Shown: positions 1 to 64,000, counted from the first letter of the stretch. The stretch: 64,000 bases of DNA from Adineta vaga (GCA_021613535.1 CP075492.1:6386001-6450000), one strand, 5' to 3'. Numbers and translations are program-made. The notes: generated by a model from the sequence alone, not told the origin.

Positions 1-2990
1 ATAAATGTGTGGTTTTTGTATAAGTATTCATATTCTCAAGAAATTGAATTGATGGTGGAAGATAACCAAGAATACGCCATAAGAGATCATAGTATTGTTT
101 TACTGATGTATTAGATAGACCTTCTAAAATCATATATATATATATACATTGAAATGTTTAAGAAGACATTAGATATTTCTTTACCTTTATTAATTTTTGT
201 GAAATCTAATTGATCTATTAAATGTTCATAAAATTGATTATAAATGGAATTATTATACAATGTATTCAATGCAAATCCATCTAAATAATTTGAATTATTT
301 TTTACGACAACTTGATTAAAATCTTTTGTCATTGTTGTATCATTTTTCGAGATGATGTGTTGAATATTTTCGATAATTTCTGCAGGTATTTCATAGAAAT
401 TATACATGATATATTCGAATAGAATGAATAGATATGTTTTGTTTTCAGTTATTTGAATGATTTTCACGAGTTCGAGAAGAAGAGTTTTTCGTTGTGCAAT
501 TGTTAATTGATGAAAAAAGATGAGAAAGATTTGTAAATGTTCTAATGTTAAATCTTCTGATGAATTGCTGATACTTTGAAGAAATTGATTCCATAGAGAA
601 TAGATTAAATCATGATTTTTTCGTTTTAAAATGATTTTTAAAAGAATAATTAATGTATTACGTGAAAGTTTCAATGACCATGATTGTTCAAATGAAATGC
701 CAAGTTTTTCTAGAAGAAGATTTTCATTTGAATGTGTTAATATATCATTTTGAAGAAGATTATGAATAAAACGTGGTAATATCAATGAATGTTGTATTAA
801 AATTGTCAATTTTTCAATTTGTTCCGTGGTATTAAATGTCAATTTCAGATCATCGAGAAGAATCAATACAGACTCATTTAGATAATTTTTATCCAAATAA
901 TTTATTAGATCGAAATGATCATCGGAATCATAGAATTCATCTGAACAAGTATCGACATCTAAACAACGATTTAATATCGTTCGTTTTCGATTACTTGTTG
1001 ATAATGAACGATGAATCGTCGGTTGAATTGTTGTTGTTGTATTGGTGAGAATTGGTTCAGTAAATAAATCTCTGATATAAAAATCTTCGTCAATCTCTTT
1101 TTCTGTTAGTGTAAGTTCAGATGGTAAAGGTGGTGCATCTGGAACAGTTGATGATGATTTGATTGGTAGAATAGGTGATGAAAGACGTCGAAGAATTGTA
1201 AGAAATAATTTCAATGTTTGATGTTCTTTTAAATATAAATATCGTTGAGATGATTGAAGTGAAGTTGTAAGTGTAAATTTCTCCGGAAGAGAATCTGGTA
1301 GTGAATTATTACCATCGGCATAGGAGAGATCTGAGATGATTTCTCGAGTTGAAAACATTAGAATTGCTACGAGATGAATGAGTAGATTATTGATTGATCT
1401 AATAATTGAGAAAGGAAGACAAAAAAAAATGAATAAGAAATGAATTTCGTATTTTACATACATCTTTGTTTGTTGCTGATTTTCATTAGGTTCATGAGCA
1501 GTCGTCAAATTGCGTAGGATCTGTTGAATTCCTTTTGTTAATATAATTGCTAATAAAAGATGATAATTAAGAAAAACATGTCGCGAATTTTCCAATCGTG
1601 GTGAATATCGTATAATATCACCGAGTTTAATACATATTCGTGCAATATCATGTAAAATCTGATCATTAGTTAGAATTTCATCCATATTTATAGTTAATTG
1701 TACATATTTTAATGCGATTATAAGAGAATTCAATGCCATATTAATAAATTTATTTAAACGATATTCATCAAGTGGTTCAATGATTGGAAGTTGAATAGCA
1801 CGACGAAGAAAATCCAAATCATTTTTCATTGTTATTAAACTATTTAGAAATGAAATATTTCGATATCTTTCTTTACCTTCCGAAATAGTTTACCTTTCTC
1901 GAAATTGAGTATTATTGTCAAATATTTGTGTATCTTTTTGAAGAATATCATTGAGTTGAAGTTTTACATCAGTTAATAATGGCATACGAAACAAAATTTC
2001 ACTGAAAGACTGTTCACCATGTAATTGTTTAAAACAAGTCAATAGAAGTTGACTCAAATGTTCTAAATATGTTATTAAAAATAGATTTGTAAGGTTGAAA
2101 TCTTTCTATTTATACTTGGAAACGTTTGTTTCGTTGTTGTTCCAGTTGAATTTGGTCTTTCGCGTTTATTTCCATTGGAGAGATCTTCCGATGATGAAAA
2201 ATCAAATAATGCAGCATTACATAAAGAATCTACTAGACCCGTTTCACGTCTAGTGATAGTCGTTTTACTCGAAGAACGTAATCGACGATCTAAAATGAAA
2301 TGATATTTCATCACCTCTCGTTTAGTATCACTTCTTACCATCTTTATTGACTTGTGGTGCATCAGTTTTTTTCATTAATTCTAAACATTCTTTGACTTCC
2401 GAAGAAGAAAGACATGTTTGAGAATAACATAAGGATTTAATCGCATTCAATGTTGAAAACTAAGATAACATGAGATAGTGATATTAGAAAAAAAAAGTGA
2501 AAATAATTTACTCGATTCGCATCAGTTATTTTAGGTAGAAGGTTTTGTAAAAGATATTTTAATAATAATTTTCCTACATTGATCACATCAGTAAAATAAG
2601 AACGTTCAACTATGAAAAAGTAAAGAAACGATCAATTAAGTATTAGAGATAAATAATCGACATGAACACACCTCGTGCTAATCCTCCGACGAGATAATGT
2701 GTTGCTAAAATAACAAATGTATTTAAAAACTGTTCATTGATTGGTTCAGGTCGAATGAATAAATCTTCCCTAAATGACACGAACAACAAAGCATTCATTT
2801 TAGTTTTTCAATTTATTAAAAGCACAAACCATTTTAAAATCGATTGAATAAGTTCATTATATTTTGTACTGTTCGAATTCTCGCTAAATGTTTCAATTAA
2901 TGTTTTCCATTCGGATAGAACATTTGATGGCGATTGAGTTTGTTGTTGAGTATCACTATCCGCTGCTGATGGGGATGTGACAATCGTCAT
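1..2990 (-). CDS. UBR4: E3 ubiquitin ligase UBR4/p600-like, 5' portion (multi-exon, runs off the left edge)
   Basis: ATG at 2990. Spliced N-terminus SEWKTLIETF...ELIQSILK / EQFLNTFVILATHYL / VGKLLLKYLLQ resembles the UBR4 N-terminus (W..L..., FYSSFVALSTHYI). Long helical Leu-rich ORF 111-1829; GT-AG introns of about 55 nt. Confidence 0.6.
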
Positions 2991-3168
2991 TTAAATTCCT
3001 TTTTTGTTGTTGTCAATTCAAGTACATAAAAGATTTCAAATTTGTTTCTAGATTTTTCTAGAATGAAACAATCACATGAAGTCGAAATGTCTCTGATATA
3101 TTAGGAGACTTGTTTTTAGTGAACAAATAGAAGAGGGTTGCAAATATAGAGAAAACAAAAACGACTGT

Positions 3169-3184
3169 GAGAGAGAGAGAGAGA
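3169..3184. repeat. (GA)8 microsatellite upstream of UBR4
   Basis: gagagagagagagaga read directly. Confidence 0.85.
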
Positions 3185-3807
3185 AATAAAACTCAGCCGG
3201 CCCGGAGTACAAGTAAATAAATAGAAAACAAATAAGTTTGCTGATTCATTTGTTTCGAACCAATAAACGTGAGATCCATACTGGAAATAGAGGTCGCTAT
3301 AGTGCTATAATATCAAACTATTTCTATAGGACTTATTATACCCATGAATGATGATGATAATTATATGTACATAGTCCTTCTCGCATTAAACGTAACAACC
3401 TTTCCGCAATCTTGACAGAACTATATCAAATATAATATGTGTATTTTTTCTAATCATTTTGACTAATATTACTCATGTGTTATAAAAAAACAGTCACATT
3501 TCTTTTTCTTTTGCAATATAATATGGATGACAGAACACCAAGTGTATATTGTCGTTTTGCTATATTATGTATATATTTCTCTCTTACTTTCTTTCATTCT
3601 TTCTTTTCGGTCTAAATTGTGTTTATCTTCAGCGTGACATGACAACGGGTAATATTTTTTCCCAATAATACTTTTTTTTCTTGGACTACTGTCAACGCGT
3701 CATCAGTCAAAAGTTAATTCCCTCTCGTCTTGATATCATTTCTACTTTTACTATGGACGATATATATATATTTCATCGTTTCTTACAATTGTTTTAGATC
3801 AGCTATC

Positions 3808-4611
3808 ATGCATACAATCTTTTTTCTCATCGTCGGCATTTCTTACATTGCTTTCAATGGTAAATTAAGCAATCGGTTACTTCCTATTTAAATAAATATA
3901 TATGTTTATTGATTTCAGATGCAGCAAGTCTTTCTTTAAATGAACAAAAGATCACATTACGTGGACGAGTTGTATTTCCTGATGGTCCACGCACTCCAAT
4001 TGAATCTGATGGAGTTCTAACTGTTGAACTGCAAGATACATCATTAATGGATGTATCTGCACGTGTTATCGCTCGAGGCACAGGCAAAGCTATTCGATTT
4101 CCCATGGCTTTTGCTGTAAAATATTTTTCAAAAGAAATTTCTCCTGGAAACACCTATTCATTACGTGTTACTATCAGAAATAAGAAAAATGAATTATTAT
4201 ATATCAATGATGTTCATATTGCTGTTACTCCAATTGGCACAGAACGAACAAAATTCATCGATGTACCTGTTATACTTGTTAAAAGTAAAATGAAGATCGA
4301 TTTTTCTGCTTTTTCTATCTGTAACTTTTCAAATATTTAGAATCAACACCAAAATTAAATAGACAGCAATGGCCAGAATTGGTTGGCAAAACTGGACAAG
4401 AAGCTGTTCAAACAATCAAACAGGAGACAGGTAGGGTTTTTTCTAAGTATTTTAAATTCATATGAAACTTTGCGCGAATGATTCAATAGGATTTAAAAAT
4501 GTTATGACAATCAACGAAGGCTCAGTGATTACAATGGATTTTTGTTCGAATCGCGTTCGTGTTTTCGTCAATAAGAAGGGAATTGTCAGCCGAACTCCTA
4601 CCATTGCCTAA
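3808..4611 (+). CDS. Secreted YbaY/YscW-like domain + potato inhibitor I (I13) fusion protein, paralogue A (P1 Met)
   Basis: Exons about 3808-3859, 3919-4284, 4341-4430, 4490-4611. Signal MHTIFFLIVGISYIAFN; YbaY-type LRGRVVFP...LTVELQDTSLMDVSARVIA...FPMAFAVKY...YSLRVTI; then QQWPELVGKTGQEAVQTIKQETG..VITM-DFCSNRVRVFVNKKGIVSRTPTIA*, the I13 WPELVG and RVR signature. Confidence 0.85.
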
Positions 4612-4853
4612 ACAATATTATTCGATAAAAACAGTCACATGAACTGAAAAATACACATTTTCTTTGGAACATATCATTACAATAACCCTCTCCATTTTTC
4701 ACAAACCTATCTAACTGCTTGTTGCTCTAATATTTTTTTATAAATAATGCATAAAACCCTCTTGAGAGTGAGAAAACTTTATTCAAATGAAGCGTATATT
4801 ACAATGAAATGGCGATAAAAAAGAGTTTATGATGTCTCTTCCATGATACACAT

Positions 4854-5242
4854 TTAACTGCAGTATGGTTGATCATTTCCCCATGATCGACATGATGATG
4901 GACATTTACCAATTGTGATCCATTGATTACCACCAACACATTGAACAATGCTTGCACCGTTCACAAAATAACATTCATACTTGCCTCGTGGAACACATCG
5001 ACCTGTTGTTGTTGTACAATCACATTGACGACGATTACGAATGGGTTCTATTAGATCAGGCGATAACATGTCTTCACACAATGATTCAGAAATGCGACTT
5101 AAAACTTACCATCGAGAGTAGCAGGATCGATGATGTTCAGTTCATTCAATTGTTGTTCTGCTGTTTCGATTGGACTAGCCGAGGCATGAAAAACCAATGC
5201 CAAGGCAACCAAAGCGAAGATAAATAATGATAAGGTTTGCAT
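4854..5242 (-). CDS. Secreted 8-Cys prepropeptide, copy 1 (108 aa, 2 exons)
   Basis: MQTLSLFIFALVALALVFHASA signal, acidic pro-region, 62-nt intron, EPIRNRR cleavage site, mature QCDCTTTTGRCVPRGKYECYFVNGASIVQCVGGNQWITIGKCPSSCRSWGNDQPYCS*. Confidence 0.9.
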
Positions 5243-5645
5243 GTTTTCTAGAACTAAATCAAAGAGTAAAAGAATTTACATCTCAATAGTATTAACGAGT
5301 AAGAATACTACAGGCGTTTCTATCTCTGTATATGTCATACTAAGCTCAGTCTTCTAACTATAATAAGAGAAGATCTACCAGTAAAGTACTAATACGACTG
5401 GTATTGTTATATTTATATAGTTTGAGTTTGTATTGATAGGAAAAGAAAGACATAGTTACCTATCGGCCCACGCATTCGCCTGTACATATGTGGATGAATG
5501 TCTCTGTGAGAGTGTGGGTTTACCCATTCGCCTACTACTTCTACACAAACGTATTTGCGTATTGGGAAAGAACTGATACCTCACTTTCACCACAGAATGA
5601 CTTTTTTCTATTGCGTTGATCTCACTCGACGTTGTCAACTGCTCC

Positions 5646-5653
5646 TATAAATA
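5646..5653 (+). promoter_or_regulatory. TATA box of peptide copy 2 (mirrored at 8052-8059 for copy 3)
   Basis: TATAAATA followed by a short leader and a 5'UTR intron (caag|gtaaag...tgtag|aaacATG). Confidence 0.65.
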
Positions 5654-5773
5654 CTCGAGTATCATTTCACACACTCATCATCAGTAACAACTCAAATCAA
5701 CATAAAAAACCAAGGTAAAGTATATTCCACTCTGCGATCTAATCTGTAGAAATCCATGTATCATTGTAGAAAC

Positions 5774-6162
5774 ATGCAAATCTCATCATTATTCATCTTC
5801 GCTTTCGTTGCCTTGGCATTGGTTTTCCAAGCCTCGGCTAGTCCAATCGAAACAGCAGAGCAAGGATTGAATGAACTGAACATCATCGATCCTGCTACTC
5901 TCGATGGTAAGTTTTAAGTCGCATTTCTGAATCATTGTGTGAAGACATGTTATCGCCTGATCTAATAGAACCCATTCGTAATCGTCGTCAATGTGATTGT
6001 ACAACAACAACAGGTCGATGTGTTCCACGAGGCAAGTATGAATGTTATTTTGTGAACGGTGCAAGCATTGTTCAATGTGTTGGTGGTAATCAATGGATCA
6101 CAATTGGTAAATGTCCATCATCATGTCGATCATGGGGAAATGATCAACCATACTGCAGTTAA
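5774..6162 (+). CDS. Secreted 8-Cys prepropeptide, copy 2 (108 aa; exons 5774-5906, 5969-6162)
   Basis: MQISSLFIFAFVALALVFQASA-SPIETAEQGLNELNIIDPATLDEPIRNRR-QCDC...PYCS*; canonical GT-AG intron. Confidence 0.9.
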
Positions 6163-7542
6163 ATGTGTATCATGGAAGAGACATCATAAACTCTTTTTTA
6201 TCGCCATTTCATTGTAATATAAAATTTTATTCGAATAAAGTACACTGTTTTATCAACCAACGGTAGTGAGATTTTCAGTGTTTCCTGCTATATTCTTTAG
6301 CGCATGTGAAAAGTGATGTCACTACGAATGACACACAGAGGAAGAAGTATGTGTTAATAAACTATAGGTAAGTGCTAATGTATACATCTCTGAAGTGTAG
6401 CTCTCATTTTAAGAAAAATAGATTCTAGGTTCTGTTTTTGATAGTACAGTCGAAATCGGCCTCAATGTCTTATAAGTTTGGCGAAAACAAAATACTTGAA
6501 TGTCTCAGCTCAACATAAAATAGTTAGTCTCTTATAAATTCATCATCGTTTTAATGTTCATGGAAGTAGCGTAAACTGAGAATTGACAGCAAGTAGTCTT
6601 GAACCATATCTGATGACCATATCAATGAGCGCTTTTTAAACAAGGATATGAGTTGAACACTAATGATTTTTTCATCACTTTATTTCATTTTATAGGGGGA
6701 ATTAGCGAAAATAAATGTTAAATCACAATAACAGAGCCGGCATCAGGGAACAACCAAATAAATAGGTACATATAGAACAGTAAGATATTTTGTAATAAAG
6801 TAATCGCAGCCGATACGCTATTAAAAACAGGGGCTAAAAACTACCAGCTGAAATGATTCTACGATAATGACTGGGATGTTCTACATGCTTTAACAACTAT
6901 ACAAATTTTTACATTTGTATATCGAAATCCGTTTAAAGATTTCCGACGCACCTATTGTGCAACGAACAAATATACGTGGTTATAGCGGGCAGAGACATCC
7001 GAAAATACATGACTGTTTAGGCATCAAAAGCTGGCAAACTGTTATCTCAAACGTAGAGATGATCAAAAACACTTCAGTAACATCCAAAGCTCTACTTTCC
7101 AGCATCAAGCATAGAGCAGATATTACGCGTCAAACAACAAATGTTTCAAAAAGACAATATAATATACAAAGGTAACTACTAGAAGCGAAACATTCATGAA
7201 TCTCATATTAGTTGCCTCAATATCTTACCGTCATCTGAATAACCCGTGAGGCATAGATTTCTTTTTTCGCATTAGAAATCTCCATCATACTCTTCTTCTA
7301 ATTTCTATAAATTGCTAAACCATTGTATCCTTGCTTAATCATAACATTATAACGTAAAACGTCAAGCGCATACCGTCCCTTTTATGCATTTCAGAGTATT
7401 TCTTGATGCAAAACTAATGACCTCTCATATATATACATCGCGAATATTTATTGATATTAGAAGTATTTCGTGTAAATATTTGAACAGAAATGTACAATGA
7501 AAGAAAAAAGAAAGTTTATAAAGTATATTCGACGATGCAGAT

Positions 7543-7931
7543 TTAACTACAGTATGGTTGATCATTTCCCCATGATCGACATGACGATGGACAGTTACCA
7601 ATTGTGATCCATTGATTACCACCAACACATTGAACAATGCTTGCACCGTTCACAAAATAACATTCATACTTGCCTCGTGGAACACATCGACCTGTTGTTG
7701 TTGTACAATCACATTGACGACGATTACGAATCGGTTCTATTAGATCGGGCGATAACACGTCTTCACACAATGATTCAGAAATGCGACTTAAAACTTACCA
7801 TCGAGAGTAGCAGGATCGATGATGTTCAGTTCATTCAATTGTTGTTCTGCTGTTTCGATTGGACTAGCCGAGGCATGAAAAACCAATGCCAAGGCAACCA
7901 AAGCGAAGATGAATAATGATGAGGTTTGCAT
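7543..7931 (-). CDS. Secreted 8-Cys prepropeptide, copy 3 (108 aa, K->N variant)
   Basis: MQTSSLFIFALVALALVFHASA...EPIRNRR-QCDC...ITIGNCPSSC...PYCS*; same 389-bp gene span as the other two copies. Confidence 0.9.
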
Positions 7932-8805
7932 GTTTCTACAATGATACATGGGTTTCTACAGATTAGATCGCAGAGTGGAATATATTTTACCTTGGTTTTT
8001 TATGTTGATTTGAGTTGTTACTGATGATGAGTGTGTGAAATGATACTCGAGTATTTATAGGAGCAGTTGACAACGTCGAGTGAGATCAACGCAATAGAAA
8101 AAAGTCATTCTGTGGTGAAAGTGAGGTATCAGTTCTTTCCCAATGCGCAAATGCGTTTGTGTAGAAGTAGTAGGCGAATGGGTAAACCCACACTCTCATA
8201 GAGACATTCATCCACATATGTACAGGTGAATGCATGGGTTGAAAGGTAATTCTGCTTTGTTCTATATATAGTTACAGATAACCGATTACTTTTTATTACC
8301 TTTTGCAATAGAGAATATTAAAAATAGACAGGAATACGATATTTATAGGAAAGTTGAGAAGACTCAAACCTAAAGTTTTATTTATATTGAACCATTCGCG
8401 TATTTCTTCTAAACTTGGTATGTGTAACTTTCTACGTTGAGGAAAGTTAATTGGTATGATAACTCCTGGAAGTTCTTTTTTGTATATTAATCAGAAGGGT
8501 AACTAATATTTCCAGTTCGTGAGTGAGATATGTATTGATTTGATGATGATTATATTGATTTTTATTCACTCTGCTAGATTATTGTGCGTTTTTTTTATAA
8601 AACCGATGTAGTTATAGAGGGCAAGTAGTTGATTGAGAGAAAAATTCTCGAATAAAAATGTACTACGTCTCACTAAACATAAACTTGAGTGTGTCTTCTT
8701 GAATTCACAGTGCCTGAGAAACAAAAAGTAGAAACCTAGCGAGTGTTAATTAACATTATGTAGATTCGAAAAAACTCCATATACATAATACACGTAATAT
8801 TTTTT

Positions 8806-9768
8806 TTATGTAAGAGAAGCAGGTACAATTAAATTCTTTCGATTCATCCAACTTTTTGCTTGTCGTTTAATTTTGTTTGTTACTTCTGGTAGGCAACCAA
8901 TGCATACATAAGGTAACAGAAGGGTTAAGAGCCAATAGACATAGAAAAGATAGACATTTTTCACATAAGCCAGTGTTGAGGACAGTCCAACGAGTAAATC
9001 AATTACTTGTATGAATGTGTAAGGTCCCATACAAATAAAATAAAGCGCTGAAATCGATAATAGTTGTAAAATCATTCGACGATGCTTACGCCATACATTA
9101 TCTCGATGTAGTATTGGTCTTTTTCGTTTAATCACACGAATAACAAGACAGAGAGAAAATAACGCACTGAACAATGCTGGAAGCCAACTATGAACAAAAA
9201 GATCGTAGAGTGAAATAATTGAATCTTCAGTAAAACATGGTTGACCACAGAGTGGTAAATCAAAATGAAAATGTTGCTTACATGAATGTATAAAGATAAC
9301 TATGATGTAGAATATTATCAAATAAATAACGATTAGAAATAATGGTAAATAATGAATTAAGAATCGACGTTTGCTAGTATTAATAAGATGACTATGAAAA
9401 ACAAGAATATGTCGCTCAAATGATGTCCATAACATCAATAGATTAGCTTGGCCATATAATAAATAGTCACACCATTGCCAAATAAGACAACTAGCTATTG
9501 TTTGTGCTCCAACAACACCAAGACGTAAATAATGTAAAATACGTGGTATTTCAATAAGATTTGTCAACAACGATACAATAAGAAGTGCTAAAATAGCGTG
9601 ATGATGTATCCCTAGACGAAGATGACGATTTGTAATAAGATAAAAAACAAATAAACAATTACAAATAAGGGAAGGTGGTTCGAGTACGAGGAAAACACAA
9701 AATTTACTGTATCGTGTAAAAGTTGTTTCTGATAATTTCGAATTCGAATTGTTAAGGAAAGAACTCAT
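8806..9768 (-). CDS. Orphan rhodopsin-like (class A) GPCR, intronless
   Basis: 320 aa with 7 hydrophobic segments, SFERH (DRY-equivalent), Cys at the TM3 start, LLPYVC in TM7. Confidence 0.85.
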   Translation of the reverse strand: MSSFLNNSNSKLSETTFTRYSKFCVFLVLEPPSLICNCLFVFYLITNRHLRLGIHHHAILALLIVSLLTNLIEIPRILHYLRLGVVGAQTIASCLIWQWCDYLLYGQANLLMLWTSFERHILVFHSHLINTSKRRFLIHYLPLFLIVIYLIIFYIIVIFIHSCKQHFHFDLPLCGQPCFTEDSIISLYDLFVHSWLPALFSALFSLCLVIRVIKRKRPILHRDNVWRKHRRMILQLLSISALYFICMGPYTFIQVIDLLVGLSSTLAYVKNVYLFYVYWLLTLLLPYVCIGCLPEVTNKIKRQAKSWMNRKNLIVPASLT

Positions 9769-10277
9769 TTATGTCCTCGCCATAATTGTTATAGACTGTA
9801 CGTAAAACGATTGTCTCATTCGTTGTAATTCCATCGTATAAATTGAATAATAAACTACGTGTATATATAATTTCCTATCTCGAACATTCAGAACGTGCTT
9901 AAACTTCTGTTTGTCTAGTTATGATGACGACATACTGTGTAGATATCGTATATCTATTTGAGGATATTTTTAAGTAAATTAATCAAAAACAGATTCTGCG
10001 TAGGATATTCAATCAAAAATATTACAAGGTAATATTCAGTATATCGATGACAAATAGGATCGATAAAGCATGATTCAAGAAATGAAACTAGTTTCATCAA
10101 TTTCTATGCGATGAATATAGGTTATATTATTTATATTTATTTTGATATCATGTGCGTTGTTGTTTTTATTTACATATACAGACGTTAGATGGACACATTT
10201 TAGTTTGCTCTTCCTTTTTCCAATCATCATCATCTATAGGTAATGAATAATTATATATTGATCAAATCAAATATCAA

Positions 10278-10768
10278 ATGGCCCAATTACAAGTCACCAT
10301 TATCGAAGGAAGAAATTTGAAAAAGAAAGATTTTTTTAGTGAAAGTGATCCATTTGTTCAAATCTATCTGGATGATAAAAATCAAAAACAAAAAACCAAA
10401 GTAAAAAATAATACAAAAAATCCTCAATGGAATCAATCATTTGTTTTGTATGATATGAATTTCATCTAGTTTTTCTTATGATTAAATTCAATTGAATTTA
10501 TTTAGTAATCATCTCAAAGGACAAAATATCTTACATGTTGATGTTTATGATAAAGATACATTTATCGATGACAAAATTGGATCGATAGAAATTGATTTAC
10601 ATGAATTATATGAAAAACGTACTGATCTTTGTCATATATAAATGTATTTTAAGTTTTCTCCATTTTCTAGGTCAGATTGATGAATGGTATGATCTTCCAT
10701 CTCGATTTGGTAGATCATCTCACGGTGAAATTCATTTGATACTTGATTATCAACCACTCAAATTTTAA
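10278..10768 (+). CDS. Small single-C2-domain protein (3 exons, ~127 aa)
   Basis: LQVTIIEGRNLKKKDFFSESDPFV...TKNPQWNQSF / LHVDVYDKDTFIDDKIG / IDEWYDL...GEIHLILDY. Ca-binding Asp residues are present. Confidence 0.85.
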
Positions 10769-10974
10769 TTTATCTGTACTCATCAATATATAGTTTGAAC
10801 TTTGAAAGTTGTTGCTCTAGTAAACTAAAGATTGCTCTTTGTTTCGCTAATTTTCGTTATCACAATGTTCTCTTTTCTAACAAACTACATCATATGTGTA
10901 TTAACAAATTGAATTTGTTTATTGTATGATAACAGAAATCCATGAGTATGTAACAAATATTTACATGAAAACAA

Positions 10975-11774
10975 TTATCCGGTTGATGGTACATCAGCCA
11001 CTGTGCCATTTTGGTCAACATAGATACAAACACGATCATACCGTATATCTTTAGATATTTTTGAACGATCGGTAACAATGATAACGTCTTTGAGACCTAA
11101 AATACACAATTATATCGTAGGATTTAATAAGAAATATTTATATTTACCTGTTTCTTTTTTAATAATCTTCTTTGCATCTTCACCTTTTATACCAACTAAT
11201 GAAGGCCATTCTCGCACTCGATAATAGGATCCAGCATCGTGATCTAGAATAAGGTAAAACTAGTATTGAAGAATTCATAGAAACCTTTTTTCACATACAA
11301 AGTACACGTTCAACAGGAATATCAATGAAAGTTGTTCGACCTTTTCCTAATAATCTTACTGCTATTCGTCTCATATTTACAAACAATATTTCATCGTATA
11401 TATTGACAATTCTAACATTAACTATATGTAAATGATCACGAATAATTTGATGTGGATCATAAGTAATATTAAAGATAATTGGAAATACAATTGCTTCACG
11501 TGTTTGTTCTGCAATTTTTATTGAAAATCTATCTGTTACAGATATATCATGTAATTCAATAATTAAACGACTCTCCTGTTCGAGTGAAGTTAATGAATGA
11601 AATGGATAGATAACTTGACCATCTAATTTATAATATTTACAAGCTTTATCATTTATGAAAGTACCTAGATATGAGAAAACAAAACACATATTTCGAAATG
11701 TTACTTTTATTCTATTTACCATTTATATCGATGAAAAGAAGAAGAAAAATAATTAAACAGAAGAATTTCATCAT
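10975..11774 (-). CDS. Secreted YbaY/YscW-like + potato inhibitor I (I13) fusion protein, paralogue B (P1 Lys)
   Basis: Signal MMKFFCLIIFLLLFIDING; LDGQVIYP..LIIELHDISVTDRFSIKIAEQ..FPIIFNITYDP; REWPSLVGIKGEDAKKIIKKETG..KISK-DIRYDRVCIYVDQNGTVADVPSTG*. Same three intron positions as paralogue A. Confidence 0.8.
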
Positions 11775-12162
11775 CAATTGAAATAAAATTTTAAGCAAAG
11801 AACGATGAAGAATAGAAGATATAAATTCAGTCTTTTCTGTTTTTCTTTCTTTGTTTTCTATAGGTCGAAAATTTATGTCGTACTTATCCATCCTCGATGT
11901 TCCTTTATTTCTTCTTGAATTTTTTGTTCACGAGAGTGATCTTTCATCCGTCAGGGTAGTCTATCATATCGTCGAAAATTCTCTTTACATTTCTCGATCG
12001 TCTTCATTGTAACTTTGTCATACTGTATAGAAAAGTATATCATTTCAAAATTCGAATTATTAGTGAATACAAGGGTTTAGTTTTTACATTAGCTGACATT
12101 TTATTAAACATGCTAAATAAAGACATACAGAAAAGATATAATATCAATTTTGTTTCGTTTTA

Positions 12163-12363
12163 TTATTTCGATTGATTTCCTTGTTGTTGTTGTTGTTTTT
12201 GTTGCTGTTCAAGTTTCCTCTTTAGAGCATCTAATTGTTCAGATTCTTGTGCATGAAAAAAAGCATTTTCAGCAGCTCGACCTCGTTCACTGAACGCGCC
12301 ACCTCCTTGACCAATTGAACCAGCTTGCGCTCCCAAATGAATATTTTGATCATTAGAAGACAT
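12163..12363 (-). CDS. Mitochondrial ATPase inhibitor IF1-like protein (66 aa, no evident presequence)
   Basis: AGSIGQGGGAFSERGRAAENAFFHAQESEQLDALKRKL matches the IF1 core [38 protein letters not shown] at 12425-12433 (- strand). Confidence 0.8.
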   Translation of the reverse strand: MSSNDQNIHLGAQAGSIGQGGGAFSERGRAAENAFFHAQESEQLDALKRKLEQQQKQQQQQGNQSK

Positions 12364-12943
12364 GTTGATTTGAATTTTTAAATCTGAAAAAGAATTCACA
12401 GTTCGAATCATCTACTTTTCTTGCTTTTATATATCACAAGAATGACGTTGTTCTTATTCATATTTGTTGTTTTTTTCTCATGCAATATTCTTTTGTATTC
12501 GTCGAATATTCTACTCGTTGCGTTCTTCAATAGCACGTGAAGATGATGAATCATATATTATCCGTACTAAAATGGACGAATCTGATGTTCTATTCGGATA
12601 TTTATGATGGGCTGGACATTATTTTACATTCTTTTTATCTTCCATATATCAATAAATGTCGAATTAATACATAAGAGAAGAGTTTCTCAAAATCGTGTAA
12701 TAAACTAAAGTCGTGCTTTCCATTTTGACAATGCCCGATGATCATAGGAAACGTTGTTCAAATTCTTCAATTAATTAATGATACAAAAATGATTTCTACA
12801 TGTTTCATGAGAAGCCAGTTGCAATTGATTAAAGAAAACATGGAAATCATCATAGAGGCCGATTGAATTTTGTGATGGATGCAAATATTCGATCCTAACA
12901 TACACATTCGTTATCAACATATATAATTTAGTCGTTTATTAAA

Positions 12944-13498
12944 ATGGTAAAGATCGCACTTCAATTAAAAGCAAATTTAGAGAATGTGACAGATTTTCAT
13001 ATTGAATCTTTTGATGATTTTATTTGGTATTTGAAAATCGATTGCTCAAAATGTCATACACAATCGGATAAATATCATGATATAACTTTAAAAGAAGCAT
13101 CAAGTATAGCTGGAAGTCGTGGTGAAGCAAATTTTATTATGAAATGTAAATTTTGTTCTCAAGAAGGTAATATTAATATTGAACCTATTAAACCAGCTGT
13201 TAGTTATACAAGTGAAGATTCAGATAATCATAAGTTTAAAACTATTGTTATATTCGATTGTCGTGGTATTGAACCAATTGATTGGCAACCAGGTTAGAAA
13301 GAATTTTGTTTTTATCAATTTAAGGAATGTTTTCTTTTCTCTCTAGGGGATGGATGGACATGTCAAGGTGTAGAATCGAATACAAAATTCAAAGCAATCG
13401 ATCTATCAGAAAACAAAGAATGGATGGATTATGATGAAAAAACAAAAGAAGCTGTAACTATTAATGAATTGGAATTTAAATTTGTTAAAGTGAAATAA
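12944..13498 (+). CDS. CZIB: CXXC motif-containing zinc-binding protein (C1orf123/DUF866 family), 2 exons
   Basis: MVKIALQLKANLENVT, CSKC, GSRGEANFIMKCKFC, FDCRGIEPIDW, EWMDYDEK. Confidence 0.92.
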
Positions 13499-13750
13499 AA
13501 GAAAACGAACTTTTGATATTTTATTGTTTTTTTTTTACTCAAAATAAAGATAACGACATTTGAAAATAGGATGATCTACTGTCCGTCCATATTGAACTAA
13601 TAGACTGACATGAGAAGAAAAAAGTCGACTGTTCTTTCTTCTTTTATCACATCTCTGTTCGTCAATTGGCTTTTTTTTCTATCCATTGTCACACAACATA
13701 AGTTCAATATTCAATTGACACATAATTTGTTTAATAATACTCTTCTTTCG

Positions 13751-13960
13751 ATGTCATCGGAAAGTCAATCAACAACTTCGAATACAGATAGTACTTATGA
13801 ATCATCATTAGATCAATTACGTTCATTATTACCAAATTCTAATGCAAAAGGCATGTCGGATTATGATGTAGTTCGTTCTGCAACTGATTATATTCAAACA
13901 TTAATGAAAGATACTGGTACAACAGATTCCAACACGAATGGCAATGAAACATCATGGTAA
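13751..13960 (+). CDS. Small HLH protein lacking a basic region (Id/extramacrochaetae-like)
   Basis: SLDQLRSLLP-loop-MSDYDVVRSATDYIQTL is helix-loop-helix; the preceding segment is Ser/Thr/acidic rather than basic. Confidence 0.65.
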   Translation: MSSESQSTTSNTDSTYESSLDQLRSLLPNSNAKGMSDYDVVRSATDYIQTLMKDTGTTDSNTNGNETSW

Positions 13961-14356
13961 CTTTTGTTTTCGATATTAGTTTTCTCGGAAAATAAATACT
14001 TAAAGATTGAAATTGTTCATTGTTGAGATGATTCATATATATATATTTTTTTTGTATTTCTTTGTATCTGATAAAATTCAGCAACAATGTTACACGGCTA
14101 ATGTAAAAGATGATAAAACTAATATCCATATAAATGAGAAGATAATCTACTAACGAATAAAACTAAAAGCAAATGTAGCGTACAGACAAAACACACTCAT
14201 ATTTAACATGAGTTTTCAAAAAGGAAAAATAAATACAAGAAGAACATAAACTCTTCTTGAAAAATAGAAATTCAATGAAAAAGACAAAAAAAGAAAAATT
14301 ATTCCTTCTCTAAGATTTTAGAGAAGAAATATCACTTTGTTTTCTTTTTCTATATA

Positions 14357-15840
14357 CTAGTAACAATCCATCTTCTCCGTATTTATATTTGCCGCCATTG
14401 TTGCTTGTTCATTAAGTATAAGTGCTTTGTCATGTAATTGATGATGAACAAGTTGAACTTTTTGAAAAAGCATTGCACGAATGTCGGATAATTGATATGG
14501 ACTAAGATCAAGTTGAAAAGCTTCTTCTGATGATGGTTCACCACCTGCATCTTTTCGATAATTATTAAACAGAGAACTATGAAGAGCATCTTCAGCTGTG
14601 AGTCGTTTTTGTGGATCCATTAATAATAAGCGATCAAGTAAAATAAATGCTGTTTCATCAAGATTTGGTACAATTGATTCTGATGGAATAAATGATTTCG
14701 AATGATAATTTGGACATTGTGATAGAATTCGACGAAGAACAGTTAAAGATTTTTCTGATATTGTTGGATAGGCAATCTTATGTTCATGTGCAAGAAACCC
14801 AAAGGAACCACAACGATGTTCAACAACTAAACGTAATTGATCCACATAATGACGTCCAGGAAAAAGTGGTTGACCAAAAATAAGTTCACCAAGAATACAA
14901 CCGACTGACCACATATCCATTGCTGATGAATATGTTCCATCACAGAGCATTAATTCAGGTGCACGATACCATCGAGTACATACTAAAGTCAAGTTTTATT
15001 GAGATTATACTTTGATATTATGAAAACAAAATAGAAAATAGAACATACCATAACCAGTCATCGGTGTATTTGCTTCTTCTTCAGGCACACGAGCGAGACC
15101 AAAGTCACCTATTCGTAAATGACCATCAAGATCGACAAAAATATTACTTGGTTTTAAATCTCGATGTACTAAATAGAAAAAAAGATTTGCTTATTACATA
15201 TTATGCAAATTCAAATACTTACAAACTTTTGCTGAATGAATAAATTTCAATGCTCTTAATAATTGATAGAGAAAATGTGGAATATGACTACTTGTTATAA
15301 TACGTTTATCAATTGGTCGTTGATTATTCATTTTAATCAATTGATGAAGATCTAAACGCATTAAATTAGTGACAAGATAGATTTCACGCATTTGTTCAAC
15401 TGTTGTTGCTGGTGTATAACAATCTAGTACTTGAACAATATTATCATGTTTAAGTGGTGTTAATATACAAATTTCACGTAATGAACGCGAATAAAATAAT
15501 TTCGCTTCCATCGCATTAATTGAGGGTAATTTAATCTTTTTTATAGCGACTTTACGTTGAAGTAAAGCATCATAAGCCGATATAACTTGTCCATATGCAC
15601 CTGAACCGATCATTTTCGGTGCTGAATAGCGTGAACCAAGATGAAAAACATGTCCATCAAGAATAATATTTGTATTCAACGATGGTAATAATGATGGATA
15701 TCGACGACGAGAAACATCGCGACAAGGATCATCACAAAGCGATGAATCTATATCAAAACAGATGTTTGCTATGATTTTCTTTGGCCAAGTACAAATAGAA
15801 TCGCACAAATATATTACTTACAATTCGTGTCACGAGGCAT
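14357..15840 (-). CDS. MAP kinase, divergent p38/HOG-type (TGY), 4 exons
   Basis: [44 protein letters not shown]|[18 protein letters not shown]; probable start MPRDTN at 15840; TATA near 15881-15890. Confidence 0.88.
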
Positions 15841-16269
15841 GTGTTCGATCGACAGTGGATATGTACATACGATCGAAGTCTATTTATATATACAAGATAA
15901 TTCTAATAATGATGTTATGGTAGAGAATGAATAGAGATATAGAGAGAACTTTTCGTATTGCCGATGCCTTGATCCAGGTCATATGTGTTCATCGCATGCA
16001 ATCGACTCGATTTATGGTGGAAAGAAAGAACGAAATATGTAAAAACAAAAAAAGAAGAAATGACATATTTAATATGATTAAATCTGATGAAAATCGTTTC
16101 GATTTTCATAAAAATTTAACGGTACAGAATAGACAAAGAATAACGAATGAATTCAAATTCGATCATTCACTTTCTTCTCGACAAATATCTACTAGTTAGT
16201 CATCTATATTTCATTGTAAGAGCTTAGGTAAGTTTGTATTACAAATGAATTATCATCTTTTAGTTTAGT

Positions 16270-17223
16270 AAATTCATTGAAATGTTTAGTTCTTTTCTTT
16301 AGTAATTGGATCAAACTTGAAATGTTCACTGTAGCGAGAAAGAGGACGAATTCTAACACATTCTGCAGCTAGATATTGAGGCACAACACTTATTATAGAG
16401 TACAATATGTCGATCTATATACTTTGAATGTAGTTGATTGATCAAGTTGAAATACATCTTCAGATTTGTTCTTAAATAAACGATAGATGCATGATGTAAA
16501 TTTTGATATCGTCTAAGCGAATATCCACATACACACACATAGATATAATTCATACAAGACTGAAAGGATCGTATCGATTAGTTTTTATAATTCTTCATTA
16601 TTCACACAAATTGATTGTTGAGTGACTAATAAAGGTCGCGTAAAACCAACTTCAACTGCATCTATGATCAAATCATTTTCACAAATAGCACTATGCTAAG
16701 ACATTCATCTACAATACATTTAAAAAAAATAGAACATACTTTCTATATTGATTCAGTAATAAATTTACTTTTAACATTTCATATATTTGTTGTAAAACTT
16801 TCTTCTTATCTGGACTAAGATTAACAACACAATTTAATCTACAGAACAAGAATAAGATTTGAATGAAAAACTATCTTAGTAATACATACACAACAACATC
16901 GAAAGAATTCATTTTTAATTCAATATCATCAGTAAGGTGCTCTATTTTATCTAGATGAAATTCGACATTTGATTTAGAAAAACCAAATACTTTTGTATGA
17001 TAATCAATAAAATCCATAGTATCTATAATGATAGGAAAATTGTCTTTACATGTATGATACTTGAAGATGAATGATATCCGAACTTTGCAATGACTTCTGT
17101 ATAAATCTTTTCGAGAATATCATTGATAACAGATAGAATACGTGTTTTCGAACAGCAAAAATCCGTTTTGAAATCATTGGAACTTTTTAATTGTTGACCA
17201 TAATAATCTTCATGGATAGTCAT
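16270..17223 (-). pseudogene. AS3MT: Arsenite methyltransferase (AS3MT/ArsM-like) pseudogene
   Basis: EDYYGQQLKSSNDFKTDFCC, DYHTKVFGFSKSNVEFHL, SFDVVV/NCVVNLSPDKKKVL, ECLS..EVGFTRPLLV..VNNEEL*, SCIYRLFK, SRYSEHFKF. The SAM-binding DLGSG segment and the GGE.YFSD segment are absent; there are frameshifts and an in-frame TAA. Confidence 0.8.
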
Positions 17224-17774
17224 AATATTGAATTGACTTCAAATGATGACGAGTCAAATATTCGATAATAAATCCTTTTTTTTATCTGTTCTTCGCTTTT
17301 GAATAGTTAACAGAAAGGTATAGTGTGTATATAAGCTCTTATAGTACAAAAAACAAAAATGAAAACTATAAATATTAGAAGTGACATCTAATTTGTCCAC
17401 GATAACTTATAGACAATACGAAATTCACGTTAACACTGAAAATGAAACCGATACTCTTTACAAGAATAGTCCATGTCTTTATGATTCTGTAAGATTTCAA
17501 AAACGAACATATAAATCATATCATTTAGACGTAATAGATAATATAATTACTTCGACAATCCATTGAGTGCATATGTCATAAATCAACAGATGTCATTAGT
17601 TGGCAATTCATTGTCCTCCTTCTATGTTATATCTAAACCAATCCTATTACAAACATTGTATAGAGGTTTTTGATGTCATTTCTTCAATGGTAAAAGTAAA
17701 AGCAAAGCATGCCTTATGTGCATCGAATCGGACATCATATGTTTGACTACTATTTCATTGGATTTATTTTTTAG

Positions 17775-20700
17775 ATGACTTCTGCGGTGAATAACACCGC
17801 ATTGATCGATGATGATATAATATCTACACCATCGAAACGACGTCGTTCATCGATCGTATCATCTACAATTGAAAGTTCAATTGAACAATCGCCGTCCAAA
17901 CGCGTTCGTTCATCATCACCATCAGCAAATCTTCAAACAATATTCTCCTGCGTCAATGATATTGTTCAAACACATCGAAATCTCGTTCGAGAATATATTG
18001 ATTTACATATGCGTGATCGAACGGATTTATCTGCTGATGAACAACGTTTTATAAAAGGTGAAGAAGATCTTATTGAAAAAATCGAAAAAAATCTTCAAGA
18101 AATGAACACATCATTGACTTTAAAAGATTTACCAAGTAAATTACCAATCGATCGTGTTAGACATGAAGGTGATATATTAAAACGTATCGATGAATTGAAA
18201 TCCAAAGGTCAATGGTCTAATCAACGTTTAGTCAAATTTCTTGAACCGAAAAAACGTAAAACACATTGGGATTATTTACTTGATGAAATGCGTTGGTTAG
18301 CAGAAGATTTTGCTCATGAAAAACGTTGGAAACAAATGATGGCAAAGAAAATCTCTTTGGCTATATTGAAATATTTTCGAGAGAAAAATCAAGCAGAAAA
18401 TCAACAACAACGCGATGAATTGAAACGTTTACGTAAACAAGCTTTATTTGTTTGTAAAGAAGTAATGAATTTTTGGAAAAATATGCATAAAATTGCTGAA
18501 TTTAAAGAAACTACACGAATACAAGAATTAAAAAAACATCAATTAGATTTACATTTAAATTTTATTGTTGATCAAACGGAGAAATATTCGGATTGGTTAG
18601 TTAAATCCTTGAAAAGTGAAACCAATGAAGATGATGATAAAGATTTTAATGTCACAGAAGATATGCATGATGATGATAATGAAGAAACTATTGAACGTGA
18701 AGAAGAAGATGAACAAGATGAATATGCTGCTAATGAATTGAAAGAATTAGAAGCTGATCAAGAAGAATCTATTGATGCATTATTAAAACGTTATTATGGA
18801 ATTGATTTGTCCAATTCATCGAGTGAAAAAGAAAATAATATTCCAAATGAAACCAAATCTGATGATAAAAATGCAGAACCAATTGAAAAAGAAGACGAAG
18901 ACGAAGACGAAGAAGGTGATAATGATGATAATGATAACGCTGAAAAAGTAGAAGAATCCAAAAGCGATCCAATACAGAATAAAGAAATGAATGATTTAGC
19001 TACAACAGCTCAAGCATTACAACCAACTGGATTTACATTAAATACAACAGAAGTTAAGACACCGGTGCCATTTTTATTGAAACATTCGTTGAGAGAATAT
19101 CAACATGTTGGTCTTGATTGGCTTGTTACATTATATGATAATAAATTAAATTGTATTCTAGCTGATGAAATGGGTTTAGGTATATGATCTTTAAAAGTTA
19201 AATTTGATTTTCTTTCCTTTCAAAAACTTATTTTGCGAGAAAAGATCAATTTAAAATATTTCTATTTTTCTTTCAGGTAAAACCATTCAAACAATTGCCT
19301 TACTTGCTCATTTAGCCTGTGAAAAAGGTATTGATTCTTTTATTTACGATTGTCAAATATGAAATTTGATCTATCTTTTTATCAGGTGTTTGGGGTCCAC
19401 ATTTGATTGTAGTTCCCACAAGTGTTATGCTCAATTGGGAATTAGAATTTAAAAAATGGTGTCCAGCTTTTAAAATTCTTACTTACTATGGTTCAGTTAA
19501 AGAACGTCAAATGAAACGTCAAGGTTGGACGAAAGTCAATGCATTTCATGTCTGTATAACATCGTATAAACTCGTTCTTCAAGATGCTAAAGCATTTCGT
19601 CGTAAGAAATGGAAATATTTAATCTTAGATGAAGCTCAAAATATAAAAAATTTCAAATCACAACGTTGGCAAACGTTACTCAATTTTCATTCACATCGTC
19701 GTTTGTTATTAACCGGTACACCTTTACAAAATTCTTTGATGGAATTATGGTCATTAATGCATTTTCTAATGCCAAATCTATTCGCTTCACATCAGGAATT
19801 TCGTGAATGGTTTTCCAATCCATTAACTGAAATGATTGAACAAGGTCAATCAAATGCCAATGATCTATTAATTAAACGTTTACATAAAGTTTTACGTCCA
19901 TTTATTTTACGTCGTTTAAAAGTTGATGTCGAAAAGCAAATGCCAAAGAAACATGAACATGTCATTATGTGTCAATTATCCAAAAGACAACGACAATTAT
20001 ATGATGATTTCATTCAATGTAGATCGACTCGTGATGTTATACAACAAGGACATTATATGTCTGTCATCAATATCTTAATGCAATTGAGAAAAGTTTGTAA
20101 TCATCCGGATTTATTTGAATCGCGACCAATTATATCACCATTTACAATTCAAAAGAAATTAATCAATTTAGAAATACCAAAATTAATCGATAGAATTCCA
20201 TTGAAAAATCCTTATTTAGATTTTGATTTACCACCTAATGATACATTCCTTTGTTTTCGAATTAAATTTACTTTACAAGCAACACGAGAGATGATATTCG
20301 ATTCAATTAATTTCAATGATGAAAATCAACGACAAATTCTTCAATTAACATCGGATATTATTGAAAGGTATAGAAATAGTTCATTATGGCATCAAGCAAA
20401 TACAACAATAAGAAGTGAATAGAATTAAATTACATTTCATTTCAAACATAAACATCTTTTAGATACTCGTCATCGACAATCAACAAAGTTAATTACTTCA
20501 GTCGATTTTAAAGATGAAGAATATCAACCAGAAAATATCTATGTAAGTTTAGTCCAAAGAAAAGATTTTCCCGATTTACAATTCATTGTTCAATTTCAGT
20601 ATGAAATTTGTAAACAACGTCAACGTGAACGTTTATCACGTTATGAATTACTTTGTCGTTTGAATACTGATCGTTGTCAATCTCGTCCATTGTATGGTTC

Positions 20701-23363
20701 AGATGTTTTGACTCAAGTACAATTAGCTATGTCACCTTGTAATCGTTTGAGGCGAACAACTTTTAGTGGCTATGCATCTTGTCATGATATATTTAAAGAA
20801 TTCAATACGATTAAAGATTATTTTTCTACTACGAATACACTTCGAAAATTGATTCGATCTAATAAAGATATTATCAATGATTATCACGATATATTTGATC
20901 GGTATGTATAAGAAAAAAAAAGTCGTTCAATAAATTCTACTTCGATGATTGTTTCTACTAGTTTTGTTATGTGTACAACTAAAGTTATTGCCTCACCGAT
21001 TGAATTATGTCAATTGAATGGTATTAGTTTGAGACATAAAACTATTAATAAGAAACCATTGATTGAAGTCATATCTTCAACGGATTTTGAAGTTCTTTCA
21101 ACAATAAATCAAATCAAACAGAATATGTTTTTACAATTTCCTGAACGACGTTTAATTCAATATGATTGTGGCAAATTACAAACACTTGATATTCTTCTAT
21201 CGCGATTAAAACGTGAAAAACATCGTTGTTTAATCTTTACACAAATGACAAAAATGCTTGATATACTTGAATTATTTTTAAATTATCATGGTTATACATA
21301 TGTTCGATTGGATGGTACAACACAAATTGTTCAACGACAAATGTTAATGGAACGATTTAATAGTGATGAGAAAATCTTTGTTTTCATTCTTTCAACTCGT
21401 GCAGGTGGTATTGGAGTGAATTTAACTGGAGCTGATACGGTGATTTTTTATGATTCCGATTGGAATCCAACTATGGATGCACAAGCACAAGATCGTTGTC
21501 ATCGAATTGGTCAAACGAAGGATGTACATATTTATAGGTAGAAAATTTTTAGCTTTCAATTATCTTATGTTGTTTTGTTTCGAACAGATTGATTAGTCGA
21601 AATACAGTTGAAGAAAATATTTTGAAAAAAGCGAATCAAAAACGTTTACTCGGTGATTTAACAATTGATGGTGGTAGTTTTGATGTGGCTTATTTTAAAA
21701 AGAATAATATTCGAGATTTATTTGATCAATCAGCAACATTAGAAGATATTGTCCGTGAACGGAATAGTTACCAGCAACATTTAGATACTGCTCGGGCAGC
21801 AGCAGCAGCAGCAGTACCAACAACAACCACATCGAATACAGATAATAGTAATTTAACTTTAACACAATATGAAGAAGCACTTGCTGCAGTAGAAGATGAA
21901 ACAGATCGACATGCAGCCGATGAATTAAATAAAGAAGTGAAAGCCGAATTAAATGAATTTAATGAAGAGGAAACAAATGATTTAAATGAAGATCAATTGA
22001 TTGAAAAACAAAAACGACAGATGAATAAAGTTGAAGAAGAATTAAAAACTTTCGATCAACAAGTATTTTGTTTTCAATCTCTTTCTGTTTCTCTTTTCTA
22101 TTTATTCGTCTTTAATTTTAGCTTCGACCTATTGAACGTTATGCTTTACGTTGTGTAGAAGTCTATCGTCAAGAACATCAATTAACACAAGTCGCACCGA
22201 ATACTTATCTTGATGCAGAACAAATTCGAAAAGATTGGCAATTATCTCGTTTGAAATCTTTGAAAGAAGAGGAAGAAAAACAATTGGAACAAGAAGATGA
22301 TGAAATGATGTATACCTATGCATCGGATAATGAACGACAAATTCAATATAGTTATACATATTCTGCTGCACAGAATAGTTTAGTTGCCAATGAATTAGCA
22401 CGACATGAAAAAAGTTCTGCTGCCATTGCCGCTAGTCAATCATCATTACTGCCACCGCCACCAACAGTTATTCCACCATCAACTCCTCCTTCTCCTCCTC
22501 CTTCGCCAGCTTCTATTCCACGTCCTGTTCTTATCAAACGTTCATCTCATACTCCAAATGAAAATCTTCGAAGACGGCGTATGCAACCAATACCATCTTT
22601 ACAACTACCAACTCCTCATCCTCCTCCTCCTCCTCCTCCTCCTCCTCCTCGTCCACCTTCTCGACTGCCGCGACCACCCTCACCAGTACAAACACTAGTT
22701 CCACCTGCATTGATACAAAAACCTAGTCATGTTACTTTAAAACAACAACAAACATCCTCTCGTCTAGCGAAAAATCGACATAATAGCAATGATGATTGTG
22801 TGGATTCGACTACACTTCTTCTTGCTGACGATTTTGATGATGACGATGATGATGACGATGAATTTAATAATGATCAAAGAATTTATTCATCGAAATCAAC
22901 AACAACATTATCAACTGTAACACGAAAACCTATTTCAAATATTACACGTGTGACACAAAATCCATCGTCTTCAACAACAAATTCCAATGGACAACAACAA
23001 ATCTGGATTGTTAATTCATTAGATCAGCAATCAGTTCTATCCTTAATCAATTATATTAATCCAAATTCGACTAATAATTCACGTTCAACTGGATCAATTC
23101 TCTTAAGTAATAAATCTAATACGAATACTTCACCCGTTACGAATCTTCTCACTCAACAACAACCACGATCATCAACAGCAGGTACTGTTTATCAAATTCG
23201 TCCATCTCAACAACAACAACAACAGCAACAGCAACAGCAGCAATCCTCTACATCATCCCAGCAGCAGCAGCAGCAGCAACAGCAACAACAACAACAACCA
23301 CAAAACGTTGTGTATCAAATACAAAATGGTCGAATATTTCAATCAACTAAAAAGACAACATAA
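17775..23363 (+). CDS. SRCAP: SWR1/Domino/SRCAP chromatin-remodelling ATPase (multi-exon)
   Basis: HSA domain ([17 protein letters not shown]), [38 protein letters not shown] split-ATPase insertion, [21 protein letters not shown]; poly-P/poly-Q tail. Confidence 0.95.
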
Positions 23364-23708
23364 TATATATATATATATCTTCTTTATCAGCTTTATTTCA
23401 CTATCGCAGGCGATAATTCAACAGTGTGTGTTTGTTTTTCTCGGTGTTGTCTCACATATGCATATAGTCATATAAAAAAAATTTTCTTGTTCATGTTTTT
23501 CTTTTTTTCTATGTGTGCGTTTGTTTCTTTTTTCTCTTCTCTTCTCTTCTCTATCTCTCTCTCTCTGTTCTACTAATATGAAATATAAACTTATTAAATT
23601 AAGCAACACACATATATCCAATCCTTATTTTGTAAATTCTACTAAATATAAACAAGAGTAAATATTAATATTGAGCATATAGAAATTTATTTTAAAAAAA
23701 AGTTCTTC

Positions 23709-25633
23709 TTATTTTTTCCGTTCTTCATTGGGTTTAACATATTCTGAAAATAAAAGATCTTCCACAGCAGTGGAATTTTCTTCTTCGACTGCATCTTCAT
23801 CTACTTCGGGACATACAGATAATTTTTTACTTTTCACAATCACTTCTTCTTCTTCTTCAATTTCACTCATTTGTTGTCCATATTGTGGAACATGTGGATC
23901 AACTTTTTCCGCTTGTTTAATCGTTTCTGGTAATGCTGTTTTTATTCGTGTTTCCGGTAAGAATATCGCACATATTGCTGCAATTGCTGAGCTTACACTA
24001 AATATGATATATGGCAATGGAAACCAAACTGATTGTGATAATAATGATATTTGTGGTGCCCAGACTCCACCTATTCGTGCAATACTAACAGTAAGACCTA
24101 CACCAGTTGAACGTATTACTGTTGGAAACGTTTCTGATGTATATACCCATGATAATGCTTGTGCTGCTGATATAAATAATTTAGCAGATAATGCTGCAGA
24201 TGAACTAACTGTTGGATATTTTTTATGTGTTAATGGTATAGTTAAAATGGATAGAGAACAAAGAGTAAAGAAAATAATTAAAGGAATTTTTCGACCAAAT
24301 TTCGTTGCACAAAAATGACATAGACATAAACCAAATAATTCTGTAAAGACAGATAATAGAAAAATTTCGTATGGACGATCATTAGTTAATGCTGTTATTC
24401 CCATACCAATACCAAGATAAACCATTAAATTTGTCATCATTATATAAAATATAATCAAGCAACGTTGACGCATAACAGATGATTTAAATAAACTTGTTAA
24501 AACATAGGTATAAGAATATCGTTTTGGACGAATACGAGCATCACGTTGTAAATCATCATAAAGTTTCTTTTCAGAATTTTCCAATGTTCGACGATTAATA
24601 TAAGCAATTCGACGAAGAACTTTTCGTGCATGTAATAATCGACCGGTTGAAACAAGCCAACGAGCTGATTCCGGTACACACCAATAATAACATAAGAATG
24701 GCATAACATATATTGTTAAAATCCACATTGTAATTGACCAATCACGAGTAAAATAATAGATAAGCATAATTAATAATTCACCTAAGAATAAATCAAAATT
24801 TGTTTGTCTTTATCAAACAATTCCATAAGTTTCTTTTTAAACATACCTAATGTATAGAAATAGGAAAGGATATTACTGGCTAAAACTCGTCGATTAGCTG
24901 AAGTCATCTCAAGAAGTAAAACTAAAGTAATGGAATAAGTTGTTTGAGCAAAACCCGTTAAAAAACGACTAATAGTAAATACAATCAATTTATTATCAAT
25001 AGACATTTTTGAATGCATTATTAATTGTGTGGTATTTAGAACAATAACCATGAGTAATATTAATGAATACATTGTTGTTCGTCGTCCTAATTTATCCGCC
25101 ATAATTCCAGTTAAAAATGCGCCACTTGTACCCATAATATATGCATTTTGAGTAATGGCTTTCAAATGTAAACGATGACAAACAAGATTCCATTCCGTGG
25201 AGATAGTTGTATTATAAAATGTATTGCTAAAGACCCATTTTTCACATGGTTTTCGTTTCCTATCAAAAGATATTTCATTTGTATAACAATTTCGATCTTT
25301 AGTTGATGGAATATATCTATCAATATAGGATTGATGTATATTAGATTGTACAGCAAATGTATCAGTAAAATTCATAGAATCGATTTGACAACGATGTTCT
25401 GGTGTCGCAGCAATGAAAACATAACTAAATGCTGTCATAGCAGGTAAAACAGCAAGAAGACCAACAAGAAGAAATTGAACTTTTTGATAGAGACCAAATG
25501 ATCCTACTTCATTTAGTAATTGATCAATTGCACTTATCGATGGTGGAGTTGATACTACTGGTGATTCGGGAGAATTTGCACGTTGAAATAAATCAATTAA
25601 CGAACGTTTACGATTAACTTTTGCTACAGACAT
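23709..25633 (-). CDS. SLC22 organic cation transporter-like MFS protein (2 exons)
   Basis: EVGSFGLYQK, PEHRC, TISTEWNLVC, ADKLGRR, PESARWL, ETFPTVIRSTG, LPET. Confidence 0.93.
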
Positions 25634-26436
25634 TTATATATCTTTCTTTATCTTATCGATGAAAGACTATGATTTATGTGTGAATGTAGAGATTCAATTG
25701 CGATTTTACAATGATCATTGTGTGATCATAAACTTTGTAAAAGATTACGGATGATTGGGATAGCATTTACCAAATAGAGGTTGTGTTCGACTTCTTTTTA
25801 TTACTTTATATTAGAAATCAATCAACGATACATCATTGAAGAATATCATAGAAATGAAAAAAACTTTCGATCGATGTTTATAAAGTATAGTCATTTGACT
25901 TTTTATTTGTAAAGACAAGAGAACAAATTTCAAAAATCTTCTTATACAGTATTGCATAGATATGCATGTATTTTTCATCAGAATTATTTGAACATTTTGT
26001 CATATCCATTGAAAACAAAATTAGATACCTAAAAATTCCTCTTCAATTTCACGACCATATCAAGACGTCAAGAAGTGCTTTTAAAAAATAGATCAACAGA
26101 TTAAAAAAGATTTCATTTAGTAAATTTAGTTTGTGTGACGTATGTATGTTATATATAAAAACGAATTAAATATTTTAGAATTATCACCGATGAGATTAAA
26201 TTTTGAATTGAGTTACTTAGTAAAATCGCTTTCTACTTGATGAATCTGTCAACAATGAATAGTTGATTTACTGTGGTCATAGCAACATTTATCTGTATAT
26301 ATAAAATGAGCATTGGATCTTTATTTGATTTTCTGTTACGCTTTCCTGTGCTCTATGCAAATGGTCTTCAGAGCTGCATATAAAACATTTCTGCTAAACA
26401 AATTCTCCACTTTCCATCAATTATCATAAAATACAC

Positions 26437-27414
26437 ATGGCTTCTTTATCCTCATCATTGTATTATATTCAACAAGAGATATTTCGAATTGGTGGTCCTC
26501 TATTAATTATTCTTGGCAGTATCAGTTGTATACTCAATATGATGGTATTTAATAAAAATACCCTACGAAAAAATCCATGTATCACATGTTTACTTGCTTT
26601 CAATATAATCAATTTCTTTTATTTTTATTTTGGTCTCTTAGTAACAACACTTGCTGTTGGTTACGACATTGATCCAAGTGCAAGCAGTTTGATATTTTGT
26701 CGATTTCGCTTTTACATTGCTTTTATACTTGCATGTTGGCAATTCTCTTTTTTGATATTAGCCTCTATCGATCGTACATTGATCACTTGACCGAATGCAG
26801 CAACACGAAAACTTAGTACAAATCGTCTAGTTAAGATCAGTATGATTTCTATAGCAATATTTTGGTTATTATTAGAAAGTCACGCATTAATCTTTACAGA
26901 TATTCTACAACTTGGATCTAATTATTTTATTTGTTTCTATCAATCTGGTTTGTATACCACAATCATGACTTATCATTCATTAATAATCCTGAGAGCTATG
27001 CCAACTCTTCTTATGATCATATTCGGACTCTGGACAGTGAAAAATGTACGAGATGTACGTCGTCGTCGTCGTCGTCGTCATTTTCAAACTACAACCAATG
27101 AGATGATTACTGTTGGCAGAGTACATATACTTCGTTCACAGGATCGACAACTGATTCGAATGTTAATTATAGATATTCTTGCTTTTATTGTCTGTAAATT
27201 TCCATCAACAATGGCTCTTCTCTATCTACAGATTACTCAAAATGATGAAAAAAGTGTTGAACGACAAATAGCTGAATTTTCAATTATACTATTAACATTC
27301 TTCTAGTATTTTGTTGATAATGGCATTGGTTTTTATAAGAACATATTAGTGTCAAAAACATTTCGTCTAGACACTAAACGTATTTTTTTCTTCTTCTTCA
27401 TTATGAATTATTGA
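26437..27414 (+). pseudogene. Orphan rhodopsin-like GPCR with two in-frame premature stops
   Basis: ORFs 26437-26790 and 26842-27306 are in the same frame. TGA at 26788 (after ASIDRTLIT) and TAG at 27304 interrupt a 7TM frame that continues ...FYKNILVSKTFR to 27414. Confidence 0.8.
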
Positions 27415-27569
27415 GAATTATTTACCAACAAATAAATTATATTAGTTTTGTATAATTCTTGTTGACATATTGACGAATATTAAGATCATAAAGAAACAAA
27501 ATGTTAAAGCCTTCCTTACAAGTAAAAGACACAAAAACATGCACATAACATCAACAACTTTAAAATCAA

Positions 27570-28089
27570 TTATGCATTACAAATATTACGCTTAATTGAG
27601 CTACTTAAACTGCCAAGTGATGAGTCATACGTTTGCCGATGTCTTGCAAAACAGTCAACAGCTGCTTTATCACATTCACAAGTATTACGATCGCATGAAC
27701 CGATCGGATCGGTACATACAATAGCTTTATTTGATCGTGCTTCCCAGGCATAGGTGACTAGTTTTGGTGAACAACCAAAAAATCCTCCAGCGATTTCATC
27801 GTAGCATTCGTCATGTATTCGACAACATTCATCTGTAGCATCGAGTGTCTGTGAACCATACGTACCAGCACCACACCTAATCAATAAACGTTTCAATTAG
27901 ATGAACTATTAACTTTAAATACTCTAGTACTTACCAACAACCATAACCGTTATAATCTGAAGAACGGAAACCTTTGTAACTGATCATATTGCTAAATTGA
28001 ATAAGATTACGAGTGGATAAAGAAGCGGATAATGTGGGAATAGAATAGTAGAATACCATAACAGATACGATCAACAATATCAGAGCCAT
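27570..28089 (-). CDS. Secreted phospholipase A2 (group I/II/V/X-type), 2 exons
   Basis: Signal peptide, NLIQFSNMI, Ca loop YGCW|CGAG, active site CCRIHDECY, CECD catalytic Asp. Confidence 0.93.
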
Positions 28090-28654
28090 TTTTGTCATTA
28101 GGAATATGAGCAAAACGATTTGCACTGAAGTTCTACCGGTCAAAACTATTTATACATATTTTCTAAATCCCCCATTTTGTATAGTCATAAGCTTTTTTTA
28201 ATTAAATTTTAGATCGACGAAATTATTTTATTTGCGTAGGTTAAAACATGTATGCGTACGTTGTATAGTAATGAATAGATAATACTCATCAAAACAATGA
28301 CCTTGAAAATATTAGGATTTACTTTTTATCTTTCCACGAAAACTTGAAAATAATTTCATACAGACACCAATCAGAACTAACTGATGAAGAGTTAGACAAT
28401 ATCGATAAACTTTGTTGTTCGAAGTATTATTTATTGTTCTATCACTAGAGAAAAGCATAGTAAAAATTGAATTGAATTTTTTTTGTTAGTTAAAAGTTTT
28501 TTCAAAATAAAAAAAAATAAAACATAGACGAATTAGTGATAGGCAACTATTTGAAAATTCCAATAGAAAAAGCGACAAAATATCAATAAATAAAAGTGAA
28601 TGAAATATTCATATTAGAAATTTGATAAGCTGGTATTCGAAGAGAGTAGATTTA

Positions 28655-30622
28655 TCACAAATTTTTCTTTCGAAATTCAATTGACTGCACATATGATGCT
28701 TCTTCATCACCATCTTGATTGAATAGGATAGTTTCAATCGTATTTCCTACACCTAAATAACAACATCCACACACAAAGATTACTTATGAATATCGTTAAC
28801 AATTCAACATACCCCATGTAGAGATATCATTATTCACAAGTTGATATTGTACCAAGGCAGAAATCGCACTTTGATTTGCTGTTTCAGCACCACTTCGAGA
28901 ATAGATTTTCAATTCTTTTCCATGTTGAAGTCGAACACCATCGGGTATTATATATCGAATATTTGGTCCTGCATCTGTACGTTGTTTAATTACCCATCGA
29001 GAAAGATCTATTTCTTTACTCGTCGAATGATTTACTATACTGATAAATTTTCCATTTACACTACATTCTTCTACAATAGAACAGAATTTTTAGCATTCGG
29101 ACATATCGTCCTCTGTAAACTCAGACTTACTGATGCCAATTGATCTTTTTTTTCGTGATTTAGCGACAAGTTTACCAGCCATTCCAGTTTCATATGTTGT
29201 TTTCTGTGGAGCAACAGTCACGTGTCCTCCGATTTGACTATTATCCAATAAATATCGATACACGATGATCTCGGCTTCTAGATGAACTTTACTACAAAAA
29301 AAAAGACAGAAACAGATTTCTCTTTCGCTCTCTCTTTCATTAGAACAATAATTTCCAACCTGCGTTGCATTTCATTGATATCATATGCCACTAACATAAT
29401 ATTTTCTTGCATATTGAATGCTTCTTTTGCTTGATAATCAAGTTGTTCTTCATATTGACCTTCTATTGCTTTCAATTCAGCTTCTAATTTAGCTTTAAAG
29501 AAAGAGAAACAATAGAGAAAATCTCAAAATTCAATTCTTTATTTACCATATTTTGCTTCTAATTTCATTTGTATTTCTTTCTCATAACTTAAACTATGTT
29601 GATATTTTTCATAATCAACTTGTAATGCTTGCATTGTCATTGCAAATTCATCCACATCATATTGTTGTTCATGTACTGTTTGTTCCACTTCTCGTTTAAC
29701 TTCTTCCATTTTGGTTTCATAATATGAAGCCATTTCACGATAAATTGTGGAATAAAAAACTTCAAAATCATGATGAATTCGTTTGATTGATTTGTCTAAT
29801 TCAAGTGTCCAAAATTGTGCGACATCATTCATTTGAATCGATACTGCTTCAACATTTCTACGAGCAAAAAACAAAACGAAAACAGAATTCCTTCATTATG
29901 GTTCAAATGTTAAGTATTTACCGTGTTGAATGTGAACGTATTTTTTTATAAAATGCAATATAACTTTTCAACATATCTAAACTCATATTGCCTTTCTTAC
30001 GTTGTTTATTCATATTACACCAATCATGTGTTAGAGATAAATAATGTTTAAGTACATTATCACGTTCAGCATATTGATTACCAGTTGTTCGTTCTAATTC
30101 TCCATAAGAATTCCGTAACATTGTTAAATCGGATGCGAATTGTTTCATTTCATGATCTAATTTCATCAAACGTTTATCTCTCCATTGTTGTTCCGTATCG
30201 ATCAATTGTTGATAAATTCCAATTTGTAATTGATACCATTCATAATCAGAATCACAATCTGCCTTGGAATAATGTAATGATGAAAGATCAGATTTAATAT
30301 TTAAATAACGTTCATTCCAATGAACATCAATACCACTTTCACCGGATGATTGTCGACGAAGTTCTGCAACATCTGTCGAATATTTCGCATTTTGTGATTC
30401 TAATAAGTGTACACGATCAACGAATAAACCTAAACGTTGATTCAATTCATTCAATGCTTCTTTCTCATGTTGATGTTGAGATAGAAGATCATGTTGAAGT
30501 TGTTGAACATTTACAAATACGGATGATGTATATTGTATTGTGGGTCCAAAATGATCATTTCGACGATAGGTAGCTACTGAATTATGATCCGTATCCCGGC
30601 TCGTGTGTGTGTCAAAGGACAT
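28655..30622 (-). CDS. Cytoplasmic intermediate filament protein with lamin-tail domain (protostome type), multi-exon
   Basis: Coil 1A EKEALNELNQRLGLFVDRVHLLESQN; rod end LEAEIIVYRYLLD; LTD features (SVSLSLQRTICPNAK, LDG.LNNV / WG.G.TIETILFNQDGDEEA); no CaaX. Confidence 0.85.
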
Positions 30623-32757
30623 TTCCTCTTCTTCTTCTTCTTCTTTATATGTGCTAATCAAAATTTGAATGCGGTTTATACATACATGTATATTATATAT
30701 ATATTTGTTTTTTCTCTATGCTTGAGGTAAAAAACGATTGGAAGATTTGGTTTCGTTTTTTACATCGTTCCTTCCGTTTCTCTTCTTCCATGTATTACTG
30801 CTTAGAGATGAAGAATAAATTATGTTAGTTATAGATTTGAATTTCACAGTTATTTCTGTCTCTTGTGCTACACAGATTATCAAGGTTTCTCATATATTGC
30901 AATGTCTAGGATGTATATTACGTATGCTACCTATAGACAAGCACTTGCTATTTCAGATCAATATGCATAGACATGATAACACTTGAAATTTAATTATTGA
31001 TTATTTTGTTAAATGATTAAATTACAAAACTAAAAATGTTGTTTTTTATTATTGAATACGATAGGATATCTCAACAAGTTTGACATTATGAATCAGATGT
31101 AAAGAAATAAATTTGAAAGACGAAATTTTATTTAAAATATATCGATGTACGATTACTAAGGTAATTGTGAAGTTATGAAAGCGAATATGTCGATTGGCAT
31201 GTAGAAAAATATGAATAGCATACCAATCCAATCCATTTAACTCCTGCTGAGTATGAAAGAAATAGTAAATGAAAGTTTTTTCTCTCTTTTTTCATGATCC
31301 TTTTCAATGATTTCTATACCCCCATCGAGGTAAATACATCGTTTGAGAAAAAAGTGAAGTGTTTTCACTTAATTTGTACGAAAAAAAGAAATATTTGATG
31401 AAAGATCGACTAAACATTGATACGATACAGTACACGAAGGTTACTAATAGGTCATGAACAAAATGAAAGATTAAAAGAAGACAAGTATTTTATATACAAA
31501 TGTATAGAAGTACGTTCTTTTTCTCTCTATTGATATTATAGTATAATGTGTAATAATTATCATCTATATAGTATTATAAACTCAGCATCAATTTAATAGT
31601 CAGATATTGTATAGAACCTCGTTCTTTGTACGATATCGGAGTTTTTTTTTCTAATTTTGTCCGAATTGCTCATGTAGATTCCAAAGGGGTCATGACCGCA
31701 GACTAGAAAAAGTTTTTATAAATTGTTTTTATCGTACTTATTCAATACTTCGAAAGAATTCATGTTATTGAAATGTTCTACGTAATAAATTATCAAAGCA
31801 ACTATTTCAATTATTTATGCATCACCGGCTTACTATACATACGATTATTCATAACTATAAACCTCCTTTAATATATTTTATAGGAAAAGAGATGTCAGCA
31901 AATACTTTCGTTGAAATCACTCTATTCAAGAACTCATATTCTTATGATCTGTAAATCGAATTTTTTGAAGTACAAGTGATAAGATGCACATATTAAAAGA
32001 TAGACGCTGTTGTACGTGATATAACCTAATTGTGTCTGATTATTTCAATGGTAGATTAACTTTTGCAAATAAGATTAGACTGATATCTATGACTACACTT
32101 CATGAAATATGATCGAGTCAAATTTGTTGAATGAATATGATTTAATGATATGTAAAAGAGAACTGGAAGATATCATTTATGACCAGAGTATTTTACATGA
32201 GTTGATTTTGAATTCAAAAAATATAAATAATGCCGGGGGAGGTACCAAAAGTTGCTCATTAATTTGCTGTCAAAACAGTTGCCATGATGCGACATCTATC
32301 GAACAAGATCATGAATTAATCGACAATCAAATTCTTCTTTTCTCTATCAATAAACTTTAGGAAATAAATTTTTAGTTAGATAAAATTTTTACTAATTTTC
32401 AATGGTTTAACTATATTAACCATTAATAGTGAATTGTTTATTAAGTCATTTATTTTTTCTTTATGCTGTTTTGTTTTTCTACAACACAAATCTGTTTATT
32501 TGTTTTTTTTTTTGCATATAAAATGCCATCAGATAAAAACAACACTATATATAAGTATACAACTCAGTTGTATGAAATTCTTGTCTAATTTGAAAAAAAA
32601 AAGAATAGGAAATTTTTTTTCTCATACTTTCACGTAATAAAATATATTTAGTTGTAATTTTCCCCTTCTTAAGTTTTATAATTGAGAATTACAACCACAA
32701 TTATGTATTCTCTAGCATAAAATAATCGCTCATCAATACTATCAAAATTAGAAAGAT

Positions 32758-34240
32758 ATGGATTTAGAATATACACCTGGAATATTAGATACTCCATCAT
32801 TGTCGACACCGAATATTGGTGCTACTCCATTACTCTACAGATCTCTTCAAACAGATGCAACAACTAATGATCAGAATAATACTCAAACAGATACAAGCTC
32901 GAATCCTTCGTCAATAATAACAACAACAAACACGAATGATGAATCATCATCTGTGTCATCGGCAGAAATCAAACTATCAAAAATTGAAAATGATTTGAAG
33001 CAAAGTTTTACCCAACCTCGTAAACCAACTGAATCACCTTTTCAAAAAATAGCTGAAGCCGGTGGATTAGCACTTGAGAAAAATACGCCACCACCACCAC
33101 CTCCTCCTACGACCGATGATGGTATACCTATCAATATACCATCTACTGCTGAGGTAACTATGAATCATCCATGATGATTCATTTCTCATATCAGAATTTT
33201 TCTCCTTTTTAGGTTATGAATGATCTTGAATCATTTTCAAAATATTCAACAACAAAAGATACTCTCGAACGTGAAACTATTCCTAGTGATACATCACCAC
33301 CACAAACGATGGGTGTTATTGTGTCACCAAAAAAGAAACTTCTTATCCGAAGTCAATCTCATACAGAACCAACATCACCAATTTCAATTCTAGCAAATAA
33401 TTTATCTCAATCACAAAAAACTCTCCGTGATGACGATAATTCAACAGATGATGATCAAAATAATCATTTTCAACGTTTACAAGATTTACCTATATTAACA
33501 AATACAAATGATACAAATGTTTCATTAGATAATAATATTGAACCATCTTATACAATACAAATACGAACAAATTCAAATGGAATACAACCAATAATTACAA
33601 AACAACAACCAGTTGTTGTCAATAATAAACGAACATTTTCCCAGACCATGATCGGTATTTATCCTAAATTATTTTCTTATTTTCGACTCATAAAATTTCT
33701 ATTGTATACATCTGTATAGCTACATCAGTATCAAAAACGAATTCAATTCTTCTTTCTCAACAACCAATTATCAATGAAGTAACATCAAGCGATCAATTAT
33801 CAGGTGCAAAACGACAAAAAACAGCATCACGTACTTCATTTGTAATACCCATGAATGACAATGATAATAATAGTGTCAATAATTCTGGTTCAGATGATCA
33901 ACGTAAAAGACAAATTCGTGATAGTAATCGTGAAGCAGCACGACGTTGTCGTGAACGTCGTCGAAATTATATTGAACAACTCGAAGGAAATTTAGATCAA
34001 TATAAAACACAAATAAAACAATTAACAGAAAATCTTGCTCGAGCTGAACGAGAAAATACTCAACTTCGTGCGATTCTTAGTGAAGCCAAACTATTTCATC
34101 CAAATACGCGACTTCCATCCAATGAATCAATGATGGATTTTTCATCCATCATTACAAATAACAATGGTATCGATCTCAATTCTGAAACAACCGATGGAAA
34201 TGCAATACAAAGAAGTTTTGTTACAAGAAATACTCATTAA
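32758..34240 (+). CDS. bZIP transcription factor (ATF/CREB-like), 3 exons
   Basis: RKRQIRDSNREAARRCRERRRNYIEQLE basic region followed by heptad leucines; Ser/Thr/Pro-rich N-terminus. Confidence 0.88.
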
Positions 34241-34741
34241 TACTTCAAAGTAGTGCTTTAGAAACCAAAAAAGAACTTTTATTTTAGTAGTATTCATGAA
34301 TATTTGATGATTATCTAAAAAAACACCTATACACATATATCACACTAAGTGTACTAACCGGTTCTGGTTTTTTTCTTCTCTTTGCTTCTGTGTATACTCT
34401 ATCTAGTTTCCTTGCAGTGACGAGTGTTGTTTTCAATCTTTCTTTTTCTCTACGTATGTATATATATATATAAACACGAAAGTTAATTACTAACCTTAAT
34501 GTTCATTTTCTGTATAGAACGGAATTAAAGTATTAGCGTTTTCATCCTGGCATACACTTTCATATTTTTAACAAAAAAAAAACGTCCAGTTTGTTGGTTT
34601 CTTTGAAACAGATAAGATAAATTTTATTTGTTGGACATTGTGATTCGTGCATTCAATTTTGTCGATGTATTTTTTTCTTTTTGAAATGTGTGAAAAAGAA
34701 ATTCAATAGTTTGGTTTCGTTGTTTTTTTTTAGATTTAAAG

Positions 34742-35997
34742 ATGAAATCTTTATTTCTTATTTGTTTTTTACCAATATTACTCGCTTTAGAACTTCATGA
34801 AAGTAAGTTGATTGTCTACAGATTACTTTTTTTGTAATTGTTGTTTTGTTTTTGCTTTAGTTCAAATCAAATCCGATGGTGATTGTTGGTCTCATGAAAT
34901 TAATAAAACAATCGAAAAGAATTATGCTATCTTAGTTACTTTTGCACCAGATATTGCTTATGGAAAAGATGATTGTTTAGTCTATATAACAAATCCATGG
35001 TTACCAAAAATCCAAAACGGTTTTGGATTATTTCTATCTCGTCAACAAATGGATTGTTCTTCAACATTGACTGTTGATTGTCTTCCGGATTCAATTCTAC
35101 CTAATCAAGTAAAACTAATCAATTGATTTTCTTGAAATGAAAATTTCATTAATTTTCAGACAATACCATCATCGGTACAATTTACGTGTCATACGAGTAA
35201 AAAGAAGATTGAAATGCGTTGTAGTACAATTCGATTGACATTTAAAAGAAATCTTAATAAACCTGGAACAAAAACATCAACTGTTGTACAAGTTGTTGCA
35301 TTAGCAAAAGGTAATTTTGGAGATGAATTTGATTGATGAATGACTAAATATCAACGAAATTTTAGAACCATGTGCTGATAAAGATATCTTTTTTCAATGT
35401 CCAAATGATTATCCACATTCATGTCTGGATAAAAAACTTGAATGTAATGGACGATCGGAATGTTTAAGTGGTGACGATGAACGTGGTTGTCATCGTATGT
35501 ATACATACATGAATCGATGAAAATCTGCTAAGTGGAAATTTTTAATTGATTTTTTTTAGAGATCTATAGCGAAGGTGTTTCAACAATATGGATTCTTCTT
35601 TTTGTTTTATTATTTCTTTTTCTTATTTGTATATTATCAACAGGTAAACAAAAATGAAATGAACCATTAATCACATTTAAGTCTTGGTTCTTTTTTTTCT
35701 ATTGAAGTTTTAACTTGCTGTTGTTGTCGAGCAGCATTCAATGGAATAGTTCGACGTTTTCGTTCGAAAAAAGGAAATAAATCTGCTACAAGTAAGTTAT
35801 ATTTCTTTTGATTTAGTTAAGGAAGAATCGAATGGTTTTTTTTAGAAGGTGATATTACAATTTCTGGTGAGGAAGCCGGTTTAATCAAAGAATTAACAGC
35901 ATCACCTACTGTTGTGGAAGTTTTACCTCGACAAAATATGGAACCGGCACCATTAATTATTGATTCAACAAAACCGATTTATCCTCGTTTACAATAA
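34742..35997 (+). CDS. Type I membrane protein: signal + CUB-like region + LDLa + TM (tandem gene 1)
   Basis: MKSLFLICFLPILLA; FQCPND..CLDKKLECNGRSECLSGDDERGC (LDLa); TM IWILLFVLLFLFLICILS; CCCC; ends PIYPRLQ*. Confidence 0.75.
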
Positions 35998-36170
35998 ATC
36001 GATTCAGATAGTCAAGAAATCTCTCCTCATTCAAACTTAGTTGCTTCGTATTTCGTGTGTCAGATCGTCCTTTTTTGTTTGCTCAAAGCATTTCTTATGT
36101 CATCTATGTTGTCCTGCAATTTGAAATTAATAAATATCGACTTTGTTCTATAATACCTCGATTTTTTTAG

Positions 36171-37347
36171 ATGTTGTCACTAAGTACACTTATTCTTTTA
36201 CTATATTTATCATCCATCTATGCTAAAGTAACATATTGTAAGAGAGTTCTTTTTATTAACTAATACATGCAAAATCAATGTCTACTTTTAGTCAATCTTG
36301 AAAATACCTATGGGCCATATTGTAATCCAAAAAGTAAATTTACACCCGATGCAGGCATAGTTCGTTATGCTGGGTAAGTGAAGTATTAAAGATCTTTGTT
36401 CTGACTGCGTATTTGTCTCTCTCTCTCTCTCATTATAGGACACCATGGATTGGTAAATGTGTATTAAATATCGAAAGTTGTTGTTTACCAGAATATCCTA
36501 ATGGTACATTACTTCCTAATCTATCGATTTCCACGCGATTTTATCTTCATCTACTGGCTAAACCATTATGTTTAACGGAAAATGTCACAGTTACTGCTGG
36601 AACAGGAGAAAAGGTATGTTACATAAATCAGATCAATTAATTTTCAGAAACGCACGAACGTTTGTTTTAGATTAATATTGATTGTAATACTCCAAATGGA
36701 AGTGAATATTATTTCGATACAGAACATTTAACAGTCACATATTATCGGTCATCAAAATTACCATTATCAAAATTTTCATTACTTGTTACACCGTTAAAAA
36801 TCAAAACACGTACTAATTCATATATAAAATTTATTTATCTGTTTTAAATAGAAATTTTGTCGTTTTAGGAATGTATACACCATGTGCCTTTGATTGCTTT
36901 TCGGATACTCATTGTATCGAACGTAGTCTTGTTTGTGATCGATATAAAAATTGTCCGAATGGTGTCGATGAAGCAAATTGTGACTATAGTATGTTTTGAC
37001 GAATATATATATAACGATGAATTATATGCAAATATGTTTTTCTTAGTTCATCATCATGAACCATTATCATTTCAAGCAAAAATTATTCTATTTTTTGTAC
37101 TTCTTACAATCATTTCAGTGGCTTTGTCATCAATATTAGTTTGTTATTTCTGTTGTAAAATAAATAAAGATAATAATCGTCTTAGCTTTATTACACGAGA
37201 TCGAAAATCACGTATGAAAAAATCATTATCAATGAATTGATTACTTCAATACAAATCTTTCTCTTTCTAGTTCATGATACTGGATTCGAAGAAAATCGTG
37301 CAGCTACTTCTCCACTTTTATCTTCAATGATTCTGGAAAAGGTCTAA
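36171..37347 (+). CDS. Type I membrane protein: signal + CUB-like region + LDLa + TM (tandem gene 2)
   Basis: MLSLSTLILLLYLSSIYA; FDCFSDTHCIERSLVCDRYKNCPNGVDEANC (LDLa); TM IILFFVLLTIISVALSSILVCYFCC. Confidence 0.75.
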
Positions 37348-37851
37348 ACTTTCAATATGCAATACTTTTTCTTATCAGTTATTTTTCTAGTCATTTAATG
37401 TGCATTGATTTTAATGTCGTTCAGATATTGTCGATTTTCTATTAGTCATTTATTTGTCTCATTTTGAATGTTGTTTTGTATTATTACTTCCTTAATCAAT
37501 ATTTACATTCGTATCTATGTTGTATAGATGTCTTTTGTTTTCAAAGAAAAGAAATTATTTTGTCAATAATATATTTAAACTAAACTATTTGCGTTTCGTT
37601 GATATTTTTCAAGACTAAAAACCGTAGGAGAATGGAATTGTGATTTGTATCAAATGATTGAAGTGATTATGATAATCTAGAGGGTATGGAGTGCGTAGCG
37701 GTGAATACAAAATATGTACAACGAATGCTTTACCCACCCTAAAGAATAACACGATCACGCGAGATTTTATTTGTGTAGCTTATTAAAACTCTTACATTCA
37801 CATGTGATAAATCTGCTTCTATAAAGGCAATATAAAATAGGATGTGTGTTC

Positions 37852-38034
37852 CAGTGGCGCAACCAGGATTTTTAGCCCAATGGGCAAACTTCGATTGGGT
37901 AAGAAAAAGACGATGGGCCGAAAATGTTTTAATTAGCAAGAATTTACTAAAAATATTTGAATGGACAAAGCTCAAAATGTAATGGGCAATTGCCCATTTG
38001 GCTCCCCCCCCCCACCCCGCTGTTTGCGCCACTG
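37852..38034. mobile_element. 183-bp non-autonomous hAT-type MITE
   Basis: TIRs CAGTGGCGCAA ... TTGCGCCACTG; 8-bp flanks GTGTGTTC / GTGTGTTT (7/8 TSD); GC-rich subterminal region with internal palindrome AATGGGCAATTGCCCATT. Confidence 0.85.
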
Positions 38035-38479
38035 GTGTGTTTGATATCTTGATCTTTCCACAAATTACTAAAGTCGAACTAATAGTATGACTACATTGAT
38101 AATTTTGATACATTTTTCTATTTCAAAGATGAAATAGAATATTTTATTTAACAATTAAATAATTATTACATTCAATTCAAAAGATATATATATATGTATA
38201 TAGAGGATGAGAGAAATAATGAGATAAATAAATACATTGAGAAGACAAAAGAAAAACCAACGAGAATTCATTCCACTGTTTTGATTTTGTGCACGAAAGG
38301 AAATGAGAAACAAATGCGGATCAATCAAAAAAAAAGTCAAACAAAAAAAGGCAATTCTCTTAAAATAAACATTGTGAAAAAGTTGCACAATATACAGTTA
38401 CATGTGCTTATCTAACCTAATTCATTTATATAAACGACGCACAAACAAAAAGAAGAAAAAAAAACGATAAAATATTTCC

Positions 38480-40637
38480 TCATTTTTTATTTGCACTTGA
38501 AAATATTGATTGAGTATTGGCATTGAATGAAGGAAAACCCGAATTGGTCGGACTTGTTGGGCTAGTTAATTGATTTAGTGGCAACGATGATTTTTGAAAA
38601 TTACCACGAGTATGTGGGATTAAATTGGTCAAAGAGATATCTAATTTACCTTGAGCAGACGACCAGGTATTCTAAGGAAAAACATTTGAAATCTTCGGAT
38701 CAACTTCAGCTGTATCATTAGACTTACATTAAACGAATTTGTATGTATTGATTGTTGTTGAAACATAGATGGACGTAAAGATGTTTGTTCTTGTTGATTC
38801 ATCGAGAATAGATTTGGTTGAGTTGATTGTGTCATAAAAAAGTTTAGATCATTGGAAGTAGTTGTATTCGTCGGTTGAAAAAGATTAGTTGATGTTTCAA
38901 ACGACGCAAATGGATCAAATGTATCTGATGATACTGTTGGAGTTGTTGTTGGCCACGGTGTGGGTTGAGCTCTAGGTAAATAAATAAATCAATTAGTTCT
39001 TAAAAAACAAGAAGATTTCGAATAAACAAACACATACGGAGCAGATGGAGATACTGCTTCTTGAAATTGACCGAATTCATCATCCAGGGGAGCTTGTACA
39101 TAAGGTGTAAAGTCGACATCATCACCCAATAAATCAACAACTGGTGCTGTTGGTTTGTTATCGATAGAAGACTAAAAATGAAAGAAAAAATTCATTTATA
39201 TAAACTGAATACAAAAGCGTTGAGTAAAATGCAAAGTTCTACATGAAAAGTTAATTAACGGTATATATATATATATATGTACCAGCTTGTGCAAACGAGT
39301 TTAACAATTTTTTGCTGTTAAATAGCTGTCTACATCTGATATTATCTTCGATAGATTGATTAAAGTGTACAATCTCTGATAGATATCGATTGATACTTCA
39401 ATCTCTATCGTTACGAAATAAACATCTGTATGCTCAAATAAAGAAACATCAAGTGTAGTTCAATTTCACTTGCGTAGGGTTGATGAACATTGAAGATTCT
39501 ATTGGCAAAGTTTATAACACTATGACTACTTATTAAAACATAATGTTTTCAAGATTTGCCTGATATAATCGCTGAATTGAATTACCTTTCTTTTATGTTG
39601 AATTTCTTGTTTTTTCCATGTTTTTGATTTTTGATTTTCCTCATCACTAAAAAATTTAAATTATTCGAACCAAATATCAAAGTAAATTTGCTCAGATATG
39701 AATGAATGGATGAGAAATGCAATCATCAAATTGACATCAGATGACGCGCATGAAACTAATCATCATAGCAAATTTCTTTTTCTACCTTATATCTGCTGAA
39801 TAATCGTGTGATTTAGAACTTTGTTCTAGTTTTGATTTTCGACGTTCGGTAGAATCATTATCTTTCCATTTATCATCTGAATAGAATTTTAGAAGAAAAT
39901 TAATACAATGAAAATAAATAACATACTGTAATGATAAGATGAAGATTCATTGCTCATACCAATATATTTGTCTCGATTTGCTTTGGCTCGTTTACGTTCT
40001 TCTCGAATACGATCATCATCTTGAATGAATTCAATTAAATCTTTTACTTTATGTCGAACTAAAACAAAGAGTTATATATGCTTAAGAAATCGAATCGATA
40101 ATATCGTACCATTAATTCCTTGATCTTTGCCATTTTCATCATGATAAGCAAAATTTTCTAAACTTTTCAAATCATAAAGATGTTCTCGTGTTGATGTAAT
40201 CACTTTATCACTGCCATTTTTGATTAAATACGTTAAAACAAGAAGTGACTAGAAAGAAAATTTCTTCTTATTAACGTTTATTACACTGCAATTGTAAACC
40301 TACTTTATATGTTCGTCTCCAATTCTTTTTATCTTGACTAAAACATCGTTTCCACAACATTCCCATTAACTAAAATATTCATATCTAGAAATTTTCATAC
40401 AATTTTTTCCGATCAAATAATTACTTCATTATAATTTTCTTGTGAATAAGTTAATTGTGAAATATCTTGTAATAATGTACCAGATGGGCCCCAAGCTTCA
40501 TCATTCGTTGCTTCAACAACTTTTGTTTCAGTTTCTGTATAATTCATTACCATATTTGTTGCTTTATCAAATAATTCTCGGACAACATAGGGCATAGCTG
40601 GTAAATAACTACCAAGATTAAGTTTACTTAAATCCAT
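38480..40637 (-). CDS. CLINT1: Clathrin interactor 1 / epsinR (ENTH domain), multi-exon
   Basis: VRELFDKATNMVMNYTETETKVVEATNDEAWGP, WRRTYK|SLLVLTYLIKNGS, DQGIN|VRHK, IREERKRAKANRDKYIG; DLL motif and DDEFGQF AP-1 gamma-ear motif. Confidence 0.92.
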
Positions 40638-41331
40638 ATTGCGTCGATTTCAACTTCCACCCTACTGTATGGATTAATATCGACCTGAATGAATGAAAAT
40701 AATAACAAAACCAGACATACCAACCACCATTGGAATGGATATGTTCGACTATGTTTATAGGACTTCATGAAATATTTCATTGATTTTCGATCGCAACTAC
40801 AGATTTTCAATGGAAAAAGTTTGATAATTTTATATTTGAAATAAATTCTTTTCGATAAAATTAAAATCTCAGGATAGATGTCGCTCATTGATTATCCAGA
40901 CTGGTTTATACTACTACCAATAAATAAAAATTTTGTTAATAAATTTGATTATTTTCTTTATATTTCGTGATGAATTTTGACCTACAAGTAACTAATGATG
41001 AAAATGTGTGCAAAATAATTTCCTTCATTTGAATTGTAAAGAGTATATTGAAAAGTTTTGATCGTCGTTATGGTATTGCATATCGTCGTTTAAGAAAAGG
41101 TAAGTGAGTCAAAGATATATTTATTGATTACTTCTAATTGATACCTTAAAATTTAGGTTCTAAATAGATTGATCTGATAAACAACATGTGTTGTGATGGC
41201 ACATTCAATGACCGATTTCATATTAAAAAAATTATCATATTTTACACAACAAATAAAAGATCGATTGGGAATATATAAGTTAGTTAAATGACATCATAGA
41301 GACAGAAATATTTGAATATTTAACATTATGA

Positions 41332-43637
41332 ATGTTTGTTTTCTTCGTAAGATCTCGACGAGCATTTTTCCTATTCATTCTCGCAGCAACACTTGTACTA
41401 TATCTCCTGTCAAAATGGACACCGCGCCGATCAAATTATAAGAATAGTAAAGTTTTTGATAGTAATAGATTTACTATATATTGTTTTCTTTTTAACATTC
41501 ACAGTTTTATATGATGCATGTATTCAAGCAAGATTGGAAGATTTTGCTAGTGATGCAGCGAATATGAATGCTATCTTTAATCATGAACCAATTCATTATG
41601 GAGAACTTGCTAGTTTACCTTTCACAGGTTAGTTCGTTTTAACTTTGTTTAAGATATTATCACTTGATTTTTATATATTCATGCCTTCTATCATGTAGGC
41701 AATGGATATCTTGGTATCTCTCTCTCAGCTCAATCCCATCTCCAACTAATATCTGATACGAATGCTCCATTTATCTCTACTGGTTATTCTCCGATTATTC
41801 AAATTTCTTCAAATATCTGGGAAGGTTCAAGTGCAACTATTCTTCACATGAATCATGGTCTTGTTAGACGTGTTCAGTGCTTTAAAATTAGCGAAACACG
41901 TTCCGCTTATGTTACACATCTATTGTATGCACATCGTCGTCGTCCATCGTTAATTATTCAAGAAATTTCTATTGTAAATCCAAGTGAACAAACGTTAGAT
42001 TTAGATATTCGACTACCAAAACAAATTCTAAATAATGATTTTAAACAACTTGAAAAAGAAGATTATGAAATTGATTCTTCAAATGAAAAATTCACTATAA
42101 CTACCAATCAAATATCTCTACGGAAACATAATTCTATTCTTTTTGTAATCATAACAAGTAAAATTTCTTTTAACAGTCATGTTAAACCTGATAGGTATAT
42201 TCAATTTGGTTTCAATCTTTATTTTAATATATTCTATTGATTTCTTTAGTCAAGATAAACATGTGATCTTAACTGTGTCAAAGTTTTCTCCACCTCTTCA
42301 TGATGATAATTTACGCAACGCAACTTATTTAAAACAATGGCAAAATACCTTACAGAAACAAGCGAAAGATGAACTTACCGAAGTTTTAGGAATAAAACCT
42401 AAAAATCTGTTAAAAGAACATACTGATACTTGGTCATCTATATGGGAAAGTGGATTTTCTATTAGTCATTCATTAGCTCCATCAGTGATGAATGGTGATG
42501 CTATTAATCGAACGATTTATTATGTTTTATCTGCAACACGATCGCCACTTTATAATTCAAAATTAGATGAAACAAAAAGACTTGAATACAATCAAAGTCT
42601 ATTTCAAATCGATCAATGTTATGAAAGTCATTCAACATTGTAAGTTAAACGAGAGTAGATTCTATTGTCTGTATTTCTTCACTTTCCCTAATTGTCGTCT
42701 ATATGGTGTTTGTTTTTACATATATTGAATATCTAATAACGAGTTTATACAATCATCATTTTCTTATCGTAGAGTTGGTGATCGTTTATGGCGTGCACCA
42801 GGTGATGATCTAGCTGTTTCTCAATTGTCAATTCTATGGCATTCAACCTTATCGAAAAAAGGTTGCTTTACTTTGATGAAAAGTGGTATGTTACTTTCTA
42901 TGATTGTTTTCGAAATATTATCAGTATTTTTCTTTCTAAAGGTGTTAATGGCATGCTTCAATCAATGTTACTTTCTATTGGTGGTATACGTTTTCGTAAT
43001 CATCATTTGGAAATGAATCTTGATCCTAAAGAACTTCATCGTGATATGTTTTTTCGTTTAATTCATTTTGGTAAAGAATATTATATCAATATAAGTATTA
43101 CTGTTGGACAAGATAATCGTGCTGTTATTGATGTTTCTATTAATAATGATAATACTCAAACATATGCATGTGATGCTGGCTGTTTAGATTCATATACAAA
43201 ACTAAGGTTTGTTTATTTTGAAATAAAATTTTAATAAAAATCATCTTCTGTCGGATTTATCCAGTACTAAACCTGTTCGATTTCCTGTAAAAATGACGAA
43301 TCCATCCACTGCAATTCTTTACATAACGGAAGATTTAGAATATATGAAACAATTAAAAGAAACACTCCATGTTAAAGAAGTAGAAATAGGTAATTGAATA
43401 TTTATCATAAATCCTTTTCGAATTTCTTTTATTTTCTCTTTAGCTCCACCTCATGCTCATGATATTCTTGCTTTACATCGTCATGGTCATAAACTCGGCG
43501 GTTTACCAGTCATTTTCTGGATTGCATTAGCATTTCTAATTGTTATCTTTCATTTGTTTCTATTGAAAATTGTTCTTAATGAAATGGGATTCTTCAAACA
43601 TACAACAATAATACATCCAAGACCGAGAATTTTATAA
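41332..43637 (+). CDS. KIAA2013: KIAA2013/DUF2152 family membrane protein, multi-exon
   Basis: LPFTG|[71 protein letters not shown]. Confidence 0.88.
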
Positions 43638-44042
43638 ACTTTGAACACTCGCTCCGCTATTCTTTGTTTCTTTGTTTTTTTCGTTATAAAACATTCACAT
43701 TTTGTAATAAAATCGATGAATCTATCGGAAACTATTGCACATATTTGATTCGTATGTTCTTTAAAATTTTAATTTATTCTCCAATCTACATATTAGTTTG
43801 GAAAGTTCATGCAACCTAGAGATCCAGCCCATTTGTACATCCTCGATTTCAGTCTAAAATCGCTTCATTTTTCTTTCGAATTGGAATAGACCATTGTATG
43901 AAATATAATATGTAAAGAATAAAACAATTTTCAATGACTCCTCAATCCATTTGACAATGTAAGAACATAACAAAAGTGTTTTTTCGTGACAATAAAACAT
44001 AAGTGCTTTCAATAGTTGAAGTGTAAAACATAGAGGTGTAAC

Positions 44043-46301
44043 ATGTCAATTAACATGTTTTCAACGGTAAAATCAATGCAACCAACATCATATAAACAAA
44101 TTTATAAATATATTGAACAAGTCTGCAATGAATGTTCAATATTTATCGATACAATTGAAATTGACTATTATCAAGGTTCATCATCAACTATGATAGTAAC
44201 ATCGCCAGATCAGAGAACACATCGGCCATTATCAGTTATTATAATTCAAACATGGTCACAACAATTAAAGCAATTACAGAAAGTTTGTTATTCAAAAGAT
44301 ATTCAGAACAGTACAACAGCACGAGAGTTAATAAAAGAAGCAACATTAGGTTCATCTGTTCGATTTATTAATAATGAAAGTATTATTTTAATGCAAAGAA
44401 TTGATAGTAAAATACGAGAACAACTTCAATTCAAAATTCCAATATTAGTGGAACAGATTTCTAATTGTTTGAAGATAATGAAACAATATTGTCTATCGTT
44501 TTATACTATTGAAAATGTTCGACGTATTATTCAAAAGAAACAAGAAGAGAAATTACATGTGAGTAAAACATTCGATCGATTATTCTCTATGTTTGTAGAA
44601 AAACAGATTGACTGTTCACTAATCTAAAACTATACTCAGTGATATATACGATCGTTTCTTTTCAATTTTATTTATTGCTTAGAATACTTCTCATTTTCGA
44701 AGGATGAAGATCTGGAAACACCGTATACATATGAAAAATCTCGTTGGTTACATATATTTCAAATAAATCAATCATTAAAAATTCTCCGTGAAATGTCGCA
44801 ACGTATTCAACACACGGAAGGTGTTAAATTAGCTTCCTTATCAAAAGAATGTCAAGATTTAGCATATCGTTGTAATTGTACAACATTTCCTTATATTTTT
44901 GTTCTATCAGAATGTTATTATCAAGCACGACAAGCTTTAAATTCACTTCGGACATGGTTACGTGACGATATGTTGTACACACAATTTGTTGAAAAGTAAT
45001 TTTTTGTAAATATTTTCGAAGCAAAGTCTCCAAGTTTTGTTTAGATCTTTGAAGCTGTTAGATAAGAAATATCTTGAAGTAAAACAAGTATTAGAAAGAA
45101 GTAAAACACACCTCAGTCAAATTCAATCTCAGGTATCAAATTTTGAATTGAATTCTATTGAATAATTATCTTCTTTCAAGGCTAAATCTCAACATATTCG
45201 ATTGACTAAACTTGAACAAGAAAATCAATTGAATAAGAACAAACAAACTCAATCTGAAGGCGATTTTAACTCGAAACAGCATGATTATTCTTCTAAATGT
45301 ATTACACATCAAATATATTCCATTCGTCTTCATAAATTACTCAATCAATCTACAAATACTAATGATAATAATCTAATGATTGAAAAATTTCAAACAGATA
45401 TTCAAGATTTAGCAAATGAATTACCAAACTTGAAGTCAAAAGTGAATGTTCTTCGAACACGAATGTACTCTTTCCAGGAACACGAACGAAAACTCATCGA
45501 GATGCGTGATATCAATGAAAAAAGAAATCAAGAAATACTATTGGCTTTGCAGAATAGATTAGAAAATGAACAAAAGTTGAATCGAGTTGTACATTGTCGC
45601 AATATCATACGAAATATTTATCAATGTCGAAAGAAAACTGATTTAGTACAACGAATTTTTTATGATTTACCAATAATTAACCATAGTCATGTAAAAAATG
45701 AAGACGGTAAGACTTTGCATAAGTAACTCTTTAAAATGTTTTCATGATAATTAGTCAAAGACTACAGTATTTCCTAAAAATCAATTTTCGGATACTGATT
45801 TTTCGTTTCAGACGATCTTTCCAAAGCATGTTCTACCATATCAAAATTGATCGGTCATGATTGGAATCGATTCTATTGGCAATTACCATTTTATCCTAGA
45901 CGTGGTCAAGAAGAATTATTTGAAGATCTAAAACGTATTGATAGAAAATATCAACGTGGAAACATTTTTCAAGTAATGAGAACTATGTGCTTATATTAGT
46001 TTATTGTTAATATTTCGTCTAGGATCAAGCAATGGAAGCATTAAATAAATGGCGAAGATTTCATACTAGAGCCAGAGTTGATGATCTGATTCATGGACTT
46101 CGACAAATTCATCGTGTTGATATTGTACAATCAATCGAACAAAGTATCAGCAAACCGAAATGTTTATTAGATGATGACGATGATGATGATGATGATGAAA
46201 TTGATTTACAGAAAAAAGAAATCGAAGATTTAAATCAAAAACTCATTCGATTATTCGAAAAATTAAGAAATAATACTACCACTATTACAGAAGAGTCATA
46301 G
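44043..46301 (+). CDS. Coiled-coil protein with C-terminal Death domain, multi-exon
   Basis: Long heptad-rich exons, then IGHDWNRFYWQL...QAMEALNKWRR..ARVDDLIHGLRQIHRVDIVQSIE (Death-domain pattern). Confidence 0.7.
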
Positions 46302-46856
46302 ATATATCTAACTTCGTATTCTATATTAACAAATGTAGTATGTGTATTGTATCAAACTTTAAGTCTACACAAGGATTGAAATCAGACATCATTCGGTAAC
46401 ATAATATGGATATTTCAAAAAAAGTAGACACACTCAATGCCTGATTACGATATCTATTCATCCATTATAAAATTATGTCTGATCGATCTTATTTTTGATA
46501 ATAAAAAAATTAATTTCTTGTACTGAAAAATTTGAAATCATGTACTCAAGGTAGATTTATTTTTTCGAATGCTATTCTTTCTCACGTGAATAAATATGGA
46601 TGAATAGAATGATTATACTTCATTATTTTTTTGCAATACTAAAGGTAAACATAAAAGTATTTACTTTCTTACAATGCTTTTCATGTTTTTGCCAGCATCG
46701 ATAATCACATGGCGTTTTCAATTAATCTTCTGTTGAAAGCAAAATACACAATAAAAAGAAAAAAAGAACGACTGTATCTGTACGTCTTTTTGTTCTGTTC
46801 CTTTCAGAGCTTAATTTTCTTGCTTTCTCTTGTCTTTTTTGAAAACTTTCATTCAA

Positions 46857-48014
46857 ATGTTGTCGTGCTCGAATAACACCAATGTCTCATGTCTTAACGA
46901 AGGCGAATGTATTTCAGACTCTTGCATTTGTTCAAGTCTATGTTTTGTCGGCAATCGTTGTGAAATATATTTCAATGCAATTGATCTTCCATTTTCTTCT
47001 GCTATGTTAGAAGATACATCTTCAGCACAAATTGTTTATAGTGCACTATTGACACTTTTAGTCATAATTGGATTAATAAATAACAGTATTGGTTTAGTCA
47101 TATGTACACGTGAAAGTATTCGAATTACAGCTTGCGGAGTGTATTTAATTATACTCTTGACATCTGGTTTTATACGAACAATTTTTCTTCAAACAACAGT
47201 TTTAACTATTTTGGGATATGAGAGTCCATCATTACGTTTATGGTCGTGTTATGCAAATCCTTATATGTCATTAGCATTGGGTTTTACCGGTATATGGTTA
47301 AGTGTTGGTATTGCTATTGAACGAGTTCTCATCGAATGTTTTGATATGAATTTATATGAAACACGTCGACATGCAATGTTAGCTTCTCTTGGATGTTTCA
47401 TTTATTCTTGTGTAACAAATCTACCCGCCATTTTTGCTCGTGAATTTGTTCTTAGTCCATCGGGAAAATCTCTCTGTATGTATGATTATATTTCACATCC
47501 AACGTGGAATTTAGTAGATAGAGTTTTCTCTTATATTCATGCCATTGTTCCATGTACAGCTCATTTAGTTTGTACGGTGTGTATTCTAACGACTATAGCT
47601 CGACGAAAAATATTTATTCATAAAAATACTCAACCGAAACAACGTCTCTGTCATGTATGGTTTCGTCAACTATATTTCCATCGTGATTTTTTAGTTCCAC
47701 CATTATTTCTTATTACTTGTCTTCTACCAAATGCAATTCATGGTCATCTAGTAGTTAAATGTGTATCACATTCCGATTTAGATCATCTTCGTCTACATAT
47801 ATTATTTATCTTCTTACTTCATGTTCCATCTGTATTTGTTTATTTTCTATATATCTATCCAAATGAATCTTATAGAAAAGAATTTCGACAAACATGGCTT
47901 TATAGAAGATTCTGTTGCAGTTTCTATCGAAAGAATAAAAAGAAATCACAACAAAGATATCAAGTACCAATCAAATCAACAATGTCAGAACTTGCAGTAA
48001 AATCTAGTTTTTGA
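46857..48014 (+). CDS. Orphan class A GPCR with N-terminal EGF-like domain, intronless
   Basis: CLNEGECISDSCICSSLCFVGNRCE (EGF-like), then 7 TM segments with IAIER. Confidence 0.82.
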   Translation: MLSCSNNTNVSCLNEGECISDSCICSSLCFVGNRCEIYFNAIDLPFSSAMLEDTSSAQIVYSALLTLLVIIGLINNSIGLVICTRESIRITACGVYLIILLTSGFIRTIFLQTTVLTILGYESPSLRLWSCYANPYMSLALGFTGIWLSVGIAIERVLIECFDMNLYETRRHAMLASLGCFIYSCVTNLPAIFAREFVLSPSGKSLCMYDYISHPTWNLVDRVFSYIHAIVPCTAHLVCTVCILTTIARRKIFIHKNTQPKQRLCHVWFRQLYFHRDFLVPPLFLITCLLPNAIHGHLVVKCVSHSDLDHLRLHILFIFLLHVPSVFVYFLYIYPNESYRKEFRQTWLYRRFCCSFYRKNKKKSQQRYQVPIKSTMSELAVKSSF

Positions 48015-48516
48015 TAATCGTTTTAATCAAATAGTCTGAATATATTTTCTGTACTTAGACTAATTCATTCTCTCAGATTAGAAGCTTCTTTTCAATAAGT
48101 ATATGTACGTTCTTTCCAAGAAAGTTTCGTATCAATGACAAATAGATATCATTGTAGAAAAAGAAAACTTCCATGCAATTACTTCCTGATCGAAATGTAA
48201 GCATCAATGGATACTATGACGCAGTTTTTTCTCTCGTCCCCCTCCCCTCCTCCTCCTTCTCTCTCCCGCACTTTTTCATTTAAGAACAAATCAGTACGCC
48301 TTTTTCTCTCTTGTTATTTCTGAATACGATACTATTGCCATGCTGTGTTTGCTTTCTATTACATTAAATAAAGTTTGAAATTCATCGTCAAACAACAAAC
48401 ATTAATGTTGTTGATACACTTTCTTTTCAAAGAAACAAAAAATCAGTCCGATTAAAAACGAATTCGAAAGAAAGAAAAAGATTATTCATTTTTCTTTTGC
48501 ACAAACAAACTAAACG

Positions 48517-50127
48517 ATGACAAAAAGAGTAAGAAAAGATCGATTAAGTAAATGGGATGATGGAGAGAATGTTTTAAATGATGATCAAGATGATTATATA
48601 TCAGAACGATCTTCACTTCTCTCTGTTGAAGGACATTTTCGTGATCCAGATGGAGCAACTGCTAATCAAAAACAACAACAACAACAACAACCACAGAATC
48701 AAAAGAATCAACAAGACTATCAACAACAATCACAATATCAAGATCCATATCTCAATGGAGAAGGACCACATACACTTCGGTATTTTTATAATGAATTACC
48801 TACAACAGGTATACCAGCGGCGGCTGTTGTTAAAGAAAATAAAAAAGAAGAAAAAAGGAGATTAAAAGAAGAACTGAAAGCAAGACGGGGCCAAGGACAA
48901 CTTGTCCAAGGACCTGTTACTCAACCAAAAAATGAACAAAGTGATAATTATTATCCTTATTGGTATTATTATAAAGCAAAAAATCCCGATTGGATTATGC
49001 GTCAACAACAATATGCTGATGCACCATTTATGCCTGCTCCTGAACCAACAACTAAAATTGATCTTACAGAACCTGAAAACTTACCGGTTGAACCTAAACT
49101 AACACTTGCACAAAGAAAAGCACGTCGATTGATATATGGGGATCGTGACACACCTGACATGAAATATAATCGTCAACGACGACGTTATGAAATGGTTGGT
49201 AAAGATGGAGCAACAACTGGAAATGAGGGTCAACAAGACCCAACATCAAAACAATATGTACCATTAAAAGATGGAGATGGAAATGATGGAAATGACGAAA
49301 ATGATCCACGTTATCGAAAAAATGGTCGATACTCACGAACAGATCCACGTGGAAAACTTCAAACTGACTATGATTGGGCAGAACATTATACACAATATAT
49401 GAGAAATAAATCTTCTCTTGGAAATCATAATCCAAATTATAAACCAAATGTCCGATCGAAAAATCATAGAAGTAGAAAAGATTATGATCCACTTCGTGAT
49501 TTATATGGAGATGATGATGATGATGAAAATGGACCCAATGGAAATCGAAGAAATAGTCATTATTATTCTTCTCGTGATAGAAATTATAATCGTAATAATC
49601 GTAATAATCGTTATACAACTAGATCTCAACAAGATTATACAACTTCATCTACTCGTTATGGTCGACAACAAGGATATAATCAATCACAAACACATTCAAA
49701 TCAAAATTATTCAGCACCACAACGTGATCAAAATGGACAACATCGTCATGGTCATACTCACAATCATGGTCGTAATCAACATGATCAAACAGATCATCAT
49801 AATATATCGTCAAAAGATCTTGATGGTAGTGGTTTTAAAGTTGTTGATGCTTCATTTCGAACTGGTAATGGAAGAAATCCTATGAAAGGTTCATTAAATC
49901 GATATGATCGTGCTCCACCATCAATTTACAATCAAGGTTCCTATCTTCCACCGATTACACGTGATTATCATGATCGACCACATCCATCAGATTATTATGG
50001 TACACAAGCATTGACAAATGATTGGAAAACATTATCATATGAACCTCGAATGTATAAAACAAATGCTCAAACAAAATTCTATGATCGTTATTTGAATAAC
50101 GTAATAGATAAACGTCTATTTGCATGA
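48517..50127 (+). CDS. Uncharacterised hydrophilic, low-complexity protein (536 aa, intronless)
   Basis: Long uninterrupted ORF in AT-rich DNA, rich in Q/N/D/R/Y/H; no recognisable domain. Confidence 0.75.
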   Translation: MTKRVRKDRLSKWDDGENVLNDDQDDYISERSSLLSVEGHFRDPDGATANQKQQQQQQPQNQKNQQDYQQQSQYQDPYLNGEGPHTLRYFYNELPTTGIPAAAVVKENKKEEKRRLKEELKARRGQGQLVQGPVTQPKNEQSDNYYPYWYYYKAKNPDWIMRQQQYADAPFMPAPEPTTKIDLTEPENLPVEPKLTLAQRKARRLIYGDRDTPDMKYNRQRRRYEMVGKDGATTGNEGQQDPTSKQYVPLKDGDGNDGNDENDPRYRKNGRYSRTDPRGKLQTDYDWAEHYTQYMRNKSSLGNHNPNYKPNVRSKNHRSRKDYDPLRDLYGDDDDDENGPNGNRRNSHYYSSRDRNYNRNNRNNRYTTRSQQDYTTSSTRYGRQQGYNQSQTHSNQNYSAPQRDQNGQHRHGHTHNHGRNQHDQTDHHNISSKDLDGSGFKVVDASFRTGNGRNPMKGSLNRYDRAPPSIYNQGSYLPPITRDYHDRPHPSDYYGTQALTNDWKTLSYEPRMYKTNAQTKFYDRYLNNVIDKRLFA

Positions 50128-51012
50128 AAATATTCTTTGTACAATTTTTTATATATTTGTCTTCTTTCTTTTGAAAAAAAAAACAAAACTACTAACAATG
50201 TAGTTACCATTTTAAACTGAATTTAGTAACGTTAAAAGCATGCAATTCACTTCAGATTGTTCTACAAGCATTTCATTTTATTCATACGATTAGAGACATA
50301 TAAAGAATAGGAAAGAAAAAGTAACTCACATGAACTCGTGAGGATTGATGATGTTATTAGTTTTCTTCGTAGGTGACTCTCTTACAATCCTGCGGTTTGA
50401 ATAAGTTTTCGTCCTATTCGATTTATATCATATGCACTCAACTTCTAACCTCATTTATTTGTTTTAATGATGTAGTGATAAGGTTAAAACATTTGTTATA
50501 CCTTCTATCTCATCCTCATAATATTTCGTTTAGTGATGCGTGATGTTCTAATTACTTCGATCAAAAGTATCGTCTTCATATCAAAGCAATGATTACTATG
50601 TCATATAGATTATACAAAAATTCAATGATAATGACGATTATTTATAGTATCGACCAGTATACAATCATACGCATCAATATAAAAAAAACTCAGTGAACTA
50701 AGGCAGTCGATCGAGATTGTAATAAATCTTTCGAAAATTATATCAAGTAACATTCATCAAGTAGAATAGAAGTGATTATGCGCGCCCTCTATCATTTCGT
50801 CATTCAATTAGCTCCAAACAAACTGATTATGCCTACTACTTATATACATTCATCCAGCAACTAATAGATGAGAGAAAAAAAAAACAAATCAAATATTTAT
50901 ACAAATGTCCAAGTTATAATTACCAAATTACCTTCTAGAGTGTTGTTCATTCATTGAAAATATTGAAATTAAAAACTTACTTTTAGATTTGTGTACAAAA
51001 CATACTTCTTAA

Positions 51013-53503
51013 ATGTTAATCGACGACGAAGGAGCGTTACGCGACTGGCTTGTTGTGACACTTGAACCATTGTAAATTGATTTGAAAAGAACTAATTTTG
51101 TTTTGAAAATTCATTTTATTTATTAGATGTGATGCTGAACCAATTGCTCTTGCTCGTTATGTTCTCGCGCTAGTTGCGAAAGATAAACCGTTAGATAAAC
51201 TTAAAGAAAATTGTGTTGATCGTCTTGAAGTTTTTCTTGGTGGAGGTATGAATTAAAAATCTATCAATCGACTCATTCATGTTCGTTTTCTTCTAGAAAC
51301 AAAAGATTTTGTTGAACAATTATTCGATGTGATACAAAATCGAAAATATGTTACAGATGGAAAAAAAGTAAGAAAAAAAGTTTTTTCGAAAGAACGATTT
51401 TATCAATTATAATCAATAGGAAAATGTGCAACCAAAACCAACGGAAAATAATGTAGAATTATCAGAAAATCATCAACAATCAAATGTTTCAGTACCATCA
51501 GCGTCATCGTCAGCGAAAGAAGATGAAATTCAAATAAATTCAATTTCAACAGCATCTTCACATCCAATCAAAAGGTAATGTTTCAAATATCTATCTAATT
51601 TTTCGTTTGTTTTCTAATGTTTTCTCTATAGGCGGTATCCATCTCGTCGAAATGATACTCATCAACGTCAATCTGCTGATTCACCAGCAGCAAAACGTAC
51701 TCAACGTTCTTATTCGCATTCTTCAACTGGTTCTTCATCTCCTAATTCACCGGCAACGACTTCACATAAAATTCCTTGTAAAGACTCTATTGATAATAAA
51801 GATTACTGTGCTTTGGGTGAAACATGTTCATATGATCAAGGATCAAATATTGTCAATTTTGAACAACAAACTTATTATCCATCTTATCAACAATATGATA
51901 TTTCATCAGCACATCTTCATCAACAATATAATCCGGAAACACCTGATTTAAAATATGAACCATCATCAATGTATGCAAGACAACCATTACCATCTGGTCA
52001 ACGGACATTAGTCACTGTAGTTACAAATGACGAGCCATTACCATTAGAACAAAGACTTCGACAAAATGACTCAGGTAACTTTTTGAAAGATATTTATTAA
52101 TTGAAATTGAGATCAATTTTCTAGGTGGTCCAATGTCTCGTACAAAACGACATGTTACTACAACACCATATCCTACAGATAAAAGAATTCAACAACGTGA
52201 TCATCAATCAAACAATGATGGTCATCATAATCGAGGTCGTCGACGTCCATGTATGTCTAATGATTTTCTTTTTGTGATTAGATTTCTATCGAATCATTTA
52301 GGGCAAAAATCTGATTCATCTTCATCGGGATCGGTAAAACTTGAAATACGTAAAATTCCTGTTGAATCTAATACAATTTCAAAATTAAATGAACATTTCA
52401 GTAAATTTGGTACTGTTACCAATGTTCAGGTAGATATCGAACAATGATATAAGAAAGAAAATCTCCGAATAAATTTATTTAGATTGCTTTCGATGGTTCA
52501 CCTGATTCTGCACTTATTGCTTATGGTTCATTTCAAGAAGCTGAAACTGCTTATAAAAATCCTGAACCATTATTTAATAATCGCTTTATTAAAATCTTTT
52601 GGCATAATCCTAATAAAGTATATTCGTTCAGTTCTATTTCGAATAAACATTCATCATCAAAATGTTTTTAGACACAAAATCCACCGAATACAACTCCAGC
52701 TGCATCGGATGTTCCAACAACGAAAAAACCGATTATACCTTCCAATCCAATGAAACATCATTGGACAAAAACACCAAAACCTTCTCCAACTAAAACAGAA
52801 GTAAAGTTGTGAATTTCAATCTCTTCTTTTATATCATTGTTTCTGTTCTTGTCAGGCATTGGCAAAGAAGAAACCAACGATTCCACCTGCACCATCGATA
52901 ATCAAAAAAGAAGCAGCAAAGAAAGCTGCAATAGAAATCCGCCGAAAAAAGCAAGGTTTATTAGAAGGACAAATTCAACAACAAAAATTACTACTAAAAA
53001 AACTCGAAACAGCTGAAACGAATGAAGACAAAGAATCAATTCGTTCCTTGATGAAACAAGTCGATACAACTATTGTTACATTGAAAGATTCATTACATAC
53101 AGCACCAATTAAATCGGCAACAGCAGCAGTAGCGGTAACAACACCGCCGGTTAAAGTTAGTCAACAAGATTTTCTAAAACAACGTGCAGAAACATTGAAA
53201 AAAGAGCTCGAAACTCTTCGAGCAAAAACATCTGCAGATATGGTAGGAGACAATCATTCTTGATGATTATGAAATCAGTTTTTTTTCTTCTTCTTCTTCT
53301 TTTTCTTTTAGCGTCGTGCAATGAGTAATACATTGGAAACAAAATTACCTAATTCAAATCAAATTAATGAAACTGATGCTGATGAAGAACTTCGTCTTCT
53401 CAATGATGTCAATGATGATCAATATGTAGCTGATAATGATAAAAATCGAAATCAATCATATGAATTAGAAACTCATGATGAAGTTCAATTACTTGATTCT
53501 TAA
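51013..53503 (+). CDS. RBM26: RNA-binding protein 26/27-like (PWI, degenerate CCCH, RRM), multi-exon
   Basis: MLIDDEGALRDWL..LEPL|CDAEPIALARYVLAL; KLEIRKIP..NTISKLNEHFSKFGTVTNVQ; LFNNRFIKIFWH. Confidence 0.88.
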
Positions 53504-54920
53504 CACAGTAGTTTTTCTTTTCCTTTTCCTCGCTAAATATAAAGAAATTCTTTATGTATGTGTGTATCTGAAAATACTTTTTACTTTTTGTTTTGGATTA
53601 ATGTTTTGTTCATTTTCCGCTTCAATGTTATTAGGAACATATTCAACAAAGCATAAAGAAAAGAAATATATATTCTACAGAATAAACCTATGATCATAAA
53701 CATCGATTTAATCATTGATGCAATATAATATATCCAACGACCTTTGTATAATTTTGTTTTATATAAAGAAAAGAGCCTGTCGTAATGATTTAGATATATT
53801 TGTGAAAGTAAATCATCCGTATAAACACCATGACAAATCAAGGGTCGAACAAAAAGAAAAAAGTCTATCTATGCATTTTTAATACGATTTTCTTTTGTTG
53901 ATTGTATGTTTGTGAGAACAAAAAAATCAAGAAATACAGATGTTTTCTTGTAGAATGACGAAAAATGAATGAAATATTGTTATATTTGTATCTTAACGAA
54001 GTCGATGAATAATATGAAAAACTTTTCTTTTAAATGAATGATAATCAAGGAGAAATACGAAGGTTTCACTTATACAAATAAGGACAATCATTTGAATATT
54101 GATAATATATTGTCATGTTTGATTCAAGACCTTTCATTGTTTAAGATTTCCTTTGTTATTAAATAAAGTATGATAAAATCAATAGAATAATCTTTATTCT
54201 GCATTTTTTTTTCGTGTCAATCAAATACATCTGTAGATGATAGTTGTACAATGATCATTGATAACTTGTTTTTTTTCTTACAAAGAATAATTATGCGATA
54301 CAATTATTCATCATATATTGCTTATTAAATTTTATTTATCGATAAATTTATAAATACTTGAGATATACACAGTCATGGCAACTGATTTCATCTAATGATC
54401 GATGAAAGTGTCATTTTTCTCACATTAAGTCATTCGATACTCAAGACATAATTAGAGGTGATTATTAATGTTTAGAACGAATGATAGATAAAATAAAAGT
54501 CTTCTTCTTCATCATGTATTTTCACCTTCGAATAGTTAACTATTCAATCAAGTTAAATGTAAAAATCGAGTATTGATAAAAATATATGTATATATATTGT
54601 GAAGTAATTATATTTATTGACAAAATTCGAAAAGTAATCGATTTTTGTTGATATTTACTAGTTTTTTTTCTTACTGATTCAAATCAAAATAACACAAGCT
54701 CATCAATGAAAATACTTTTCCAGTAGTTTTTTTCTTCTCTCTCTCTCTTTCTACTATAATTGATACGGTCTAATGAGTATTCTTCTTGTGTAATTTTCAT
54801 TGACATTAGTAAAAGAACGATAATAGTAGCGGCTTGATACACCATCTTATTGATAGTTATTTGACGAGTGAGAAAAAAAGCACACGTAATATTTACGAGG
54901 GATTGTTTATATTAAGAAAA

Positions 54921-57130
54921 ATGGTTTATTTCGTAGAAGAACCTGATCAAACTGTTGAGAACATATCAACTATTAACGAATCACGAAGTGATATTGAATC
55001 AGACTTCTGTGACATATTTCCCGATACGATGGAATCGAATAAATCTGAACGATTAATTATTATGAAAGAATCAAAACCATTGTAAGTAATTATATCTGAT
55101 CTGTTCGTTGTCATGTTAATAAATACTTTGTTAAATATGTAAAATCGACATGTTTATTCGCCAATGAAAATATTGGAAAAGAAAGAGTATAGTTTGTAAG
55201 ACCGATGGTGAATACAAAATATTCTAACAGTCATATAAACATTGATGACAGATTAGTGGCTAATTATCGATTCATTAGGTTATCTTCTTTCATATGTATT
55301 ATTTAGAGACAAAATTCAATGTTATTTGTTTTTTTTGTTGATACTTTAGAACCAGATGTAGTGTACTCTATTTGGGTGCAGCTATTCCAACAGAATGTAG
55401 ATGGTATTGATTCCATTCAAGAACCATTGGCAAAACGATATCCAGTCGATGGTGAAGATCATGTTTGTGGTAAGAATGAATATCACATAATCGATAAATT
55501 TTGTTTCATTCCTACTAGTTTTATTCAATTCTATTGTTTTCTATTCTCACTGTTCAAATAGGTATTGAAGCTTGGCTATCTATTGATGAAAATGGTCTAC
55601 AAATTCAATTTCTTAATGATCCAACAATGATGCTTTATTATCCAATTTATTCGTTGATCTATTGTGCTAGCGTACGTTTTATAAAACAAAATAAAACAAA
55701 TGGAAAATCTTCTAATGGTTATCGATTTGTGTCATTAGATGATCCTGAAGGTGATCATATTGAAAATGCACAAAATCCACCTTTGTTTGCAATTAACCTT
55801 CGACGAACACGACATTTACCTTCTGACGAATGTCATTGTTTTGTTACAAAAACGAAATATGCTGCTTTAGATTTAGTTGATGCTTGTTTTAAAGCTTACC
55901 ATATCACTAGTCCAGAACAAGACTGTTCAAAAGCACCATTATATTTTAAAGTAAAAGTATTTGAGACGATTAAAAAAGAAACAATAATTGTATTTTCGAA
56001 ATATTTTTTCTTTAGATTAGTGCGGACGGTTTATCAATGAGAGAAACTGATCGTGGAATTTATATTGCACCAGCATTAACTCAAGAAAAAGTATTTAATT
56101 ATCAATGTAGTCGAGAAGCTGGTGGATTTTTCTATAAAACAGATAAAACCACGGTTGATTGTTGGTTATTATCTGAACATCATAAACGTGCTAATCATTT
56201 AACATCAAGTGAACATTCTACAAGTTCACATTCATCACGTTCATCAAACCGTCAATCTCGTCGTAGAAATCATCGAAAAGTTCCTGATAATCAACGATCG
56301 ACAGCGCGATCTCAATTCTTATCTCCATGTCATACGAACGATCAATTAACAGCGCAATCTAATAATCTGTTACTCCTATTTCGAATTCTTCACGTGTACA
56401 ACATGTTAAAGATAAAAATTCAGGTCGAGATGTTTATGTACGATGGATAAATAATATGCCATCAATTCCCGAACAACTAGCTCAAACATCTAGTTATGAA
56501 ACTCCTGCAAATTCAAATGTTGATCATCCGATTGACAAAAGGTTATCAACAGACATAAGTCATTTAGCATTGAAAAATGAATCTCAGAAGGACACTATTA
56601 CCTATGAAAATAAACAAGTTGCAAAATCTTCGCGTCCTACACAAGAGAAATCTAAGAAAAAAGATCAGAAACATCAACCTGCTAATGATTATATCATCGA
56701 ACGTCCTAAACGAAAAAGTTCAAGAAAAAACCTTAAACATCGTCAATCGCGACATAATGAAACGCAGTCTTCGTCACCATCGAAATTGATTCAATCAGAA
56801 TATCCAACACCTATCTATGCACAAGAATATTATCCTACGCCAACATTTTCTAATCAACAACAATACTACTCAAATTCTTCCGCTGTTCAACCGGAATCTA
56901 ACAAATCACCATATCCTCAACAATCATTTTCAATATCACCATTTAAACAACAAGATTTTTCAACATCTTCATATACACCACAAATATTCTCATTTCCAAT
57001 TGATTCGAATAGGCCATTCAATGGAAAACCTCTTCCACAAACAGGCTCGTATCTCTATCATAATTTACAACCATATTCTCTTTCGAATAATCCAAATTCT
57101 ACCACTCCATATTGGTTTTTTACGATGTAA
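54921..57130 (+). CDS. PTB/PID-like domain protein with disordered C-terminus, multi-exon
   Basis: GIDSIQEPL, AWLSIDENGLQI, YPIYSLIYCASVRF, PPLFA, CHCFVTK..ALDLVDACFKAY (PTB-fold pattern). Confidence 0.6.
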
Positions 57131-57214
57131 TTCGTTTGTTTTGTTTTTCTACTAGCACTCTGTGGTTAGTATTTGAAAAATATTAACGCGCTTTGAAAAT
57201 AAAATTCTCATGAA

Positions 57215-58725
57215 ATGCATTTTCAAAGATATCTCGTTGCAGGTTATATTTATGAATTAAATTACGAAAATCTAAAGAAATTTCCTTCATTAATTTTCAA
57301 TAATTCGAAATATATGAAACAATTTTATGATCCTATTCGACAAGTTTATTGTCTATCACGTAATCGAACGTTTTTTGAAAGCTTAATTTTTTATATAAAT
57401 CATGGCATTCTATCGAGACCGATCATCTATCACTTGTAAGTTCTCAAAGATCATAAATAAATCTATAATTCAATTGAATTCTTTACTAGGATTTATATAT
57501 ACGAGAACTTGAGTAAGTTAAGGAATATTCATTTCAATTGACTTTATCAAATAGATTTAGTTATTTTTTTTCTGACAAAGAATTTCTATCGAATTTAAAG
57601 AAAACACACGATATACCTCAAATATCTGATACGACTGAAATTCGTTATTTACCACGATCATCAATACGAAAAGTGCTTTGGCGTTCGATGGAATATAATG
57701 AAACATTCTTTGGTCCAATCTATCGTTTTTGTTTTGGTTTAGTTTGTCTTAGTTCAATATTTTTATTTATGTGTGAAATAAGTCTAACTCGAAATGAATA
57801 TTTTATTGAATTTATTGAAAAATATCGCGGTTATATTCAAAATTCCATTCATCCAGTGAATATTACCGTTCAATTTATTGATTATCGTCCAGATATTACA
57901 CGTTGGCCATTTGTTATTGAAATTCTTTTCTGTTTTCTTTGGTTAATCGAATTACTCTTACGAATATTTTCTGCCCCAAACTTCCGATTTTATATCAAAT
58001 CAGTTTTGTTTTGGTAAATGATAATTATTCATTTTTCTAATGCAAAAAAAGACCAATCTTGTATTAAAGGGTTGATATCATTAATCTATTCAATACAATT
58101 GCTTATATTATCCTAGGTTTCCTATACAATCGACAAGACGAACCTATGACGAATCATATCAAATCCATAACTTTATATTTTCAAATGATTGATATTTTAA
58201 AAACATTAAGAATGATTAAACTTGGTAGATATCATCGATCAATTAAGTTAATTATTGAATCACTTGGTTCGTTTTTGTTAGTTAAAGACTAAAGAATTCA
58301 TTTCGACATGTGCATGAATTTTTGTTTTAGGAAAAGCTTCAATGGAATTTCTAACATTATGTACTGTTTTATCAGGTACTAGTTGTGTATTTGGGACGAT
58401 TATATATACAATCGAACGAACAACAAATCCAACATCAACAATACTATTTCCTAATGTTGGTACTAGTGTTTACTATACAATTTTAGCAATAACAAATGTT
58501 GGTTTCGAAGGATTTCTACCATCAACGTATTTAGGCAAATGGATGGCATGTGCAGCTATTACAATCGGAATTTTATCAAGTAAATTTTTCGAATACTTTC
58601 GTTCTCTTTTTACTCATGGATATTCTATAGGTGCATTAACATTACCATTGATTTTATCTCCGTATATAATCGACAACTACTTATTCGAAATAAATCAATT
58701 CTTTATCGAAATGAATCAGATTTAG
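57215..58725 (+). CDS. Divergent voltage-gated K+ channel-like subunit (T1 + 6TM), multi-exon
   Basis: T1 YCLSRNRTFFESLIFY; S2 IELLLR; S3 VDII; S4 LKTLRMIKLGRY; pore FPNVGTSVYYTILAITNVGFEGFLPSTYLGK. Confidence 0.8.
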
Positions 58726-58830
58726 AAATTTCAAACATTGAAACTATTCGTAGATATTAAAAATCCTTTCTTGAGGGTGGGTGTGCTCTATAGTTACATC
58801 AGATATAGAAGTTACCGTTCATTTGTCACT

Positions 58831-58858
58831 TTCTTCTTCTTCTTCTTCTTCTTCTTCT
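58831..58858. repeat. (CTT)n microsatellite followed by poly-T
   Basis: ttcttcttct... read directly. Confidence 0.85.
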
Positions 58859-60038
58859 TTTTTTTTTTGAAAAACTGATATCTCAAATCAGTGAAATATT
58901 TCGTTTCATAGAAGTCAAAGAAGGTCATCGTTATAGTCTTTAATACATATTTTAAAAATCAGATAATTGATTATCATAAAATGATAATCTCGTTCTTGAC
59001 ATATTGAATGTGAAACATTTTCTAAACTATATTCAAATGAATCAAAGTAATTAACACAATAGATGTCATTGAAGAAGAAAGATATAAATAGAAGTGAAAA
59101 TTATTGTCATATGCTCGATTAATCCAATTGACATGTACAAGAAAATTGATTATAGAAAAACGATAATAACATTTGTCTACAATATATACATATGTAGAAA
59201 ATATATGTTTCTAATTGATCAGTAGTATCTTTATAAAGTACGACATGTTAAGGAGTTTAATTGAACAAATCTATGATCTTTAGTAATAAACTCGTCATGT
59301 TTTTATTTATATCCTCCTAATTATACTTTTGCTATATGTCAAACACAAGTGACATCTAGGTTATAGGTAAAAAGAAGAATAGTTTTCTTCAGAATTCATT
59401 CAAAAAATCAAAATATTGCAAAAAGACAATTTTCTGCTTTTCTGTTCCATAACATGCATTTAGTAAGGAGGAAATTTGAGATCTAAATTTCATTCTGTTT
59501 GGATAATTTCCACGAATGAGAAAGAATCAATTACCCTCTAGCATATCGACATAACATTTCTTTTTTTCTTCTTTACAGTTTCTTCTTTTCTCTCACATAA
59601 AATACGAATACGAACAGAAACATTATTGTGTCTTTCTCGCTCACTCTCTTTAATATATAGAGGGACGTGCAGGCGTCGAGTACACATTACAATCTATCTA
59701 CCTATATTGTTCAGTCATTTCGTTCATTTTTATTTTAGTATTTAACCAAATTACAAAACTTTACCTCTTCGTCCAATAATTGTGACGAATAAAAACAGAA
59801 AAATATATCAATAAATAACATTTATTTATTCATTCATTCATTGTTATTCAGAATTAGAACAGAAATCAATATTGAAAAGTTTGATTTTAAAAAAACGTAA
59901 GATTTTTTGTTTTTTTTCTGATATGTTTTTTTCGAATAAAATTTTTTCTTTGTCTTTTTCATTCATCTAGATGAACCGGAGTGAACTTTTTATATAAATT
60001 TTGGCAAAGATTTCGTCTTCATTATTATTAATTCTTAT

Positions 60039-63000
60039 ATGCAAACAATGAGTACAGATCCACCACAATTTTATTCAAATCAGCCTACGCCAACGCATCA
60101 GCAATCGGCTAATTATTATATTCAACCAAATGGCATCGATCCAACACGTAAAGATTTCCTTTCATTTCATACAAATCTCCATTTTATTTTGTTTTTTTGC
60201 AACTAGAATTTCAAATGCCAATAAGAAATCCAGGTGCATACAATCAACAACGTGTAAGTTCAATAAGAAGTTCTATTTTTTTTTTTGAAAAATTCAATTT
60301 TTCATTGTAGTTCATAAATTCACAAATTCCAAATGGTTATCAACAACAATTTTATCATCAGACGGCTTATTTGCCGGCACCATTTGTTCCTGGTGGACCT
60401 GCGCGAGGAGTTGTATGAAAAATAAGATTTTGTTAGCTATCAATTCAGTTTGTTTTTTTCTTCTCTTTGAAAGAATACGCAATTTGTGCAAATTATTCGA
60501 CCACAGAATGAAAATATAACTAGTCCACAAGGTTTTATGCAAGCACCATATCAACAATATACTCCAGGAAATGCTAATATCGCTTCAACGACACCTTTTA
60601 TTCATCCCACACAACAATATTTTCAACGTAAAAATTCTTCTTTCAAAAGTTTATAATGATTCATTTTTTAACAATTTAGAGGCTGGCTATCAAATGTCAA
60701 ATTATTCACCTATACAACAGTCACAAATTCCAAATCAACAATCGATACAACCACAAACACAGTACACAATTCCTTCTGGTATGGCACCATCGGCAGGAAT
60801 GCATCCACCACAACAGACACAACATTCACAGGTAAATAAAATTTTCGAAAGAAAATTTGTTTCATTTATTTATCAATAGATGGATCAATCACATGTGCCA
60901 ACATCTCAAACACCAATGTCACAAACTAATACATTTGCTCCACCGGAAAAACGACAAAGAAAACCGTTGGTTATTATTGATCCGGTGTCACATAAAACTG
61001 TGGATCTTCCTGCTGCACCTTCAACATCCGCATCGTCGACAACCAATCCATCGACAATATCTACGACGACAACAGCTAATGAAAATCGTCCAGTAGAATC
61101 AACGACGGATTCTACAGCAACAAACGTGAAATCTACAAGTGATAGTAATAAAACTCAAATTCAAACTGATTTTCGACATAAAATCGCCAATTTGTTTACC
61201 GATACTGCACCTTCAAATGCTCAAACGGATAAGGTATGAAATAATCTTCTCAAAAAAAAAACGTATGAATAAACAAAAAGAAATCAATCAATATTGTCTT
61301 CTTTCAGAGTACCAATCAACAACCTGGATCTAATGATGATTCATCAGCGAAACAGCATAGTACTAAAACAATAGAAACAAATACATCACAAATGCCATCC
61401 TCTGCGTCTTCATCTCGATCGGGTTCAATATCTCGACCAAAATCTCCGACACCAACAACAGGTGTATCCGCAACTGTTAGTAAAGAGTCATCAACAAGTA
61501 AATCAACTGAACAATCGCAACCATTACCTGGTCTTCCTGGTATTCGTACACGAACAATAACTGATGATAAATTAAATACAAAATCTACACAAGATGATAG
61601 TAAAGATAAACGAGATCGAAGTGATTCTCAAAGACAACAAGATGTCGAATCAAATGAATCAACGGAAAAAACGAGCAATGAGTCTAAATCTACGGTAAAT
61701 AAATGTTCTTTTCTTCTTTACAATCTTGCACAATCTATTGTAAGATGTTGACGAAATTGTGTAAATTTATTTAGAAAATAGAACGAAAAAAACCCAAATC
61801 TTTCTATCTGTTTACTGTAACCATGACTGACTATTATATAGAGACTTGTTGTTCTAGTTTTTTCCTGCTCTATCTGTAACAGCTATTTTCGATATTATGA
61901 ATCATAAACACTTTAGTTCTTTTTTACTCTTTCTTTCTCTCTCTCTCTTTCTCGTTCTTTTTTTTCCTTTTCTTTTGTTTCTTCTGTGGTATGTCTTCTT
62001 GCCCATCGATTCGACGCATGATCACGTCTATCTATTTTGTGTAGGAACGAGAAAGAGAAAAAAAAATTGTAAGTTGTGTACAACAATAGAAAGACATTAA
62101 GGACATATGCATTTTAGTGCATATTTTCTTCCCGAAAAGAGATGTACATAAAAAACTAAATGTTCCAAAAGAAAAAATGGTAGTTCAAGCTAAACCACAT
62201 AGGAAACAGATCTATTATCGTAGTCGACGAGTAGGCATTATAAAAATTTATATATATATATATTTAATCGAAACATTTAATATTATGTAATATTCTAGTC
62301 CGATGATACGACAGCAACCAAATCCGATGTTGCACCTCTTTCAAGTCTTCCAGATTCTCAACCAACACCACTATTATCAGCGACACCATCATTAGAATGT
62401 GTGACACCACCACAAACACCAACACCAGTGACAAATACTGACAAATCGGAAGCAGCACCAAATCAACGATTACGTTATGATCGACACGAACTTTTACGTA
62501 TTCGTGATAGTTCAGGCGCATTTCCCATTCCTCAACTTCCAGATCTTGATATTGTTCTTAAGCTACGTGATGCTCGTCTGTCACACCCATCGTATACAGG
62601 TGCAAATAGTCAAGGACGTATCAATCCTAACTTACATCGACAAATATCCGGAACTAATCATCAATCACTAAATCGTTATCCAAATAATCAATCAAATAGT
62701 GCCAGTGATTCAAGACGTAATAGACCAGGAATTTATCTATCCAATGAACCTGATTTCAGTAATCGGGTTGAAAATCCGTATAAACCAATTGATCAAACCA
62801 AACTTGATGCAAGTAATAAAGTTTTACGTGATGTGAAAGCTATTCTGAATAAAGTAACGCCACAAACTTATGATAAATTACAAAAACAATTGGAATTATT
62901 AGAAATCGATCGTTATGAACGATTAGAAGGAATGATCACTATATTTTTTTCCAAAGTAAATTTTAATATATTTTTTTCTTTTGACATTACAAAATTGAAT

Positions 63001-64000
63001 TTTTCTTCTCAATTTTAGGCAGTTGATGAACCGGCATTTAGTTTTCTATATGCAAAATTATGTAAACAATTTCAAAAAGTTAGTTTTCTTTTCTATTCAT
63101 AGATTTGATTTTCATTTGAATATATTATTCTTCATAGAAACAAGTAACTGTACCGGGTGAAGATGGCAAAACAGTAACACATTATTTTCGTCAAATTTTA
63201 CTAACACGTTGTCAAAAAGAATTCGAAAATGATTATAGACAAGAAATTGAATATGAAAAACGAAAAGGTGAAGTCGACGCAATTCCAGATGAGAAGAAAC
63301 GTAAAGAAGAATCTGATAAATTAGAAGAAGATCTTGTTAAAGCAAAACGAAGAAAATTGGGAAATATTTTGTAAGTTCTTCAATAACAAAAGTTTTTCTC
63401 TGTCAATTCGAAGTAGAATGATTTGTTATTAGAATGAACTCATATATTGATTTGTTTTAGTTTTATTGGTGAATTATTTAAATTACAAATGTTAACTGAT
63501 ACTATTATGTATGATTGTATCGAATATTTACTTCGTGATAAAACTGATGAAGAAAGTCTGGAATGTCTTTGCCGTCTATTACGTACGATTGGTAAAGAAC
63601 TTGATGCTAAAGCTAGTGAAAAAGTATGATGATTTTTCTAATAAAATTGCATTTAATTTCATCAATCATTGATTCATTTTAGCACATTAACAAGACAAAT
63701 TTGGAAAAACATTATCGTGAATTAGAAAATATTGTGAAAGAACAGAAAGCATCTGCACGTATTCGTTTTATGATTCAAGATCTTGTTGAATTGAGAGCAG
63801 TAAGATAGAGATTTAATATTTTTTTGTAAAAGAATATTTCAATCGTTTTATTTCTTCTTCATTGTCTAGGCAAATTGGGTTGCTCGTCGTGCTGAAGCTA
63901 AACCAACTACAATTGATGAAATTCATGAACAAGAACGTGCTAAACGTGAACAACAAGAACGTGATCAAGAACGTGACCGACAACAGCGACGTGATCAAAA
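60039..64000 (+). CDS. EIF4G: Eukaryotic translation initiation factor 4 gamma, 5' part (runs off the right edge)
   Basis: Q/P-rich N-terminus, PABP site [12 protein letters not shown], eIF4E motif YDRHELL, MIF4G ([56 protein letters not shown]). Confidence 0.95.

Follow-up and report, generated by a model that had tools for sequence, protein, structure and literature searches.

The window analysed here, a stretch of 64,000 nucleotides, occupies positions 6,386,001-6,450,000 of C3, a chromosome-scale contig from the genome of the bdelloid rotifer Adineta vaga, and is AT-rich (27-36% GC). On its plus strand, at 3808-4611, lies a nuclear gene of four exons (gene 1), the product of which is identical to the public record I4U23_012712 (P0001, a hypothetical protein of 209 aa); a word search with exon 2 gave 100% identity over that exon. 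P0001 was used to represent the spliced protein, and the domain searches were run exon by exon. The exon translations correspond to P0001 residues 1-17, 19-139, 141-169 and 171-209, and the codons split by the three introns, all of which have GT..AG borders and lie in phase 1, encode D18, K140 and G170. Exon 1 (3808-3859) provides the start codon and the signal peptide (MHTIFFLIVGISYIAFN, together with the first nucleotide of the D18 codon), which has a hydrophobic h-region, is free of cysteine and has an exon of its own. After intron 1 (3860-3918, 59 nt, GTAAAT..TTTCAG) the whole of a YscW/YbaY-like beta-sandwich (residues 18-140, hereafter the head) is encoded by exon 2 (3919-4284, 366 nt), a symmetric phase 1-1 exon, and intron 2 (4285-4340, 56 nt, GTAAAA..ATTTAG) coincides with the domain boundary. 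Exon 3 (4341-4430) encodes a linker and the N-terminal third of a potato inhibitor I domain (MEROPS I13) with the WPELVG motif and a helix; intron 3 (4431-4489, 59 nt, GTAGGG..CAATAG) falls within this domain, and exon 4 (4490-4611, stop codon at 4609-4611) encodes its C-terminal two thirds, including the reactive-site loop.

Contigs from public runs were mapped on positions 3600-4800 of the window, the runs that yielded spliced contigs being presumed RNA. The X1 contig (855 nt) spans 3796-4800 and omits exactly the three introns, connecting 3858/3859 to 3918/3919 at the first of them, and the X5 contig (604 nt), which comes from another study and bears another organism label, omits introns 2 and 3. 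In one X6 contig the loose end at 4284 runs on into the first letters of exon 3, and a second, allelic X6 contig has a poly(A) run after ~4747; together with the end of the X5 contig at 4756, these contigs delimit a 3' UTR at 4612-4752, its end being approximate. The X12 contigs retain all three introns (intron 1 in contig 3 and intron 2 in contig 8), as expected of genomic DNA. Since contigs without introns, obtained in two independent studies, have the exons connected precisely at the GT..AG borders, the YscW and I13 domains are carried by one transcript; the initial annotation had made its reading of the locus dependent on such a junction, and both X1 and X5 connect exons 2-4.

The X1 contig begins at 3796, which would leave a short 5' UTR (3796-3807) starting at a putative trans-splice acceptor, the AG at 3796-3797. 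Nine loose letters (CTTACCAAG) precede 3796 in this contig, and they resemble what we take to be the end of the bdelloid spliced leader. Two pattern searches of the A. vaga genome for the leader gene, one with the presumed leader 21-mer followed by GT at two mismatches and the other with the 9-mer followed by GTAAG, found nothing. In bdelloids, a 23-nt leader is trans-spliced onto more than half of mRNAs (PMC1925144). The additional 5' letters of the X1 contig, standing before the AG, probably reflect spliced-leader trans-splicing of this kind.

The assignment of exon 2 to the YscW family (PF09619) is supported by a score of 46.9 bits (cut-off 22.6) over model positions 6-96 of 107, and the genome-wide YscW search gave 46.4 bits at the same site; the NCBIfam scan of the gene 1 exons gave no useful match. 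When rotifer, fungal and bacterial heads are aligned (40 rows), the identity to bacteria is 30-39% over the full length, and the motif L-Q-D-x-S-L-x-D-A-P is shared from bacteria to rotifers; against named bacterial loci, including those of Chloroflexota, Gemmataceae and Acidimicrobiia, the gene 1 head shows 29-43% identity. The profile built from the 40-row alignment matches one solved structure, PDB 5wec (E 1.2e-31), the alternative type II secretion system pilotin of Vibrio cholerae. The AF2 model of the head, predicted with a pLDDT of 94.1, superposes on the same structure with Z 15.8 and an rmsd of 2.3 over 110 residues (TM 0.87) and on the type III secretion pilotin ExsB (2yjl) with Z 11.4 over 100 residues (TM 0.69), the remaining fold matches (Z <=7.7) being generic beta-sandwiches. 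Judging from the profile and the predicted model, the head truly belongs to the YscW/YbaY family in both sequence and fold.

By function, however, it is presumably not a pilotin, as the lipid anchor that defines pilotins and the secretin context are both missing at the locus. The sole cysteine of the protein is C188, and consequently there is no lipobox cysteine behind the hydrophobic N-terminus; no cysteine occurs before residue 188, and the signal peptide is a plain hydrophobic one. As to the secretin context, none was found around gene 1, which resides on an animal chromosome with genes for a Cys-rich peptide, a GPCR-like protein, a C2 protein, IATP and a CXXC zinc-binding protein as neighbours.

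The C-terminal half of the product was recognized by the potato_inhibit model (PF00280, cut-off 24.5) in two pieces, exon 3 scoring 29.7 bits at model positions 2-22 of 64 and exon 4 scoring 46.9 bits at positions 28-63; the precomputed Pfam annotation of P0001 includes PF00280 as well. The two matches together make the I13 domain complete, with intron 3 interrupting it close to model position 26. The domain aligns with flax LUTI (1dwm), bitter gourd BGIT (1vbw), buckwheat BWI-1 (3rdy) and barley CI-2 at E-values of 1e-11 to 1e-9. The initial annotation had described a eukaryotic signal peptide without a lipobox cysteine, a YbaY/YscW domain and a complete I13 domain on separate exons of a chimeric, intron-containing gene, and each of these elements is present in the spliced product; it was also right to point out that the I13 part escapes the ORF track, given that intron 3 splits the domain. 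The AlphaFold check that it proposed turned out well for the head, which shows the pilotin fold, and less so for the other half: in the full-length AF2 model, built from nine sequences, the I13 part consists of a helix (158-169) and three strands at a pLDDT of only 41-74, and its fold is therefore assigned from sequence alone.

In the alignment to LUTI 1dwm, Met185 of gene 1 falls onto the P1 Lys, so that T184-M185-D186 corresponds to T-K-D; the predicted P1 codon is located at 4534-4536, and R191 and R193 would support the loop. T184, D186, R191 and R193 are invariant in the nine orthologues (T-x-D, R-V-R), and the P1 residue is Met or Leu among the orthologues of the gene 1 group. With such a P1 residue, the I13 domain of gene 1 would be expected to act on enzymes of the chymotrypsin, elastase or subtilisin kind.

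The fusion is not confined to A. vaga. Annotated proteins that combine the two Pfam domains and show 59-77% identity are known from Adineta ricciae, A. steineri, Rotaria socialis, R. sordida and two more species of Rotaria, and more divergent YscW+I13 proteins were found in A. steineri, R. sordida and Didymodactylos carnosus, i.e., the fusion is conserved across the bdelloid genera Adineta, Rotaria and Didymodactylos. A full-length profile of nine orthologues was run against 1.84 billion representatives and gave 2469 matches, 28 of them below 1e-30, the best 150 of the 2469 being examined. About 40 two-domain proteins are among the matches listed; all of these are bdelloid or rotifer-like, and lipoboxes and bacterial repeat architectures are absent from them. 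Conversely, none of the bacterial-type matches among those listed (with a lipobox, Pro/Thr-rich linkers or tandem YscW repeats) carries an I13 domain, and none was found within 2.5 kb of 53 named bacterial YscW loci. Transfer of the entire fusion from bacteria as a unit was considered and rejected, as no I13 domain is seen on the bacterial matches listed and the I13 part has an intron in common with the resident rotifer I13 genes.

The possibility that the fusion is an artefact of bacterial contamination, mis-assembly or merging of adjacent genes has a negligible probability in our estimation. It could draw on the fact that prokaryote-style callers name lone exon 2 'lipoprotein YbaY' in metagenomes; however, these metagenome 'YbaY lipoproteins', with 60-72% identity, are gene 1 read by prokaryotic gene callers, two of them (P0006 and P0043) running straight through its introns. 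Moreover, the locus is embedded in a 20-Mb chromosome-scale contig and has 30% GC like its surroundings, its three spliceosomal introns are removed and its exons joined in contigs of two studies, two-domain orthologues are known from no fewer than seven named species of bdelloids, and the IATP and CXXC neighbours of the second such gene of the window are kept in another genome. YscW+I13 is not a one-off: the proteins form a family that is old and conserved in bdelloids and includes paralogues. Its members are already public as uncharacterised records annotated with the two Pfam domains, and a full-text search of the literature found no paper on the YbaY/YscW domain or potato inhibitor I in rotifers and none describing the architecture. 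The earlier suggestion of an uncharacterised architecture accordingly stands as far as published description is concerned, but not in the sense of a singular gene, given the conserved family, its public records and the variants with Kunitz and antistasin domains described below.

The second gene of the window (gene 2, 10975-11774, minus strand) is a divergent paralogue built on the same plan of a signal-peptide exon, a YscW exon and two I13 exons (11774-11720, 11664-11299, 11243-11148 and 11096-10975). Its splicing is predicted from GT..AG borders and Pfam matches per exon; the introns (55, 55 and 51 nt) are in phase 1, and the YscW exon has the same length of 366 nt as in gene 1. The Pfam scores are 30.7 bits for YscW and 25.9 and 33.7 bits for the two pieces of potato_inhibit, and the heads of the two genes share only ~30% identity. 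In the head tree gene 2 clusters with P0059 and P0063 (97, starred), and all three have Lys at P1 (codon 11052-11050 in gene 2), by which gene 2 would be predicted to target trypsin-like enzymes. P0063 is encoded on a 228-kb contig of a GC-richer (~48%) bdelloid-like genome beside genes for IATP and a CXXC zinc-binding protein, which also follow gene 2 in the window. These common neighbours make P0063 a positional orthologue of gene 2, and the duplication that separated the two paralogues must hence be old. The orthologue of gene 1, P0017, lies on the same contig as P0063, ~110 kb away; it is devoid of introns 1 and 2 and has kept intron 3, and the absence of the two introns that flank the head means that introns differ between lineages.

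Genes 1 and 2 flank three copies of a Cys-rich secreted peptide gene, a placement that suggests an extracellular defence setting. In a paper on fungal attack (PMC11258130) no relevant inhibitor is named in the text, and its supplements contain no PF09619, YscW, PF00280 or YbaY; as it is silent on both families, it provides no expression link to infection.

The analysis of the whole A. vaga genome revealed 16 YscW-like loci and ~14 I13 loci. In 6 of the 16 YscW loci the head precedes a serine-protease inhibitor domain (I13 in three, Kunitz in two, antistasin and Kunitz in one); the other 10 have no inhibitor domain nearby. Two YscW loci (L009 and L011) seemingly lack a signal peptide, and EGF and chitin-binding pieces accompany the YscW locus L013. 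The I13 trio is formed by gene 1, gene 2 and a copy on contig C6 (P0012). In L003 and L004 a Kunitz domain (68.7 and 70.1 bits) immediately follows the head, and in L002, annotated as I4U23_028931 (P0206), the head is followed by antistasin and then Kunitz. Orthologues of the P0206 type were found in A. steineri and Rotaria sordida, and the cDNA-like contigs P0156 and P0164 contain signal peptide, YscW, antistasin and Kunitz in a single open frame; annotated or cDNA-like proteins joining the head to Kunitz or antistasin comprise P0156, P0164, P0203, P0204 and P0206. In three other loci conceptual joins place an in-frame phase-1 GT..AG intron of 52-58 nt after the head, as in gene 1. In bacteria, clusters of the ESM Atlas join YscW to MliC, NlpE and META; the META fusion, which the initial annotation had described as frequent in bacterial members, was confirmed in P0078 and P0117. 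MliC is an inhibitor of c-type lysozyme. The head thus stands before Kunitz and antistasin in bdelloids and is fused to MliC in bacteria, and this is the context in which its role may be considered.

As for the inhibitor half of gene 1, it looks resident in the rotifer, since most of the A. vaga I13 loci are interrupted at model position ~26, i.e., at the site of intron 3 (also present in L001), and since P0017 has kept this intron alone. The head has a different distribution. Among the best 150 of the 2469 matches, the named non-bdelloid holders are bacteria and Mortierellaceae fungi, no other animal being found among the named matches, and the YscW search of 14 control genomes gave a match in E. 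coli only. The bacterial holders belong to Chloroflexota, Planctomycetota, Actinomycetota, Pseudomonadota and Acidobacteriota; the named bacterial loci were retrieved with the pattern DTS[LIQ][AM]D, taken from the nine-row alignment, which biases the bacteria recovered, and hence these phyla should not be read as a list of donors.

In a maximum-likelihood tree of 76 heads, 36 of the 37 bacterial rows fall into one starred group and every eukaryotic row lies outside it. Holding all bacteria on one side fits better and is not rejected (p-AU 0.886); nor is a single group of every rotifer and rotifer-like row rejected (p-AU 0.648), and a single origin of the rotifer head family is thereby compatible with the data. 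No nesting of rotifer heads within bacteria was observed in this tree, and consequently the direction and the donor of a transfer have to be read from the distribution alone. We regard acquisition of the head from bacteria by transfer as the likeliest reading and hold it with considerable confidence, because the head is broadly distributed in bacteria and very patchy in eukaryotes. In this respect the earlier suggestion of horizontal acquisition is made likely by the overwhelmingly bacterial relatives of the head and finds no counterpart in the form of nesting in the tree.

An alternative would be that the head has long belonged to eukaryotes, being passed on by vertical inheritance and disappearing from most lineages. 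The tree gives this alternative some room, as all 37 bacterial rows can be kept apart from the eukaryotic rows, those of rotifers and of Mortierellaceae (p-AU 0.89); the identity to bacteria is just 30-43%, and the head family is old and diversified in bdelloids. We nevertheless consider vertical inheritance improbable. The named eukaryotic holders are two distant groups, bdelloids and Mortierellaceae, both of which are known for foreign genes or endobacteria; the family spans many bacterial phyla, E. coli alone gave a match among the control genomes, and no other animal is among the best 150 of the 2469 matches. Returning to acquisition from bacteria, the likely history is that the head entered an early bdelloid ancestor once, was then duplicated, and would have been joined to resident inhibitor exons at the phase-1 intron just after the domain. 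Gene 1 can be described as encoding an inhibitor of the I13 type that bears at its N-terminus a module without precedent and probably of foreign origin, being part of a bdelloid head-plus-inhibitor family.

Considering all of the above, we suppose that the product of gene 1 is probably a secreted two-domain serine-protease inhibitor with an accessory bacterial-type head. After removal of the signal peptide, its C-terminal I13 domain would act as a canonical, substrate-like (Laskowski) inhibitor, as is typical of the family: the exposed loop T184-M185/D186, braced by R191 and R193, would dock in the active site of a chymotrypsin-, elastase- or subtilisin-type enzyme. The head may serve as a non-catalytic accessory, most likely a module for binding or scaffolding by which the inhibitor would be anchored or presented extracellularly, a role suggested by the context of its occurrence.

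It is also conceivable that the head is a second inhibitory or enzyme-binding domain, directed at an exosite or at another class of hydrolases, in which case the proteins would be bifunctional and not anchored. Such a role would agree with the position of the head before three unrelated families of serine-protease inhibitors in bdelloids and before the lysozyme inhibitor MliC in bacteria, as well as with the conservation from bacteria to rotifers of a surface formed by the L-Q-D-x-S-L-x-D-A-P motif, Y71 and N-D. We find it unlikely, however, as the solved relatives of the head are secretin pilotins and the lower fold matches are generic beta-sandwiches, as many YscW/YbaY members are standalone or combined with META or NlpE, and as we know of no member of this family that is an inhibitor.

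If the accessory role of the head in gene 1 is extended to the family at large, the YbaY/YscW head might be a cross-kingdom inhibitor-presenting module, which would anchor or orient inhibitors of hostile hydrolases (MliC in bacteria; I13, Kunitz and antistasin in bdelloids) on a surface or bind an exosite of the enzyme, and on which bdelloids, after one ancient transfer, would have built a family of defence inhibitors. This broader proposal is a tentative one, to which we assign a rather low probability; if it is true, the uncharacterised YbaY family would gain its first functional handle. The rotifer proteins also open a route to the function of this family, which is widespread in bacteria.

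Bdelloid rotifers are the textbook animal case of massive foreign-gene uptake, and to our knowledge most of the cases described in them concern whole enzymes. Here a bacterial-type domain has been turned into one exon of animal genes and combined with three unrelated inhibitor families, which makes it a clear and testable example of domestication at the level of domains and of recombination at the level of exons. It also points to a set of secreted inhibitors, possibly relevant to the defence of the rotifer against fungal and bacterial proteases, within which the predicted specificity differs, as exemplified by P1 Met in gene 1 vs. P1 Lys in gene 2.

With E. coli YbaY, the V. cholerae protein of 5wec and Pseudomonas ExsB/Yersinia YscW (2yjl), the rotifer head has its sequence family and fold in common. 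In contrast to these bacterial members, it follows a eukaryotic signal peptide, has neither a lipobox nor any cysteine, is encoded by one spliced exon and is fused to a protease inhibitor. As for the single-domain I13 proteins, namely CI-2, LUTI (1dwm), BGIT (1vbw) and leech eglin c, the gene 1 domain resembles them (E 1e-11 to 1e-5) in the WPELVG start, the helix and the position of the loop, which reads T-M/D in gene 1 vs. T-K/D in LUTI, and shares with them the R-V-R brace and the C-terminal G-x-V-x-x-P-x-I-G. However, these inhibitors are free-standing proteins of 64-80 aa, whereas the I13 domain of gene 1 is preceded by a signal peptide and a foreign-type beta-sandwich of 120 aa, and its coding sequence has a phase-1 intron in it, at model position ~26.

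The closest systems within A. vaga itself are P0206 and the L003 and L004 loci, with which gene 1 has in common the head, its N-terminal position, the phase-1 intron after it and secretion; the difference is in the warheads, which in those proteins belong to unrelated disulfide-rich families (I2 and I15), whereas the I13 domain of gene 1 is disulfide-free. Among bacterial proteins, YscW-MliC (an ESM Atlas cluster of Acidobacteriota), YscW-META and YscW-NlpE likewise combine the head with a hydrolase inhibitor (MliC) or with envelope modules. They differ in the partner domain and in being lipoproteins, and, as they are known here from cluster summaries only, they should be taken as a lead. By analogy, YscW-MliC, in which the same head precedes an inhibitor of another hydrolase, may be regarded as the nearest functional parallel to the head-plus-inhibitor plan of gene 1.

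The YscW head occurs in the A. vaga genome (G000) also apart from the fusion with the potato-inhibitor-I (I13) domain. In the YscW-like paralogues L009 (locus positions 1520-1924, minus strand; contig C3, 2.44 Mb) and L011 (1534-1974, minus strand; contig C5, 4.20 Mb), a Met stands immediately upstream of the YscW-like domain (MSGKATG...) and no signal peptide is visible; these two are possibly stand-alone heads of the cytosol. Both cluster in the tree with the tandem-YscW protein P0124. Two further paralogues, L006 (1556-2056, minus strand) and L008 (1477-1842, plus strand), showed no inhibitor domain within 1.5 kb, and in the former a Gly/Tyr-rich low-complexity stretch (GYRGYPYGSYYPTMGYGYQ) lies N-terminal to the head. 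As for L013 (548-2031, minus strand; contig C6, 0.48 Mb), downstream of its YscW-like ORF, and on the same strand, lie ORFs that match an EGF domain (35.6 bits) and a chitin-binding peritrophin-A piece (21.4 bits, slightly below the cut-off).

At the 5' end of gene 1, the intron-less contig of run X1 (guessed to be RNA) carries nine letters (CTTACCAAG) upstream of the AG at window positions 3796-3797, and these are probably part of a trans-spliced leader. Pattern searches of the A. vaga genome for a spliced-leader gene found none.

The two fusion genes flank three near-identical copies of a secreted Cys-rich peptide gene in inverted orientation, seen as ORFs at window 4854-5242 (minus strand), 5756-6162 (plus) and 7543-7949 (minus). 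Each looks like a gene of two exons: one ORF encodes a signal peptide (MQ.SSLFIFA.VALALVF.ASASP...), and the other, of 75 aa, is Cys-rich and matches nothing in Pfam. Other neighbours are a rhodopsin-type 7TM ORF (8806-9768, minus; weak match, 27.5 bits), a C2-domain gene (10278-10768, plus) and the genes of the mitochondrial ATPase inhibitor IATP (12163-12411, minus) and of a CXXC zinc-binding protein (12944-13297, plus), both syntenic with L069, the locus of the gene 2 orthologue in a bdelloid-like genome with a GC content of about 48%.

In that genome, the orthologues of gene 1 (L001, 4001-4665) and gene 2 (L069, 6001-6678) lie on a 228 kb contig (ENA ERZ26165376), separated by about 110 kb. 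The former keeps intron 3 and lacks introns 1 and 2, which were either lost or never present; the latter was called as a single ORF, reading through the short in-frame intron 3. PPR/DYW-deaminase-like genes are found in the neighbourhood.

Heads can also be multiplied within one protein. In Rotaria sp. Silwood1, a longer form of 432 aa (P0045 and P0196-P0198) carries the YscW head twice in full and once in part, followed by a single I13 domain with Thr as the predicted P1 residue of its reactive loop. Two tandem YscW-like domains are present in the Mortierellaceae proteins P0129, P0184 and P0202 (Gryganskiella, Linnemannia, Mortierella), this family being, among the best 150 of 2469 matches, the only named eukaryotic holder of YscW besides bdelloids.
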